This document shows positions 1 to 64,000 of a stretch of 64,000 nucleotides of DNA, one piece after another. Source of the stretch: Escherichia coli (GTDB lineage Bacteria; Pseudomonadota; Gammaproteobacteria; Enterobacterales; Enterobacteriaceae); NCBI RefSeq assembly GCF_002854065.1, contig NZ_CP024147.1, one strand, 5' to 3'. The notes below the pieces were generated by a model. The model made no database searches. It was given only the letters and a program-made list of their open reading frames with translations, and was not told the DNA's origin. Each line of letters starts with the position of its first letter. Position 1 is the stretch's first letter. A program made the translations under genes and the position numbers.

Positions 1-32
1 AAAAAAATTTCATTTTCAGGGCAACTTCAGTT

Positions 33-1718
33 TTATCCTAATCCTGGCCATACCATGACGATGATTGTCCCTGCCAGCGTCAGCAGGACGTTGGCGATTG
101 CATAGGTGCCCGCATAGCCCAGCGCCGGGATGTTACTGCGAGCTGTATCACTGATGATCTCCATTGCCGGCGCGCAGGTGCGTGCGCCCATCATTGCGCC
201 GAACAACAGTGCGCGGTTCATTCGCAATACATAAGCACCGAACAAGAAACAGATAACTACGGGCACCAGACTGACAATCAATCCGGCAATCAACATCTGG
301 CCGCCAATCGCGCCCAGGCCGTTATTAATACCGCTACCGGCGCTCAGACCAACGCCTGCCATAAACACCATCAAGCCGAACTCTTTCACCATGCTTAATG
401 CACCTTGCGGAATGTAACCGAAGGTCGGGTGGTTAGCACGCATAAAGCCCAGCATAATTCCGGCGAATAACAACCCGGCAGCGTTCCCCATGCCGAAACT
501 GAATGTGCTGAACTGGAAGGTGATCATCCCGATCATCAGCCCAATAACAAAGAAGGCGCAGAATGCCAGCAGGTCAGTGACCTGGCTGTGAATCGAGATA
601 AAGCCGATGCGATCGGCGATGGTTTTTACGCGGCGGGCATCGCCGCTGACTTGTAAAACGTCACCTTTGTTAAGCACGACGTTGTCATCTATCGGCATCT
701 CAATCTGGCTACGAATGACGCGGTTAAGGAAGCAACCGTGATCGGTCAACTTCAGTTGTGCGAGACGTTTGCCAACGGCGTTATGGTTTTTAACGACCAC
801 TTCTTCAGTGACGATACGCATGTCGAGAAGGTCACGATCGAAAACTTCTTTACCGTTACGGAAGCTGGGATCGAGTCGGGCATGGGCGTCGGGATAGCCT
901 ACCAACGCTATTTCATCGCCCATTTGTAGCACGGCATCACCGTCTGGATTTGCCAGAATCCCGTTACGTCGAATACGTTCAATGTAGCAGCCGGTTTGTC
1001 GATAAATACCCAGTTCACGCAGATTTTTGCCGTCGGTCCAGGCCACCAGCTCCGGGCCGACGCGGTAGGCGCGGATCACCGGTAAATAAACTTTACGGTT
1101 GGCATCAGTGTCCAGGCCACGTTCGCGGGCGATTTGCTGGGCGCTGGTCTGTAAGTCCTGATGCTGCAATTTCGGCAAGTAACGCGCACCAACAATCAAA
1201 CTCACCAGACCGATTAAATAGGTTAAGGCATACCCGAGGCTCAGATTATCCAGTGCCAGTGCGAGCTGCCTGCTTTCCATACCGGAATGACGCAGTGTAT
1301 CGCCAGCACCGACCAGAACCGGTGTCGACGTCATAGAGCCTGCTAACATACCGGCCGTCAGGCCAATATCCCAGCCAAACAGCTTACCTAACCCTAAGGC
1401 GATCACCAGCGCACTGCCAACCATCACCAGTGCTAACATTAGGTAATTTTTCCCATCGCGAAAAAAAATGGAAAAAAAGTTCGGTCCGGCTTCGACCCCG
1501 ACGCAGAAAATAAACAGCATAAAGCCAAGATTAAGCGCATCGGTGTTAATGCTGAAATGTTGTTGGCCTAATAACAGCGATACGACTAAAACGCCAATGG
1601 AATTACCCAGTTGGATCGAACCAAGTCGTAACTTTCCGAGACATAGCCCAAGCGCGAGGACCACAAATAATAACAGAATGTAATTCCCATTTAACAATTC
1701 GGCGACGTTTATATTCAC
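33..1718 (-). CDS. ybjL: Putative AAE-family transporter YbjL (561 aa)
   Basis: Full-length ORF with membrane domains flanking a central soluble region; recalled identity and position next to ybjM/grxA. Confidence 0.85.
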
Positions 1719-1987
1719 GGAGGCTAACTTCTTGTTTACTAGTAAGCTGTTGAAAGAAATGGTAATTTACGATAATGTTTTTTACCAGAATTCAGGGCGC
1801 AGATTCATTCAGCGCACCTAAACGATAGTAAAGTAACAATATATTTTACTAGTGTAATCACATTAGGTATCAACGGCTATATGAATTGCGTTGGCCTATA
1901 TTAGCATGGAATGCGAAGCGGCTTTATCTTACTGAACGCCACACTGGCGAAAAATGTGTTCGATAGACGCAGTGTCAGGAGGAACGA

Positions 1988-2365
1988 GTGAAACATAAAC
2001 AACGTTGGGCGGGGGCAATCTGCTGTTTTGTCCTCTTCATTGTGGTGTGCCTTTTTCTGGCGACGCACATGAAAGGCGCTTTTCGGGCTGCCGGGCATCC
2101 TGAAATCGGCTTGCTGTTTTTCATTCTTCCTGGAGCAGTTGCCAGTTTCTTTTCACAGCGTAGAGAAGTCCTGAAACCTCTATTTGGCGCAATGCTGGCG
2201 GCACCCTGTTCAATGCTTATTATGCGGCTGTTTTTTTCACCGACCCGCTCATTCTGGCAAGAGCTGGCATGGTTACTAAGCGCGGTGTTCTGGTGTGCGC
2301 TGGGGGCACTGTGTTTCTTATTTATCAGTAGTTTGTTTAAACCACAGCACAGAAAAAATCAGTAA
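1988..2365 (+). CDS. ybjM: Inner membrane protein YbjM (125 aa), GTG start
   Basis: Hydrophobic 125-aa ORF divergent from ybjL; synteny. Confidence 0.8.
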   Translation: MKHKQRWAGAICCFVLFIVVCLFLATHMKGAFRAAGHPEIGLLFFILPGAVASFFSQRREVLKPLFGAMLAAPCSMLIMRLFFSPTRSFWQELAWLLSAVFWCALGALCFLFISSLFKPQHRKNQ

Positions 2366-2394
2366 AGCCCTCAACGTGAGGGCTCGTCAGACGA

Positions 2395-2652
2395 TCAGGC
2401 GTCCAGATTTTCTTTCACCCATGCAGCAAAATCGGTATAGCCGCCGATATGTTGCTGATCGACAAAAATCTGCGGCACGGTTTCTACGGGTTTACCTGCC
2501 TTTTGTTGTAGATCTTCTTTAGTGATCCCTTCCGCACGAATATCTACATACTGATACTGAAAATCATCGCGTTCATTGCTCAATTTCTCAGCCAGATCTT
2601 TTGCACGCACACAGTAAGGGCAACCCGGACGACCAAAAATAACGGTTTGCAT
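2395..2652 (-). CDS. grxA: Glutaredoxin 1 (85 aa)
   Basis: CPYC active-site motif, MQTVIFGR N-terminus; start trimmed from the ORF track to the ATG giving 85 aa. Confidence 0.9.
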   Translation of the reverse strand: MQTVIFGRPGCPYCVRAKDLAEKLSNERDDFQYQYVDIRAEGITKEDLQQKAGKPVETVPQIFVDQQHIGGYTDFAAWVKENLDA

Positions 2653-2811
2653 TATTTCTCTCCTCATAGATTTATGCCTGTAATGATCACGCTAAAATGT
2701 ATTCGCTGAAAGTAGGTTTAACCTGTTGCATTAATTGCTAAAAGCTATAACTGTTAAACACAATACAGTGAAAAGTTTTAGACTGAAGGCTCACTTTGCA
2801 GAGGGAAGCGT

Positions 2812-3099
2812 ATGCGCGCGATCGGTAAATTGCCTAAGAGCGTGTTGATACTGGAATTTATCGGAATGATGTTGCTGGCGGTGGCGCTGCTGTCGGTAAG
2901 CGACTCCCTGTCGCTGCCTGAGCCATTTTCTCGGCCAGAAGTGCAGATTCTGATGATTTTTCTCGGTGTTTTGCTCATGCTTCCCGCTGCGGTGGTGGTT
3001 ATTCTTCAGGTGGCAAAACGTCTTGCCCCACAGCTGATGAACCGTCCACCGCAATATTCACGTTCAGAAAGAGAAAAAGATAATGACGCCAACCATTGA
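2812..3099 (+). CDS. ybjC: Small membrane protein YbjC (95 aa)
   Basis: ORF immediately upstream of and overlapping the nfsA start; synteny. Confidence 0.75.
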   Translation: MRAIGKLPKSVLILEFIGMMLLAVALLSVSDSLSLPEPFSRPEVQILMIFLGVLLMLPAAVVVILQVAKRLAPQLMNRPPQYSRSEREKDNDANH

Positions 3100-3805
3100 A
3101 CTTATTTGTGGCCATCGCTCCATTCGCCATTTCACTGATGAACCCATTTCCGAGGCGCAGCGTGAGGCGATTATTAACAGCGCCCGTGCGACGTCCAGTT
3201 CCAGTTTTTTGCAGTGTAGTAGCATTATTCGCATTACCGACAAAGCATTACGTGAAGAGCTGGTGACGCTGACCGGCGGGCAAAAACACGTAGCGCAAGC
3301 GGCGGAGTTCTGGGTGTTCTGTGCCGACTTTAACCGCCATTTACAGATCTGTCCGGATGCTCAGCTCGGCCTGGCGGAACAGCTGTTGCTCGGTGTCGTT
3401 GATACGGCAATGATGGCGCAGAATGCATTAACCGCAGCGGAATCGCTGGGATTGGGCGGCGTATATATCGGCGGCCTGCGCAATAATATTGAAGCGGTGA
3501 CGAAACTGCTGAAATTACCGCAGCATGTTCTGCCGCTGTTTGGGCTGTGCCTTGGCTGGCCTGCGGATAATCCGGATCTCAAGCCGCGTTTACCGGCCTC
3601 CATTTTGGTGCATGAAAACAGCTATCAACCGCTGGATAAAGACGCACTGGCGCAGTATGACGAGCAACTGGCGGAATATTACCTCACCCGTGGCAGCAAT
3701 AATCGCCGGGATACCTGGAGCGATCATATCCGCCGAACAATCATTAAAGAAAGCCGCCCATTTATTCTGGATTATTTGCACAAACAGGGTTGGGCGACGC
3801 GCTAA
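3083..3805 (+). CDS. nfsA: Oxygen-insensitive NADPH nitroreductase NfsA (240 aa)
   Basis: Recalled NfsA sequence (MTPTIELICGHRSIRHF...), 240 aa. Confidence 0.9.
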   Translation: MTPTIELICGHRSIRHFTDEPISEAQREAIINSARATSSSSFLQCSSIIRITDKALREELVTLTGGQKHVAQAAEFWVFCADFNRHLQICPDAQLGLAEQLLLGVVDTAMMAQNALTAAESLGLGGVYIGGLRNNIEAVTKLLKLPQHVLPLFGLCLGWPADNPDLKPRLPASILVHENSYQPLDKDALAQYDEQLAEYYLTRGSNNRRDTWSDHIRRTIIKESRPFILDYLHKQGWATR

Positions 3806-3865
3806 AACCGCCACGTCGATGTATGATACGCGGGCTTTTGACCAGGTCTGACAGAGAGGTGCAGG

Positions 3866-4768
3866 GTGAAAATTGCCATATTGTCCCGGGATGGAACGCT
3901 CTATTCGTGTAAGCGGCTGCGTGAAGCCGCTATACAGCGCGGTCACCTGGTTGAAATTCTTGATCCGCTTTCTTGCTACATGAACATAAATCCTGCGGCG
4001 TCTTCTATTCACTACAAAGGCCGCAAGTTACCCCATTTTGACGCAGTGATCCCGCGTATTGGCACCGCCATTACCTTTTATGGGACGGCGGCACTGCGCC
4101 AGTTCGAGATGCTGGGGAGCTATCCGCTCAATGAGTCGGTCGCCATTGCCCGGGCGCGTGACAAATTGCGTTCCATGCAACTGCTGGCGCGTCAGGGCAT
4201 CGACCTGCCTGTCACGGGCATTGCGCATTCGCCGGATGATACCAGCGATTTAATCGACATGGTCGGTGGTGCGCCGCTGGTGGTCAAGTTGGTTGAAGGC
4301 ACGCAGGGAATTGGCGTCGTGCTGGCGGAGACGCGTCAGGCGGCGGAAAGCGTGATTGACGCTTTCCGCGGTCTGAACGCGCATATTCTGGTGCAGGAAT
4401 ATATCAAAGAGGCGCAAGGGTGCGATATCCGCTGTCTGGTTGTTGGCGATGAAGTGGTCGCTGCGATTGAACGGCGGGCGAAAGAGGGCGATTTTCGTTC
4501 CAATTTGCATCGTGGCGGCGCGGCAAGCGTCGCCAGTATCACACCACAGGAGCGTGAAATCGCGATAAAAGCCGCGCGAACGATGGCGCTGGACGTTGCT
4601 GGTGTGGATATTCTGCGTGCTAATCGCGGGCCGTTGGTGATGGAAGTGAATGCGTCGCCGGGGCTGGAAGGAATAGAAAAAACCACCGGTATCGACATCG
4701 CGGGTAAAATGATCCGCTGGATCGAACGCCACGCTACGACAGAATATTGCCTGAAAACGGGTGGTTAG
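3866..4768 (+). CDS. rimK: Ribosomal protein S6 glutamate ligase RimK (300 aa), GTG start
   Basis: ATP-grasp family sequence, 300 aa, synteny. Confidence 0.9.
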
Positions 4769-4855
4769 TCGCAATCACATTACTGATCATGGTTTTGCCT
4801 GCGCTTTTTGCGTAAGCTGTGCCGGTCTTTTTATCGAAAGAGGTTGTACAAAATT

Positions 4856-5332
4856 ATGACATCGCTGGTCGTTCCTGGTCTGGATACGCTGCGTCAATGG
4901 CTCGATGACCTGGGGATGAGTTTTTTTGAATGTGATAACTGTCAGGCTCTGCATCTGCCCCATATGCAGAATTTCGACGGTGTCTTTGATGCCAAAATCG
5001 ATTTGATCGATAACACGATCCTGTTTTCTGCCATGGCGGAAGTCCGACCTTCAGCCGTATTGCCGCTGGCGGCGGATTTATCTGCCATCAATGCCAGTTC
5101 GCTGACCGTGAAAGCATTTCTTGATATGCAGGATGATAATCTGCCAAAACTGGTGGTTTGCCAGTCTTTATCCGTTATGCAGGGCGTAACCTATGAGCAG
5201 TTTGCATGGTTCGTGCGTCAGAGCGAAGAGCAGATTTCGATGGTCATTCTTGAAGCTAATGCCCATCAACTGCTGTTACCGACTGACGATGAAGGGCAAA
5301 ACAACGTTACCGAAAACTATTTCCTCCACTGA
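4856..5332 (+). CDS. ybjN: YbjN family protein (158 aa)
   Basis: ORF track 4808..5332; start moved to the ATG at 4856 (MTSLVVPG...). Confidence 0.8.
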   Translation: MTSLVVPGLDTLRQWLDDLGMSFFECDNCQALHLPHMQNFDGVFDAKIDLIDNTILFSAMAEVRPSAVLPLAADLSAINASSLTVKAFLDMQDDNLPKLVVCQSLSVMQGVTYEQFAWFVRQSEEQISMVILEANAHQLLLPTDDEGQNNVTENYFLH

Positions 5333-5682
5333 TAACTCCTTTCGAGCACGCAGTCGCTGCCGCAGTGACTGCGCGCTGCAATATTATCTGCTGTTTTTAA
5401 CCTTTTCTTAAAGATTATTTCACTTCTCTTGTGTCGATTTGGCTTTATCACATAGAGCAAATACGCATAAAAATTTGTTAAATACCGTTTTTTAATCCGA
5501 GCTATAGTCTCAAACCCTGGCTAAAGTTATTCTTGCGATGCTTTTATATAGCGAGCAGTGCTGGCCGGGAGAGAGTTCTCTTTTCTTACACCGCGCCGAT
5601 AAAAAATATGCACGTTTATTGCATATCTTTCAGTGTGACAACTTTTGTTCGTTTGTTAACGAACTTTCAGAAGGAAAGAGAT

Positions 5683-6795
5683 ATGACCGCCTTAAATAAA
5701 AAATGGCTTTCGGGTCTGGTTGCGGGTGCTCTGATGGCCGTCTCTGTCGGCACGCTCGCGGCTGAACAAAAAACACTCCACATTTATAACTGGTCTGATT
5801 ATATCGCCCCCGACACGGTGGCTAACTTTGAAAAAGAAACCGGTATTAAAGTCGTCTACGATGTTTTCGACTCTAACGAAGTACTGGAAGGCAAATTAAT
5901 GGCCGGGAGCACCGGCTTTGACCTGGTGGTGCCGTCAGCAAGCTTTCTTGAACGCCAGCTGACAGCGGGAGTTTTCCAGCCGCTGGATAAAAGCAAATTG
6001 CCGGAGTGGAAGAATCTCGACCCGGAACTGCTGAAGTTGGTCGCCAAACACGATCCCGACAATAAATTTGCTATGCCCTATATGTGGGCGACGACCGGGA
6101 TTGGCTATAACGTCGATAAAGTCAAAGCGGTGCTGGGCGAAAACGCGCCCGTCGATAGCTGGGACTTGATCCTCAAGCCTGAAAATCTGGAAAAACTGAA
6201 AAGCTGCGGTGTATCTTTCCTCGATGCGCCAGAAGAAGTTTTTGCTACCGTGCTGAATTATCTCGGCAAAGATCCCAACAGCACTAAAGCGGATGATTAC
6301 ACCGGACCGGCTACCGATCTGCTGTTAAAGCTGCGCCCGAACATTCGTTATTTCCATTCATCTCAATACATTAACGACCTGGCAAACGGCGATATTTGCG
6401 TCGCTATCGGCTGGGCAGGTGATGTCTGGCAGGCGTCAAACCGCGCGAAGGAAGCGAAGAATGGCGTGAATGTCTCGTTCTCGATTCCAAAAGAAGGGGC
6501 GATGGCGTTCTTTGATGTATTCGCCATGCCTGCGGATGCCAAAAATAAAGACGAAGCCTATCAGTTCCTGAATTACCTGCTGCGTCCTGATGTGGTGGCA
6601 CATATCTCTGACCATGTGTTCTATGCTAACGCCAATAAAGCAGCCACGCCGCTGGTGAGTGCGGAAGTCCGTGATAACCCGGGTATTTATCCGCCTGCGG
6701 ATGTCCGCGCGAAGTTGTTCACTCTGAAAGTACAGGATCCGAAAATCGACCGTGTGCGCACCCGCGCGTGGACCAAAGTGAAGAGCGGAAAATAA
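5683..6795 (+). CDS. potF: Putrescine-binding periplasmic protein PotF (370 aa)
   Basis: Signal peptide MTALNKKWLSGLVAGALMAVSVGTLAA; ORF-track N-terminal extension rejected. Confidence 0.9.
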   Translation: MTALNKKWLSGLVAGALMAVSVGTLAAEQKTLHIYNWSDYIAPDTVANFEKETGIKVVYDVFDSNEVLEGKLMAGSTGFDLVVPSASFLERQLTAGVFQPLDKSKLPEWKNLDPELLKLVAKHDPDNKFAMPYMWATTGIGYNVDKVKAVLGENAPVDSWDLILKPENLEKLKSCGVSFLDAPEEVFATVLNYLGKDPNSTKADDYTGPATDLLLKLRPNIRYFHSSQYINDLANGDICVAIGWAGDVWQASNRAKEAKNGVNVSFSIPKEGAMAFFDVFAMPADAKNKDEAYQFLNYLLRPDVVAHISDHVFYANANKAATPLVSAEVRDNPGIYPPADVRAKLFTLKVQDPKIDRVRTRAWTKVKSGK

Positions 6796-6889
6796 TCCGC
6801 AGCCTTAGATGCCGGGCGGGCGCACCACACCCGCCGGCAATTCGCACCATCATGGTGCGCTTGCACACATTCAATGCCGGAGAGCAGCC

Positions 6890-8023
6890 GTGAATGACGC
6901 TATCCCTCGCCCGCAGGCGAAAAACCGTAAGGCGCTGACGCCGCTATTAGAAATCCGCAACCTCACCAAATCCTACGATGGTCAACATGCGGTGGATGAT
7001 GTCAGCCTGACCATCTACAAAGGTGAAATCTTCGCGCTGCTGGGCGCATCCGGCTGTGGCAAGTCCACGCTGCTGCGTATGCTGGCAGGTTTCGAACAAC
7101 CTTCTGCCGGACAGATAATGCTTGATGGCGTCGATTTGTCACAGGTTCCGCCTTACCTGCGCCCCATCAATATGATGTTTCAGTCTTACGCGCTGTTTCC
7201 GCATATGACCGTGGAACAGAACATCGCTTTTGGCCTGAAACAGGACAAACTACCGAAAGCGGAAATTGCCAGCCGGGTCAATGAGATGCTCGGCCTTGTG
7301 CATATGCAGGAGTTCGCCAAACGCAAACCGCATCAGCTTTCCGGTGGTCAGCGACAGCGTGTGGCCCTGGCCCGAAGCCTTGCCAAACGCCCGAAACTAT
7401 TACTGCTCGATGAGCCGATGGGCGCGCTGGATAAAAAGCTGCGTGACCGGATGCAGCTTGAAGTGGTGGATATTCTGGAGCGCGTCGGTGTGACCTGCGT
7501 GATGGTTACTCACGATCAGGAAGAGGCGATGACCATGGCGGGGCGTATCGCCATTATGAATCGTGGGAAATTTGTCCAGATTGGCGAACCGGAAGAGATC
7601 TACGAGCATCCGACTACCCGCTATAGCGCCGAATTTATTGGCTCGGTTAATGTCTTTGAAGGTGTACTCAAAGAGCGTCAGGAAGATGGTCTGGTGCTTT
7701 ATTCGCCGGGGCTGATGCATCCACTGAAAGTCGATGCGGATGCTTCAGTGGTCGATAACGTGCCGGTACACGTAGCGCTGCGCCCGGAAAAAATCATGCT
7801 TTGCGAAGAGCCGCCCGCCAATGGTTGTAACTTCGCGGTGGGGGAGGTGATACACATTGCCTATCTCGGCGATCTTTCGGTGTATCACGTTCGTCTGAAA
7901 AGTGGGCAGATGATTAGCGCCCAGCTACAAAACGCCCATCGTCATCGTAAAGGGTTACCGACCTGGGGCGACGAAGTGCGTTTGTGCTGGGAAGTGGACA
8001 GCTGTGTGGTGCTGACGGTTTAA
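6890..8023 (+). CDS. potG: Putrescine ABC transporter ATPase PotG (377 aa), GTG start
   Basis: Walker A GASGCGKST, ABC signature LSGGQRQR, Walker B LLLLDEP; start placed at in-frame GTG giving NDAIPRPQ. Confidence 0.9.
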   Translation: MNDAIPRPQAKNRKALTPLLEIRNLTKSYDGQHAVDDVSLTIYKGEIFALLGASGCGKSTLLRMLAGFEQPSAGQIMLDGVDLSQVPPYLRPINMMFQSYALFPHMTVEQNIAFGLKQDKLPKAEIASRVNEMLGLVHMQEFAKRKPHQLSGGQRQRVALARSLAKRPKLLLLDEPMGALDKKLRDRMQLEVVDILERVGVTCVMVTHDQEEAMTMAGRIAIMNRGKFVQIGEPEEIYEHPTTRYSAEFIGSVNVFEGVLKERQEDGLVLYSPGLMHPLKVDADASVVDNVPVHVALRPEKIMLCEEPPANGCNFAVGEVIHIAYLGDLSVYHVRLKSGQMISAQLQNAHRHRKGLPTWGDEVRLCWEVDSCVVLTV

Positions 8024-8032
8024 GGAGCAAAG

Positions 8033-8986
8033 ATGAGTACACTTGAACCTGCTGCCCAGTCGAAACCGCCGGGCGGATTTAAGCTGTGGTTGTCGCAGCT
8101 GCAAATGAAGCATGGGCGCAAACTGGTCATTGCGTTGCCGTATATCTGGTTGATCTTGCTGTTTCTGCTGCCATTTCTGATTGTCTTTAAAATAAGCCTG
8201 GCGGAGATGGCGCGCGCTATTCCACCTTATACCGAACTGATGGAGTGGGCTGACGGGCAACTGTCCATCACCCTTAATTTCGGTAATTTCCTGCAACTGA
8301 CCGACGATCCGCTCTATTTCGATGCTTATCTCCAGTCGTTACAGGTGGCGGCGATTTCGACATTTTGCTGTTTACTGATCGGCTATCCGCTGGCGTGGGC
8401 GGTGGCGCACAGTAAGCCTTCGACCCGTAATATCTTATTACTACTGGTGATCCTGCCGTCGTGGACCTCGTTTCTGATTCGTGTCTACGCCTGGATGGGA
8501 ATATTAAAAAACAACGGTGTGCTGAATAATTTTCTGCAGTGGCTGGGGGTTATCGATCAACCGCTGACCATTCTGCATACCAATCTGGCAGTTTATATTG
8601 GCATTGTTTACGCCTACGTGCCGTTTATGGTGCTGCCGATTTATACCGCGTTGATTCGTATTGATTATTCGCTGGTGGAAGCAGCGCTGGATCTCGGTGC
8701 ACGACCGCTGAAAACGTTCTTTACTGTGATCGTGCCGCTGACTAAAGGTGGGATTATTGCCGGATCGATGCTGGTGTTTATCCCGGCTGTGGGCGAGTTT
8801 GTGATCCCGGAACTGCTCGGTGGCCCGGACAGCATCATGATCGGGCGCGTGCTATGGCAAGAGTTTTTCAATAACCGCGACTGGCCGGTGGCCTCGGCGG
8901 TAGCGATCATCATGTTGCTGCTGCTAATTGTGCCGATAATGTGGTTCCACAAACACCAGCAAAAAAGCGTGGGAGAACACGGATGA
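8033..8986 (+). CDS. potH: Putrescine ABC transporter permease PotH (317 aa)
   Basis: Multi-pass membrane ORF following potG. Confidence 0.9.
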   Translation: MSTLEPAAQSKPPGGFKLWLSQLQMKHGRKLVIALPYIWLILLFLLPFLIVFKISLAEMARAIPPYTELMEWADGQLSITLNFGNFLQLTDDPLYFDAYLQSLQVAAISTFCCLLIGYPLAWAVAHSKPSTRNILLLLVILPSWTSFLIRVYAWMGILKNNGVLNNFLQWLGVIDQPLTILHTNLAVYIGIVYAYVPFMVLPIYTALIRIDYSLVEAALDLGARPLKTFFTVIVPLTKGGIIAGSMLVFIPAVGEFVIPELLGGPDSIMIGRVLWQEFFNNRDWPVASAVAIIMLLLLIVPIMWFHKHQQKSVGEHG

Positions 8987-9828
8987 ATAATTTACCGGTA
9001 GTTCGTTCGCCCTGGCGGATTGTGATTTTGCTGCTGGGCTTTACCTTTCTCTACGCGCCAATGCTGATGCTGGTTATCTATTCGTTTAACAGCTCGAAGC
9101 TGGTGACGGTGTGGGCCGGCTGGTCAACGCGCTGGTATGGCGAATTATTGCGCGATGACGCGATGATGAGTGCGGTTGGTTTAAGTCTGACAATTGCGGC
9201 CTGTGCGGCGACGGCGGCGGCGATCCTCGGAACTATTGCGGCGGTGGTGCTGGTGCGCTTTGGCAGGTTTCGCGGATCAAATGGCTTTGCCTTTATGATC
9301 ACCGCGCCGCTGGTAATGCCAGATGTCATCACGGGCTTGTCGCTGTTGTTATTATTCGTCGCGCTTGCTCATGCCATTGGCTGGCCTGCGGACCGCGGTA
9401 TGCTTACCATCTGGCTGGCGCATGTCACTTTCTGTACGGCTTATGTGGCAGTCGTTATTTCGTCGCGTCTGCGGGAACTGGATCGCTCGATAGAAGAAGC
9501 AGCGATGGATCTCGGTGCGACGCCGCTGAAAGTGTTTTTCGTCATTACGCTACCGATGATCATGCCCGCGATCATTTCTGGCTGGTTACTGGCTTTTACT
9601 TTGTCGCTTGATGATCTGGTGATCGCCAGCTTTGTTTCCGGGCCGGGAGCCACCACGTTACCGATGCTGGTCTTTTCCAGCGTGCGGATGGGGGTGAATC
9701 CGGAAATCAACGCCCTGGCAACATTGATCCTTGGTGCGGTCGGAATTGTCGGATTTATCGCCTGGTATCTGATGGCTCGCGCAGAAAAACAGCGGATACG
9801 CGACATCCAGCGTGCAAGACGTGGCTGA
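8983..9828 (+). CDS. potI: Putrescine ABC transporter permease PotI (281 aa)
   Basis: ATG at 8983 overlapping the potH stop; MNNLPVVRSPW N-terminus. Confidence 0.9.
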   Translation: MNNLPVVRSPWRIVILLLGFTFLYAPMLMLVIYSFNSSKLVTVWAGWSTRWYGELLRDDAMMSAVGLSLTIAACAATAAAILGTIAAVVLVRFGRFRGSNGFAFMITAPLVMPDVITGLSLLLLFVALAHAIGWPADRGMLTIWLAHVTFCTAYVAVVISSRLRELDRSIEEAAMDLGATPLKVFFVITLPMIMPAIISGWLLAFTLSLDDLVIASFVSGPGATTLPMLVFSSVRMGVNPEINALATLILGAVGIVGFIAWYLMARAEKQRIRDIQRARRG

Positions 9829-9887
9829 AGACACTAAAATTTGCCAACCTGGCTACATAATGCCGCGTATGTCGCGGCATTGTTTTC

Positions 9888-10376
9888 ATGGAAGACGAAA
9901 CGTTGGGATTTTTTAAGAAAACATCTTCATCTCATGCTCGCCTGAATGTGCCTGCGCTGGTGCAGGTGGCGGCGCTCGCCATTATTATGATCCGTGGCCT
10001 CGACGTGCTGATGATTTTCAATACGCTGGGCGTGCGCGGTATTGGCGAGTTCATTCATCGCAGCGTACAAACCTGGAGTTTAACGCTGGTCTTTTTAAGC
10101 AGTCTGGTGCTGGTTTTCATTGAGATCTGGTGTGCGTTTTCACTGGTGAAAGGGCGTCGCTGGGCGCGCTGGCTATATCTGCTGACACAAATCACCGCCG
10201 CAAGTTACTTGTGGGCGGCTTCGCTGGGGTACGGTTATCCGGAGCTGTTCAGCATTCCCGGTGAATCAAAACGTGAAATCTTCCATAGCCTGATGCTGCA
10301 GAAGCTGCCGGATATGCTCATCCTGATGCTGCTGTTCGTTCCCTCGACCAGTCGGCGGTTCTTCCAGTTGCAATAA
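9888..10376 (+). CDS. ybjO: Inner membrane protein YbjO (162 aa)
   Basis: Hydrophobic ORF between potI and rlmC; synteny. Confidence 0.75.
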   Translation: MEDETLGFFKKTSSSHARLNVPALVQVAALAIIMIRGLDVLMIFNTLGVRGIGEFIHRSVQTWSLTLVFLSSLVLVFIEIWCAFSLVKGRRWARWLYLLTQITAASYLWAASLGYGYPELFSIPGESKREIFHSLMLQKLPDMLILMLLFVPSTSRRFFQLQ

Positions 10377-10416
10377 TGTGTATAATCGTCGCCCCTGATG
10401 ATGTGAAGGTCAATGT

Positions 10417-11544
10417 ATGCAGTGCGCACTTTACGACGCGGGTCGCTGTCGTTCCTGTCAGTGGATAACGCAGCCGATTCCAGAGCAACTCTCCGCTAAA
10501 ACCGCCGATCTTAAAAATCTGCTCGCCGATTTTCCGGTTGAGGAATGGTGCGCGCCGGTGTCAGGCCCAGAACAAGGGTTTCGTAATAAAGCCAAAATGG
10601 TGGTGAGTGGTAGCGTTGAAAAACCCCTGCTCGGTATGCTGCATCGCGACGGCACACCGGAAGACCTTTGTGACTGCCCGCTTTATCCTGCCTCATTTGC
10701 GCCCGTTTTTGCGGCGCTAAAACCGTTTATCGCCCGAGCGGGGTTAACGCCCTACAACGTGGCGCGTAAGCGTGGCGAACTGAAATACATTCTGCTGACC
10801 GAAAGCCAGAGCGATGGCGGCATGATGCTGCGCTTTGTACTGCGTTCTGATACCAAGCTGGCGCAACTGCGTAAGGCGCTGCCGTGGTTACACGAACAAC
10901 TACCGCAGCTGAAAGTTATTACCGTCAATATTCAGCCGGTACATATGGCGATTATGGAAGGGGAGACGGAGATCTACCTGACCGAACAACAGGCGCTGGC
11001 AGAGCGTTTTAACGATGTGCCGCTGTGGATCCGTCCGCAAAGTTTCTTCCAGACTAATCCGGCGGTCGCCAGCCAGCTGTACGCTACCGCGCGCGACTGG
11101 GTACGACAGCTGCCGGTTAAACATATGTGGGATCTGTTCTGCGGTGTGGGGGGCTTTGGTTTACACTGCGCGACGCCTGACATGCAGTTAACCGGGATCG
11201 AAATTGCGCCAGAGGCCATTGCCTGTGCAAAGCAGTCAGCTGCTGAACTGGGCTTAACGCGTTTGCAATTTCAGGCGCTGGACTCCACTCAGTTTGCCAC
11301 CGCTCAGGGGGAGGTGCCGGAGCTGGTGCTGGTTAACCCGCCGCGCCGCGGCATTGGTAAACCGCTGTGTGATTATCTCTCAACGATGGCACCGCGTTTT
11401 ATCATCTACTCCAGCTGTAACGCCCAAACTATGGCGAAAGATATCCGAGAACTGCCTGGTTATCGCATTGAACGGGTGCAGCTTTTCGATATGTTCCCTC
11501 ACACCGCGCATTATGAAGTGTTGACGCTGCTGGTAAAAATGTAA
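10417..11544 (+). CDS. rlmC: 23S rRNA m5U747 methyltransferase RlmC (375 aa)
   Basis: N-terminal Cys cluster (CRSCQW...C), SAM-methyltransferase motifs, 375 aa. Confidence 0.9.
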
Positions 11545-11597
11545 ATACATCATTCAAATCAATATCACCTCGGCATACATCCATCCAAAATAATAAT

Positions 11598-11633
11598 CGT
11601 GATCGATCGATTAATAATAACCGATCGATCACG
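11598..11633. promoter_or_regulatory. Perfect inverted repeat cgtgatcgatcg-N12-cgatcgatcacg with four GATC sites, upstream of the PTS EIIC gene
   Basis: 12-bp perfectly complementary arms read directly from the sequence, AT-rich 12-bp spacer, about 210 bp upstream of the EIIC start. Confidence 0.3.
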
Positions 11634-11841
11634 GTTATATATTGCTCTATTTTTGCAAATCAAATCACAAATAATCAAATAAGATCTTTAATTGAACTGT
11701 TTTGATTACTACAGTGCACTTACCGAATACATACAGAGGCATTGCTTAGCGAAACACAAAATTTCCTGAGACATTATTAACGTCAGCAGAAGGTTCATGC
11801 ATTGACAACGGAAATGTACGCTTATGGAGGGCGTTCCGACG

Positions 11842-13944
11842 ATGTTTGCCAAATTCATAGATGTTATTCAAACGTTTTTAACTGAACCGGCAATTTTAAT
11901 TGGTTTGCTGGTGGGTATTGGTTATGCCCTTGATAAGAAATCGCCAATAAAAATTATTACCGGCATGGTCAGCGCCATGGTGGGATTAATGATGGTGTTA
12001 TTTGGTGGTTTCCAGTTTTCCGCAACATTTAAACCGGTAGCAGAAGCCGGGTGATGCTGCCAACTTACTGATTTAGTGTATGATGGTGTTTTTGAGGTGC
12101 TCCAGTGGCTTCTGTTTCTATCAGCTGTCCCTCCTGTTCAGCTACTGACGGGGTGGTGCGTAACGGCAAAAGCACTGCCGGACATCAGCGCTATCTCTGC
12201 TCTCACTGCCGTAAAACATGGCAACTGCAGTTCACTTACACCGCTTCTCAACCCGGTACGCACCAGAAAATCATTGATATGGCCATGAATGGCGTTGGAT
12301 GCCGGGCAACCGCCCGCATTATGGGCGTTGGCCTCAACACGATTTTCCGCCATTTAAAAAACTCAGGCCGCAGTCGGTAACCTCGCGCATACAGCCGGGC
12401 AGTGACGTCATCGTCTGCGCGGAAATGGACGAACAGTGGGGATACGTCGGGGCTAAATCGCGCCAGCGCTGGCTGTTTTACGCGTATGACAGGCTCCGGA
12501 AGACGGTTGTTGCGCACGTATTCGGTGAACGCACTATGGCGACGCTGGGGCGTCTTATGAGCCTGCTGTCACCCTTTGACGTGGTGATATGGATGACGGA
12601 TGGCTGGCCGCTGTATGAATCCCGCCTGAAGGGAAAGCTGCACGTAATCAGCAAGCGATATACGCAGCGAATTGAGCGGCATAACCTGAATCTGAGGCAG
12701 CACCTGGCACGGCTGGGACGGAAGTCGCTGTCGTTCTCAAAATCGGTGGAGCTGCATGACAAAGTCATCGGGCATTATCTGAACATAAAACACTATCAAT
12801 AAGTTGGAGTCATTACCCAGAAGCCGTAAGTAAAGCCTATGGTGTTCACGGATATTTAATGGATTCCTACGCAATGAAAGCGGCAACGCAAATTGCATTG
12901 GGGGATAATTTTGGTTATGTCGGGTATGTATTTGTACTGGCGTTTTTTACCAACCTGCTGCTGGTATTATTTGGTCGGTATACTGGTGCCAAAGGGATAT
13001 TTTTGACAGGGAATACCGGTGTTTCACATTCTCAGGCGGTATTATGGTTGATTGTCTTTTGGCTGGGTTTTAGCTGGACTACATCCATTATTATTGCCGG
13101 AATATTAACGGGTGTATTCTGGGCGTTCTTCACCACGCTCATTGTTAAGCCCATTGCCAAAGTTACCAAAGATGCCGGTTTTACCATTGCTCATAACCAG
13201 ATGTTGGGATTGTGGTTTTTCTCCAAATTCGCCCATAAATTTGGTGACCCTGAAAAGCACGATGCTGAAAACCTGAAACTTCCCGGGTGGCTGGCGATTT
13301 TTAACCATAACGTAACGGCTATCGCCATTGTGATGACGCTGTTTGTCGGTGGTTTCTTGCTATCAACGGGTATCGATAATGTCCAGTTAATGGCGAAAGG
13401 CAAGCCCTGGTACATCTATATCATCAACCTTGGCTTACAGTTCTCCATGTATATGGTCATTCTGCTGCAGGGTGTGCGCATGATGGTGGGCGAAATTAAC
13501 GGTTCGTTTAAAGGCTGGCAAGATCGCTTTATTCCTAACGCTATTCCTGCTGTCGATGTTGCAGCGCTGTTACCTTTTTCACCCAATGCCACAACGTTAG
13601 GCTTCGTCTTCTGTACTTTTGGCACCATTTTTTCGATGGGGATCTTATTACTGGTTCACAGCCCAATTATGGTATTGCCTGGCTTTGTACCTCTGTTTTT
13701 CTCTGGCGGTCCAATTGGCGTATTAGCAAACCGCATGGGCGGATACCGTTCCGTAATTATCTGTACGTTCTTGCTGGGTATTATTCAGACCTTTGGTACG
13801 GTGTGGGCTATTCCGTTAACCGGGCTTGCTGAAAATGGCGTCGGCTGGACAGGAATATTTGACTGGGCAACCGTATGGCCTGCTATTTGTGAAGTTCTGA
13901 AATTTATCGCTGCAACATTCCATCTTGGTCCTTACGCGGGTTAA
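11842..13944 (+). pseudogene. PTS ascorbate-family (UlaA/SgaT-like) EIIC, split by an IS1 insertion
   Basis: ORFs 11824..12054 and 12859..13944 both resemble UlaA; removing IS1 plus one TSD copy (777 bp) restores one in-frame ORF of about 441 aa; start codon 11842 vs 11824 uncertain. Confidence 0.8.
12050..12817 (+). mobile_element. insAB: IS1 copy 1 (768 bp) with 9-bp target-site duplication CAGAAGCCG
   Basis: Terminal inverted repeats ggtgatgctgccaacttactgat / ...aagttggagtcattacc; insA 12105..12380 and insB 12299..12802; identical 9 bp at 12041..12049 and 12818..12826. Confidence 0.95.
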
Positions 13945-13965
13945 TTAAATATTAAGGGTTTAAAA

Positions 13966-14286
13966 ATGAAAGATACAATTAATATTCTGTTTGTCTGTGG
14001 TTACGGTGTAGGCAGTAGCGTTATGTTACAAACGGTCGTTAAAAAAGCGCTGACCAAATATGATTTCAAAGTTGAAATGGAACATACCGCCGCAGGTGAA
14101 GTCGGCGGATTTACCGACTGGGCGGATATTTTTGCTATTTCCAAAAAATTACTCGATGTGGTTAGTCTTGACCCGAAACAAGGGCAATATCTGATCCCGA
14201 TAGAGAATATTATGGACGGTGAAACTATTGGTCAGCAAATTTATGAAGTGGTTCAGCAACATTATCCGCATTTAATTAATCAATAA
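13966..14286 (+). CDS. PTS ascorbate-family EIIB component (UlaB/SgaB-like, 106 aa)
   Basis: NILFVCGYGVGSS motif typical of the EIIB phosphorylation-site cysteine region; immediately downstream of the EIIC gene. Confidence 0.8.
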   Translation: MKDTINILFVCGYGVGSSVMLQTVVKKALTKYDFKVEMEHTAAGEVGGFTDWADIFAISKKLLDVVSLDPKQGQYLIPIENIMDGETIGQQIYEVVQQHYPHLINQ

Positions 14287-14297
14287 GGTAGGGCGTA

Positions 14298-16556
14298 ATG
14301 AGAGCGATTATTCTGCTGTTCGATAGTCTGAATAAACGGGTAATGACTCCAACTTATTGATAGTGTTTTATGTTCAGATAATGCCCGATGACTTTGTCAT
14401 GCAGCTCCACCGATTTTGAGAACGACAGCGACTTCCGTCCCAGCCGTGCCAGGTGCTGCCTCAGATTCAGGTTATGCCGCTCAATTCGCTGCGTATATCG
14501 CTTGCTGATTACGTGCAGCTTTCCCTTCAGGCGGGATTCATACAGCGGCCAGCCATCCGTCATCCATATCACCACGTCAAAGGGTGACAGCAGGCTCATA
14601 AGACGCCCCAGCGTCGCCATAGTGCGTTCACCGAATACGTGCGCAACAACCGTCTTCCGGAGCCTGTCATACGCGTAAAACAGCCAGCGCTGGCGCGATT
14701 TAGCCCCGACGTATCCCCACTGTTCGTCCATTTCCGCGCAGACGATGACGTCACTGCCCGGCTGTATGCGCGAGGTTACCGACTGCGGCCTGAGTTTTTT
14801 AAATGGCGGAAAATCGTGTTGAGGCCAACGCCCATAATGCGGGCGGTTGCCCGGCATCCAACGCCATTCATGGCCATATCAATGATTTTCTGGTGCGTAC
14901 CGGGTTGAGAAGCGGTGTAAGTGAACTGCAGTTGCCATGTTTTACGGCAGTGAGAGCAGAGATAGCGCTGATGTCCGGCAGTGCTTTTGCCGTTACGCAC
15001 CACCCCGTCAGTAGCTGAACAGGAGGGACAGCTGATAGAAACAGAAGCCACTGGAGCACCTCAAAAACACCATCATACACTAAATCAGTAAGTTGGCAGC
15101 ATCACCGAATAAACGTTATCTGCCACCTTATGGCGATGCGTTAACCAAAGCGCCTAATTTCCAACGTCTGGCGGCTCATGCCGCCACCTTTGAAAACAGT
15201 TACGTCGGCAGTATGCCGTGTATGCCTGCCCGGCGGGAGTTGCATACCGGGCGATGTAACTTCCTGCATCGGGAGTGGGGGCCGTTAGAACCGTTTGACG
15301 ATTCCATGCCGGAGCTGCTTAAAAAGGCGGGGATCTATACCCACCTGATAAGCGATCATTTGCATTACTGGGAAGATGGCGGCGGGAATTATCATAATCG
15401 CTACAGTTCGTGGGAGATTGTGCGCGGACAGAAAGGCGATCACTGGCATGCAAGCGTTGCGCAACCGCCTATTCCCGAGGTGCTACGGGTGCCGCAAAAG
15501 CAGACCGGTGGCGGTGTTTCTGGTCTGTGGCGCCATGACTGGGCAAACCGGGAATATATTCAGCAGGAAGCGGATTTTCCACAAACTAAAGTGTTTGATG
15601 CAGGCTGTGCCTTTATCCACAAAAATCACGCGGAAGATAACTGGTTATTGCAGGTCGAAACGTTTGATCCGCACGAGCCGTTTCACACAACGGAAGAGTA
15701 TCTTTCCTTGTATGAAGATAACTGGGATGGACCGCATTATGACTGGCCGCGTGGCCGGGTGCAGGAAAGCGACGAGGCCGTGGAGCACATCCGTTGCCGG
15801 TATCGTTCGCTGGTGTCGATGTGCGATCGCAACCTGGGGCGCATTCTCGACCTGATGGATGAGCACGATCTGTGGCGAGATACCATGCTGATTGTCGGCA
15901 CTGACCACGGCTTTTTACTCGGTGAGCATGGCTGGTGGGCGAAAAACCAGATGCCTTATTACAACGAAGTTGCCAATAATCCGTTGTTTATCTGGGACCC
16001 GCGCAGTGGTGTAAAAGGAGAGCGGCGACAGGCACTGGTACAAATGATCGACTGGGCGCCAACGTTGTATGACTTTTTTCAACAGCCAGTGCCGCCCGAT
16101 GTGCAGGGGCAACCGCTGGCGAAAACGGTCAGTCACGATGAACCAGTACGCAGCTCGGCGATGTTTGGTGTCTTCAGTGGTCATGTTAACGTAACTGATG
16201 GGCGTTTTGTCTATATGCGTGCAGCGCTGCCGGGGCGTGAGGATGATATTGCCAACTACACGTTGATGTCCTGCAAAATGAACAGCCGCTATCCGGTGGA
16301 TGAGATGCGGGCTTTATCGCTGGCCCCACCGTTTCGTTTTACCAAAGGGTTACAGGTATTACGCATCCCGGCACAGGAAAAATATAAGGGGTTGAATCAG
16401 TTTGGTCATTTGCTGTTTGAGCTGCAAAACGATCCGCAGCAGCTACATCCGATTCATGATGATGTGATCGAGTCCCGGATGATCGCGTTGCTGATTCAGT
16501 TGATGAAAGATAATGATGCGCCGCCAGAGCAGTTTCAGCGCCTGGGATTAGCGTAG
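14298..16556 (+). pseudogene. Cys-type (formylglycine-dependent) sulfatase, split near its 5' end by an IS1 insertion
   Basis: ATG at 14298 encodes MRAIILLFDSLNKR, then IS1, then the ORF resumes in frame (YLPPYGDA...); sulfatase signature C-M-P-A-R-x4-T-G present; no signal peptide. Confidence 0.8.
14339..15106 (-). mobile_element. insAB: IS1 copy 2 (768 bp, reverse orientation) with 9-bp target-site duplication GAATAAACG
   Basis: insB 14354..14857 and insA 14776..15051 on the minus strand; identical 9 bp at 14330..14338 and 15107..15115. Confidence 0.95.
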
Positions 16557-16606
16557 AGAAGTGATTTTGCCGGAGTGGGTGTTCGCCCACTCCGGCAAAT
16601 GAATAA

Positions 16607-17338
16607 TTATTGCGGGAACCACTGATCGCTGATTTGTTGATATGTACCGTCAGCTTTAATTGCTGCCAGCGCGTTATTCAGTTTTTCCAGCAGAGCTTTG
16701 TTATCCGGACGTACAGCGATACCCAGACCGGTGCCAAAGTATTGCGGATCGGTCACTTTTTCAGTAGCAACGCCCAGTTGCGGATTGGTTTTCAGCCATT
16801 CATTAACCACCGCAGTGTCACCAAATACGCCATCAATACGGCCATTTTTCAGATCGATAAAGGCATTTTGATAACTGTCATAGGAGACCGTTTTCACTTC
16901 CGGGTGCTGATCCTGAATATATTTCTGGTGCGTAGTACCGTTTTCCATCCCAATGCGTTTGCCTTTCAGGTCGGCAAACGTTTTGTAGGTATCTTTTTTG
17001 GCAATCACGACGGCTGAGTTTTCGTAATAGGGCGTGGTGAACGATACCTGCTTGCTACGATCTGGTGTGATATCCATACCGGAGATTACGGCGTCATATT
17101 TCCTGAATTTCAGTGACGGGATCAGGCTGTCGAAAGCGTGATTAGTAAAAGTACATTCTGCCTGCATTTGTTTGCACAAGGCTTTTGCCAGGTCGATATC
17201 AAAGCCGACAATCTCATTATTAGCACCTATAGATTCAAAGGGTGGATAGGTGGCTGAAACGCCAAAATTGATTTTCTCTGCGGCAGAAGCACCGAAAGTA
17301 AAGGAAGCAAGTAATGCGGCAAGAACTAACTTTTTCAT
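16607..17338 (-). CDS. artJ: Arginine-binding periplasmic protein ArtJ (243 aa)
   Basis: Signal peptide MKKLVLAALLASFTFGASA; paralogous to artI in this window; start trimmed from the ORF track. Confidence 0.9.
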   Translation of the reverse strand: MKKLVLAALLASFTFGASAAEKINFGVSATYPPFESIGANNEIVGFDIDLAKALCKQMQAECTFTNHAFDSLIPSLKFRKYDAVISGMDITPDRSKQVSFTTPYYENSAVVIAKKDTYKTFADLKGKRIGMENGTTHQKYIQDQHPEVKTVSYDSYQNAFIDLKNGRIDGVFGDTAVVNEWLKTNPQLGVATEKVTDPQYFGTGLGIAVRPDNKALLEKLNNALAAIKADGTYQQISDQWFPQ

Positions 17339-17406
17339 GATGGAACTCCCGTCTGTCAATCTTATGATTTTTGGCCGTGTCTGCGGCATGGGATAACAAT
17401 GCCATC

Positions 17407-17447
17407 AAGTGAATTTATATGCAATAAATATGATTAAATAATTTGCA
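17407..17447 (-). promoter_or_regulatory. Candidate ArgR operator (ARG-box-like) upstream of artJ
   Basis: Minus-strand TGCATATAAATTCA resembles the ARG-box core TGAAT-N4-ATTCA; the adjacent second half-site is weak. Confidence 0.35.
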
Positions 17448-17453
17448 TGAAAT

Positions 17454-17487
17454 AAAAAAAGACGGACAACTTAGTGAGTTGTCCGTC
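17454..17487 (-). terminator. Intrinsic terminator of the artPIQM operon
   Basis: 10-bp stem gacggacaac/gttgtccgtc, followed on the minus-strand transcript by a U7 run (plus-strand A7 at 17454..17460). Confidence 0.6.
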
Positions 17488-17511
17488 TTTATTATAAGAA
17501 TTTATGCACTA

Positions 17512-17655
<144 letters not shown>

Positions 17656-17666
17656 ACGCAGCTACA

Positions 17667-18335
17667 TTAATTCCGCCGTTCAAATGCCAGTGCTTTGCGC
17701 TCGATCAGACGCATCATCAGCGTCAGCAGGCCGTTGACGACCAGGTAAATAATCCCTGCCGCACCGAACACCATTACATCGTAGGTGCGTCCGTACAACA
17801 ACTGGCTGTATCCCATCACTTCCATCAGCGTAATGGTGTAAGCCAGAGAGGTACTTTTGAACACCAGCACCACTTCGTTGGAATAAGAAGAGAGCGAGCG
17901 TTTAAAGGCATACGGCAGCAGGATCGCCAGCGTATCTTTTTTGCTCATTCCCAGGGCGCTACAGGACTGCCACTGACCTTCTGGGATCGCACGAATTGCA
18001 CCGTAAAACAGCTGCGTGGTATACGCCGCACTGTTCAGCGATAACGCAATCAGCGCACATAACCACGGTTCTGACAACAAATGCCACAGTGCCGGATACT
18101 CCTGCAACGTCGGAAACTGGCCCGGCCCGTAATAAATCAGGAAGATCTGCACCAGCAGCGGCGTACCGGTAAACAGTGTGATATAACCCCGCACCAGCCA
18201 CACCAGCACCGGCGTTTTCAGCGTCAGGATGATGGTAAAAATCAACGCCAGAATCAGCGCCACAATCAGCGAGGCAACCGTCAGCGTCAGGCTGGTGTGC
18301 AGCCCTTTCATCAGTTCGGGTAAATACTCAAACAT
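17667..18335 (-). CDS. artM: Arginine ABC transporter permease ArtM (222 aa)
   Basis: Permease ORF in the art cluster; synteny. Confidence 0.9.
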   Translation of the reverse strand: MFEYLPELMKGLHTSLTLTVASLIVALILALIFTIILTLKTPVLVWLVRGYITLFTGTPLLVQIFLIYYGPGQFPTLQEYPALWHLLSEPWLCALIALSLNSAAYTTQLFYGAIRAIPEGQWQSCSALGMSKKDTLAILLPYAFKRSLSSYSNEVVLVFKSTSLAYTITLMEVMGYSQLLYGRTYDVMVFGAAGIIYLVVNGLLTLMMRLIERKALAFERRN

Positions 18336-19051
18336 TAGCTGGGCCTCCGCTCAAAACGTGTCGCGCGCAGGTCAATGCGTTTGAGAATGTACTGACTCAA
18401 CAGGGTGATCACCAGGTAAATCGCCGCCGCCACAATGTACCAGGTAAATGGTTCCTGGGTACGGGTAGCGATGCTTTTGGTTTGTAACATTAAATCATTC
18501 ACACTAATCAAACTGACCAGCGCGGTATCTTTCAGCAGCACCAGCCACTGGTTACCGAGGCCAGGCAACGCATGACGCCACATCTGCGGCATCACCAGAC
18601 GGAAAAAGATAGCCGATTTCGACAGCCCCAGCGCCTGGCCGGATTCCCACTGACCCATCGGCACCGCTTTCAGCGCGCCGCGCAGCGTTTGAGAGGCATA
18701 GGCGGCATAAAGCAGCGACAGAGCGATGACACCGCAAAGGAACGGACTCACGTCGAAGTTTTCAATATCCACCTGCACCGGGATCTGCACGAACCCAAGA
18801 TTGATAGTGAAGCCATCCGAAAGCGTCAGCAGCAGCTGTGAGGAGCCAAAATAGATAAACAGCACCACCAGAATTTCTGGCAGGCCACGCAGAATGGTTA
18901 CCAGCGCTGAACCTGACCACGCGACAGGACGCCATTTTGCCGACTCCCACACCGCAAAGAACATCGCCAGCGCCAGTCCGACAATCAATGCACAAACGGC
19001 AAGGCCGACGGTCATCCCGGCGGCGCTTGCTAAAGGAAAAAATTCATTCAT
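18335..19051 (-). CDS. artQ: Arginine ABC transporter permease ArtQ (238 aa)
   Basis: Permease ORF in the art cluster; synteny. Confidence 0.9.
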
Positions 19052-19057
19052 CAGGAA

Positions 19058-19789
19058 TTACTTCTGGAACCATTTGTTGTAGATGGTTTCGTAAGTGCCA
19101 TCTTTCTTCACTTTTTCCAGCGCAGTGTTGAGTTTCTGCTGCAGTTCAGTGTTGCCCTGACGTACCGCGATGCCGAGGCCAGTGCCGAAGTAATCTTTAT
19201 CGGTCACTTTGTCGCCCACCGCCGCCAGTTTCGGGTTATCTTTCAGCCACTCAGTGACCACTGCGGTGTCACCGAAGACGCCGTCGATACGCCCGTTTTG
19301 CAGATCCAGTTTTGCGTTCTGGTAGCTGTCATACGGAACGGTAGTGATTTCCGGGTGCTTATCCATAATGAATTTCTGGTGTGTCGTCCCGTTCTGTACG
19401 CCGACTTTTTTGCCTTTCAGCTGATCAACACTGGTGTATTTGCCTTGCTGACCCACAAACAGGGCAGAGTTGTCATAGTACGGGGTGGTAAACAGCACCT
19501 GCTTTTCACGTTCTGGGGTGATATCCATCCCGGCCATCACCGCTTCTACGCGACGGAATTTCAGGCTTGGGATCAGGCTGTCAAACGCCTGGTTAGAGAA
19601 AGTACAGGTTGCATCAATCTCTTTACACAGTGCCTGTGCCAGGTCGACGTCAAAACCAACGATCTGGTTGTTTGCATCAATCGATTCAAACGGAGGATAG
19701 GAGGCTTCGGTAGCAAAACGAATGGTTTCGGCAGCTGTGGCGGAAAGACTAAAACCTGCAATTAACGCGGCAATCAGAACTTTTTTCAT
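19058..19789 (-). CDS. artI: Arginine-binding periplasmic protein ArtI (243 aa)
   Basis: Signal peptide plus binding-protein fold; paralogous to artJ. Confidence 0.9.
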   Translation of the reverse strand: MKKVLIAALIAGFSLSATAAETIRFATEASYPPFESIDANNQIVGFDVDLAQALCKEIDATCTFSNQAFDSLIPSLKFRRVEAVMAGMDITPEREKQVLFTTPYYDNSALFVGQQGKYTSVDQLKGKKVGVQNGTTHQKFIMDKHPEITTVPYDSYQNAKLDLQNGRIDGVFGDTAVVTEWLKDNPKLAAVGDKVTDKDYFGTGLGIAVRQGNTELQQKLNTALEKVKKDGTYETIYNKWFQK

Positions 19790-19806
19790 TGTTGTTATCC
19801 CGAATC

Positions 19807-20535
19807 TTAGTGAGAGAGATAGTTTTTAAATGCTTCGGTTTGCGGCTCGGTAAAGCAGCTCGCGTCGCCTTGTTCTACGATATGACCATTTTCCATATAC
19901 ACCACTCGGCTGGCGGTTTTACGCGCCACTTCAACTTCGTGGGTGACGATCACCTGGGTAATATTCGTTTCTGCCAGCTCACGAATGATGCTGACGATTT
20001 GTGCCGTAATTTCCGGGTCCAGTGCGGCGGTCGGTTCATCAAACAGCAGTACCTGCGGTTCCATCATTAACGCACGGGCAATAGCAACACGCTGCTGCTG
20101 ACCACCAGAAAGATGCAGCGGGTAACGATCGCTATAAGGTTTGAGACGCAGACGTTCCAGCAGTTTTTCTGCACGGGCCAGCGCCTGATCTTTACTCAAC
20201 CCCAGTACACGGCAGGGCGCTTCAATCAGGTTTTGCTGCACGGTCAGATGCGGCCACAGGTTGTATTGCTGAAACACCATGCCAACGTTACGACGCAAAT
20301 CGCGAATCGCTTTGTCTGAGGGTGTTTTGGTGAAATCGAAATGGTTGCCTGCAATGTTGAGCGTACCGGAGCGCGGCATCTCAAGCAGATTGAGTACACG
20401 CAGCAGCGAGCTTTTACCCGCGCCGCTGGGGCCAAGTAACACCAGCGTTTCGCCCTGTGGGCAATCCAGCGTGATATCGAACAGCGCCTGATGCGCGCCG
20501 TAGAAGCAATTAATGCCGTTTAATTGAATACTCAT
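19807..20535 (-). CDS. artP: Arginine ABC transporter ATPase ArtP (242 aa)
   Basis: Walker [10 protein letters not shown], signature LSGGQQQR; start trimmed to [13 protein letters not shown]. Confidence 0.9.
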
Positions 20536-20752
20536 TGACACTCGTATACTGGCAGTCTGATAGCTATTGAGGTCGAAGATAGTACCTTTGACAGAATAAT
20601 TATGCAATATTTCTGCTTTAAAAGTTAAAAGCAAAGCGCATTATTCAATAAACATAGCACAAAATAACGGGGGCGGTGGTCGGCGAGCATAAATGTCGGC
20701 ATTCCTCACGAAATGCCGGACAATTTACGGGGTTTATTGGTTGATCAAGGCG

Positions 20753-21268
20753 TTAGCGATTCTCGATGGACTGACGGAGCGTACCCGCCGTGGCATGAAC
20801 GCTACCGCCTAAGTAGCGCACATCGTCGATCACCCAACACTGGCCTTCCTGAATCATTAACACTTCATCCTGCCAGCCCTGGTCACCCTGCTTGAGATCC
20901 ACGCGCAATGGAATGTTACGGGCATCACGATTAGGGATAGTCGATGCACTGGCAACGTGGGCGCTGTCTGGCAAGGTGGTTCGACTGGAGAACGGATCGC
21001 TGCTTAACAATTCACGATGACTATTATCGCGGCTGGCATCGCTAAGTAGGGTTGCCAGTTTGTCACTCAAATAGGGGCGCAGGGCGGTAATGTCATTGCT
21101 GCGATGTTGAATGCGGTAGTCATAGAATTGTTGGGCTACGCTGTCAGGCCCCCCCTGGACACAGGAACCGGTGCGGGGACCGTTATCTTTATAAGCTGGC
21201 GTGACGGTGGTACAGGCACTCAGCAGCAGTGCACATGGAATAAGTAGAGATAGTGAACGGTAGCGCAT
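20753..21268 (-). CDS. ybjP: Lipoprotein YbjP
   Basis: Lipobox LLLSAC after a signal peptide; synteny after artP. Confidence 0.8.
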   Translation of the reverse strand: MRYRSLSLLIPCALLLSACTTVTPAYKDNGPRTGSCVQGGPDSVAQQFYDYRIQHRSNDITALRPYLSDKLATLLSDASRDNSHRELLSSDPFSSRTTLPDSAHVASASTIPNRDARNIPLRVDLKQGDQGWQDEVLMIQEGQCWVIDDVRYLGGSVHATAGTLRQSIENR

Positions 21269-21891
21269 AATCATTTCCTTATTAGCTTGCTGTCTGCGTC
21301 ACACTACGACCAAACGCTATCAGATTATTTAATACATTGTTTTTAATACAATTCTGAAACAATCTGAACACCTGATTGGGTTTGAGTCCATTGCTGGCTA
21401 CCCACTCAAGGTTGCTCGTAGCTGACTTACTTAAATTACCCAAACAATAGACAGTGTAAACCATTTGTGAGGTTGAGCGTGTTATATGGCTGAAATGATC
21501 ATTTAAGGTAAATATGATAGTTCTGAAATGGTGGTATAAATCCTCCTGTAGAGGTTAAGAGCATCTGCAAGAAGCCAGTTTCACATTTATAACGCGTGAT
21601 AAATGAACGCGGTTATTGTCTAATCATTACAAATTTTTCACATGCGATAAGAGATCCTGCTATTAAGATGATTGCCAAAATTACGTTGTATTTTTGAAAA
21701 TGAGCGAAATTTGATAGTCCCAGCTTTGACTTTTGATAATATTATTTATGTTACAGTTGTGGGTATAAAATATAATCTTTTTGAACAAGTGAATTTGAGC
21801 GAAGAATAAATCAAGTTGTTTCAGTGTTTCGTTAATTAATATGAGTATAAAAGGTGTTGTGCTTTTACAATAATAAAGCGCGAGGAGTTCG

Positions 21892-22661
21892 GTGGATTAT
21901 CGTTTTTCTTGGGTGATTTTTAATATGATAAACAATATATCTGATCAAGCGTCATCATTTCCATGCACACAATTGAATCAAAGTGATAATTTCCTCGATT
22001 CACTGAGGGAATTTTTCGCGATATTAAATTCCAGTCGTAAGGGTGAGTTGTCTACATGGGATACCATCTACTTGCATCTGATATTAGCAATAAATGCTGA
22101 CAGTGATCTCATAAAAAATGATGTGTTGCTCGCGGAAAATATTCCAACAGCGGATTATCAATTTAATACATTTTTAGTAATGCTTTCGAGACTGATGTTA
22201 AAAAATATCTGGGTAAATCAGAAGATAACGAAGTTGAAATAAAAACGGGTAATGAAAGAATCTCTATTGGAATACGTAACATATCGAATGGAAAACTTGA
22301 AAGACAAAAGTTTCTTTTCCCACTGGACTATGAGAATAAATTACAACATCAATTAGACAAGCATTTTACGATTGAATCGCACCCATTATTATACAGGCAT
22401 ACTATGGGTAGTAAGATTGCGAATGTGATTTTTGAAAAATTATACAGTCGTATTGACTTTAACAAAGAACAATATATATCCTTTATAAAGGACGCGTTTC
22501 TTCATTTTTATGATTATAGCAGGCGATATGCAATTAATGAGAATATTGCAAAAGACGCTGTAACAAACAATATCGCATTGATGAGCACTTTTTATGACAG
22601 TGATAATACGTCAGGTGAGGTTTTAAATAATGATTTTACAGAAGAGTCATTTGAAACTGCG
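21892..22661 (+). pseudogene. 5' fragment of an AT-rich gene of unknown function: frameshifted, then truncated by IS1
   Basis: ORF 21892..22242 (frame 1) overlaps an open frame-0 segment 22167..22661 that runs into the IS1 end; possible GTG start with a gaggag Shine-Dalgarno. Confidence 0.4.
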
Positions 22662-23429
22662 GGTGATGCTGCCAACTTACTGATTTAGTGTATGATGGTG
22701 TTTTTGAGGTGCTCCAGTGGCTTCTGTTTCTATCAGCTGTCCCTCCTGTTCAGCTACTGACGGGGTGGTGCGTAACGGCAAAAGCACTGCCGGACATCAG
22801 CGCTATCTCTGCTCTCACTGCCGTAAAACATGGCAACTGCAGTTCACTTACACCGCTTCTCAACCCGGTACGCACCAGAAAATCATTGATATGGCCATGA
22901 ATGGCGTTGGATGCCGGGCAACCGCCCGCATTATGGGCGTTGGCCTCAACACGATTTTCCGCCATTTAAAAAACTCAGGCCGCAGTCGGTAACCTCGCGC
23001 ATACAGCCGGGCAGTGACGTCATCGTCTGCGCGGAAATGGACGAACAGTGGGGATACGTCGGGGCTAAATCGCGCCAGCGCTGGCTGTTTTACGCGTATG
23101 ACAGGCTCCGGAAGACGGTTGTTGCGCACGTATTCGGTGAACGCACTATGGCGACGCTGGGGCGTCTTATGAGCCTGCTGTCACCCTTTGACGTGGTGAT
23201 ATGGATGACGGATGGCTGGCCGCTGTATGAATCCCGCCTGAAGGGAAAGCTGTACGTAATCAGCAAGCGATATACGCAGCGAATTGAGCGGCATAACCTG
23301 AATCTGAGGCAGCACCTGGCACGGCTGGGACGGAAGTCGCTGTCGTTCTCAAAATCGGTGGAGCTGCATGACAAAGTCATCGGGCATTATCTGAACATAA
23401 AACACTATCAATAAGTTGGAGTCATTACC
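22662..23429 (+). mobile_element. insAB: IS1 copy 3 (768 bp) without a target-site duplication
   Basis: Flanks are gaaactgcg (left) and agtaatctc (right); insA 22717..22992, insB 22911..23414; insB has an H-to-Y change relative to copies 1 and 2. Confidence 0.95.
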
Positions 23430-24092
23430 AGTAATCTCTATTTATCACACACTGTTGTGAATGAAAGTATATTGAAGAAATGTTGTTTTGAAAACGGCAG
23501 TTTAGGTGATGTTAAAATAACAAATAGCAATATAATAAATAATGTATTCAAAAATATTTCGTTTAGATCTGTTAAAATTAACAACGTAAATACTCATTCT
23601 TTAAAATTTATTAACTGCAATTTTTTCAATGTTGATATGATAAGAGTTAATTTCAGTAAATGTCTTTTTCATGACTGTAGTATGCATGGTGTCAAGATAA
23701 AACCATAGTTGCCAGTAAAATGGACAAAAGAGTTAATAAATGATTATTTGTATGGCTGTTTACTCTCTCTGTACTCTATCTGTGCAAGAGATATATATAA
23801 TATGATCGCCGGGAATAACGTGAAGGTTGCTGCGGATGCTTTCCTTGAAATACTTTATTCTCTTAAAAATAAATATTGTATTAAACTATTAAGCGCTCAG
23901 GATCGGGCGTTTATATACGAATTTGCAAGAATGATCTTCGCTTATATTAATGACAAAAGCATTGAGATCTTATTACTTTCTTGTTTTGCGGCGGCTGACC
24001 AAAAAGCAATCCAGCGGTATATACCTCAGGCGCAAGATGGGGAAGACTTTAGGAATCATTTACAATATAAGTTGACTCTTCCCACTCATTAA
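23430..24092 (+). pseudogene. 3' fragment of the same or an adjacent AT-rich gene: pentapeptide-repeat-like region with an in-frame amber stop at 23706..23708
   Basis: Frame 0 is open from the IS1 boundary; ORFs 23457..23708 and 23709..24092 are in the same frame separated only by TAG; repeat-like stretch NVFKNISFRSVKINNVNTHSLKFINCNFFNVDMIRVNF. Confidence 0.4.
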
Positions 24093-24302
24093 TATTGCCG
24101 GCACAACATAATAGGGCAGGTAAGCGGTGCTCCATAATGAAACCAATATCCGGTTACGAAACAGATAATTGTACAGGCTTATGTACCTGTTTTTGACACA
24201 ATGAGATGATTTCCTAAACTGATCAAAACCTTCTTCCCAACATGGCATATCAGTCCGATAATGCTTTAGAGATCGAAGGCTTAACAAACAAGGAGATCGA
24301 TC

Positions 24303-24626
24303 ATGCAATTTTCTACAACCCCAACTCTGGAAGGCCAGACCATCGTTGAATATTGCGGTGTGGTGACCGGCGAAGCGATTTTAGGTGCCAATATTTTCCG
24401 TGATTTCTTTGCCGGTATCCGCGATATCGTTGGCGGACGCTCCGGTGCCTACGAAAAAGAGCTACGTAAAGCGCGGGAGATCGCCTTTGAGGAGCTCGGC
24501 TCCCAGGCGCGGGCGCTGGGGGCCGATGCCGTAGTCGGTATTGATATCGACTACGAAACGGTCGGGCAAAACGGCAGTATGCTGATGGTTAGCGTCAGCG
24601 GTACGGCGGTGAAAACGCGTCGATGA
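24303..24626 (+). CDS. ybjQ: UPF0145 family protein YbjQ (107 aa)
   Basis: 107-aa ORF overlapping the amiD start; synteny. Confidence 0.85.
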
Positions 24627-25453
24627 GAAGAGTCTTCTGGCTGGTCGCTGCCGCTCTGTTACTGGCAGGGTGTGCGGGCGAAAAAGGCATTGTCGAGAAA
24701 GAGGGATATCAGCTTGATACCCGACGCCAGGCGCAGGCGGCGTATCCGCGCATTAAAGTGCTGGTGATCCACTACACCGCAGATGATTTTGATAGCTCAC
24801 TGGCGACACTGACCAATAAGCAGGTCAGCTCGCATTATCTGGTCCCTGCGGTGCCACCGCGATACAACGGTAAACCGCGCATCTGGCAACTGGTGCCGGA
24901 ACAAGAACTGGCCTGGCATGCGGGGATTAGCGCCTGGCGCGGGGCAACTCGCCTTAACGACACCTCTATTGGCATTGAGCTGGAAAACCGTGGCTGGCAG
25001 AAATCGGCGGGAGTGAAATATTTTGCCCCGTTTGAACCGGCACAGATTCAGGCGCTTATTCCACTGGCGAAAGATATTATTGCCCGTTATCACATCAAGC
25101 CGGAAAACGTAGTGGCACATGCGGATATCGCACCGCAGCGCAAAGACGATCCGGGGCCATTATTTCCCTGGCAGCAACTGGCGCAGCAGGGGATTGGTGC
25201 CTGGCCGGATGCGCAGCGGGTGAACTTTTACCTTGCCGGGCGCGCGCCGCACACACCGGTAGATACCGCGTCATTGCTGGAGCTTTTGGCGCGCTACGGT
25301 TATGACGTTAAACCTGATATGACACCGCGCGAGCAGCGGCGCGTGATTATGGCGTTCCAGATGCATTTCCGCCCGACGTTATACAACGGCGAAGCGGATG
25401 CAGAAACTCAGGCAATTGCCGAAGCGTTGCTGGAGAAATACGGGCAGGATTAG
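24623..25453 (+). CDS. amiD: N-acetylmuramoyl-L-alanine amidase AmiD, lipoprotein (276 aa)
   Basis: Lipobox LLAGCAG; amidase_2 family sequence. Confidence 0.9.
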
Positions 25454-26463
25454 CGCGGCAGTTTTCCGTGGTCGCGTAGCCAGGCGGCAGTTTTCTCGAT
25501 ACCTTCATCCAGGGTAATGACTGGCTGATAACCTAACTCTTCCTGTGCACGCGTAATATCCAGCGTAAAGTCAAAATTCAACTTGGAGACGCCGTAGTGG
25601 GTCAGCGGCGGCTCTTTTGCTGACTTGCGGCCTAAACGCTCCATGCTGCGGGCGATCATATCCAGCATCGGGTAAGGGACGGAACGAATACGACAGTCAA
25701 TATTCAACTCGTCGATCAGCTTCTGCACGATGCTGCGCAGTGTGCGATGCTCGCCGTTGGTGATGTTGTACACACGCCCGGAAGGTAGCTTATCGCAGGC
25801 TTCCTGGCTTGCCAGCCACATGGCGTGCACGGCATTTTCATAGTACGTCATATCGACCAGCGCACTGCCGCCATGCGGTAACAGAATGCTGCCGTAGTGG
25901 TGCATCATATGCGCAAGACGGGGGATAAAGACTTTATCGTGCGGTCCGAACAGACTTTGTGGGCGCAGAATAGTAAAGCGCGTTTGTGGATTCGCCTGCG
26001 AAAGCATATTGATCACTTCTTCGCTGGCTGCTTTGCTGCGGGCAAACTCGTTGGCGAAGCGGTGTGGGCGAAAATCTTCTTTAATATCGCGATGGTGGTG
26101 ATAATCGAAGTACAGGGAGGGGGAAGAGATATGAATAAAGTTACGCACACCCCAGGCGACAGCCCATTCACCCAGGCGGCGAGTGGCGCGAACGTTAGCC
26201 AGATCGAAAGCCTGTTGTGTCCCCCAGGGCGAGGTAAAGCTGGAGCAGTGCCACAGCGTATCAATGCCCGCGAGCATCACTTTAGCTTGTGATGAGACCA
26301 GCTCGGTCAGATCCGCCGGAACAAACTCTGCGCCCATTTTTTCCAGCAATTTACCCATTGCCTCGTTGCGACCGGTCGCTCGCACGCTGATGCCTTTCTG
26401 GCATAAAAACTCTACCGCGTTTCGACCTAAGCCGCTGGTGGCGCCGGTAACCAGTACCTTCAT
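25450..26463 (-). CDS. ybjS: NAD-dependent epimerase/dehydratase family protein YbjS
   Basis: Rossmann motif VTGATSGLG near the N-terminus; start trimmed to MKVLVTG. Confidence 0.8.
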
Positions 26464-26561
26464 ATCAATCCACTGTTGTTGAGAAAATGACGTGCGCATT
26501 CTTCCGTGATTTCCCCCATGATGCAATGGGAAACATGAAAGAATAACGCAGGTTTTGTCGA

Positions 26562-27992
26562 TTAATCTGTGCTTTGTTCTGCCAGTCTGGCGATTTGTTT
26601 TGCCATTCCGCGAAAAATAAACAGATGCGCGGGGATCATCAATAACCAGTAAAACAGCCCCGGCATACCGTGCGGATGCCAGAAAGCGCGGACATCGATA
26701 GTACGATAGTCGCCTTTATCTTCCAGGGTAAAACACAGTCGTCCCAGCCCCGGTGCTTTCATGCCAAATAACAACGAAAGTTGCTTTTTCGGTTCAACGA
26801 CAATGACTTTCCAGCTATCCACCGCATCGCCAGTTTGCAAATATTCGCGCTCCGGACGGCCTTTCGCTAATTTATGACCGATCGCACGGTCCATCAACGC
26901 CCGTGTCTGCCACAAAATATTGCCAAAGAAATAACGCTCTTTACCGCCGATTTGGTTCACTACCTGCCATAAAGCCGCAAGGCTGGCGGACGTTTTAACG
27001 GTAAACCCCGCCTGTTTGGCGAAATAACCGTACTCAGGTCGCCAGCGGGCAAAGGCCTGAGCGTCGTAGCCCCAGTCGCTGGAGTTGACCAGTTTTTCTT
27101 CCTCTTTCAACGTGCTACGTACCGCGTCATCGAAAGCGATCAGCCGTTGTGGGATGAGTGCACGTAGCGCTGTGTCATCCGCCAGCAGATCGTGTTTCAG
27201 CCCCTGAATCAACGCCCTGGCGGTGGTGGGCGGTACGGAAGTAATCACATTAAGAAACCACACCGAAATCCAGCGAGTGGGGAGGGGGATGGGGATCAAC
27301 CAGCGGCGCTTACCGCTCACCGCCATAAAATGTTCAAACTGTTGCTGATAACTGAGCACCTCTGGTCCGGCGGCTTCGAAGATGCGGTGTTCGCTGGCCG
27401 GATGATCTAACAGCGCCACCAGATAGTGCAGCAAGTTTTCCAGCGCGATGGGCGTGGTGCGTGAACGAACCCAGCGTGGCGGCGTTAACACTGGCAGGTT
27501 GTAAACCATATCGCGCATCACTTCGAACGCTGCGGAACCTGCGCCAACGATAATTCCGGCCCGAAGTTCGGTCACTGGTACATTCGCTTCACGAAGAATG
27601 TCCGCCGTAGCCTGACGAGCACGCAGATGATCCGACTGCTCATGTGGCGGGGCCTGCAACGAACTGAGAAAGATTAATTGCTTAACTGGTACTTCACGTA
27701 GCGCATCGCGGACGTTGAGAGCCACCTGGCGCTCCTGAGCGATAAAATCGCCGCTTTCGCCCATGCTGTGCACCAGAAAATAGACGGTATCGATATCCTG
27801 TAACAGGGCCGGAAGGTTATCCGGCCAGCTGAGATCGACTTTATGGCAACTGACGTTTGCCAGTTGCAGCTTTGCAAGCCTGTCGACATGACGTGCCGCC
27901 GCCAGGATCTGATGCCCTTGCTGGCTGAGTGCCTGCACCAGATGTTGACCAATGTAGCCACTGGCACCAAGAACTAAAATGCGTTGCGGCAC
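26562..27992 (-). CDS. ybjT: NAD(P)-binding protein YbjT, probable GTG start
   Basis: Rossmann motif LGASGYIG; GTG preceded by the strong Shine-Dalgarno aaggaggg; the longer ORF-track start would overlap ltaE. Confidence 0.8.
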
Positions 27993-28002
27993 GTCTCCCT
28001 CC

Positions 28003-29004
28003 TTAACGCGCCAGGAATGCGCGCCAGTGGGCGGCGACTTCTGCCAGTTGTTCGCGCGAGACGTCAAGATGGGTCACCAGGCGGACAATCGGCGAGGCGT
28101 TAATCAGTACGTTTCTCGCTTTCATGTATTCGCCTAACGCGGCAGCATTTTCTTCGCCGACGCGAACAAACAGCATATTAGTGTCCTGACGCATTACATC
28201 CGCGCCCGCTTCGCGCAGTTGCTCCGCCATCCAGGCGGCGTTGTCGTGATCTTCCTGCAAGCGTGCGACGTTATTTTTCAGCGCATACATCCCGGCAGCA
28301 GCCAGAATGCCGGACTGGCGCATCCCGCCACCTGTCATTTTCCGCCAGCGAATGGCACGTTTAATGTAATCACGATTACCGACGAGTAATGAACCGACTG
28401 GCGTCCCAAGACCTTTCGACAGGCAAATGGTGAACGAATCACAATATTGCGTGATCTCTTTCAGTTCGCAGCCGTAAGCCACCACGGCGTTAAAGATGCG
28501 CGCACCGTCAACATGCAGCGCCAGATTGCGCTCGCGGGTAAATTCCCATGCTTCTTTCAGGTATTCACGCGGCAGCACTTTGCCGTTGTGGGTGTTTTCC
28601 AGACTGAGTAATTTGGTGCGGGCGAAATGGATATCGTCGGGTTTGATTTTCATCGCCACTTTATCCAGCGGCAGCGTGCCGTCGGCGTCAGCGTCGATGG
28701 GTTGCGGCTGAATACTGCCCAGCACCGCTGCGCCACCGGCTTCAAACAGATAGTTATGCGCGGCCTGACCGACAATATACTCTTCGCCACGTTCGCAGTG
28801 ACTGAGCAGAGCGACCAGGTTGGCCTGAGTGCCGGTAGGCAGAAAAATGGCGGCTTCTTTACCGGAAAGCTCTGCTGCATAGTCCTGCAAAGCATTAACG
28901 GTAGGGTCGTCTCCGTAAACGTCGTCCCCAACCGGGGCGGCCATCATCGCTTCGAGCATGGCGCGGCTCGGTCGGGTTACGGTATCACTGCGTAAATCAT
29001 TCAT
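28003..29004 (-). CDS. ltaE: Low-specificity L-threonine aldolase LtaE (333 aa)
   Basis: PLP-dependent aldolase sequence; synteny. Confidence 0.9.
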
Positions 29005-29040
29005 GGCATGTCCTTATTATGACGGGAAATGCCACCCTTT

Positions 29041-30759
29041 TTACCTTAGCCAGTTCGTTTTCGCCAGTTCGATCACTTCATCACCGCGTCCGCTGATGAT
29101 TGCGCGCAGCATATACAGGCTGAAACCTTTGGCCTGTTCGAGTTTGATCTGCGGTGGAATGGCTAACTCTTCTTTGGCGACCACCACATCCACCAACACC
29201 GGACCGTCGATGGAGAAGGCGCGTTGCAGGGCTTCATCGATTTCAGAGGCTTTTTCTACACGAATACCCGTAATTCCGCACGCTTCGGCAATGCGGGCAA
29301 AGTTGGTGTCGTGCAGCTCAGTACCGTCTGTCAGGTAGCCTCCGGCTTTCATCTCCATCGCCACAAAGCCCAGCACGCTGTTATTAAAGACGATAATTTT
29401 CACCGGCAGTTTCATCTGCACTACCGAAAGGAAATCGCCCATCAACATGCTAAAACCGCCATCGCCGCACATGGCGACCACCTGACGTTCCGGCTCGGTT
29501 GCCTGCGCACCCAGCGCCTGCGGCATGGCGTTAGCCATCGAACCGTGGTTAAACGAACCTAACAGGCGACGCTTGCCGTTCATTTTCAGATAACGCGCTG
29601 CCCACACCGTTGGCGTACCAACGTCACAGGTGAAAATGGCGTCATCGGCGGCAAAATGACTAATTTGTTGCGCCAGATATTGCGGGTGAATGGCTTTCTC
29701 GCTCGGTTTAGCTAAATCGTCCAGCCCTTTGCGGGCATCGCGGTAATCTTCCAGCGCTTTATCCAGAAATTTGCGATCGGCTTTTTCTTCCACCAGTGGC
29801 AGCAATGCACGCAGGGTTGATTTGATATCGCCGACCAGTGCCATATCCACCTTGCTGTGAGCGCCGATGCTGGCTGGATTGATATCAATCTGAATAATTT
29901 TGGCATCGGTCGGGTAGAACGCACGGTAGGGGAACTGAGTACCGAGTAGCACTAACGTGTCGGCGTTCATCATGGTATGGAAACCTGACGAGAATCCGAT
30001 TAACCCGGTCATTCCAACATCATACGGATTATCGTATTCGACATGCTCTTTACCGCGTAGGGCATGAACAATAGGTGCTTTAATTTTCCCGGCAAACTCA
30101 ACTAACTCTTTATGCGCCCCCGCGCAGCCGCTGCCACACATCAGAGCGATATTGCTGGAATAACGCAGCAGTTGCGCCAGTTTGCGTAACTCTTCTTCTT
30201 CCGGCGTCACGACCGGCTGTGGCGCATGATACCAGTGGGTAGTTGCCCCTTCTGGCGCAGGTTTTAACGCCACGTCGCCTGGTAACACGACAACCGAAAC
30301 GCCACGGTTAAGCACCGCTTTGCGCATGGCAATCGCCAGTACTTGTGGGATCTGCTCCGGGCTGGAAACCAGCTCGCAATAGTGGCTACATTCGCGGAAT
30401 AGCTCTTGTGGGTGGGTTTCCTGGAAATAGCCGCTGCCAATTTCGCTGGAGGGAATATGAGCGGCAATCGCCAGTACCGGAACGTGATTGCGGTGGCAAT
30501 CGAACAGGCCGTTGATCAAGTGCAGGTTGCCTGGGCCGCACGATCCGGCACAGACCGCCAGTTCTCCTGAAAGTTGTGCTTCAGCGCCAGCGGCAAACGC
30601 CGCCACTTCTTCATGGCGGGTGGACATCCACTCGATGGTGCCCATGCGATTAAGACTGTCGCTAAGACCGTTCAGAGAGTCGCCCGTGACTCCCCAGATG
30701 CGTTTCACGCCTGCCGATTCGAGTGTTTTGGCGATATAAGCTGCAACCGTTTGTTTCAT
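29041..30759 (-). CDS. poxB: Pyruvate oxidase PoxB (572 aa)
   Basis: Thiamine-diphosphate enzyme motifs, 572 aa. Confidence 0.95.
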
Positions 30760-30891
30760 GGTTCTCCATCTCCTGAATGTGATAACGGTAACAAGTTTAG
30801 TTCATCTGACGGAGGGGGAAGGGATGGGAGAGAAAGGAGGCACTAACGGTTAAATAGCCCGATGAAAGGAATATCATCGGGCATAAGGCGA

Positions 30892-31860
30892 TTATGCGAG
30901 AACCAAATCCCCCTGCGGATGGCAGGAGCAGGCCAGTACGTAACCTTCAGCGATTTCGGCGTCGGTCAGCGTCATTGTACTGCTCACCGTATATTCACCG
31001 GAAACCACTTTCGTCTTACAGCAGCCGCAAACACCCGCGCGGCAGGCGGCGACAACCGGAACTTTATTGCTTTCCAGCGCCTCCAGCAGCGTGGTGCCAA
31101 CCGGAGCGTAAAATTCTTGCGCCGGTTGCAGTTTGGTGAATTTCAGACCGCTGGTCGCCGCTTCCGCTACTGGGGTGAAGAATTTCTCTTTAAAGAAACG
31201 CGTCACGCCGAGCGCTTTCACTTCCTGCTCTACCCAATCCATATACGGAGCCGGGCCGCAGGTCATCACGGTACGTGAAGCTAAGTCAGGAACGCGAGTC
31301 AGGAGTTCGCGAGTGAGACGACCAGTGATAAAGCCTTCGGTAACGTTATTTTCCGCCACCAGCGTTACCGGATAGTTACGCCACTCATCGGCGAAAATAA
31401 CATCCTGCGGCGTACGCACGTTGTAGATCACCCGCACATCGGCCTGTGGACGGTTCTTCGCCAGCCAGCGACGCATCGACATAATCGGCGTGACGCCGCA
31501 GCCTGCCGCCAGCAACAGGAATTTATCTTCTGCTTTATCGTCGCAGGTAAATTCCCCCATCGCGTCTGAAAGCCAGAGATAATCACCGCGTTTTACATCG
31601 CGGGTCAGCCACTGGGAGCCGACACCGTCATCAATCCGCCGCACGGTCAGGGTGATGTATTCACTCACTCCTGGCGTGGAGGAAATGGTGTAAGCACGCA
31701 GCGTTTCCGCTGAGTTACGCACGCTGACCAGTGCATATTGCCCGGCGCGATATGGGTAGTAATCGTGGCAAATCAGGGAAATCGTCCACACATCCGGCGT
31801 TTCTTGCTTAATGTGATGAACCTGCATCCGCCACGGGCATTGATTCGTTGGCATCGTCAT
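30892..31860 (-). CDS. hcr: NADH oxidoreductase Hcr (322 aa)
   Basis: FAD/NAD-binding domain plus C-terminal 2Fe-2S cysteine cluster (CRAGVCGCC); downstream of hcp. Confidence 0.9.
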   Translation of the reverse strand: MTMPTNQCPWRMQVHHIKQETPDVWTISLICHDYYPYRAGQYALVSVRNSAETLRAYTISSTPGVSEYITLTVRRIDDGVGSQWLTRDVKRGDYLWLSDAMGEFTCDDKAEDKFLLLAAGCGVTPIMSMRRWLAKNRPQADVRVIYNVRTPQDVIFADEWRNYPVTLVAENNVTEGFITGRLTRELLTRVPDLASRTVMTCGPAPYMDWVEQEVKALGVTRFFKEKFFTPVAEAATSGLKFTKLQPAQEFYAPVGTTLLEALESNKVPVVAACRAGVCGCCKTKVVSGEYTVSSTMTLTDAEIAEGYVLACSCHPQGDLVLA

Positions 31861-31871
31861 CTGCTAACTCC

Positions 31872-33524
31872 TTACGCGCTCAACAGTTGCTTCATGTCTT
31901 CTTCAACAGTGGTGACAGACCGCAGGCCGAATTTCTCGTTCAGCACCGCCAGCAGGTCTGGTGTCAGGAAACCAGGTGCAGTCGGGCCGGTGACGATATT
32001 TTTCACGCCCAGAGAAAGCAGCGTCAGCAGAATGACAATCGCTTTCTGTTCAAACCAGGAGAGCACCAGCGACAGCGGCAGATCGTTCACACCACAGCCC
32101 AGTTTTTCTGCCAGCGTTACCGCCAGAATAATCGCTGAGTAAGCATCGTTACATTGACCTGCATCTACCAGACGCGGCAGACCTTCGATATCGCCAAACT
32201 CAAGTTTGTTAAAGCGATATTTACCACAGGCGAGGGTCAGGATCAGGCAGTCATCCGGCACGCTGGTGGCGAAATCGGTGAAGTAGTGGCGCTCGCCGCG
32301 TGCGCCGTCACAGCCACCAAGCAGGAAGATATGACGCAGTTTTTCACGGCTCACCAGATCAATCAGCGTATCCGCTGCGCCAAGCAGCGTCTGGCGGCCA
32401 AAGCCCACGGTGATCAGGTGCGGAATTTCGCTGTACGGGAAGCCTGCCATTTGTTGCGCCTGGGCAATGACCGCAGAGAAATCTTCGCCATCCAGATGAC
32501 GCACACCCGGCCAGCCAACGATGCTGCGGGTCCAGATACGATCGTCATAAGCGCCTACGGTTGGGTCGATGATGCAGTTCGAGGTCATCACGATGGGGCC
32601 AGGGAAACGAGCGAATTCCACTTGCTGATTCTGCCAGCCGCTGCCGTAGTTACCGACCAGATGCTTGAATTTACGCAGCTCCGGGTAGCCATGCGCAGGC
32701 AGCATTTCGCCGTGGGTGTAGACATTAACGCCCGTGCCTTCGGTCTGTTCCAGCAGGTTGTAGAGATCTTTGAGATCGTGACCGGAAATCAGGATGCATT
32801 TACCCGCCGTCGCTTTGACGTTGACCTGGGTTGGCGTCGGGTGACCGTATTTACTGGTTTCGCCTGCATCCAGAATGCTCATCACTTTGAAGTTCATCTG
32901 GCCGATTTCCATTGAACACTCAAGAAGCGCGTTCATATCGGCAGGCCAGGTCCCCAGCCACGCCATGATTTTATGGTACTGGGCATAAATATCATTGTCG
33001 TATTGACCGAGAACGTGTGCGTGTTCCATATAGGCCGCCGCACCTTTCAGACCATACAGGCACAGCAGACGCAGGCCGAGAATGTTTTCGCCAATCGCCG
33101 CTTTATCTTTGTTAGGGGTAAATTCTGCTGCCTGACGTTGCAGTTCGCCGAGATCGTCGCTCACCAGTTGCAGGTCAGCCATCGGGTTATCGACGCGGGC
33201 GTTGGCATCTACAGTCAGGCATTGTGCTTTCAGCGCCTCGCGCAAGGCAATCGCTTCACGAGCGTAGCCGACAATACGCGGAGAATCGAAGTTAACGTTG
33301 GTCAGGGTTGAGAAAAAGGCACGTGGCGCGAAGCTGTCGACATCGTGGTTGATGATGCCGTATTCACGCGCTTTTACCGCCCAGGCAGAAAGCCCTTGCA
33401 GCGCCGCGATGAGTAAATCCTGAAGGTCAGAGGTTTCCGCCGTTTTACCACACATCCCCTGCGCGTATGAGCAGCCGTTTCCTGCCGGAGTACGGATAGT
33501 TTGTTCACATTGCACACAAAACAT
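31872..33524 (-). CDS. hcp: Hybrid-cluster protein / hydroxylamine reductase Hcp
   Basis: N-terminal MFCVQCEQT Cys motif; start trimmed to MFCVQ. Confidence 0.95.
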
Positions 33525-33620
33525 GATCACACCTTTTAAAGTTATATTTAATATACATGTTTAAGGTTAAGACGCTTAACGCGGGGATAAAAGGGATTTT
33601 TCATGCAACTTTAAGGGAGA

Positions 33621-33634
33621 TTGATTTAGCGCAA
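33621..33634 (-). promoter_or_regulatory. Candidate FNR half-site pair upstream of hcp
   Basis: TTGAT-N4-CGCAA on the plus strand (TTGCG-N4-ATCAA on the hcp strand), 8/10 match to the FNR consensus, about 100 bp upstream of the start codon. Confidence 0.3.
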
Positions 33635-33667
33635 TTTTGGCGGCAGGGATCTACCGCCAGAGAGGTA

Positions 33668-34567
33668 TTACGCAGAGAAAAAGGCGATGAGGATCGGCAC
33701 TAACAGGCTAAGAATAAAACCGTGAACAATTGCCGCCGGGACCATATCCAGCCCGCCAGTACGTTGAAGAACGGGCAGGGTGAAATCCATCGACGTCGCA
33801 CCGCATAAGCCCAGTGCGGTAGAGCGGCTGCGGCGAATCAGCCCAGGGATCAACATAATTGCAATCAGCTCACGGGCCAGATCATTAAAAAACGCCGCGC
33901 TCCCGATTACCGGACCAAAAGATTCGGTCAATAAAATACCGGAAAGAGAATACCAGCCGAAACCAGAGGCCATTGCCAGCGCGGTATTGATGGGTAGATC
34001 AAGAATAAAGGCGTTAATTAAACCACCAATTAATGAACTGGCAACCACCACCACGGCGACAATCATTCCCCGGCGATTAAGGACAATCTGCTTTAAGGTC
34101 ATGCCATTATTGCGCAACTGAATACCGACGAGGAAAAGTAGCAGAATTAACGTGTATTCACTGGCTTCGGTCGCGTGTTGTAAGAAAGCCAGTCCACTCA
34201 GGCCAATGGCAAAACCAATCACTACTACGCCGCACAGTTTTAGCGACTCAAGCGCCATCGCAATACGCGACGGGAGTTTTTCTTGCTGATGGTGGTTGCG
34301 CCACGGCAGACCGCGCTCCAGCCATATAAGGGCGGCAATATTACACAGTAAAATAACGGTAATACTGACGGCAGAATAATGCAGAATCGCCAACAGGTTA
34401 CTGGCGAGGTTATCGAGAAACGCCAGACTGATACCCATAAAAAAGAGAATAAGGTAAACCATCCAGCTTAATAGCTGATTAATAACTTTTAACGCAGCTT
34501 GTTGGCGAAGCGGAATGAGGTAACCCACAATCAGGGGAACCAGAATGATTAACAGCCCAGAAAACAT
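33668..34567 (-). CDS. ybjE: Inner membrane protein YbjE / lysine exporter LysO (299 aa)
   Basis: Multi-pass membrane ORF; synteny. Confidence 0.85.
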   Translation of the reverse strand: MFSGLLIILVPLIVGYLIPLRQQAALKVINQLLSWMVYLILFFMGISLAFLDNLASNLLAILHYSAVSITVILLCNIAALIWLERGLPWRNHHQQEKLPSRIAMALESLKLCGVVVIGFAIGLSGLAFLQHATEASEYTLILLLFLVGIQLRNNGMTLKQIVLNRRGMIVAVVVVASSLIGGLINAFILDLPINTALAMASGFGWYSLSGILLTESFGPVIGSAAFFNDLARELIAIMLIPGLIRRSRSTALGLCGATSMDFTLPVLQRTGGLDMVPAAIVHGFILSLLVPILIAFFSA

Positions 34568-35024
34568 GAAAACCCAGCCCTTGCAAAGAAAGAAGTCGAA
34601 ATGCGCGATGACACACTACTGAAAGCGGAAGGACGAGTAAAGTTGCAATTAAAAGGAAATGTTATGCATCAGAGGGGGATTTTTAATTCTATATGAGTGT
34701 TTAGCATTGTTGCGCTCCTTTCATGTGCAATGCCATATAAAGCCACTGGCGCAGGGAGCGCGCAGGGGGCGGCCAGTCGCCGCCGCCCCCTGCACCCCCG
34801 GGCTCTGGCGAACAAAATCGCCGCTGCGCGGTACCTTCAGCTTATCCCCTTCGGCTACCGGGTCGGGCGCGAGGTAACGTCCTGTAAGACGCGCCCTCAG
34901 CCCACATCCATGTGGGCTGCCCCGGCCTTCAGGGAACGCCTCGGCGATTTTGACGCCACCAACATCCGTGCGGTTTGTAACGTCGAAGATAAAACAACCA
35001 GGGCAGATAAAATGCCAATGCTAA

Positions 35025-36497
35025 TTAATTACGTTTTTCCAGCAGGGTCCGGTAAATCAGACCACCGATAATGCCGCCGACAATTGGCACCACCCAGAAG
35101 AACCACAGTTGTTCTAATGCCCAGCCGCCCTGGAAGATGGCAACCGCGGTGCTGCGCGCCGGGTTAACAGAAGTGTTAGTCACCGGAATACTGATTAAGT
35201 GAATCAGGGTTAAGGCCAGACCAATAGCGATCGGCGCAAAACCTGCCGGAGCGAATTTGTCGGTTGCGCCGTGGATCACCAACAGGAAACCTGCACTCAA
35301 TACCAGTTCAACTACCAGCGCGGAAAGCATGGAATAACCGCCTGGTGAATGCTCGCCATAACCGTTAGGGTGATGCTGCCAACTTACTGATTTAGTGTAT
35401 GATGGTGTTTTTGAGGTGCTCCAGTGGCTTCTGTTTCTATCAGCTGTCCCTCCTGTTCAGCTACTGACGGGGTGGTGCGTAACGGCAAAAGCACTGCCGG
35501 ACATCAGCGCTATCTCTGCTCTCACTGCCGTAAAACATGGCAACTGCAGTTCACTTACACCGCTTCTCAACCCGGTACGCACCAGAAAATCATTGATATG
35601 GCCATGAATGGCGTTGGATGCCGGGCAACCGCCCGCATTATGGGCGTTGGCCTCAACACGATTTTCCGCCATTTAAAAAACTCAGGCCGCAGTCGGTAAC
35701 CTCGCGCATACAGCCGGGCAGTGACGTCATCGTCTGCGCGGAAATGGACGAACAGTGGGGATACGTCGGGGCTAAATCGAGCCAGCGCTGGCTGTTTTAC
35801 GCGTATGACAGGCTCCGGAAGACGGTTGTTGCGCACGTATTCGGTGAACGCACTATGGCGACGCTGGGGCGTCTTATGAGCCTGCTGTCACCCTTTGACG
35901 TGGTGATATGGATGACGGATGGCTGGCCGCTGTATGAATCCCGCCTGAAGGGAAAGCTGCACGTAATCAGCAAGCGATATACGCAGCGAATTGAGCGGCA
36001 TAACCTGAATCTGAGGCAGCACCTGGCACGGCTGGGACGGAAGTCGCTGTCGTTCTCAAAATCGGTGGAGCTGCATGACAAAGTCATCGGGCATTATCTG
36101 AACATAAAACACTATCAATAAGTTGGAGTCATTACCAACCGTTAGAAGCAAAACCGCTGGCTGCCGCGTCAAAACCCGTTTTACCACTGGCAATTAAATA
36201 CAGCAGCGCCGCTGCAACAATACCGCCGACAACCTGGGCAATTACGTAGCCAACGACTTCTTTTGCCGGAAAACGTCCGCCAGCCCATAAACCAATAGTG
36301 ACCGCCGGGTTAAAATGACCACCAGAAATATGACCAACAGCGAAGGCCATCGTCAGAACGGTCAAACCGAATGCCAGCGCCACGCCGGCAAAACCAATGC
36401 CTAATTCCGGGAAGCCTGCGGCCAGTACAGCACTACCACAGCCACCAAAAACAAGCCAGAAAGTACCAAAACATTCAGCTGCTAATTTTCTGAACAT
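35025..36497 (-). pseudogene. aqpZ: Aquaporin Z, interrupted by an IS1 insertion
   Basis: N-terminal part 36137..36497 ([13 protein letters not shown]... with NPA) and C-terminal part 35025..35368 (...second NPA...RTLLEKRN) on the minus strand, separated by IS1. Confidence 0.9.
35369..36136 (+). mobile_element. insAB: IS1 copy 4 (768 bp) with 9-bp target-site duplication AACCGTTAG
   Basis: Identical 9 bp at 35360..35368 and 36137..36145; insA 35424..35699, insB 35618..36121 with an R-to-S change. Confidence 0.95.
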
Positions 36498-36922
36498 ATC
36501 CACCTCAATTAAAAATTGACCCTGTGAAAAATATGGTCGTTTTATAGGGTCGTCGTAAAAAAGTGACGACGGAAATAATGCGCGGCTATTTTAAAAACGA
36601 AGGCGAGTCATTCACCAGATAAATAAATCCAGTAAATTTGATTTAGGGCAACAGCGGGTTGCCCCATATAGTCATTTGTCTGATTGACAGTGTAGTGCAA
36701 GCAAAAGATTTAATCCTTTAGGCGTAATAAAAAATAATTTATCATGCTAATTATTTGATTTTGTTGTTTTTGCAGACTTATCAGCAAGAGGGAGTATAAC
36801 GCGATTATTCGCTCATTTTTCAGACATTTGCCATGCTTAAATGTGATGTCATCACGTATTAGCAAGGCCTTTCCCGTTATACTGCCAGCGTAAAGGATAA
36901 GTCACATATTTCTGGAGGGGAT

Positions 36923-38581
36923 ATGATTCTTGAGCGCGTTGAAATTGTGGGTTTTCGCGGTATCAACCGTTTGTCGTTGATGCTGGAACAAAACAACGTC
37001 CTGATTGGGGAGAACGCGTGGGGTAAATCCAGCTTGCTGGACGCCTTAACCCTGCTGCTATCGCCAGAATCAGATCTCTACCATTTTGAGCGCGACGATT
37101 TCTGGTTCCCGCCGGGAGATATCAACGGGCGAGAACATCATCTGCATATTATTTTGACCTTCCGCGAATCGCTGCCAGGCCGACATCGGGTACGCCGTTA
37201 TCGGCCGCTGGAAGCGTGCTGGACGCCATGCACCGATGGCTATCACCGTATTTTTTATCGTCTGGAAGGGGAGAGTGCGGAAGACGGCAGCGTGATGACA
37301 CTGCGCAGTTTTCTCGATAAAGACGGACATCCGATTGATGTTGAGGATATTAACGATCAGGCACGCCATCTGGTGCGTTTAATGCCGGTGCTGCGCTTGC
37401 GTGATGCCCGTTTTATGCGCCGTATTCGTAACGGCACGGTGCCAAATGTCCCCAATGTGGAAGTCACCGCGCGCCAGCTCGATTTCCTCGCCCGTGAGTT
37501 GTCCTCACATCCGCAAAATCTCTCTGATGGACAGATTCGTCAGGGACTTTCCGCAATGGTACAGCTGCTTGAGCATTATTTCTCTGAGCAGGGGGCCGGA
37601 CAGGCGCGATATCGTTTAATGCGGCGGCGAGCCAGCAATGAGCAACGAAGCTGGCGCTATCTGGATATCATCAACCGGATGATTGACCGACCTGGAGGGC
37701 GCTCGTATCGGGTTATTTTGCTCGGCCTGTTTGCTACTTTATTGCAGGCAAAAGGCACATTGCGACTGGATAAAGACGCCCGTCCATTGTTGCTGATCGA
37801 AGATCCAGAAACCCGTTTACACCCCATTATGCTTTCAGTTGCCTGGCATCTGTTGAATCTTTTGCCTTTACAACGTATTGCTACCACCAACTCTGGCGAG
37901 CTGCTTTCGTTAACTCCAGTGGAACATGTTTGCCGCCTGGTGCGTGAATCTTCTCGTGTTGCCGCCTGGCGTCTGGGGCCAAGTGGCTTGAGCACCGAAG
38001 ACAGCCGCCGCATCTCTTTTCACATTCGTTTTAATCGTCCGTCATCGCTGTTTGCTCGCTGCTGGTTGCTGGTGGAAGGGGAAACGGAAACCTGGGTTAT
38101 CAATGAACTGGCGCGTCAGTGCGGACATCATTTTGATGCCGAAGGGATCAAGGTCATTGAGTTTGCCCAGTCCGGGCTAAAGCCACTGGTTAAATTTGCC
38201 CGGCGAATGGGGATTGAATGGCATGTACTGGTCGATGGCGATGAAGCAGGGAAGAAATATGCCGCTACGGTACGCAGCCTGTTGAATAATGATCGGGAAG
38301 CCGAACGAGAACATTTAACGGCGTTACCGGCGCTGGATATGGAACATTTTATGTATCGCCAGGGATTTTCCGATGTGTTCCACCGCGTGGCGCAAATCCC
38401 GGAAAATGTACCGATGAATCTGCGCAAAATTATCTCGAAAGCGATCCATCGCTCTTCCAAACCCGATCTTGCCATTGAAGTGGCAATGGAGGCCGGACGT
38501 CGTGGTGTGGACTCCGTACCGACGCTGCTGAAAAAAATGTTCTCACGCGTGCTGTGGCTGGCGCGCGGTCGCGCGGATTAA
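36923..38581 (+). CDS. ybjD: OLD-family protein YbjD: N-terminal ABC-type ATPase plus C-terminal Toprim domain (552 aa)
   Basis: Walker A GENAWGKSS, Walker B-like LLLIEDPETRLHP, Toprim motifs LVEGETE and VLVDGDEAG. Confidence 0.85.
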   Translation: MILERVEIVGFRGINRLSLMLEQNNVLIGENAWGKSSLLDALTLLLSPESDLYHFERDDFWFPPGDINGREHHLHIILTFRESLPGRHRVRRYRPLEACWTPCTDGYHRIFYRLEGESAEDGSVMTLRSFLDKDGHPIDVEDINDQARHLVRLMPVLRLRDARFMRRIRNGTVPNVPNVEVTARQLDFLARELSSHPQNLSDGQIRQGLSAMVQLLEHYFSEQGAGQARYRLMRRRASNEQRSWRYLDIINRMIDRPGGRSYRVILLGLFATLLQAKGTLRLDKDARPLLLIEDPETRLHPIMLSVAWHLLNLLPLQRIATTNSGELLSLTPVEHVCRLVRESSRVAAWRLGPSGLSTEDSRRISFHIRFNRPSSLFARCWLLVEGETETWVINELARQCGHHFDAEGIKVIEFAQSGLKPLVKFARRMGIEWHVLVDGDEAGKKYAATVRSLLNNDREAEREHLTALPALDMEHFMYRQGFSDVFHRVAQIPENVPMNLRKIISKAIHRSSKPDLAIEVAMEAGRRGVDSVPTLLKKMFSRVLWLARGRAD

Positions 38582-39570
38582 CCGCGAAACATCGTGGCCA
38601 TTTGTGGCTGAATAGCGTCGAGCATCTCATAGCGCCGACGGTATTCAGCCCGTTTTTTACTGGCGATTTCGGCAATCTCTTTTCGTGCTATCTGTGCTGG
38701 AAGGCGGTAATGGCGTTCAGCATCACATACGCCGCCAACCGATTCCCAGAAAGCGTTGTAATCGGCATGGATCTTGCCTTCTTTATCGCGATAACGCAGG
38801 CTGCGGTAAATATGCGTTTCATTGCTGACGGCAATAATCTGCTCTACCTGCAAACGTTGGGCAAACAGACAGGCCGCTTCCATCACGAGGCGTTTGGGAA
38901 ATAGCCCGTGGCAGGCTTTCGTCGCATTCTGGATTTCCTGATGTGGAATTTCCCATTTTGCGCCTTGCAGTCCACCAATAAACATCGTTCTTTTCCCCTG
39001 ATATTCACACAGGGTAAACGTGATTTCTGCCAGAGGAATACCTTCGCTGTTGCGGAACAGGATTGTGCTGTCACCTTCTTTATCCATTGAGATCATCATG
39101 GTCAGCTCAAGCGTGAACTGCTCGCCGTTTTTGCCTTCCAACTTCGCCAGTTGCAGCCCGGGGGTATTCAAATATAAGCTGAATTCTTCCGCCGACATAC
39201 ACCCGCGGAGTAACGCATAATGGTAACGTAACGCCTCCAGCAATTGCTTACGGCTAAGATTCGCCGCAAGGTAAGGGCGATGCAGACGTACAGGCAGTCG
39301 CGGCTGGCGCGTTAACAATACATTGAGATTAGGCCAGTGGGAAAGTTCGTTCATCCACTCAACGCTTAAACGCGGCATAATCAACGAGCGCAGCAAAAAT
39401 TTCTGGCGAAAACTACGGCGATGCCAGAATTTACCCGGCCGACACTGTCCACGTGCCAGACTAAGAAAAAGTGACAGGCTGCTGAGAGATTCAGATGGCG
39501 TAAAGGTCCGTTCAGTTAGCTGCGACATATTCATGAAATCAATGGTTATACATGACGTCGATTTCACCAT
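38578..39570 (-). CDS. ybjX: DUF535 / VirK-like protein YbjX
   Basis: ORF convergent with ybjD; recalled identity; exact start codon uncertain. Confidence 0.75.
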   Translation of the reverse strand: MVKSTSCITIDFMNMSQLTERTFTPSESLSSLSLFLSLARGQCRPGKFWHRRSFRQKFLLRSLIMPRLSVEWMNELSHWPNLNVLLTRQPRLPVRLHRPYLAANLSRKQLLEALRYHYALLRGCMSAEEFSLYLNTPGLQLAKLEGKNGEQFTLELTMMISMDKEGDSTILFRNSEGIPLAEITFTLCEYQGKRTMFIGGLQGAKWEIPHQEIQNATKACHGLFPKRLVMEAACLFAQRLQVEQIIAVSNETHIYRSLRYRDKEGKIHADYNAFWESVGGVCDAERHYRLPAQIARKEIAEIASKKRAEYRRRYEMLDAIQPQMATMFRG

Positions 39571-39684
39571 TGCGTATCTTAACCAAACATCAATAGTGTG
39601 ATTACTAACGTAAATTTTAGGGTTTTGTTGATATTTCGTTGAAGTTAATGACCCGGATTGGCATATGGAGTATTCAGAATATTT

Positions 39685-40800
39685 ATGAAAAAGCGGAAAA
39701 CCGTGAAGAAGCGTTACGTTATTGCGCTGGTGATAGTCATCGCCGGACTGATTACGTTATGGAGAATTCTTAACGCACCCGTGCCGACTTATCAGACACT
39801 GATTGTGCGCCCCGGTGATTTACAGCAAAGCGTGCTGGCGACCGGAAAGCTGGACGCGCTGCGTAAGGTTGATGTGGGCGCGCAGGTCAGCGGTCAGTTG
39901 AAAACACTGTCGGTGGCGATTGGCGATAAAGTAAAAAAAGACCAGCTTTTAGGGGTCATTGATCCTGAACAGGCTGAAAACCAGATCAAGGAGGTCGAAG
40001 CAACGCTGATGGAGCTACGCGCGCAGCGGCAGCAGGCGGAAGCGGAGCTGAAACTGGCGCGGGTGACGTATTCCCGTCAGCAACGTCTGGCACAAACGCA
40101 GGCGGTTTCACAGCAGGATCTCGACACCGCCGCGACGGAGATGGCTGTGAAACAGGCGCAAATTGGCACCATTGACGCGCAAATCAAGCGCAATCAGGCT
40201 TCTCTCGATACGGCTAAAACCAATCTCGATTACACTCGCATCGTTGCCCCGATGGCCGGGGAAGTCACGCAAATCACCACTCTGCAAGGCCAGACGGTGA
40301 TTGCCGCACAACAAGCACCGAACATTCTGACGCTGGCAGATATGAGCACCATGCTGGTAAAAGCGCAGGTTTCTGAAGCGGATGTAATCCACCTGAAGCC
40401 GGGGCAAAAAGCCTGGTTTACGGTACTTGGCGATCCACTGACGCGCTACGAGGGGCAAATCAAGGATGTACTACCGACGCCGGAAAAGGTTAACGACGCT
40501 ATTTTCTATTACGCCCGTTTTGAAGTCCCCAACCCCAATGGTTTGCTGCGGCTGGATATGACTGCGCAAGTGCATATTCAGCTCACCGATGTGAAAAATG
40601 TGCTGACGATCCCTCTGTCGGCGTTAGGCGATCCGGTTGGCGATAATCGTTATAAAGTCAAATTGTTGCGTAATGGTGAAACACGCGAGCGTGAAGTGAC
40701 GATTGGCGCACGTAACGATACCGATGTTGAGATTGTCAAAGGGCTGGAAGCGGGCGATGAAGTGGTGATTGGTGAGGCCAAACCAGGAGCTGCACAATGA
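39685..40800 (+). CDS. macA: Macrolide efflux membrane fusion protein MacA
   Basis: [16 protein letters not shown]-terminus, membrane-fusion-protein coiled coil; stop overlaps the macB start. Confidence 0.9.
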
Positions 40801-42743
40801 CACCCTTGCTCGAATTAAAGGATATTCGTCGCAGCTATCCTGCCGGTGATGAGCAGGTTGAGGTGCTGAAGGGCATCACCCTCGATATTTATGCCGGTGA
40901 GATGGTAGCGATTGTTGGCGCTTCGGGTTCCGGTAAATCAACCCTGATGAATATTCTCGGCTGTCTGGATAAGGCCACCAGCGGCACCTATCGCGTCGCC
41001 GGTCAGGATGTTGCCACACTGGACGCCGATGCGCTGGCGCAACTACGCCGCGAGCATTTCGGCTTTATTTTCCAGCGTTACCATTTGCTTTCGCATTTAA
41101 CCGCCGAGCAGAACGTTGAAGTACCCGCCGTCTATGCTGGTCTTGAGCGGAAACAGCGGCTGCTTCGCGCCCAGGAGTTGCTGCAACGACTGGGGCTGGA
41201 AGACCGTACAGAGTATTATCCGGCACAGCTTTCGGGTGGTCAGCAACAGCGCGTTAGCATCGCGCGGGCATTGATGAACGGCGGTCAGGTAATTCTTGCC
41301 GATGAACCAACCGGCGCACTGGACAGCCATTCTGGCGAAGAGGTGATGGCGATCCTGCATCAGCTGCGCGATCGCGGACATACGGTGATTATCGTCACCC
41401 ACGATCCGCAGGTCGCTGCTCAGGCCGAGCGGGTGATCGAAATTCGCGACGGCGAAATTGTGCGCAATCCTCCCGCCATTGAAAAAGTGAATGTTGCTGG
41501 CGGGACGGAACCTGTTGTCAACACGGTGTCTGGCTGGCGGCAGTTTGTCAGCGGTTTTAACGAGGCGCTGACGATGGCATGGCGGGCGCTGGCAGCGAAT
41601 AAAATGCGTACTTTACTGACCATGCTGGGGATTATAATCGGTATTGCGTCGGTGGTTTCCATTGTCGTGGTGGGCGACGCCGCCAAACAAATGGTGTTGG
41701 CGGATATTCGTTCTATTGGTACGAATACTATTGACGTCTACCCCGGGAAAGATTTTGGCGATGGCGATCCGCAATATCAGCAGGCGCTGAAGTACGACGA
41801 CTTAATCGCCATCCAAAAACAACCGTGGGTCGCCTCAGCCACACCTGCCGTCTCGCAAAACCTGCGCCTGCGTTATAACAATATTGATGTTGCTGCCAGT
41901 GCCAATGGCGTGAGCGGCGATTATTTTAATGTCTATGGCATGACCTTCAGTGAAGGAAACACCTTTAATCAGGAACAGCTGAACGGTCGTGCGCAGGTCG
42001 TGGTTCTCGACAGTAATACTCGCCGCCAGCTTTTCCCCCATAAAGCAGATGTGGTTGGCGAGGTGATTCTGGTCGGCAATATGCCCGCCAGAGTCATTGG
42101 TGTGGCGGAAGAAAAACAGTCGATGTTTGGTAGCAGTAAAGTGCTGCGTGTCTGGCTACCTTACAGCACGATGTCCGGGCGAGTTATGGGCCAGTCGTGG
42201 CTGAACTCCATTACTGTCAGGGTGAAAGAAGGATTTGACAGCGCCGAGGCGGAACAGCAACTCACGCGTTTACTTTCACTGCGCCACGGTAAGAAGGATT
42301 TCTTTACCTGGAACATGGACGGCGTCTTGAAAACCGTTGAAAAGACCACACGTACTTTACAACTGTTTCTGACGCTGGTGGCGGTGATTTCGCTGGTAGT
42401 GGGCGGTATTGGTGTAATGAATATTATGCTGGTGTCAGTGACCGAGCGGACGCGGGAAATTGGCATTCGCATGGCTGTAGGTGCGCGAGCAAGCGATGTT
42501 TTGCAACAGTTCCTGATCGAAGCCGTACTGGTTTGCCTGGTTGGTGGCGCGTTGGGAATAACACTGTCACTGTTAATTGCTTTCACCTTGCAGCTTTTCT
42601 TACCCGGCTGGGAGATTGGTTTTTCACCGTTGGCACTGCTGCTGGCGTTTCTCTGCTCGACGGCCACCGGGATTTTATTTGGCTGGTTACCCGCACGAAA
42701 TGCGGCACGACTGGATCCAGTAGATGCTCTGGCACGAGAGTAA
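40797..42743 (+). CDS. macB: Macrolide export ABC transporter MacB, fused ATPase-permease (648 aa)
   Basis: Walker [10 protein letters not shown], signature LSGGQQQR, C-terminal FtsX-like permease. Confidence 0.95.
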
Positions 42744-42756
42744 TTTTTGAGATAAA

Positions 42757-42783
42757 AATGCCAGCCGATCGGGCTGGCATTTT
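42757..42783. terminator. Hairpin between convergent macB and cspD (likely bidirectional terminator)
   Basis: Stem atgccagcc / ggctggcat followed by ttttgcc. Confidence 0.5.
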
Positions 42784-42815
42784 GCCTTTAGGATGTACAC
42801 AATGAGACAGAAGAG

Positions 42816-43040
42816 CTATGCGACTGCCGCTTCTACTTCGACGGGCACAATAACACTGGCGTGATTGCCTTTTGGCCCCTGGTGGACATCAAACTGAACG
42901 GATTGTCCAGCTTTTAGCGTTCTGTAACCATCCATCTGAATGGTGGAATAATGAGCGAAAATATCTTCGCCGCCGCCTTCAGGGCAGATGAAACCAAACC
43001 CTTTGGCATTGTTGAACCACTTAACAGTACCCTTTTCCAT
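42816..43040 (-). CDS. cspD: Cold-shock-like protein CspD (74 aa)
   Basis: MEKGTVKWFNNAKGFGFI cold-shock domain; start trimmed from the ORF track. Confidence 0.9.
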   Translation of the reverse strand: MEKGTVKWFNNAKGFGFICPEGGGEDIFAHYSTIQMDGYRTLKAGQSVQFDVHQGPKGNHASVIVPVEVEAAVA

Positions 43041-43362
43041 GCTTCGACATCCTTCGCAAATCTTATACAAGTAAGATGGAATAAACCGGGGTCAGAGAGG
43101 GGGCTGTTCAAAACCTCGCCAACTCTAGAAATACAATTTAGAGAATTAGGGCGAGCCGTCAAGCATTTGACAGGGGACAAGGGGCAGGTATGAATCAAAA
43201 ATTTGAAGCAGTTAACGCTATTGACAGGAATGTGACAGATGTCGCTGATGCCAACGATAGATGATAGTTATCTATCATGTGGAGTAGATTGGTCAGGCAA
43301 ATAAGCTCTTGTCAGCGGCAGGGCGTTCTGCCGATAACCGTAACCGAAGATGATAACTGACA

Positions 43363-43683
43363 ATGGGTAAAACGAACGACTGGCTGGACTTTGATCAACT
43401 GGCGGAAGAAAAAGTTCGCGACGCGCTAAAACCGCCATCTATGTATAAAGTGATATTAGTCAATGATGATTACACTCCGATGGAGTTTGTTATTGACGTG
43501 TTACAAAAATTCTTTTCTTATGATGTAGAACGTGCAACGCAATTGATGCTCGCTGTTCACTACCAGGGGAAGGCCATTTGCGGAGTCTTTACCGCCGAGG
43601 TTGCAGAAACCAAAGTGGCGATGGTGAACAAGTACGCGAGGGAGAATGAGCATCCATTGCTGTGTACGCTAGAAAAAGCCTGA
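43363..43683 (+). CDS. clpS: ClpA adaptor ClpS (106 aa)
   Basis: Recalled ClpS sequence; immediately upstream of clpA. Confidence 0.9.
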
Positions 43684-43713
43684 ATGCAGGCATAAAAATT
43701 GGGGGAGGTGCCT

Positions 43714-45990
43714 ATGCTCAATCAAGAACTGGAACTCAGTTTAAATATGGCTTTCGCCAGAGCGCGCGAGCACCGTCATGAGTTTATGACCGTCGAGCAC
43801 TTGTTACTGGCGCTGCTCAGTAACCCATCTGCCCGGGAGGCGCTGGAAGCGTGTTCTGTGGATTTGGTTGCGCTCCGTCAGGAACTGGAAGCCTTTATTG
43901 AACAAACCACACCCGTTCTGCCTGCCAGTGAAGAGGAGCGCGACACACAGCCGACGCTGAGTTTTCAGCGTGTACTGCAACGTGCGGTCTTCCATGTCCA
44001 GTCCTCCGGTCGCAATGAGGTTACCGGTGCAAACGTTCTGGTCGCTATCTTTAGCGAACAGGAGTCGCAGGCGGCATATCTGTTGCGTAAACATGAAGTC
44101 AGCCGTCTCGATGTGGTGAACTTTATCTCTCATGGCACGCGTAAAGACGAGCCGACACAGTCTTCTGATCCTGGCAGCCAGCCAAACAGCGAAGAACAAG
44201 CTGGTGGGGAGGAACGTATGGAGAATTTCACGACGAACCTGAATCAGCTTGCGCGCGTGGGCGGAATCGACCCACTGATTGGTCGTGAGAAGGAGCTTGA
44301 GCGTGCTATTCAGGTTCTCTGCCGTCGCCGTAAAAACAACCCGCTGCTGGTGGGGGAATCTGGTGTTGGTAAAACTGCGATTGCGGAAGGTCTTGCCTGG
44401 CGAATTGTTCAGGGCGATGTGCCGGAAGTGATGGCTGACTGTACAATTTACTCACTCGATATCGGTTCTCTGTTAGCGGGCACAAAATATCGCGGCGACT
44501 TTGAAAAACGTTTTAAAGCGTTGCTCAAGCAGCTGGAGCAGGACACTAACAGCATCCTGTTTATTGATGAGATCCACACCATTATCGGTGCGGGGGCAGC
44601 GTCTGGTGGTCAGGTCGATGCGGCTAACCTAATCAAACCGTTGCTCTCCAGCGGTAAAATTCGTGTAATTGGTTCGACAACCTATCAGGAGTTCAGCAAC
44701 ATTTTCGAGAAAGACCGTGCTCTGGCGCGTCGCTTCCAGAAAATTGATATTACTGAACCGTCGATCGAAGAAACTGTTCAAATCATCAATGGCCTGAAAC
44801 CGAAGTATGAAGCACACCACGACGTGCGTTATACCGCAAAAGCGGTGCGTGCGGCGGTAGAGCTGGCGGTGAAATACATTAACGATCGTCATCTGCCGGA
44901 TAAAGCCATTGATGTTATCGACGAAGCGGGCGCTCGCGCACGCCTGATGCCGGTAAGCAAACGCAAGAAAACCGTTAATGTGGCGGATATTGAGTCCGTG
45001 GTGGCCCGTATTGCACGCATTCCAGAGAAGAGTGTTTCTCAGAGTGATCGTGATACCCTGAAAAACCTCGGCGATCGCCTGAAAATGCTGGTCTTCGGTC
45101 AGGATAAAGCCATTGAGGCGCTGACTGAAGCCATTAAGATGGCGCGTGCAGGTTTAGGTCACGAACATAAACCGGTCGGTTCGTTCCTGTTTGCCGGTCC
45201 TACCGGGGTCGGGAAAACAGAGGTGACGGTACAGCTTTCGAAAGCTTTGGGCATTGAGCTTCTGCGCTTTGATATGTCCGAGTATATGGAACGCCATACC
45301 GTCAGCCGTCTGATTGGTGCGCCTCCGGGATACGTTGGTTTTGATCAGGGCGGTTTGCTGACTGATGCGGTCATCAAGCATCCACATGCGGTGCTGCTGC
45401 TGGACGAAATCGAGAAAGCGCATCCGGACGTGTTCAATATTCTGTTGCAGGTGATGGACAACGGTACGCTGACCGATAACAACGGACGCAAAGCGGACTT
45501 CCGTAACGTGGTGCTGGTGATGACCACTAACGCCGGGGTACGGGAAACTGAGCGCAAATCCATTGGTCTTATCCACCAGGATAACAGCACCGATGCGATG
45601 GAAGAGATCAAGAAGATCTTTACACCGGAATTCCGTAACCGTCTCGACAACATTATCTGGTTCGATCATCTGTCAACTGACGTGATCCATCAGGTGGTGG
45701 ATAAATTCATCGTCGAGTTGCAGGTTCAGCTGGATCAGAAAGGTGTTTCTCTGGAAGTGAGCCAGGAAGCGCGTAACTGGCTGGCCGAGAAAGGTTACGA
45801 CCGGGCAATGGGCGCACGTCCGATGGCGCGTGTCATCCAGGACAACCTGAAAAAACCGCTTGCCAACGAACTGCTGTTTGGTTCGCTGGTGGACGGCGGT
45901 CAGGTCACCGTCGCGCTGGATAAAGAGAAAAATGAGCTGACTTACGGATTCCAGAGTGCACAAAAGCACAAGGCGGAAGCAGCGCATTAA
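43714..45990 (+). CDS. clpA: ATP-dependent Clp protease ATP-binding subunit ClpA (758 aa)
   Basis: Two AAA+ modules ([16 protein letters not shown]); start at [11 protein letters not shown]. Confidence 0.95.
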
Positions 45991-46013
45991 TCTGATTGTC
46001 AGGTAGGTTGGTG

Positions 46014-46048
46014 AAGTCCGTAATCTCGAAAGAGGTTACGGACTTTTT
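46014..46048 (+). terminator. clpA intrinsic terminator
   Basis: Stem aagtccgtaa / ttacggactt followed by a T-run. Confidence 0.6.
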
Positions 46049-46202
46049 ATTTATGGGGTGGAGGAGGTTCAGACCCTTTTTTTGATGATGATGGTAACTT
46101 GTTGATAATTAGTGCTGCTGGAAGGTAAGGATAAAAAAGGGTGCTGCGGGAGAATGGGATGGTTTTGCTTTATTAACAACGGGCTAAACGTGTAGTATTT
46201 GA

Positions 46203-46290
46203 ATTCACTGCCGTACAGGCAGCTTAGAAAGTCAACCGAAAGAAAAACTCGATTTTTATACCGTTCACTGCTGTACAGGTAGATAAAATG
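46203..46290 (+). CRISPR. Orphan type I-F-like CRISPR remnant: two 28-bp repeats flanking one 32-bp spacer
   Basis: Repeat 1 attcactgccgtacaggcagcttagaaa (27/28 to the I-F consensus GTTCACTGCCGTACAGGCAGCTTAGAAA); spacer gtcaaccgaaagaaaaactcgatttttatacc; repeat 2 is degenerate (7 mismatches); no cas genes in the window. Confidence 0.7.
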
Positions 46291-46292
46291 CG

Positions 46293-46321
46293 AAAAAAAA
46301 GCTCGCACTTTCGTACGAGCT
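46293..46321 (-). terminator. serW intrinsic terminator
   Basis: Hairpin agctcg...cgagct followed on the minus-strand transcript by U8 (plus-strand A8 at 46293..46300). Confidence 0.6.
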
Positions 46322-46333
46322 CTTCTTTAAATA

Positions 46334-46421
46334 TGGCGGTGAGGGGGGGATTCGAACCCCCGATACGTTGCCGTATACACACTTTCCAGGCGTGCTCCTT
46401 CAGCCACTCGGACACCTCACC
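46334..46421 (-). tRNA. serW: tRNA-Ser, anticodon GGA (88 nt including CCA)
   Basis: Minus-strand sequence GGTGAGGTGTCCGAGTGG...CCTGGAAAG...GGTTCGAATCCCCCCCTCACCGCCA with a long variable arm. Confidence 0.9.
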
Positions 46422-46674
46422 AAATTGTTTTGCTGCCAAACCTCATGGGTGGCAACGGGGCGCTACTATAGGGAGTTGGAGTAAAACGGTCAAGAAGAAT
46501 TTTAATGATAATTATTGTTTGCTCATACTGTAAACAACTTGTGCAGTATATCTACATCGAGACAAGTTATGGACTTATACTTCCAAAGTACTTCATACAT
46601 ATCACAAAATAAAAAGGCCGGTTAAACCGACCTTTTACTCGTTCTTTCTCTTCGCCCATCAGGCGGTAAAACAA

Positions 46675-46896
<222 letters not shown>

Positions 46897-47177
46897 ATCC
46901 TCTGGGGTATCACTACCGTAATTTGAACCGGCAAGATAATGCCGAAGTTCTGTAAATAAGTAAAGATTTGCGCGCTAAATCGCAACAAACAGGTTCGGCA
47001 CATTACTCCGAAAACACACGGCTAAGCCGCACCAAAAGCGCAACGTATAAGGGAGCGGTGAGATAAACGATGGGCGTTACCTGACGCGAAAAATTCCTTA
47101 TCGGCAGCGGGGTAATGAGCGTAACCAACTCTGCGACCGCAATTATAACACTCTGGGGAGAAATGTGCCGAAAACAT

Positions 47178-47882
47178 TCATTCTTGTGGTGAAAACAAGC
47201 ATCGTGGTACCCAGAAATTATTCGGCAATCGTCCGAGGCGCATTTGATTGAGATAATTAAGGTAATCCCGGCGGGGAATTTCGCAGGCACCAAGCGATGC
47301 TGTGTGATCGTTAAGGACCTGGCAGTCGATAAGCTTACCGCCATGACCGATAAATTCCTCACAGAATACCAGAAGCGCCGTTTTAGACGCATTTTCCATC
47401 CGGCTGAACATGGACTCGCCACAAAATAGCGTTCCCTGGGCCACGCCGTACATACCGCCGACAAGCTCATCTTCACGCCAGACTTCAATGGAGTGGGCAT
47501 GACCGAGTTCGTGAATGCGATGGTAGGCTTCGACCACGCCACGCGTGATCCAGGTTCCTTCTTCGCGATCGCTGGCACAGCCTTCAATGACCTGACCAAA
47601 AGCGTAATTCATCGTGACACGATAGGGCGAGCGTTTATGAAATCGCTTCATACTACGGCTGATATGCAGTGATTCTGGCCATAGCACCGCGCGAGGATCG
47701 GGCGACCACCAGAGGATGGGGTCGCCTGGAGAAAACCACGGAAAAATACCACGCTGGTAAGCCATTAACAGGCGCGCAGGGCTAAGATCGCCCCCAAGTG
47801 CCAGCAGGCCGTTAGGCTCACGTAATGCGCCTTCCGGGGAAGGGAAGGCTATTGAATGGCGAGAAAGCTGAACCAGGCGCAT
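47178..47882 (-). CDS. aat: Leucyl/phenylalanyl-tRNA-protein transferase (234 aa)
   Basis: Recalled Aat sequence; synteny between infA and cydC. Confidence 0.9.
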
Positions 47883-47923
47883 GACCGCAAAACTCCACGC
47901 AAGTCGGATCGTTCAATAATAGC

Positions 47924-49645
47924 TTACAAACCCTGCTTGAACTGGTAATAACGCCCCTGTCTGGCAAGCAGTTCTGCGTGAGTACCTTGCTCAATAATTT
48001 GCCCGTTGTCCATCACTATTATTTGCTGGAAACGAGAGAGTCCGCGAAGTCGATGGGTGACCATTAACACCGTTTTCTCATGCATCATTTCTGCAAGCAA
48101 TTCAAGGATCTGACTTTCGGTTGTGGCATCTAAGCCTTCTGTAGGTTCATCCAGCAACACCAGTGGCGCATCATGTAACAGCGCACGGGCGATAGCCAGG
48201 CGGCGCAGTTCACCACCGGAGAGCTGGCGTCCGCCTTCACCTAACCAACTGTTGAGACCTGCATCCTCGAGCAGCTTCTCCAGACCAACGCGACGCAAGA
48301 TCTCCGACAGAGTCTCATCACTACTGCCAGGCGAGGCGAGTAACAGATTATCACGCAGCGTGGCGCTAAACAGATGCACTCGCTGAGGAACAACGCTGAT
48401 GGTCTGTCGTAGAGCCGCTTCATTCAGGCTTGCTATGGGGCTATCGTTAAGCAAAATCTCGCCCTGTTGCGGGTCCCATGCGCGGGTCAGCAGTTGTAAC
48501 AGTGTTGATTTGCCGCATCCGGTTCGCCCGAGAATCGCTATATGTTCCCCGGCGTTTACCTGAAGAGAAATCCCTTTAAGTGCCTGTTGAGATTGCTCCG
48601 GATAAGTGAACTGAACATCCCGTAACGTCAGCGAAACGCGATCGGCAACACGAGTTTGGGTATCAGGGAAGGTGACCTCCGGTTTTTGATCCGTTAAATC
48701 AGTGATCCGAACGGCAGAGGCAATGACTTGCCCCAGATGCTGAAATGCACCCGTTACTGGTGCCAGTGCTTCAAACGCGGCTAACGCGCAAAAGACAAAC
48801 AGGGCAATTAACGCGCCGGGTTGAGCATTGCCGCCAACGCCGCCAGACGCCATCCACAGCATCAGGATCACCGCTAACGCGCCAATGAGCAGCATTATCG
48901 CTTGCGACAATGCGGTCAGTTCAGATTGACGGCGTTGCGCTTCCAGCCATTGAATTTCTGTATTCTCTAGTTGCGTGCGATAACGATCGCTGGCACCAAA
49001 AATGGTCAGCTCAGCTTGCCCTTGCAGCCAGGCCGTCAGTTGTTGGCGATACTGTCCGCGAAGATGAGTCAGATTTTGCCCGGTGCTTTTTCCCGCACGA
49101 TAAAACAGCGGTGGCATCAGGAAAAGCGTCAGTAACATAATGCCGCCCAGCGTAAAGGCGAGGGTGAAATCAAGGAAACTTAACCCGATTGTCACCACCA
49201 TAATCACCACAAAAGCGCCCACCAGCGGCGAGATAACGCGCAGGTAAAGATGATCGAGCGTATCAACATCCGCCACCACGCGGTTGAGCAATTCGCCCTG
49301 ACGATAGCGCGCCAGTCCGGCAGGGGAGAGGGGCAACAATTTGCTGAAGGTGTAAATGCGCAGATGCTGCAACACGCGGAAAGTCGCGTCGTGACTTACC
49401 AGACGTTCAAAATAACGCCCGGCAGTACGGGTGATTGCGGCACCACGCACGCCCGCAGCGGGTAGCATATAGTTGAAGCTGTACAGTCCGGCAACCCCCG
49501 CAACCGCTGAGGCCGAGAGGAACCAGCCGGAAAGTGTCAACAGACCGATACTGGCGAGCAGCGTCGCAATTGCCAGCACAATACCAAGACTTAACATCCA
49601 TTTATGACGTTTATACAGTGCCAGATAGGGTAGCAAAGCGCGCAT
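47924..49645 (-). CDS. cydC: ABC transporter CydC, glutathione/cysteine exporter subunit (573 aa)
   Basis: Membrane domain plus ABC ATPase (GRTGCGKST, LSGGE); paired with cydD. Confidence 0.95.
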   Translation of the reverse strand: MRALLPYLALYKRHKWMLSLGIVLAIATLLASIGLLTLSGWFLSASAVAGVAGLYSFNYMLPAAGVRGAAITRTAGRYFERLVSHDATFRVLQHLRIYTFSKLLPLSPAGLARYRQGELLNRVVADVDTLDHLYLRVISPLVGAFVVIMVVTIGLSFLDFTLAFTLGGIMLLTLFLMPPLFYRAGKSTGQNLTHLRGQYRQQLTAWLQGQAELTIFGASDRYRTQLENTEIQWLEAQRRQSELTALSQAIMLLIGALAVILMLWMASGGVGGNAQPGALIALFVFCALAAFEALAPVTGAFQHLGQVIASAVRITDLTDQKPEVTFPDTQTRVADRVSLTLRDVQFTYPEQSQQALKGISLQVNAGEHIAILGRTGCGKSTLLQLLTRAWDPQQGEILLNDSPIASLNEAALRQTISVVPQRVHLFSATLRDNLLLASPGSSDETLSEILRRVGLEKLLEDAGLNSWLGEGGRQLSGGELRRLAIARALLHDAPLVLLDEPTEGLDATTESQILELLAEMMHEKTVLMVTHRLRGLSRFQQIIVMDNGQIIEQGTHAELLARQGRYYQFKQGL

Positions 49646-51412
49646 TTAAATCTCCTCCTGACGATGGGCCAGTAATGTGGCGAATGGGCCACCAGCCACA
49701 CTTAATTCCGCGTAACGTCCTTGCTCAATAATCCGGCCATCCTGCATAACCCAAATGACATCCCAGTCAGCAAGATCTTCTAACTGGTGGGTGACCATTA
49801 ACGTTGTCTGGCGCAGAGAGGCGGCATTCAGCGCCTCCATTACGCGCTGTTCACTGTGAGCATCAAGGCTGGCAGCGGGTTCATCCAACAGTAATAGCGA
49901 ACAGGGATTTAGTAACGCACGGGCCACCGCCACGCGCTGCGCCTGCCCCACGGAAAGGCGGGCAGCCTGGTCGCCAACAGGCGTATCAACGCCTTGTGGC
50001 AGGAGCGGTAGAAACTCGCTGACCCAGGCGTTATCCAGCGCTGCTTGTAATTCTTGTTCGCTGGCATCAGGTCGCGCCAGTAGTACGTTATCCCGTAATG
50101 CTGCTGCCGGTAATTGTGGGTTTTGCCCAACCCAGGAGAGATGTTTACGCCATGATTCTGGTGATAAATCGCGTAATTCTATCCCGTTGATTCGTAATGA
50201 TCCCTGATATGAGAGAAAACCAGAAAGCGCGTTCAGCAGTGAGCTTTTACCTGAACCGCTGCGACCAACCAACACTGCACGTTGGCCTGCTGGCAAAGTA
50301 AAGTTCAGCGGTCCGGCCAGCGTTTTACCTTCCGGCGACGTGATAAACAGATCCTCGGCCTCAATGGTCACCGGATCGGTCGATGCTAATTCCGCCTCAC
50401 CGCGCTGCGGATGGGCGAGCGGGGTTTCCATAAACGTTTTCAGACTGTCAGCTGCACCAACAGCCTGGGCTTTAGCATGATAAAACGTACCGAGATCGCG
50501 CAATGGCTGGAAAAACTCTGGCGCAAGGATCAGGGCCAGAAAACCCGCAGCCAGCGTCACACCGGTATCGTAGTGACCAAAATCCAGCTCGCCGAGATAG
50601 GAAAAACCAAAGTAGACCGCCACCAGAGCAATTGACAGCGAGGTAAAAAATTCGAGAATGCCGGAGGATAAAAACGCCAGCCGTAGCACTTCCATTGTCC
50701 GTTGGCGGAAATCTTCCGAAGCAGAACGAATACTTTCAATTTCAGCTTCACCACGACCAAAAATACGCAATGTTTCCATGCCGCGCAGGCGATCGAGGAA
50801 ATGCCCACTTAAGCGAGCAAGAGCGAGAAAGTTACGTCGGTTAGCATCGGCAGCCCCCATCCCAACCAGCGCCATAAACAACGGAATTAACGGTGCAGTG
50901 CCCAGCAGAATGAGCGCCGCAGCCCAGTTAGAGGGGAAGATCGCCACCACAATCAGCAACGGCACCGACACTGCCAGCGCCATTTGCGGCAGGTAGCGTG
51001 CATAGTAATCATGCATATCGTCAATTTGCTCGAGTACCAGCGTCGCCCAGCTCCCCGCAGGTTTACCCTGAATCCACGCTGGCCCTGCTTGTTGCAGACG
51101 GTCGAGAACCTGACGGCGGATGGCAAAGCGGATATGCTGCCCGGCGTGATAACCCACCCGTTCGCGTAACCAGACCACCCATGCGCGCAGTACAAAGGTC
51201 AGAACCAGTAACGTAAAGGGAAGCAGCAGGGCTTCACGGGGAATATTCTCCATAATCATATGTTGCAGAATTCGCGCCATGAACCATGCCTGGGCAATGA
51301 TCAATATGCCGCTCACAAAGCCCAGCAGACGAGAAATATTCAGCCAACGTTGGGAGATGACGCTTTGCTGTTTTAACCAGCGGGTTAACTCTTTTTGACG
51401 AGATTTATTCAT
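49646..51412 (-). CDS. cydD: ABC transporter CydD (588 aa)
   Basis: Membrane domain plus ABC ATPase (GRSGSGKSS); stop abuts the cydC start. Confidence 0.95.
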   Translation of the reverse strand: MNKSRQKELTRWLKQQSVISQRWLNISRLLGFVSGILIIAQAWFMARILQHMIMENIPREALLLPFTLLVLTFVLRAWVVWLRERVGYHAGQHIRFAIRRQVLDRLQQAGPAWIQGKPAGSWATLVLEQIDDMHDYYARYLPQMALAVSVPLLIVVAIFPSNWAAALILLGTAPLIPLFMALVGMGAADANRRNFLALARLSGHFLDRLRGMETLRIFGRGEAEIESIRSASEDFRQRTMEVLRLAFLSSGILEFFTSLSIALVAVYFGFSYLGELDFGHYDTGVTLAAGFLALILAPEFFQPLRDLGTFYHAKAQAVGAADSLKTFMETPLAHPQRGEAELASTDPVTIEAEDLFITSPEGKTLAGPLNFTLPAGQRAVLVGRSGSGKSSLLNALSGFLSYQGSLRINGIELRDLSPESWRKHLSWVGQNPQLPAAALRDNVLLARPDASEQELQAALDNAWVSEFLPLLPQGVDTPVGDQAARLSVGQAQRVAVARALLNPCSLLLLDEPAASLDAHSEQRVMEALNAASLRQTTLMVTHQLEDLADWDVIWVMQDGRIIEQGRYAELSVAGGPFATLLAHRQEEI

Positions 51413-51534
51413 TGCACGCTTAGCAGGTGAGTTATCAGAATTATTTGCAGAGCAATGTTACAACGGGGAAAAAATAAAGGCGACCCATAGTCGCATGGTG
51501 TCGCCTTCTTTACTTTTGTTACTGATTTGTAAAA

Positions 51535-52617
<1,083 letters not shown>

Positions 52618-53044
52618 TCAAATTCTCCCGTCATTATCACCTCTGCTACTTAAATTTCCCGCTTTATAAGCCGATTAAATGATGAATAAACGCCCCTGGT
52701 AATGAATATCTGGCATGTTGTACTAAAAATCGATGTTTTGCTTTGACAATCCCCTGGTGTTTTGCGAAAACATTCGAGGAAGAAAAAAAACAGTATTCTT
52801 ATATGCGCATAACCATGCATGTAAATACCATGTTTACCGTGCTAGTGAAATCTACGTATGGCGTGGACAGACGCCATTCGTGATGTCGATAGCTGCCACA
52901 AGGCAACGGTCTTCTCACCGTAGACCCAGGCATTGCGCGCCGTGAATCTTCATGATTTCGGTCTATCGTGACGGGTAGCGACTCTGAACAGTGATGTTTC
53001 AGGGTCAGACAGGAGTAGGGAAGGAATACAGAGAGACAATAATA

Positions 53045-53539
53045 ATGGTAGATAGCAAGAAGCGCCCTGGCAAAGATCTCGACCGTATCGATCGTAACAT
53101 TCTTAATGAGTTGCAAAAGGATGGGCGTATTTCTAACGTCGAGCTTTCTAAACGTGTGGGACTTTCCCCAACGCCGTGCCTTGAGCGTGTGCGTCGGCTG
53201 GAAAGACAAGGGTTTATTCAGGGCTATACGGCGCTGCTGAACCCCCATTATCTGGATGCATCACTTCTGGTATTCGTTGAGATTACTCTGAATCGTGGCG
53301 CACCGGATGTGTTTGAACAATTCAATACCGCTGTACAAAAACTTGAAGAAATTCAGGAGTGTCATTTAGTATCCGGTGATTTCGACTACCTGTTGAAAAC
53401 ACGCGTGCCGGATATGTCAGCTTACCGTAAGTTGCTGGGGGAAACCCTGCTGCGTCTGCCTGGCGTCAATGACACACGGACATACGTTGTTATGGAAGAA
53501 GTCAAGCAGAGTAATCGTCTGGTTATTAAGACGCGCTAA
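53045..53539 (+). CDS. lrp: Leucine-responsive regulatory protein Lrp (164 aa)
   Basis: MVDSKKRPGKDLDRIDRNILNELQKDGRISNVELSKRVGLSPTPC helix-turn-helix; ORF-track upstream extension rejected. Confidence 0.95.
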   Translation: MVDSKKRPGKDLDRIDRNILNELQKDGRISNVELSKRVGLSPTPCLERVRRLERQGFIQGYTALLNPHYLDASLLVFVEITLNRGAPDVFEQFNTAVQKLEEIQECHLVSGDFDYLLKTRVPDMSAYRKLLGETLLRLPGVNDTRTYVVMEEVKQSNRLVIKTR

Positions 53540-53673
53540 CACGGAACAGGTGCAAAATCGGCGTATTTTGATTACACTCCTGTTAATCCATACAGCAACA
53601 GTACTGGGGTAACCTGGTACTGTTGTCCGTTTTAGCATCGGGCAGGAAAAGCCTGTAACCTGGAGAGCCTTTC

Positions 53674-56600
53674 TTGAGCCAGGAATACACTGAAGACAAA
53701 GAAGTCACATTGACAAAGTTAAGTAGCGGCCGCCGCCTTCTGGAGGCGTTGCTGATCCTTATTGTCCTGTTTGCCGTCTGGTTGATGGCTGCCTTACTAA
53801 GCTTTAACCCTTCGGACCCCAGCTGGTCGCAAACGGCCTGGCATGAACCTATCCATAATTTAGGTGGGATGCCCGGTGCGTGGTTGGCAGATACGCTGTT
53901 CTTTATTTTTGGCGTGATGGCTTACACCATTCCCGTCATTATTGTCGGCGGTTGTTGGTTTGCCTGGCGTCATCAGTCCAGCGACGAATACATTGATTAT
54001 TTTGCCGTTTCGCTACGCATCATTGGCGTTTTGGCGCTCATCCTTACCTCCTGTGGTCTGGCGGCAATCAACGCTGACGATATCTGGTATTTTGCCTCCG
54101 GTGGCGTCATTGGCAGCTTACTAAGCACTACGCTACAACCACTGCTACACAGTAGCGGGGGAACTATTGCGCTGCTCTGCGTTTGGGCAGCGGGCCTGAC
54201 GTTGTTCACCGGTTGGTCATGGGTGACCATTGCTGAAAAACTCGGCGGCTGGATTTTAAACATTCTCACCTTCGCCAGTAATCGTACCCGTCGCGATGAT
54301 ACCTGGGTCGATGAAGATGAGTATGAAGACGACGAAGAGTATGAAGATGAAAATCACGGCAAACAGCATGAATCACGCCGTGCCCGTATTCTTCGCGGCG
54401 CGCTAGCGCGTCGTAAACGGTTGGCGGAAAAATTCATTAATCCGATGGGGCGGCAAACAGACGCTGCGTTGTTCTCCGGTAAGCGGATGGATGATGACGA
54501 AGAGATTACCTACACTGCACGCGGTGTGGCTGCCGACCCGGACGACGTCCTATTTTCGGGCAATCGTGCAACGCAGCCAGAATATGACGAATACGATCCA
54601 TTATTAAACGGTGCGCCAATTACCGAACCTGTCGCTGTAGCAGCTGCTGCTACCACGGCGACGCAAAGCTGGGCTGCACCGGTTGAACCTGTGACTCAGA
54701 CGCCACCTGTTGCCTCTGTTGATGTTCCACCTGCGCAACCTACAGTAGCCTGGCAGCCTGTACCGGGTCCACAAACGGGAGAGCCGGTTATTGCTCCTGC
54801 ACCGGAAGGTTACCCACAGCAGTCACAATATGCGCAGCCTGCAGTGCAATATAATGAGCCGCTGCAACAACCAGTACAGCCGCAGCAGCCGTATTATGCA
54901 CCTGCAGCTGAACAACCTGCGCAACAACCTTACTACGCTCCTGCGGCGGAACAACCTGTTCAGCAACCGTATTACGCAACTGCGCCGGAACAGCCTGCGC
55001 AACAGCCGTATTATGCCCCTGCGCCAGAACAACCGGTGGCAGGTAACGCCTGGCAAGCCGAAGAGCAGCAATCCACTTTTGCTCCACAGTCTACATACCA
55101 GACTGAGCAAACTTATCAGCAGCCAGCCGCTCAGGAGCCGTTGTACCAACAGCCGCAACCTGTTGAACAGCAGCCTGTTGTGGAGCCTGAACCCGTTGTA
55201 GAAGAGACAAAACCCGCGCGTCCGCCGCTTTACTACTTTGAAGAAGTGGAAGAGAAGCGAGCCCGTGAACGTGAACAACTTGCGGCCTGGTATCAACCGA
55301 TTCCAGAACCGGTTAAAGAACCAGAACCGATCAAATCTTCGCTGAAAGCACCTTCTGTTGCAGCAGTACCTCCAGTAGAAGCCGCTGCCGCTGTTTCTCC
55401 GCTGGCATCTGGCGTGAAAAAAGCGACACTGGCGACGGGGGCTGCCGCAACCGTTGCCGCGCCAGTCTTCAGTCTGGCAAATAGCGGTGGACCGCGTCCG
55501 CAGGTCAAAGAGGGGATTGGCCCGCAGTTGCCACGACCGAAACGTATCCGCGTGCCAACTCGTCGTGAATTGGCGTCTTACGGTATTAAACTGCCCTCAC
55601 AGCGTGCGGCGGAAGAAAAAGCCCGTGAAGCCCAGCGCAATCAGTACGATTCTGGCGATCAGTACAACGATGATGAAATCGATGCGATGCAGCAGGATGA
55701 ACTGGCACGTCAGTTCGCCCAGACACAGCAGCAACGCTATGGCGAACAGTATCAACATGATGTGCCCGTAAACGCAGAAGATGCAGATGCTGCGGCAGAG
55801 GCTGAACTGGCTCGTCAGTTTGCGCAAACTCAACAACAACGTTATTCCGGCGAACAACCGGCTGGGGCGAATCCGTTCTCGCTGGATGATTTTGAATTTT
55901 CGCCAATGAAAGCGTTGCTGGATGATGGTCCACACGAACCGTTGTTTACGCCAATTGTTGAACCTGTACAGCAGCCGCAACAACCGGTTGCACCGCAGCA
56001 GCAGTATCAGCAGCCACAACAGCCGGTTGCGCCACAGCAGCAATATCAGCAGCCGCAACAACCGGTTGCACCGCAGCAGCAATATCAGCAGCCGCAACAA
56101 CCGGTTGCACCGCAGCCGCAATATCAGCAGCCGCAACAGCCAGTTGCGCCGCAGCCGCAGTATCAGCAGCCACAACAATCGGCTGCACCACAGCAGCAAT
56201 ATCAGCAGCCGCAACAGCCAGTTGCGCCACAGCCGCAGGATACTCTGCTTCATCCGCTGTTGATGCGTAATGGCGACAGCCGTCCGTTGCATAAACCGAC
56301 GACGCCGCTGCCTTCTCTGGATTTGCTGACACCGCCGCCGAGCGAAGTGGAGCCGGTAGATACCTTTGCGCTTGAACAAATGGCTCGCCTGGTGGAAGCG
56401 CGTCTGGCTGATTTCCGTATTAAAGCCGATGTCGTCAATTACTCTCCGGGGCCGGTTATCACTCGCTTTGAACTTAACCTGGCACCGGGCGTAAAAGCGG
56501 CGCGCATTTCTAACTTGTCACGGGACCTTGCCCGTTCACTTTCGACGGTGGCGGTGCGTGTCGTTGAAGTTATTCCTGGCAAACCCTATGTAGGTCTGGA

Positions 56601-57780
56601 GTTACCGAATAAAAAACGACAAACCGTTTATCTGCGCGAAGTATTGGATAACGCCAAATTCCGCGATAATCCATCGCCATTAACCGTGGTGCTGGGTAAA
56701 GATATCGCCGGTGAGCCGGTGGTTGCCGATCTGGCGAAAATGCCGCACTTGTTGGTTGCGGGGACTACCGGTTCCGGTAAATCTGTCGGTGTGAACGCGA
56801 TGATCCTGAGCATGCTTTATAAAGCACAGCCAGAAGATGTGCGTTTCATCATGATCGACCCGAAAATGCTGGAGCTTTCGGTGTATGAAGGCATTCCGCA
56901 CCTGTTAACGGAAGTCGTTACTGATATGAAAGATGCCGCCAACGCGCTGCGCTGGTGTGTTAACGAGATGGAGCGTCGGTATAAACTGATGTCTGCGCTG
57001 GGTGTGCGTAATCTGGCGGGTTATAACGAAAAAATTGCTGAAGCCGATCGCATGATGCGTCCGATTCCAGACCCGTACTGGAAGCCGGGTGACAGTATGG
57101 ATGCCCAGCATCCGGTGCTGAAAAAAGAACCATACATTGTGGTGTTGGTTGACGAATTTGCCGACCTGATGATGACGGTAGGTAAAAAAGTGGAAGAGCT
57201 GATAGCACGTCTGGCGCAAAAAGCCCGTGCCGCGGGTATCCACCTCGTACTGGCAACTCAGCGTCCATCGGTTGATGTTATTACTGGTCTGATTAAAGCG
57301 AATATTCCGACCCGTATCGCCTTTACCGTATCCAGTAAGATTGACTCACGTACCATTCTTGATCAGGCTGGCGCGGAATCACTGCTGGGTATGGGGGATA
57401 TGCTCTACTCTGGGCCGAACTCCACGTTGCCGGTACGTGTCCATGGTGCTTTTGTTCGCGATCAGGAAGTTCATGCCGTGGTGCAGGACTGGAAAGCGCG
57501 TGGTCGCCCACAGTATGTTGATGGCATCACCTCCGACAGCGAAAGCGAAGGTGGTGCGGGTGGTTTCGATGGCGCTGAAGAACTGGATCCGTTGTTCGAT
57601 CAGGCGGTGCAGTTTGTCACTGAAAAACGCAAAGCGTCAATTTCTGGCGTACAGCGTCAGTTCCGCATTGGTTATAACCGTGCAGCGCGTATTATCGAAC
57701 AGATGGAAGCGCAGGGAATTGTCAGCGAACAGGGGCACAACGGTAATCGTGAAGTGCTGGCCCCACCGCCGTTTGACTAA
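53674..57780 (+). CDS. ftsK: DNA translocase FtsK (1368 aa), TTG start, long Pro/Gln-rich linker
   Basis: N-terminal membrane domain, linker repeats, C-terminal motor with Walker A GTTGSGKS and gamma domain; ggagag Shine-Dalgarno before the TTG. Confidence 0.95.
54884..55039 (+). repeat. Four tandem in-frame 39-bp repeats in the ftsK linker (13-aa unit [13 protein letters not shown])
   Basis: Directly visible tandem units 54884..54922, 54923..54961, 54962..55000, 55001..55039. Confidence 0.85.
55969..56239 (+). repeat. About 6.4 tandem in-frame 42-bp repeats in the ftsK linker (14-aa unit [14 protein letters not shown])
   Basis: Directly visible repeating cagcagccgcaacaaccggttgcaccgcagcagcaatat units with Q/P and one PV-to-SA variant. 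Confidence 0.85.
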
Positions 57781-57789
57781 TTAATGCAT

Positions 57790-57823
57790 TGCCGGATAAG
57801 GCGCGGTAGCGTCGCATCCGGCA
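57790..57823. repeat. REP element downstream of ftsK
   Basis: gccggataaggcg...cgtcgcatccggc palindromic unit. Confidence 0.6.
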
Positions 57824-57934
57824 CTCTATCAACTGAAAATTCAGTATTTTCTTCTTTCCTCAAGCTGATTATTAGCCTGGAATAGAGAGTAGAGGGAACT
57901 CCCGATCGGGAGTGACGTAATTTGAGGAATAATG

Positions 57935-58546
57935 ATGAAAAAAATTGCCATCACCTGTGCATTACTCTCAAGCTTAGTAGCAAGCAGCGTTTGGGCTGAT
58001 GCCGCAAGCGATCTGAAAAGCCGCCTGGATAAAGTCAGCAGCTTCCACGCCAGCTTCACACAAAAAGTGACTGACGGTAGCGGCGCGGCGGTGCAGGAAG
58101 GTCAGGGCGATCTGTGGGTGAAACGTCCAAACTTATTCAACTGGCATATGACACAACCTGATGAAAGCATTCTGGTTTCTGACGGTAAAACACTGTGGTT
58201 CTATAACCCGTTCGTTGAGCAAGCTACGGCAACCTGGCTGAAAGATGCCACCGGTAATACGCCGTTTATGCTGATTGCCCGCAACCAGTCCAGCGACTGG
58301 CAGCAGTACAATATCAAACAGAATGGCGATGACTTTGTCCTGACGCCGAAAGCCAGCAATGGCAATCTGAAGCAGTTCACCATTAACGTGGGACGTGATG
58401 GCACAATCCATCAGTTTAGCGCGGTGGAGCAGGACGATCAGCGCAGCAGTTATCAACTGAAATCCCAGCAAAATGGGGCTGTGGATGCAGCGAAATTTAC
58501 CTTCACCCCGCCGCAAGGCGTCACGGTAGATGATCAACGTAAGTAG
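57935..58546 (+). CDS. lolA: Outer-membrane lipoprotein carrier protein LolA
   Basis: Signal peptide [21 protein letters not shown]; recalled sequence. Confidence 0.9.
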
Positions 58547-58556
58547 AGGCACCTGA

Positions 58557-59900
58557 GTGAGCAATCTGTCGCTCGATTTTTCGGATAATACTTTTCAACC
58601 TCTGGCCGCGCGTATGCGGCCAGAAAATTTAGCACAGTATATCGGTCAGCAACATTTGCTGGCTGCGGGGAAGCCGTTGCCGCGCGCTATCGAAGCCGGG
58701 CATTTACATTCTATGATCCTCTGGGGGCCACCGGGTACCGGCAAAACAACCCTCGCTGAAGTGATTGCCCGCTATGCGAACGCTGATGTGGAACGTATTT
58801 CTGCCGTCACCTCTGGCGTGAAAGAGATTCGCGAGGCGATCGAGCGCGCCCGGCAAAACCGCAATGCAGGTCGCCGCACTATTCTTTTTGTTGACGAAGT
58901 TCACCGTTTCAACAAAAGCCAGCAGGATGCATTTCTGCCACATATTGAAGACGGCACCATCACTTTTATTGGCGCAACCACTGAAAACCCGTCGTTTGAG
59001 CTTAATTCGGCACTGCTTTCCCGTGCCCGTGTTTATCTGTTGAAATCCCTGAGTACAGAGGATATTGAGCAAGTACTAACTCAGGCGATGGAAGACAAAA
59101 CCCGTGGCTATGGTGGTCAGGATATTGTTCTGCCAGATGAAACACGACGTGCCATTGCAGAACTGGTGAATGGCGACGCGCGCCGGGCGTTAAATACGCT
59201 GGAAATGATGGCGGATATGGCCGAAGTCGATGATAGCGGTAAGCGGGTCCTGAAGCCTGAATTACTGACCGAAATCGCCGGTGAACGTAGCGCCCGCTTT
59301 GATAACAAAGGCGATCGCTTTTACGATCTGATTTCCGCACTGCATAAGTCGGTACGTGGTAGCGCACCCGATGCGGCGCTGTACTGGTATGCGCGAATTA
59401 TTACCGCTGGTGGCGATCCGTTATATGTCGCGCGTCGCTGTCTGGCGATTGCGTCTGAAGACGTCGGTAATGCCGATCCACGGGCGATGCAGGTGGCAAT
59501 TGCGGCCTGGGATTGCTTTACTCGCGTTGGCCCGGCGGAAGGTGAACGCGCCATTGCTCAGGCGATTGTTTACCTGGCCTGCGCGCCAAAAAGCAACGCT
59601 GTCTACACTGCGTTTAAAGCCGCGCTGGCCGATGCTCGCGAACGCCCGGATTATGACGTGCCGGTTCATTTGCGTAATGCGCCGACGAAATTAATGAAGG
59701 AAATGGGCTACGGGCAGGAATATCGTTACGCTCATGATGAAGCAAACGCTTATGCTGCCGGTGAGGTTTACTTCCCGCCGGAAATAGCACAAACACGCTA
59801 TTATTTCCCGACAAACAGGGGCCTTGAAGGCAAGATTGGCGAAAAGCTCGCCTGGCTGGCTGAACAGGATCAAAATAGCCCCATAAAACGCTACCGTTAA
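58557..59900 (+). CDS. rarA: Replication-associated recombination protein RarA/MgsA (447 aa), GTG start
   Basis: AAA+ Walker [10 protein letters not shown], Walker B FVDEVHR. Confidence 0.9.
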
Positions 59901-59969
59901 TGTTATCGTTGCGGTAATGTTGTTACTGTATCCCTGTGGTCGCAGGCTGTGGCCACATCTCCCATTTAA

Positions 59970-61283
<1,314 letters not shown>

Positions 61284-61307
61284 TACCCAATTTTTCTGAA
61301 TCTAAAA

Positions 61308-61329
61308 AGCGCCTGCGGGCGCTTTTTTT
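61308..61329 (+). terminator. serS intrinsic terminator
   Basis: Stem agcgcc / ggcgct with loop tgcg, followed by T7. Confidence 0.7.
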
Positions 61330-61521
61330 GTCTCCCTTTGATACCGAACAATAATTACTCCTCACTTACACGTAATACTACTTTCGAGTGAAAATCTACC
61401 TATCTCTTTGATTTTCAAATTATTCGATGTATACAAGCCTATATAGCGAACTGCTATAGAAATAATTACACAATACGGTTTGTTACTGGAATCAATCGTG
61501 AGCAAGCTTGAGTGAGCCATT

Positions 61522-63966
61522 ATGAAAACGAAAATCCCTGATGCGGTATTGGCTGCTGAGGTGAGTCGCCGTGGTTTGGTAAAAACGACAGCGATCGGCG
61601 GCCTGGCAATGGCCAGCAGCGCATTAACATTACCTTTTAGTCGGATTGCGCACGCTGTCGATAGCGCCATTCCAACAAAATCAGACGAAAAGGTTATCTG
61701 GAGCGCCTGTACAGTTAACTGTGGTAGTCGCTGCCCGCTACGTATGCACGTCGTGGACGGTGAAATCAAATATGTCGAAACGGACAATACCGGCGATGAC
61801 AATTACGACGGCCTGCACCAGGTTCGCGCCTGCCTGCGTGGGCGTTCCATGCGTCGCCGTGTCTACAATCCGGACCGCCTGAAATATCCGATGAAACGAG
61901 TCGGGGCGCGCGGTGAAGGCAAATTCGAGCGCATTAGCTGGGAAGAAGCCTACGACATCATCGCGACCAATATGCAGCGCCTGATCAAAGAGTACGGCAA
62001 CGAATCCATCTATCTGAACTATGGCACCGGTACGCTGGGTGGCACCATGACCCGCTCCTGGCCGCCGGGAAATACCCTGGTCGCGCGGCTGATGAACTGC
62101 TGCGGCGGCTATCTGAACCATTACGGCGACTACTCCTCCGCGCAAATTGCGGAAGGTCTGAACTATACCTACGGCGGCTGGGCAGATGGCAACAGCCCGT
62201 CGGATATCGAAAACAGTAAGCTGGTAGTGCTGTTTGGTAATAACCCTGGCGAAACGCGAATGAGTGGCGGTGGGGTGACTTACTATCTTGAACAGGCACG
62301 CCAGAAATCTAATGCCCGCATGATCATCATCGATCCGCGCTATACCGACACCGGTGCCGGGCGCGAAGATGAGTGGATCCCTATTCGTCCGGGAACAGAT
62401 GCCGCACTGGTTAACGGTCTGGCGTACGTCATGATCACTGAAAACCTGGTGGATCAGGCATTCCTCGATAAATATTGCGTTGGCTACGATGAGAAAACCC
62501 TGCCAGCCAGTGCGCCGAAAAATGGCCACTATAAAGCTTATATTCTGGGTGAAGGGCCAGATGGCGTGGCTAAAACACCGGAATGGGCCTCGCAAATCAC
62601 CGGTGTTCCGGCAGACAAAATCATCAAACTGGCTCGTGAAATCGGCAGTACCAAACCGGCGTTTATCAGCCAGGGATGGGGCCCGCAGCGTCACGCTAAC
62701 GGTGAAATCGCAACCCGTGCTATCTCGATGCTGGCGATTCTGACCGGTAACGTTGGTATTAATGGAGGGAACAGCGGCGCGCGTGAAGGTTCATACAGTT
62801 TACCGTTTGTCCGTATGCCGACCTTGGAAAACCCGATCCAGACCAGCATTTCGATGTTTATGTGGACCGATGCCATTGAACGTGGCCCGGAAATGACGGC
62901 GCTACGTGATGGTGTGCGCGGGAAAGATAAGCTGGATGTGCCGATCAAAATGATCTGGAACTATGCCGGTAACTGCCTGATTAACCAGCATTCTGAAATC
63001 AACCGTACCCATGAAATCCTCCAGGATGATAAGAAGTGCGAGCTGATTGTGGTTATCGACTGCCACATGACTTCATCGGCGAAATATGCTGACATCCTGC
63101 TGCCTGACTGCACCGCTTCCGAACAGATGGACTTTGCGCTGGATGCATCCTGCGGGAATATGTCTTACGTGATTTTCAACGATCAGGTGATTAAACCGCG
63201 CTTTGAATGTAAGACCATCTATGAGATGACCAGCGAACTGGCAAAACGTCTTGGCGTTGAGCAACAGTTTACTGAAGGTCGTACACAGGAAGAGTGGATG
63301 CGGCATCTGTATGCCCAGTCGCGGGAAGCGATTCCTGAACTGCCAACGTTTGAAGAGTTCCGCAAGCAGGGGATCTTTAAAAAGCGCGACCCACAAGGGC
63401 ATCACGTTGCTTATAAAGCCTTCCGTGAAGATCCGCAGGCAAATCCACTGACCACGCCATCGGGTAAAATTGAGATTTATTCGCAGGCGCTGGCTGACAT
63501 TGCCGCTACTTGGGAATTGCCAGAAGGCGATGTGATCGATCCACTGCCGATCTACACGCCGGGCTTTGAAAGTTATCAGGATCCGCTGAACAAACAGTAT
63601 CCGCTGCAGCTTACAGGTTTCCACTATAAATCTCGCGTTCACTCAACTTACGGCAACGTTGATGTGCTGAAAGCGGCTTGCCGTCAGGAAATGTGGATCA
63701 ACCCGCTTGATGCCCAAAAACGCGGTATCCACAACGGCGATAAAGTCAGGATCTTTAACGATCGTGGTGAGGTTCATATTGAGGCGAAAGTGACGCCACG
63801 AATGATGCCGGGTGTGGTCGCACTGGGTGAAGGTGCCTGGTATGACCCGGATGCAAAACGTGTCGATAAGGGTGGTTGTATTAACGTACTGACCACTCAA
63901 CGTCCGTCTCCTCTCGCTAAGGGGAATCCGTCACATACAAACCTTGTTCAGGTTGAAAAGGTGTAA
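61522..63966 (+). CDS. dmsA: Anaerobic DMSO reductase catalytic subunit DmsA (814 aa) with Tat signal
   Basis: Twin-arginine motif SRRGLVK in the N-terminal signal, N-terminal Cys cluster, molybdopterin oxidoreductase domains. Confidence 0.95.
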   Translation: MKTKIPDAVLAAEVSRRGLVKTTAIGGLAMASSALTLPFSRIAHAVDSAIPTKSDEKVIWSACTVNCGSRCPLRMHVVDGEIKYVETDNTGDDNYDGLHQVRACLRGRSMRRRVYNPDRLKYPMKRVGARGEGKFERISWEEAYDIIATNMQRLIKEYGNESIYLNYGTGTLGGTMTRSWPPGNTLVARLMNCCGGYLNHYGDYSSAQIAEGLNYTYGGWADGNSPSDIENSKLVVLFGNNPGETRMSGGGVTYYLEQARQKSNARMIIIDPRYTDTGAGREDEWIPIRPGTDAALVNGLAYVMITENLVDQAFLDKYCVGYDEKTLPASAPKNGHYKAYILGEGPDGVAKTPEWASQITGVPADKIIKLAREIGSTKPAFISQGWGPQRHANGEIATRAISMLAILTGNVGINGGNSGAREGSYSLPFVRMPTLENPIQTSISMFMWTDAIERGPEMTALRDGVRGKDKLDVPIKMIWNYAGNCLINQHSEINRTHEILQDDKKCELIVVIDCHMTSSAKYADILLPDCTASEQMDFALDASCGNMSYVIFNDQVIKPRFECKTIYEMTSELAKRLGVEQQFTEGRTQEEWMRHLYAQSREAIPELPTFEEFRKQGIFKKRDPQGHHVAYKAFREDPQANPLTTPSGKIEIYSQALADIAATWELPEGDVIDPLPIYTPGFESYQDPLNKQYPLQLTGFHYKSRVHSTYGNVDVLKAACRQEMWINPLDAQKRGIHNGDKVRIFNDRGEVHIEAKVTPRMMPGVVALGEGAWYDPDAKRVDKGGCINVLTTQRPSPLAKGNPSHTNLVQVEKV

Positions 63967-63976
63967 GGAGTAACCG

Positions 63977-64000
63977 ATGACAACCCAGTATGGATTTTTT
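63977..64000 (+). CDS. dmsB: DMSO reductase Fe-S subunit DmsB, 5' end only (runs off the window)
   Basis: ATG followed by MTTQYGFF immediately after dmsA. Confidence 0.6.

Follow-up and report, generated by a model that had tools for sequence, protein, structure and literature searches.

An orphan type I-F CRISPR array with an anti-csy3 spacer between clpA and serW of Escherichia coli

The clpA-serW intergenic region of E. coli, which occupies positions 45991-46333 of the 64-kb window (the whole 64,000-nt stretch of DNA analysed here), contains two short repeats separated by one spacer. A CRISPR array of this size, standing between two housekeeping genes, raises the question of where it comes from and what it could do in a cell that carries no cas genes beside it. 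The locus was reportedly described by Diez-Villasenor et al. in 2010, and anti-cas spacers in the orphan CRISPR4 arrays of E. coli are said to have been treated by Almendros, Guzman, Garcia-Martinez and Mojica in 2016. From the analyses below, the element is almost certainly an E. coli orphan type I-F CRISPR array (CRISPR-III locus, CRISPR4.1-2) with an anti-csy3 spacer, and we place the probability of this identification and the published anti-cas mechanism of the array class, taken together, at about 0.9.

The surroundings of the array were determined by comparison with annotated genomes. The interval from 40000 to 52000 showed 100% identity to the closed genome CUWW06 and 99.4% to O157:H7 TR01, and the genes there are arranged in the order macAB, cspD, clpS, clpA, tRNA-Ser, infA, aat and cydCD. 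Alignment with the annotated K-12 and CUWW06 records placed the end of clpA at 45990. The right-hand neighbour of the array is serW, a tRNA-Ser(GGA) gene on the minus strand (46334-46421), which was detected by ARAGORN and by the Rfam tRNA model. The intrinsic terminator hairpin of serW (46293-46328, minus strand), found by terminator-site prediction, directly adjoins the array. Rfam matches to MicC, the Thr leader and a plastid 3' UTR overlapped this region far under their gathering scores, lay over serW and its terminator, and were rejected. Two RNAs elsewhere in the window reached the Rfam gathering level, namely STnc130 sRNA (61297-61431, minus strand, 140 bits) and naRNA4/CssrE (17516-17596, plus strand, 78.5 bits); both count among the ordinary features of enterobacteria and are unrelated to the array.

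Repeat 1 (ATTCACTGCCGTACAGGCAGCTTAGAAA, 28 nt, 46203-46230, plus strand) was assigned from the type I-F consensus and the Rfam CRISPR-DR4 model. It agrees with the consensus at 27 of 28 positions, the sole difference being G1→A, a change common to O157:H7, and it is the only match to the consensus with three or fewer mismatches in the whole window (0.00 expected from 100 shuffles). The score of repeat 1 on CRISPR-DR4 (RF01317) was 47.0 bits, to be compared with a gathering score of 35. Its hairpin, CUGCC-GUACA-GGCAG, of the type with a 5-bp stem and a 5-nt loop, is intact (-8.6 kcal/mol, z = -2.7), and so is CUUAGAAA, the 8-nt source of the 5' handle. The G1→A change is located at the leader-repeat junction and might impair the integration of new spacers.

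Terminal repeat 2 (GTTCACTGCTGTACAGGTAGATAAAATG, 28 nt, 46263-46290, plus strand) was delimited by repeat comparison, folding and junction sequences. The two repeats are spaced by 60 nt from start to start (28 + 32), which makes a minimal array, with one spacer between its two repeats. In repeat 2, the first 20 nt (46263-46282) are repeat-derived and match at 18 positions, whereas the last 8 nt have diverged and continue into the 3' flank of serW, so that the overall agreement is 21/28; on CRISPR-DR4, repeat 2 did not reach E ≤ 1. In type I-F systems, Cas6f cleaves after G20 of the repeat hairpin. The two substitutions in repeat 2, C10U and C18U, each replace G-C pairing by a G-U wobble and leave the G20/A19 base of the stem in place. 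The resulting hairpin has the same shape but is weaker (-4.0 kcal/mol, equalled or bettered by 51 of 200 shuffles), and binding and cleavage by Cas6f may be impaired at this repeat. The elements required to make one crRNA are nevertheless preserved: the repeat 1 hairpin, the 5' handle, and the repeat 2 stem by way of its two G-U wobbles. The first-pass annotation had described two 28-nt repeats around a single 32-nt spacer at 46203-46290, a first repeat at 27/28 to the I-F consensus, a degenerate terminal repeat, a clpA gene ending at 45990, serW starting at 46334 and the serW terminator immediately adjacent. Each of these descriptions held, the coordinates being exact to the base and the gene ends being supported by the alignment and ARAGORN.

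The clpA stop codon and repeat 1 are separated by 212 nt (45991-46202, plus strand), which were recognised as a CRISPR leader by alignments with other strains. Base by base, they line up with the UTI89 leader of the cas-linked array on the clpA side (CRISPR4.1), at positions 12001-12212 of the UTI89 record (L002), and up to repeat 1 the window is nearly identical to K-12, strain 100416 and UTI89. The leader alignments also took in O157:H7, 7/2 and ETEC6333. The leader includes the terminator hairpin of clpA (46013-46046) and a candidate promoter with the form TTGATG-16-GATAAT (46082-46109, plus strand), which was picked out by its match to the consensus at 9 of 12 positions; its -35 hexamer is not conserved and reads TTAATG in K-12 and UTI89.

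A complete type I-F system requires adjacent cas1f-cas3f-csy1-csy2-csy3-cas6f genes, and no I-F cas gene was detected in the 64-kb window, either by tblastn with six UTI89 I-F Cas proteins or by blastn with the operon. The statement of the first-pass annotation that no cas genes are nearby was thus borne out. When the UTI89 operon was compared with the window by blastn, the spacer and the serW terminator were the only matches. In UTI89, the six genes lie in the order above between the clpA-side array and serW, and a second array is located between serW and infA. The homology of the window with UTI89 ends after the first 20 nt of repeat 2 and restarts at the serW terminator, as seen from the blastn match with the UTI89 cas region at 46294-46331 and from the junction sequences. 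The UTI89-type second array on the infA side and its leader are absent from the window. Because no cas gene was found in the 64-kb window and clpA, tRNA-Ser and infA immediately neighbour one another in the closed genome CUWW06, which matches the window, the array is an orphan and not a complete system. The first-pass annotation had considered that the interval might be the boundary of a cas-flanked array in an unassembled region; this is not so, since clpA, serW and infA are contiguous and 12 kb around them are identical to the closed genome.

The complete I-F loci of the B2 strains UTI89, SF-166 and ATCC 11775 share with the window the insertion site, the leader and the repeat, and their clpA-side array begins at the same base. 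Unlike the window, these strains have six cas genes, a clpA-side array with multiple spacers (nine repeats in UTI89) and an array between serW and infA. In the serW-infA interval of the window (46422-46610), the match with UTI89 extends only to about 'GTCAAGAAGAATTT' and is followed by about 110 nt of unrelated AT-rich sequence, which occupy the place of the roughly 700-nt leader and infA-side array of UTI89. The I-F locus has its second deletion boundary at this break. In both B2 strains whose records were fetched, csy2 is annotated as a pseudogene with an internal stop (UTI89, L002 18740-19663; SF-166, L006 9205-10128), and because of this pseudogene the 'complete' I-F systems of UTI89 and SF-166 may themselves be non-functional.

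The single spacer (GTCAACCGAAAGAAAAACTCGATTTTTATACC, 32 nt, 46231-46262, plus strand) was found by sequence matches to be directed against csy3 (cas7f). Its search against phage, plasmid and chromosomal sequences, including self-targets, had been proposed in the first-pass annotation, and csy3 with a CC PAM was the outcome. Among 5426 complete E. coli genomes, the spacer matched copies of the array at the same position and the csy3 gene of cas-positive strains (31/32); the other matches were weak ones of 24-26 nt to an IS3 transposase (E about 2). The protospacer of UTI89 corresponds to csy3 nt 863-894 on the coding strand with CC immediately 5', and csy3 of both UTI89 and SF-166 matches at 31/32 with the CC PAM. 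The lone mismatch against the common E. coli csy3 allele, at spacer position 23, is a synonymous one (GAT vs GAC). The type I-F seed comprises the PAM-proximal positions 1-5, 7 and 8, and by this general knowledge of type I-F the position-23 mismatch falls outside the seed. An exact-pattern scan with one genome per species added two 32/32 matches with the CC PAM, one in the csy3 gene of Escherichia whittamii Sa2BVA5 and the other in that of Escherichia sp. E1V33. The latter strain has its I-F locus and infA on one contig, a few kb apart, with a 38-repeat array between them. The CC PAM was present at every csy3 match of the spacer. The PAM of the E. coli I-F system was reported as 5'-protospacer-GG-3' on the leader-proximal side, which is CC at the 5' side on the spacer-identical strand (PMC3506596), and the CC position at the csy3 protospacer agrees with this rule.

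Searches for other targets were negative within their scope. Blastn against 50,697 phage records gave only chance matches of 20-25 nt (E about 1-3), the exact scan of IMG/VR with a 27-nt core pattern gave no target, and there was no plasmid target in PLSDB, where the one full match is an E. coli chromosome filed there. No second copy of the spacer is present in the window at three or fewer mismatches. In the 22-kb I-F locus of SF-166 (L006), the csy3 protospacer is the only spacer match at six or fewer mismatches; the second match of SF-166, outside its I-F locus, is assumed to be one of the weak IS3-transposase matches. The literal spacer sequences of the window and of K-12, on both strands, had no match across 8 million papers.

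The comparison of the clpA-infA interval across strains, also proposed in the first-pass annotation, was made with complete E. coli genomes. The orphan-type interval, at least 80% covered, was found in 4928 of 5426 genomes (about 91%). csy3 was present in 241 of the 5426 genomes (243 matches, all chromosomal), which means that I-F cas genes are missing from about 95% of complete E. coli genomes. Twelve cas-less loci were analysed individually, i.e., those of the window, K-12, O157:H7 TR01, 7/2, ETEC6333, 98223, AMSCJX03, KFu022, R13, RM9872-C1, RM14723 and ST3. These 12 arrays contain 10 distinct spacers, each of which has a match with 1-5 mismatches in cas1f, cas3f or csy3 of UTI89; the CC PAM accompanies nine of the 10.

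The array of O157:H7 TR01 is identical to that of the window, down to the G1→A change of repeat 1 and the two substitutions of repeat 2. The orphan array of K-12 has the same architecture and the same coordinates relative to clpA and serW, with a nearly identical leader, but its spacer (TTCACAGGTAACATACTCCACCCGCCCACCAT) targets cas1f (30/32, minus strand, CC PAM) instead of csy3, and its repeat 2 stem has a C-A mismatch where the window has G-U wobbles. The K-12-like form is the common one, with 3810 genomes in the 90-95% identity band. Copies of the window spacer with drifted sequences are present in strains 7/2 and ETEC6333 (GCCAACC... and GCCAGCC...), with changes at the seed positions 2 and 5. 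These drifted copies and the 4-nt deletion in the K-12-type spacer of other lineages look like a pattern of relaxed constraint. A second csy3 allele of E. coli, represented by B7A (L010 1063-1094), is 94.5% identical to that of UTI89 and was found in 39 genomes. Its protospacer reads GCCAACC...TTTCTACACC, and the C at position 2 is also present in the spacer variants of 7/2 and ETEC6333; a different csy3 allele, rather than drift, may have been the source of these variants.

The properties of a type I-F array of the CRISPR-4 / Ypest repeat family were found in the repeat model, the 60-nt period, the hairpin of repeat 1 and a leader of the cas-linked kind, and those of an orphan CRISPR4.1-2 array in the clpA-infA site, the absence of cas-F genes from the 64-kb window and the match of the spacer to an I-F cas gene beside the PAM. 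The locus corresponds to CRISPR-III, and a single cassette without cas genes at this site was named CRISPR4.1-2 by the Mojica laboratory; a single cassette at CRISPR-III implies that cas genes are absent (PMC3903273). The known CRISPR4.1-2 arrays resemble the window in locus, repeat family, leader, lack of cas-F genes and I-F-cas spacer with CC PAM, and the differences are at the allele level only (G1→A, the two G-U wobbles and csy3 matched at 32/32 vs 31/32). Reviews from the laboratory that studied these orphan arrays (PMC8616872 and PMC5972030) assign them an anti-cas role. According to PMC8616872, citing Almendros et al. 2016 (Nat Microbiol 1:16081), the best matches of orphan-array spacers are 'almost invariably' I-F cas genes, native orphan arrays cause interference against plasmids with the full I-F gene set, and the arrays are expressed constitutively and set off primed acquisition; PMC5972030 gives the same account. 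An independent 2025 survey of urological isolates (PMC12736100) found eight such spacers in cas-less strains, of which two target cas1f, five cas3f and one csy3. Because publications and reviews on such arrays reach back to 2016 and O157:H7 carries the very same allele, the array is already known down to the allele and the window brings nothing new. Its appeal is that of a textbook-level curiosity, a CRISPR array directed against CRISPR-Cas itself, and an anti-cas array of this kind helps explain why I-F cas genes are scarce in E. coli whereas orphan arrays are common.

With transcription, processing and interference carried over from the literature on the array class, the following course of events can be proposed for this allele. 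The array would be what was left after the loss of a cas1f-cas3f-csy1-csy2-csy3-cas6f operon, namely the leader, an intact repeat, a spacer and a degenerate terminal repeat. It would be transcribed constitutively from the leader, as published for the class, and in a cell without Cas6f the transcript would stay unprocessed and inert. If an I-F cas operon enters, its Cas6f would cleave each repeat hairpin after G20, and the predicted crRNA is CUUAGAAA-[32-nt spacer]-GUUCACUGCUGUACAGGUAG. This crRNA would be taken up by the incoming Csy complex and guide it to the CC-flanked protospacer in the incoming csy3, Cas2/3 would be recruited to degrade the incoming DNA, and primed spacer acquisition would reinforce the effect. 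The expected outcome is that the re-establishment of I-F immunity is blocked. The array may also be the trace of a self-targeting event that selected for the loss of the cas genes. That this particular allele is still active in the anti-cas role we consider probable. This confidence is lower than that in the identification because the repeat 2 stem is weak, G1→A affects the leader-repeat junction, and related alleles have drifted.

The first-pass annotation was right in reading the element as an orphan I-F remnant, but with 'inert' or 'regulatory RNA' as its alternatives, it missed the documented third option of an anti-cas guide. The inert alternative is a serious one. The array would then be a decaying I-F relic, possibly left by an autoimmune event that selected the cas deletion, and would persist without present function as a tiny element between essential genes, which is compatible with the same origin. 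The G1→A change in repeat 1 and the two stem substitutions in repeat 2 are in line with decay, as are the seed-position changes of the same spacer in 7/2 and ETEC6333, the loss of 4 nt from the anti-cas1 spacer in KFu022, AMSCJX03 and 98223, the C-A mismatch in the repeat 2 stem of K-12, and the absence of RefSeq annotation on the array in K-12, CUWW06 and O157:H7. However, both repeat 2 changes preserve pairing as G-U and do not break the stem, and each of the 12 strains sampled conserves the leader, the hairpin of repeat 1 and the 5' handle. Moreover, 2-4 anti-cas spacers are found in some cas-less arrays, a number more in keeping with ongoing primed acquisition than with decay alone, and both reviews report constitutive expression of native orphan arrays and interference by them (PMC8616872, PMC5972030). 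We regard an inert scar as unlikely, at odds of the order of one to three.

A role of the transcript independent of Cas proteins, as an sRNA driven by the leader on host targets or as a modulator of serW by convergent transcription, has circumstantial points in its favour, the conserved leader with its promoter-like site and the convergence with serW. It is very improbable: the window contains no further match to the spacer at three or fewer mismatches, the non-array matches of the spacer in the 5426 E. coli genomes are csy3 and the weak IS3-transposase ones, no Rfam sRNA family scored above threshold, and the spacer is wholly different between lineages (anti-csy3, anti-cas1, anti-cas3), unlike what a conserved host target would give. 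A slim chance is left for a Cas-independent role in cas-less cells or, in a milder version, for a barrier raised in this O157-like lineage against I-F systems from other Escherichia species; the milder version is considered because csy3 is matched at 32/32 in E. whittamii and E1V33 vs 31/32 in E. coli. The small size of two repeats, and the tandem serW-flank units that stand alongside in other strains, could suggest a chance repeat or another repetitive element (REP/BIME, tRNA-flank repeat), and the first-pass annotation had allowed for a known non-CRISPR element. The repeats belong to none. The CRISPR-DR4 score is above the gathering threshold, the chance expectation is zero, the spacing is exactly 28 + 32 nt, UTI89 has a collinear leader and repeat 1 in its cas-linked multi-spacer array, and a cas gene with the correct PAM is the origin of the spacer. 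By the Rfam model, the shuffle control and the UTI89 leader and repeat alignment, a non-CRISPR origin is excluded, and we give it practically no weight. The anti-cas orphan array is the reading that we prefer.

The practical value of recognising this array lies in annotation, for RefSeq leaves it unannotated or overlays the locus with probably spurious 'hypothetical protein' genes. The records of K-12, CUWW06 and O157:H7 have no annotation on the array. RefSeq places one 'hypothetical protein' over the ST3 array (L018 273-540) and another over the RM9872-C1 leader (L016 81-215), and both genes are probably spurious. The cas-less ST3 array has four anti-cas spacers, the first two of which are identical (a duplicated repeat-spacer unit). 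The strains 98223, AMSCJX03 and KFu022 (L012, L013 and L014) carry a variant of the K-12 anti-cas1f spacer shortened by 4 nt (28 vs 32), and in 98223 and AMSCJX03, one or two anti-cas3f spacers have been added on the leader side.

Between the orphan array and serW, some cas-less strains contain tandem units, as in 7/2 (L005 431-830), ETEC6333 (L007 431-768) and the records L016 and L017. Each unit consists of the serW 3' end, the terminator and about 135 nt annotated as 'RtT sRNA' by RefSeq, and such units are absent from the window, K-12 and O157:H7. Strain 100416 (L003) is, among the matches listed, the only one with 100% identity over the whole 343-nt clpA-serW interval. A tyrosine integrase gene and a DUF3987 gene (L003 3518-6343) follow right after the serW position in this strain, with no tRNA annotated, whereas the window has infA there, which suggests that an island has integrated at serW in strain 100416.

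Follow-up and report, generated by a model that had tools for sequence, protein, structure and literature searches.

Two tandem-repeat tracts in the linker of Escherichia coli FtsK are known coding minisatellites, ms06 and ms07/CVN001

Introduction

The typing loci ms06 and ms07 of Escherichia coli were reportedly described by Gorge et al. in 2008, and CVN001 is said to originate from the generic E. coli MLVA of Lindstedt et al. in 2007. Two of these names denote one locus, which is labelled "ms07 (CVN001)" in PMC4553163. In E. coli, ms06 has alleles 2, 3, and 4, with amplicons of 301-379 bp, and ms07 has 1-12 units, with amplicons of 392-821 bp (PMC8215070). Among Swedish ESBL-producing E. 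coli, CVN001 shows alleles 4-8, with alleles 5 and 6 at 40% each (PMC5217547).

The closest systems outside E. coli are found in Salmonella. The VNTR in Salmonella ftsK is STTR7/SENTR2, which has a 39-bp unit and is present in 9.3 copies in S. Enteritidis NCTC 13349 (PMC2430564), and in-frame indels of the ftsK repeat occur between Salmonella isolates (PMC6137255). When ftsK alleles that lie two linker repeats apart were exchanged between two S. Enteritidis strains, egg-white survival, which was the only phenotype reported, remained unchanged (PMC6137255). The tolA locus (SENTR1, 45-bp unit), which is listed with ftsK in PMC2430564, likewise carries in-frame units in a low-complexity extended region and varies by whole units without disruption of the protein.

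The linker of E. coli FtsK, of about 650 amino acids, is unstructured and Pro/Gln-rich, and its length differs among species (PMC5357621). Normal activity of FtsK depends on it, and some of its segments contact FtsQ, FtsL, FtsI, and FtsZ (Bigot 2004 and Dubarry 2010, summarised in PMC5357621). In this study, we analysed two tandem-repeat tracts in the ftsK linker of an E. coli DNA stretch of 64,000 nucleotides (contig NZ_CP024147.1), hereafter called the window. We conclude with high confidence that they are two known coding minisatellites (VNTRs), array 1 being ms06 and array 2 being ms07/CVN001.

Results

The ftsK gene and its protein domains

The gene and the domains of its product are arranged in the window as follows.

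53674..57780, plus strand: ftsK coding sequence (DNA translocase FtsK), TTG start, 1368 amino acids plus stop, from the ORF list and its translation
53731..54246, plus strand: FtsK_4TM membrane domain, amino acids 20-191 (PF13491, E = 5.4e-42)
54247..56307, plus strand: Pro/Gln-rich linker, amino acids 192-878, which holds both arrays
56308..57762, plus strand: C-terminal motor, composed of FtsK_alpha (amino acids 879-979, PF17854), the FtsK_SpoIIIE ATPase (amino acids 987-1200, PF01580), and FtsK_gamma (amino acids 1303-1363, PF09397)

All four Pfam domains that characterize an FtsK/SpoIIIE translocase (PF13491, PF17854, PF01580, and PF09397) score well over their cut-offs, and only 19 of the 3678 nucleotides outside the repeats differ from K-12 ftsK, as is expected of the E. 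coli FtsK orthologue. RefSeq labels as ftsK the sequence of strain 100416 (Gambia), which is identical to that of the window. The Pfam search of FtsK gave no match in the linker (amino acids 192-878); both arrays lie outside every Pfam domain, and about 23 residues separate the end of array 2 from the alpha domain.

The gene order lrp-ftsK-lolA-rarA is conserved in the RefSeq records of 17 strains. In strain GF43 (NZ_CP172127.1), the transposase gene of IS1397, an IS3-family element, lies directly 3' of ftsK (4654-5592), in the position held by lolA in the other strains. In strain 2014C-4135 (NZ_CP027310.1), the gene on the 5' side of ftsK, lrp, is annotated as a pseudogene with a frameshift (1166-1659), which may reflect either an error in sequencing or a genuine loss of Lrp.

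Weaker repetition is also present in the linker. A 9-bp repeat of 3.2 copies (54319-54347, TRF score 37) forms an acidic tract near the linker start. One 14-amino-acid peptide occurs twice between the arrays, at 55699-55740 and 55804-55845, 105 bp apart, and its DNA copies are too diverged for the repeat search at the settings used. The 38 bp just 5' of array 1 (54857-54894) are 79% identical to an array 2 unit, and the two arrays may be of common origin.

Tandem structure of the two arrays

Both arrays are in frame with the 1368-amino-acid ORF (53674-57780).

54883..55038, plus strand: array 1, 4 x 39 bp, 13-amino-acid unit ending in A/V, amino acids 404-455 (ms06 allele 4)
55969..56238, plus strand: array 2, 6 x 39 + 36 bp, 13-amino-acid unit ending in (Q/P)QY, amino acids 766-855 (ms07 = CVN001)

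No other strong tandem repeat is present in the 64-kb window, and the 930 bp that separate them (55039-55968) are not tandem. TRF located array 1 at 54881-55034, with a period of 39, 3.9 copies, 77% matches, and a score of 175; read as period 78, the same array scores 206. Array 2 was located at 55969-56237, with a period of 39, 6.9 copies, 86% matches, and a score of 398, and its 39-bp unit has an inner sub-period of 21 + 18 bp. When the codons of the linker were shuffled 200 times and rescored by TRF, the top score was 81 and none of the 200 shuffles reached 175; neither chance nor composition can therefore account for the arrays.

The outer limits given by the first-pass annotation (54884-56239) are right to within 1-2 bp, and its reading of the first tract as four in-frame units of 39 bp is borne out by both TRF and the unit table. 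The second tract had been described as 6.4 units of 42 bp; it is indeed in frame, with a total length of about 269 bp, but the unit is 39 bp, repeated 6.9 times, and a period of 42 bp is ruled out, as TRF and the unit table give 39 bp only. The description of the units as nearly identical at the nucleotide level was overstated, because the units of array 1 share on average 78% identity in pairwise comparison, and those of array 2 share 88.5% (range, 77-97%). The codon differences between units are 35 synonymous versus 11 nonsynonymous in array 1, and 66 versus 24 in array 2.

Correspondence with published typing loci

The published primers for ms06, ms07, and CVN001 all match the window exactly at the following sites.

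54773..54792, plus strand: ms06 forward primer site (PMC4553163 Table 1; PMC8215070 Table 1)
55132..55151, minus strand: ms06 reverse primer site, amplicon of 379 bp
55709..55728, plus strand: ms07 forward primer site (PMC4553163)
56315..56334, minus strand: ms07 reverse primer site, amplicon of 626 bp
55856..55874, plus strand: CVN001 forward primer site (PMC8143711 Table 1)
56320..56339, minus strand: CVN001 reverse primer site, amplicon of 484 bp

The primers bracket the arrays exactly, and none of them was found to be misplaced. Array 1 lies between the ms06 primers, has the 39-bp unit, and occurs with 2, 3, and 4 units among strains. Its 379-bp amplicon is the published maximum for ms06 and represents the longest common allele, and there is no material difference from the published locus. 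Array 2 lies inside both the ms07 and the CVN001 amplicons, has the 39-bp unit, and is polymorphic in copy number. Applied to the amplicon of 484 bp, the published CVN001 formula, (PS-250)/39, assigns the window to allele 6 (formula from PMC8143711); codon register gives 7 units, because the last unit of array 2 is 36 bp. The array 2 unit string of the window, ABCDEFG, which includes a QQSAAPQQQ unit, is uncommon (only 21 of the 5,426 records reach an identity of 99% or more across this region), and nothing else material differs from ms07/CVN001.

By primer mapping, ms06, ms07, and CVN001 are thus hosted by ftsK in E. coli. The first-pass annotation missed that both tracts are standard MLVA markers. 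None of the open papers covered on ftsK, VNTRs, and E. coli gives ftsK as the gene in which CVN001, ms06, or ms07 lies in E. coli, the original locus descriptions being outside that coverage.

Copy number among strains

Each array was searched with its flanks by BLAST against 5,426 complete E. coli genomes, and population frequencies were taken from 60 rows per array, spaced evenly down the BLAST ranking, rather than from a full count. In addition, ftsK was fetched from 17 RefSeq E. coli strains picked across length classes, which together with the window gives 18 sequences. At least one unit is kept in all 5,425 genomes with a match, and one of the 5,426 genomes gave no match to the ftsK repeat regions in the BLAST search. 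In the two genome searches, 14 and 8 matches to the ftsK repeat regions sit on plasmid-labelled records.

For array 1, the matched region measures 401, about 361, or 323 bp, corresponding to 4, 3, and 2 units, and each length class makes up about one-third of the 60 rows. The 2-unit allele is found in K-12 and O157:H7 and the 3-unit allele in BL21 and UTI89; the window carries 4 units. In the 60 rows for array 2, 7 units account for ~45%, 6 units for ~35%, and 8-9 units for ~10%, and 5 units or 1 unit are rare. Expressed in CVN001 terms, allele 5 (6 units) is at ~35% and allele 6 (7 units) at ~45%, in agreement with PMC5217547. The O157:H7 strains carry one common allele, as do the K-12 derivatives.

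Among the 18 sequences, the unit counts are 2-4 for array 1 and 1, 5, 6, 7, 8, or 9 for array 2, and FtsK ranges from 1264 to 1381 amino acids. With both arrays removed, ftsK is exactly 3678 nucleotides in all 18 sequences; therefore, all of the variation in FtsK length lies in the two arrays. The first-pass annotation had given a shorter FtsK for K-12, of roughly 1329 amino acids, and this is confirmed: K-12 MG1655 FtsK has 1329 amino acids (2 + 6 units), compared with 1368 in the window (4 + 7 units), and the excess of 39 amino acids equals two units in array 1 plus one unit in array 2. Its view of the tracts as VNTR-like and changing in copy number is supported as well, a uniform unit count being absent among the strains.

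Two kinds of allele depart from the common series. In the B2-type strains 23AR1217, Nissle 1917, and UTI89, array 2 contains in its middle a partial unit of 15 bp, CAGCAGCCGCAATAT (QQPQY); consequently, the lengths of B2-type amplicons fall between whole multiples of 39 bp and would be rounded in gel-based MLVA. Strain 25403 (NZ_CP195555.1; urine, Egypt; ftsK at 503-4297) has just one unit in array 2, with an FtsK of 1264 amino acids, which is either a natural near-complete deletion or an assembly collapse.

Traces of copy-number change

Alleles of different length are found on nearly identical gene backgrounds. K-12 (CHIJKL, 6 units) differs from PK6 (HIJKL, 5 units) at 1 of the 3678 non-repeat bases and from strain 25403 (L only, 1 unit) at 4 of them. 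Tandem duplications of blocks of one or two units are seen, namely VV in 23AR1217 and UTI89, AeAe in 31B19CPO010B, and ijij in GPEC856, and the three-unit allele ABI of array 1 contains a chimeric unit, I, that combines the 5' part of C with the 3' part of D. The duplicated blocks and the C/D chimera are the products expected of out-of-register pairing of neighbouring units. Neighbouring units would mispair, either through slippage during replication or through an unequal exchange involving sister copies, and whole units would be gained or lost as a result; point mutations, mainly synonymous, would slowly diversify the units. Either slippage or recombination could be the molecular mechanism, as far as the allele sequences suggest.

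Because the 39-bp unit corresponds to 13 codons, gain or loss of a unit never shifts the reading frame. The units (39 bp) and the partial units (36 and 15 bp) are all multiples of three, unlike those of a phase-variable contingency locus, and the frame is intact in all 18 alleles. A locus for phase variation by frameshift is ruled out on these grounds.

Antisense and off-frame ORFs

The minus-strand ORFs of at least 100 amino acids within 54884-56239, the range of the first-pass annotation, and the off-frame sense ORFs that overlap the arrays are as follows.

54823-55296, minus strand: antisense ORF of 157 amino acids, through array 1, judged spurious
55586-55933, minus strand: antisense ORF of 115 amino acids
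55597-56379, minus strand: longest antisense ORF, 260 amino acids, through array 2, judged spurious
55946-56332, minus strand: antisense ORF of 128 amino acids
54791-55201 and 55922-56263, plus strand: off-frame sense ORFs overlapping the arrays

The long spurious antisense ORFs mentioned in the first-pass annotation are thus present, and three of the four on the minus strand overlap an array. Four of the five alternative frames are stop-free in array 2, and three of the five are stop-free in array 1. The 17 RefSeq records annotate none of the antisense or off-frame ORFs and show ftsK as the only gene there.

Discussion

The feature described here is already known, ordinary, and in routine use. 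STTR7/SENTR2 of Salmonella resembles the E. coli arrays in having a 39-bp unit in the ftsK linker, whereas it belongs to another species and has another copy number, and its orthology to array 2 is assumed. The tolA locus SENTR1 differs in both gene and unit, and its likeness to the ftsK arrays is by kind only.

Tandem repeats are a classic cause of assembly error, and the single-unit allele of strain 25403 is itself a candidate for assembly collapse. If the repeat had been mis-expanded in the assembly of the window, the true gene would resemble that of K-12. The chance of this is minute: the independent chromosome of strain 100416 is 100% identical over the whole gene, both arrays included; identity of at least 99% is found in 21 records over array 2 and in 746 over array 1; the arrays, at 156 and 270 bp, are shorter than a single read; and the allele sizes obtained by PCR agree, that of 379 bp for ms06 among them (PMC8215070). 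With an identical independent genome and agreeing published PCR sizes, an assembly artefact is ruled out. It is equally far-fetched that a genuine overlapping gene, for which the repeats are retained, is present among the long antisense and off-frame ORFs. ORFs of 113-260 amino acids do overlap the arrays, and most of the alternative frames are stop-free, but this scarcity of stops is explained by the codon content, since CAG, CAA, CCG, and GCN and their reverse complements give no stops in those frames. The products would be low-complexity repeats of the Leu/Arg/Cys/Trp type, and the synonymous-biased variation suits the ftsK frame. Codon composition and the lack of annotation in the 17 RefSeq records together rule out antisense genes.

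The most likely role of the repeats would be to provide extra length in a flexible tether. Unit number would only lengthen or shorten the disordered Pro/Gln-rich tether that runs from the four-transmembrane septal anchor to the hexameric DNA motor, and it would be largely, though not provably, near-neutral. The differences between units are mostly synonymous and at least one unit is kept in 5,425 genomes, which indicates that the peptide is under some constraint. On the other hand, the copy number could be adaptively tuned, with the repeats acting as functional modules (for example, in binding partners in the divisome or as a calibrated spacer), the counts selected by lineage, and the unit count altering the coupling of cell division to chromosome dimer resolution. 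We regard such tuning as unlikely, even though several observations are in keeping with it: conservation is stronger in the peptide than in the DNA (66 synonymous versus 24 nonsynonymous and 35 versus 11), the arrays are present in 5,425 of the 5,426 genomes and in Salmonella, and the linker is needed for FtsK activity and contacts FtsQ, FtsL, FtsI, and FtsZ (PMC5357621). Copy number also follows lineage, as in the O157:H7 strains and the K-12 derivatives, but a slow neutral VNTR would do so too. Against tuning stand a natural urine isolate that has one array 2 unit in an otherwise K-12-like gene, the nearly equal frequencies of the array 1 alleles of 2, 3, and 4 units, and the unchanged egg-white survival, the only phenotype reported, after allele exchange in Salmonella (PMC6137255).

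The importance of the finding is slight past bookkeeping, and no surprise is indicated. The two tracts account for the differing annotated lengths of E. coli FtsK (1264-1381 amino acids in the 18 sequences), and such differences in ftsK length should not be mistaken for truncation or faulty assembly. Over the arrays, ORF callers will give long spurious ORFs. The tracts already serve MLVA typing of E. coli, Shigella, and Salmonella, and the natural series of 1-9 units is a ready set of alleles with which linker length can be tested against FtsK function. That the natural variation in linker length (1264-1381 amino acids, including the one-unit isolate) measurably tunes the reach of the FtsK motor from the septum seems to us quite improbable; if it did, the timing or efficiency of dimer resolution and division would be altered, and the ms06 and ms07 alleles would be selected traits rather than neutral markers.

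Follow-up and report, generated by a model that had tools for sequence, protein, structure and literature searches.

The perfect palindrome that precedes lolA in the window, as we call the whole 64,000-nucleotide stretch of Escherichia coli DNA under analysis, can with moderate confidence be read as a small stem-loop early in the lolA mRNA, i.e. as a 5'-proximal structural element that would fold in vivo and act on the level of RNA, on stability or translation. A G+C-rich stem of 6 bp closed by a 4-nt loop would occupy positions +8 to +23 of an mRNA made from an Rcs-responsive promoter directly upstream, and the same hairpin, HP2, would also form in longer transcripts reading through from ftsK. 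Selection would then bear on the paired stem, and not on the central GATC or on double-stranded DNA as a protein site; the GATC in the loop is accidental and specific to one lineage. Outer-membrane lipoproteins depend on LolA, their essential carrier in the periplasm, and the accessible literature on the lolA leader holds nothing beyond activation by Rcs. Reading the palindrome as a leader hairpin opens the post-transcriptional control of an essential envelope gene to testing and removes a tempting but unsupported story of Dam methylation. Most likely the palindrome itself is an uncharacterized but fairly ordinary leader element; a larger hairpin spanning the promoter, HP1, is the more unusual and the more interesting lead, as it would, if functional, make one sequence serve both as promoter DNA and as structured RNA. 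The features of the locus lie as follows.

57791 to 57826, unstranded: REP element after the ftsK stop codon (57778 to 57780), separate from the hairpin element
57836 to 57855, plus strand: block AAAATTCAGTATTTTCTTCT, conserved across genera
57841 to 57854, plus strand: putative RcsB box inside this block, centered near -43.5
57878 to 57883, plus strand: -10-like hexamer TGGAAT, 7 nt upstream of the start site, at conserved positions
57891, plus strand: A, transcription start site of lolA by Cappable-seq, 41 nt 5' of the first ATG, from a single dataset
57898 to 57913, plus strand: palindrome ACTCCCGATCGGGAGT, or hairpin HP2, from sequence, RNA folding and cross-genus conservation
57914 to 57923, plus strand: linker GACGTAATTT between hairpin and ribosome-binding site, conserved in the alignments
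57924 to 57928, plus strand: Shine-Dalgarno sequence GAGGA of lolA, with AGGA invariant in 68 sequences
57935 to 58546, plus strand: lolA coding sequence, from the RefSeq start (annotation of an identical sequence) and the list of open reading frames; an in-frame ATG also lies at 57932

The palindrome is its own reverse complement and carries GATC at 57904-57907, as the original prediction had it; self-complementarity is limited to the 16 bp, with the flanking A and G unpaired. Its placement about 20 bp before the lolA start also holds (21 nt from the palindrome end to the RefSeq ATG at 57935, 18 nt to the first ATG at 57932). The accompanying statement that it directly follows the REP element does not, as that element, at about 57791-57826, lies some 70 nt upstream. 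No other perfect palindrome of at least 16 bp occurs in the window; dinucleotide-preserving shuffles average 1.0 per 64 kb, with at least one in 57% of cases, so that by count the palindrome is not beyond chance. The case for it is its conservation, not its number. Its arm pattern, CTCCC-N3-5-GGGAG, is found once in the window against 0.05 expected, and it is single-copy, at one place per genome: a 201-nt query around it had one match each in 5,425 of 5,426 complete E. coli genomes, with ftsK and lolA as the annotated features. When the threshold is lowered to 14 bp, the whole window holds nine perfect palindromes versus 4.6 in the shuffles, an approximately twofold excess that 5% of the shuffles reach.

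Genes are arranged in the window in the order lrp, ftsK (53674-57780), lolA (57932/57935-58546), rarA and serS. The Cappable-seq supplement lists a plus-strand start site at position 936551 of U00096.2 (Ettwiller et al., 2016), and lolA has been placed at 936592-937206, with the printed sequence from 936592 opening ATGATGAAAAAA (Kim et al., 2012). Transferred to the window via lolA at 936592 and the K-12 sequence, which matches the window exactly, this start site is A57891, 7 nt after TGGAAT and 7 nt before the palindrome. The start thus lies upstream of the element, and not downstream, the outcome that the original prediction had named as speaking against a role in lolA expression. By this one start-site dataset, positions +8 to +23 of the lolA mRNA correspond to the palindrome, and HP2 sits within the transcript, close to its 5' end and ahead of the ribosome-binding site (57924-57928). 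TGGAAT was not detected by a strict consensus promoter scan. At the homologous position, 20 diverse Enterobacteriaceae carry TAGAGT, TACAGT, TACATT or TAAAGT, with T-A-n-A-n-T invariant, which, as far as alignments can tell, is what a genuine -10 element should show.

The reverse complement of AAAATTCAGTATTTTCTTCT agrees at 9 of 14 positions, and at 11 of 14 in Enterobacter, with the RcsAB-box consensus; together with the conservation of the block, this resemblance suggests a putative RcsB box at 57841-57854. Rcs is reported to induce lolA, according to PMC5978795, which cites Tao et al., 2012 for this, and lolA is down 1.48-fold in an O157:H7 strain with rcsB disrupted. Two further observations concern the -10 region: a Dcm site, CCTGG at 57876-57880, overlaps TGGAAT, and CCWGG methylation in the lolA promoter region is described as differing in a Salmonella preprint of 2026; and the soil isolate SC434 (L095:41-65) has an 11-bp tandem duplication, TAGAGAGTAGA, over the region from the -10 element to the start site, along with a GATT variant of the loop.

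Transcription also enters lolA from farther upstream. An older dataset, which speaks against A57891 as the lolA start, assigns the gene start sites 588 and 410 nt upstream of it, inside ftsK (936004 and 936182; Kim et al., 2012), and Cappable-seq adds another within ftsK at 936358 (Ettwiller et al., 2016); therefore, longer transcripts cross the palindrome as well. Among other sources of start-site information, SMRT-Cappable-seq has no entry, Mendoza-Vargas (2009) gives only a lolA primer, and lolA is absent among the entries listed in a K. pneumoniae start-site table. In Buttiauxella izardii (L067:1440-1503) and Enterobacteriaceae bacterium ESL0689 (L106:250-303), lolA follows the ftsK stop codon after about 10-30 nt, without a promoter region, and its expression must therefore come from upstream transcripts. 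The rest of the neighborhood varies among strains. The REP at 57791-57826 is strain-variable and matches the REP-derived Rfam family naRNA4 weakly on both strands; in strain SK1144 (L006:1-249, equivalent to about 57800), a transposase of the IS1397 family is inserted in the ftsK-lolA REP, with promoter and hairpin intact. ftsK itself measures 3990, 4068 or 4107 nt depending on the strain, and its Pro/Gln-rich linker is built of 39-bp tandem repeats (54881-55034, 3.9 copies; 55969-56237, 6.9 copies).

Several readings of the palindrome were discarded outright. A terminator or attenuator of ftsK would call for a U-tract after the hairpin, where the tail reads GACGUAAUUUG, and for a mapped 3' end: a consensus scan for intrinsic terminators found none on either strand of 57500-58100, and Term-seq tables contain no 3' end between position 934931, in ftsK, and position 938065, in rarA. 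On the minus strand of another locus (L075:1464-1480), a T-rich tail, CTCTTTGTTC, comes after the orthologous hairpin, which there scores as terminator-like; the E. coli sequence does not. Membership in the REP/BIME class was rejected as well, the Rfam model of REP-derived elements matching 57791-57826 and not the palindrome, which is single-copy. Finally, GGAACT at 57894-99 resembles the -35 element of a sigma-E promoter; no -10 of the TCnAA type follows at the right spacing, and GGAAC is unconserved in other genera.

What bears on DNA or RNA as the level of selection is the pattern of variation, both within E. coli and beyond it. Within the species, we counted how many of 5,426 records contain the 91-mer 57870-57960, or one of its variants, without mismatch.

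ACTCCCGATCGGGAGT (GATC): 3,856 of 5,426 records (71%)
GCTCCCGGTCGGGAGT (GCTCCCGGTC): 621 of 5,426 records
ACTCCCGGTCGGGAGT (ACTCCCGGTC): 258 of 5,426 records
ACTCCCGATTGGGAGT (ACTCCCGATT): 469 of 5,426 records, including the type strain ATCC 11775 and Nissle 1917

In the sampled variants, all SNPs of the leader fall on 57898, 57905 or 57907, that is on the outer base pair and the loop; the sole other SNP within the 91 nt is inside lolA, and the remainder is invariant. Either constraint is lifted at these three positions only, or mutations are unusually frequent in the loop. For all four variants the same hairpin is predicted, with energies of -8.7 to -9.0 kcal/mol, and the change of A to G at 57898 turns an A-U into a G-U pair, which is tolerated in RNA and a mismatch in a DNA dyad.

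These counts bear directly on the proposal that the palindrome is a methylation-sensitive element, in which the Dam methylation state of the central GATC, possibly read by SeqA, would alter lolA transcription. The GATC does sit at the palindrome center, 13-16 nt downstream of the start site, and besides its presence in most E. coli records it is found in E. albertii and E. whittamii. However, GGTC and GATT variants lack it in at least 1,348 of the 5,426 E. coli records (at least 24.8%), the type strain and Nissle 1917 among them, and it is absent in every genus examined other than Escherichia. A role of Dam is contradicted by this polymorphism within the species and by the absence outside the genus. 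The site also stands alone, the next GATC being read about 100 nt away inside lolA, in a window whose GATC frequency is unremarkable (282 versus 250 expected), and a literature search returned neither a paper linking lolA to Dam or GATC nor methylome data on this GATC. We therefore give the methylation reading next to no credence. The comparison across strains thus had a divided outcome, with the arms and the place of the element kept and the GATC itself polymorphic.

For the comparison across genera, we assembled 80 Enterobacteriaceae loci by a LolA-guided scan and 11 more from protein look-ups. In E. coli, the stem pairs 57898-57903 (ACUCCC) with 57908-57913 (GGGAGU) around the loop GAUC at 57904-57907; this fold has a predicted energy of -8.7 kcal/mol with a z-score of -3.2, and it is present in the predicted minimum-free-energy fold of the lolA leader. 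The same inverted repeat recurs at this position ahead of lolA in most of the 80 Enterobacteriaceae loci and in Erwiniaceae, about 20 genera in total, and in most loci it takes the form CUCCC-loop-GGGAG about 20 nt before the Shine-Dalgarno sequence. Across these genera, the arms are kept as CUCCC/GGGAG or UCCCUG/CAGGGA, the latter in Pantoea and Erwinia amylovora, with UCCCU/AGGGA in E. tracheiphila. Where the arms differ, pairing is kept: Franconibacter has UUCCCG/CGGGAA, Kluyvera has GCUC/GAGC, and in Salmonella a C-to-U change leaves a U-G wobble (CUCCU-G). The loop, by contrast with the arms, accepts almost any sequence of 3-6 nt (GATC, GGTC, CGTC, CATC, CGTT, GCGT, GTGT, GTAT and TGGC were seen). 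Izhakiella has a larger hairpin, with a self-complementary insert (CUCC-C-GCGCC-AUGAC-GGCGC-A-GGAG; -15.6 kcal/mol) that moves the arms 17 nt apart, so that the arm separations found among orthologous loci are 3, 4, 5, 6 and 17 nt.

This spacing weighs against a double-stranded operator at +8 to +23, at which a candidate dimeric regulator would repress lolA by blocking RNA polymerase. Such an operator would be well placed, a perfect 16-bp palindrome in the footprint of the initiating polymerase with strongly conserved half-sites, CTCCC and GGGAG. However, a dimeric DNA site of fixed geometry is contradicted by half-sites that retain their sequence and change their separation between 3 and 17 nt, and the natural variants (A to G at 57898 and C to U in Salmonella) lose the symmetry of the DNA and retain G-U pairing of the kind that only RNA allows. 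A literature search returned no regulator of lolA besides RcsB and no report of a protein binding to the palindrome. To our knowledge, no E. coli regulator has a motif matching the CTCCC/GGGAG half-sites. The protein-binding palindrome is thus quite improbable. Of the original proposal that the element affects lolA expression, there remains a cis element at a fixed, conserved place in the lolA leader, with both of the named mechanisms disfavored.

The case for an RNA hairpin is carried by a loop free to vary, arms at variable spacing, changes compatible with G-U pairing and the place inside the transcript, not by covariation statistics. A covariance model for HP2 (R1) aligned 73 plus-strand matches from these loci; in this alignment, which is fitted to the model, 85.8% of the cells are paired, the range for structure-fitted alignment being 85.8-93.8%, and three pairs show double changes, a number reached by 51 of 500 shuffles and thus not significant. 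On a plain MAFFT alignment, RNAalifold recovers only the three C-G core pairs of HP2. The weakness of the covariation follows from a CCC/GGG core that never varies, and the poor recovery from the loss of stem register by MAFFT when the loop length varies. Rfam 15 has no match on the palindrome in the window even at E<10 and no match at gathering score in seven orthologous loci, and nothing relevant was found in the literature on the lolA leader or the lolA mRNA.

Weak covariation, the chance expectation of one 16-bp palindrome per 64 kb, and the failure to find a 3' end, an Rfam family or a published role are all compatible with an inverted repeat that arose by chance and has no function of its own, kept because the short promoter and leader region is constrained or little diverged. 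Several lineages have moreover lost HP2 and kept lolA: it is absent in Trabulsiella, Mixta, Duffyella, Buttiauxella izardii and strain ESL0689, which makes it dispensable, and it is weak in Enterobacter and Leclercia (-3.9 kcal/mol). What an idle repeat does not explain is that complementary arms persist in two families while the intervening 3-6 nt turn over completely, that changes in the arms are compatible with pairing and the insertion in Izhakiella is self-complementary, and that Buttiauxella agrestis has a non-homologous hairpin at the very position of HP2. A functionless repeat therefore seems to us rather unlikely.

A more elaborate role for the same arms would be an RNA switch or a binding site for CsrA, in which the GGGAG arm belongs at times to HP2 and at times to a downstream hairpin, CGUC-GGGAGU-GACG, with GGA in its loop; this loop GGA and the GGA of the Shine-Dalgarno sequence, 16 nt apart, would together make a two-site CsrA target. 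Folding predicts this alternative for Klebsiella, Yokenella and related loci, and in Citrobacter and Klebsiella a conserved GACG after the hairpin is complementary to CGUC at the 3' end of the loop. Among the loci that we folded, L030, L045 and L052 and related ones form it at about 1470-1490 as (G)CGUC-GGGAGU-GACG(C), mutually exclusive with HP2 and with GGA in the loop. In E. coli, however, the GAUC loop makes the alternative pairing impossible, leaving 2 bp only, and the GGA sits in a stable stem instead of a loop; lolA is also absent from the CsrA CLIP-seq tables among the entries listed. On these model folds, control by CsrA or by a switch appears very unlikely.

Folding of the whole spacer brought up HP1, a larger hairpin directly 5' of HP2 in most genera. 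Its 5' arm, CUUCUGUC... in the -35 region, pairs with ...GACAGAAG, which runs from the -10 element to +1, so that HP1 spans the core promoter of lolA. Examples from the folds, and the weak counterpart in the window, are located as follows.

L038:1420-1460, HP1
L032:1420-1460, HP1
L075:1421-1465, HP1
L052:1411-1470, HP1
57856 to 57897 of the window, plus strand: weak E. coli counterpart of HP1, UUCCUC at 57856-57861 against GAGGGA at 57892-57897, enclosing the core promoter

The inner stems of HP1 vary by genus with complementarity kept, as in Kosakonia cowanii (CTTCTGTCACTCT/AGAGTGACAGAAG), L075 (TCCCACTGTAAG/CTTACAGTGGGA), L051 (GTCCACAC/GTGTGGAC) and Klebsiella (TTCTGCTG/CAGCAGA). Covariation is strong: 90.9% of cells are paired against about 50% in slid controls, and double-changed cells number 106 against 37.9 +/- 5.1 in shuffles, none of 500 reaching 106; these pair counts are biased upward, as the underlying alignment (model R2, or A8) was fitted to the HP1 structure. 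Alignment-free z-scores have a mean of -2.5, with values from -3 down to -6.7 in Kosakonia, Kluyvera and Klebsiella, among others; of 75 sequences, 58 fold more stably on the plus strand. HP1 is degenerate in Escherichia, Citrobacter and Salmonella, where it does not rise above shuffles (z about -1 to +0.7; -0.94 for the window). HP1 matches no Rfam family in the window, nor at gathering score in seven other loci. As its arms come from the -35 and +1 regions of the lolA promoter, it can only form in transcripts that start upstream.

These properties allow the tentative proposal that the ftsK-lolA spacer specifies a conserved, uncatalogued RNA element of two hairpins, of which the palindrome would be the 3' one; the spacer DNA would encode a promoter and at the same time a device of the read-through RNA. 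Read-through lolA mRNA would then be treated differently from promoter-initiated mRNA, for example by neutralizing the promoter pyrimidine tract with its complementarity to the Shine-Dalgarno sequence, or by directing processing. Indeed, the UUCCUC and UUCUUC sequences of the HP1 5' arm are complementary to GAGGAA of the lolA Shine-Dalgarno region, which suggests an insulating role, a lead from sequence complementarity and not a finding. An outright anti-Shine-Dalgarno switch was rejected, as the predicted accessibility of the Shine-Dalgarno sequence differs little and inconsistently between long and short transcripts (means of 0.55 and 0.66).

In its stricter form, in which HP1 and HP2 would act jointly on read-through ftsK-lolA transcripts and HP2 would have no independent role in the short mRNA, we regard the two-hairpin element as unlikely. 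It might serve as a site of RNase processing or stability, as protection from Rho, or as an insulator that locks the pyrimidine tract of the promoter off the Shine-Dalgarno sequence. The adjacency of the two hairpins in most genera, the covariation and z-scores of HP1, the start sites inside ftsK and the complementarity of its 5' arm to the Shine-Dalgarno sequence are all in keeping with such joint action, and where HP1 is strong, the predicted Shine-Dalgarno accessibility is equal in long and short transcripts. Set against this are the small and inconsistent difference in accessibility overall and the inflation of pair counts by the structure-fitted alignment. HP2 is also well kept in E. coli, Citrobacter and Salmonella, where HP1 is no better than shuffles, and Trabulsiella retains HP1 and has lost HP2, so that the two are separable.

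We thus return to HP2 as a leader element in its own right. It could present an obstacle that slows the 5'-end-dependent attack or scanning of RNase E and thereby protect the mRNA; alternatively, it could be a fixed fold that holds the downstream ribosome-binding site in a constant context. By analogy, mRNA protection or insulation of the ribosome-binding site is probably its job.

How does this element compare with known systems? With Dam-dependent switches such as pap and agn43/flu, and with the GATC clusters bound by SeqA, it shares a GATC near a promoter; its GATC, however, is single, polymorphic and downstream of the start, and overlaps no known site of the Lrp or OxyR type. Like 16-bp operators of the LacI/PurR type, it forms a perfect dyad overlapping the initially transcribed region, but its half-site spacing is unconserved (3-17 nt) and the changes that break its symmetry are G-U compatible. 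Intrinsic terminators and attenuators resemble HP2 in being G+C-rich hairpins of intergenic or leader regions, from which it differs by having neither a plus-strand U-tract nor a Term-seq 3' end. REP/BIME elements belong to the class of imperfect palindromes and one lies in the same spacer, 70 nt upstream, but the palindrome shows no sequence similarity to them, is single-copy and is syntenic in genera lacking REP. As with the GGA hairpins recognized by CsrA, the lolA leader has a GGA in the Shine-Dalgarno sequence and a second one beside a hairpin, 16 nt farther upstream; this upstream GGA is, however, inside the stem.

The remaining comparison is with the stabilizing stem-loops of the ompA hp1 type. 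Classic 5'-terminal stabilizers reportedly tolerate only about 0-4 unpaired nt, a rule that goes back to work on ompA; the seven nucleotides that precede the HP2 stem (AGAGGGA) do not fit it, if the analogy is taken at its word. While HP2 differs from these stabilizers in beginning 7 nt from the 5' end and in being absent from several related genera, it resembles them as a short G+C-rich hairpin near the 5' end of the leader, upstream of the ribosome-binding site, with a conserved stem and a free loop.
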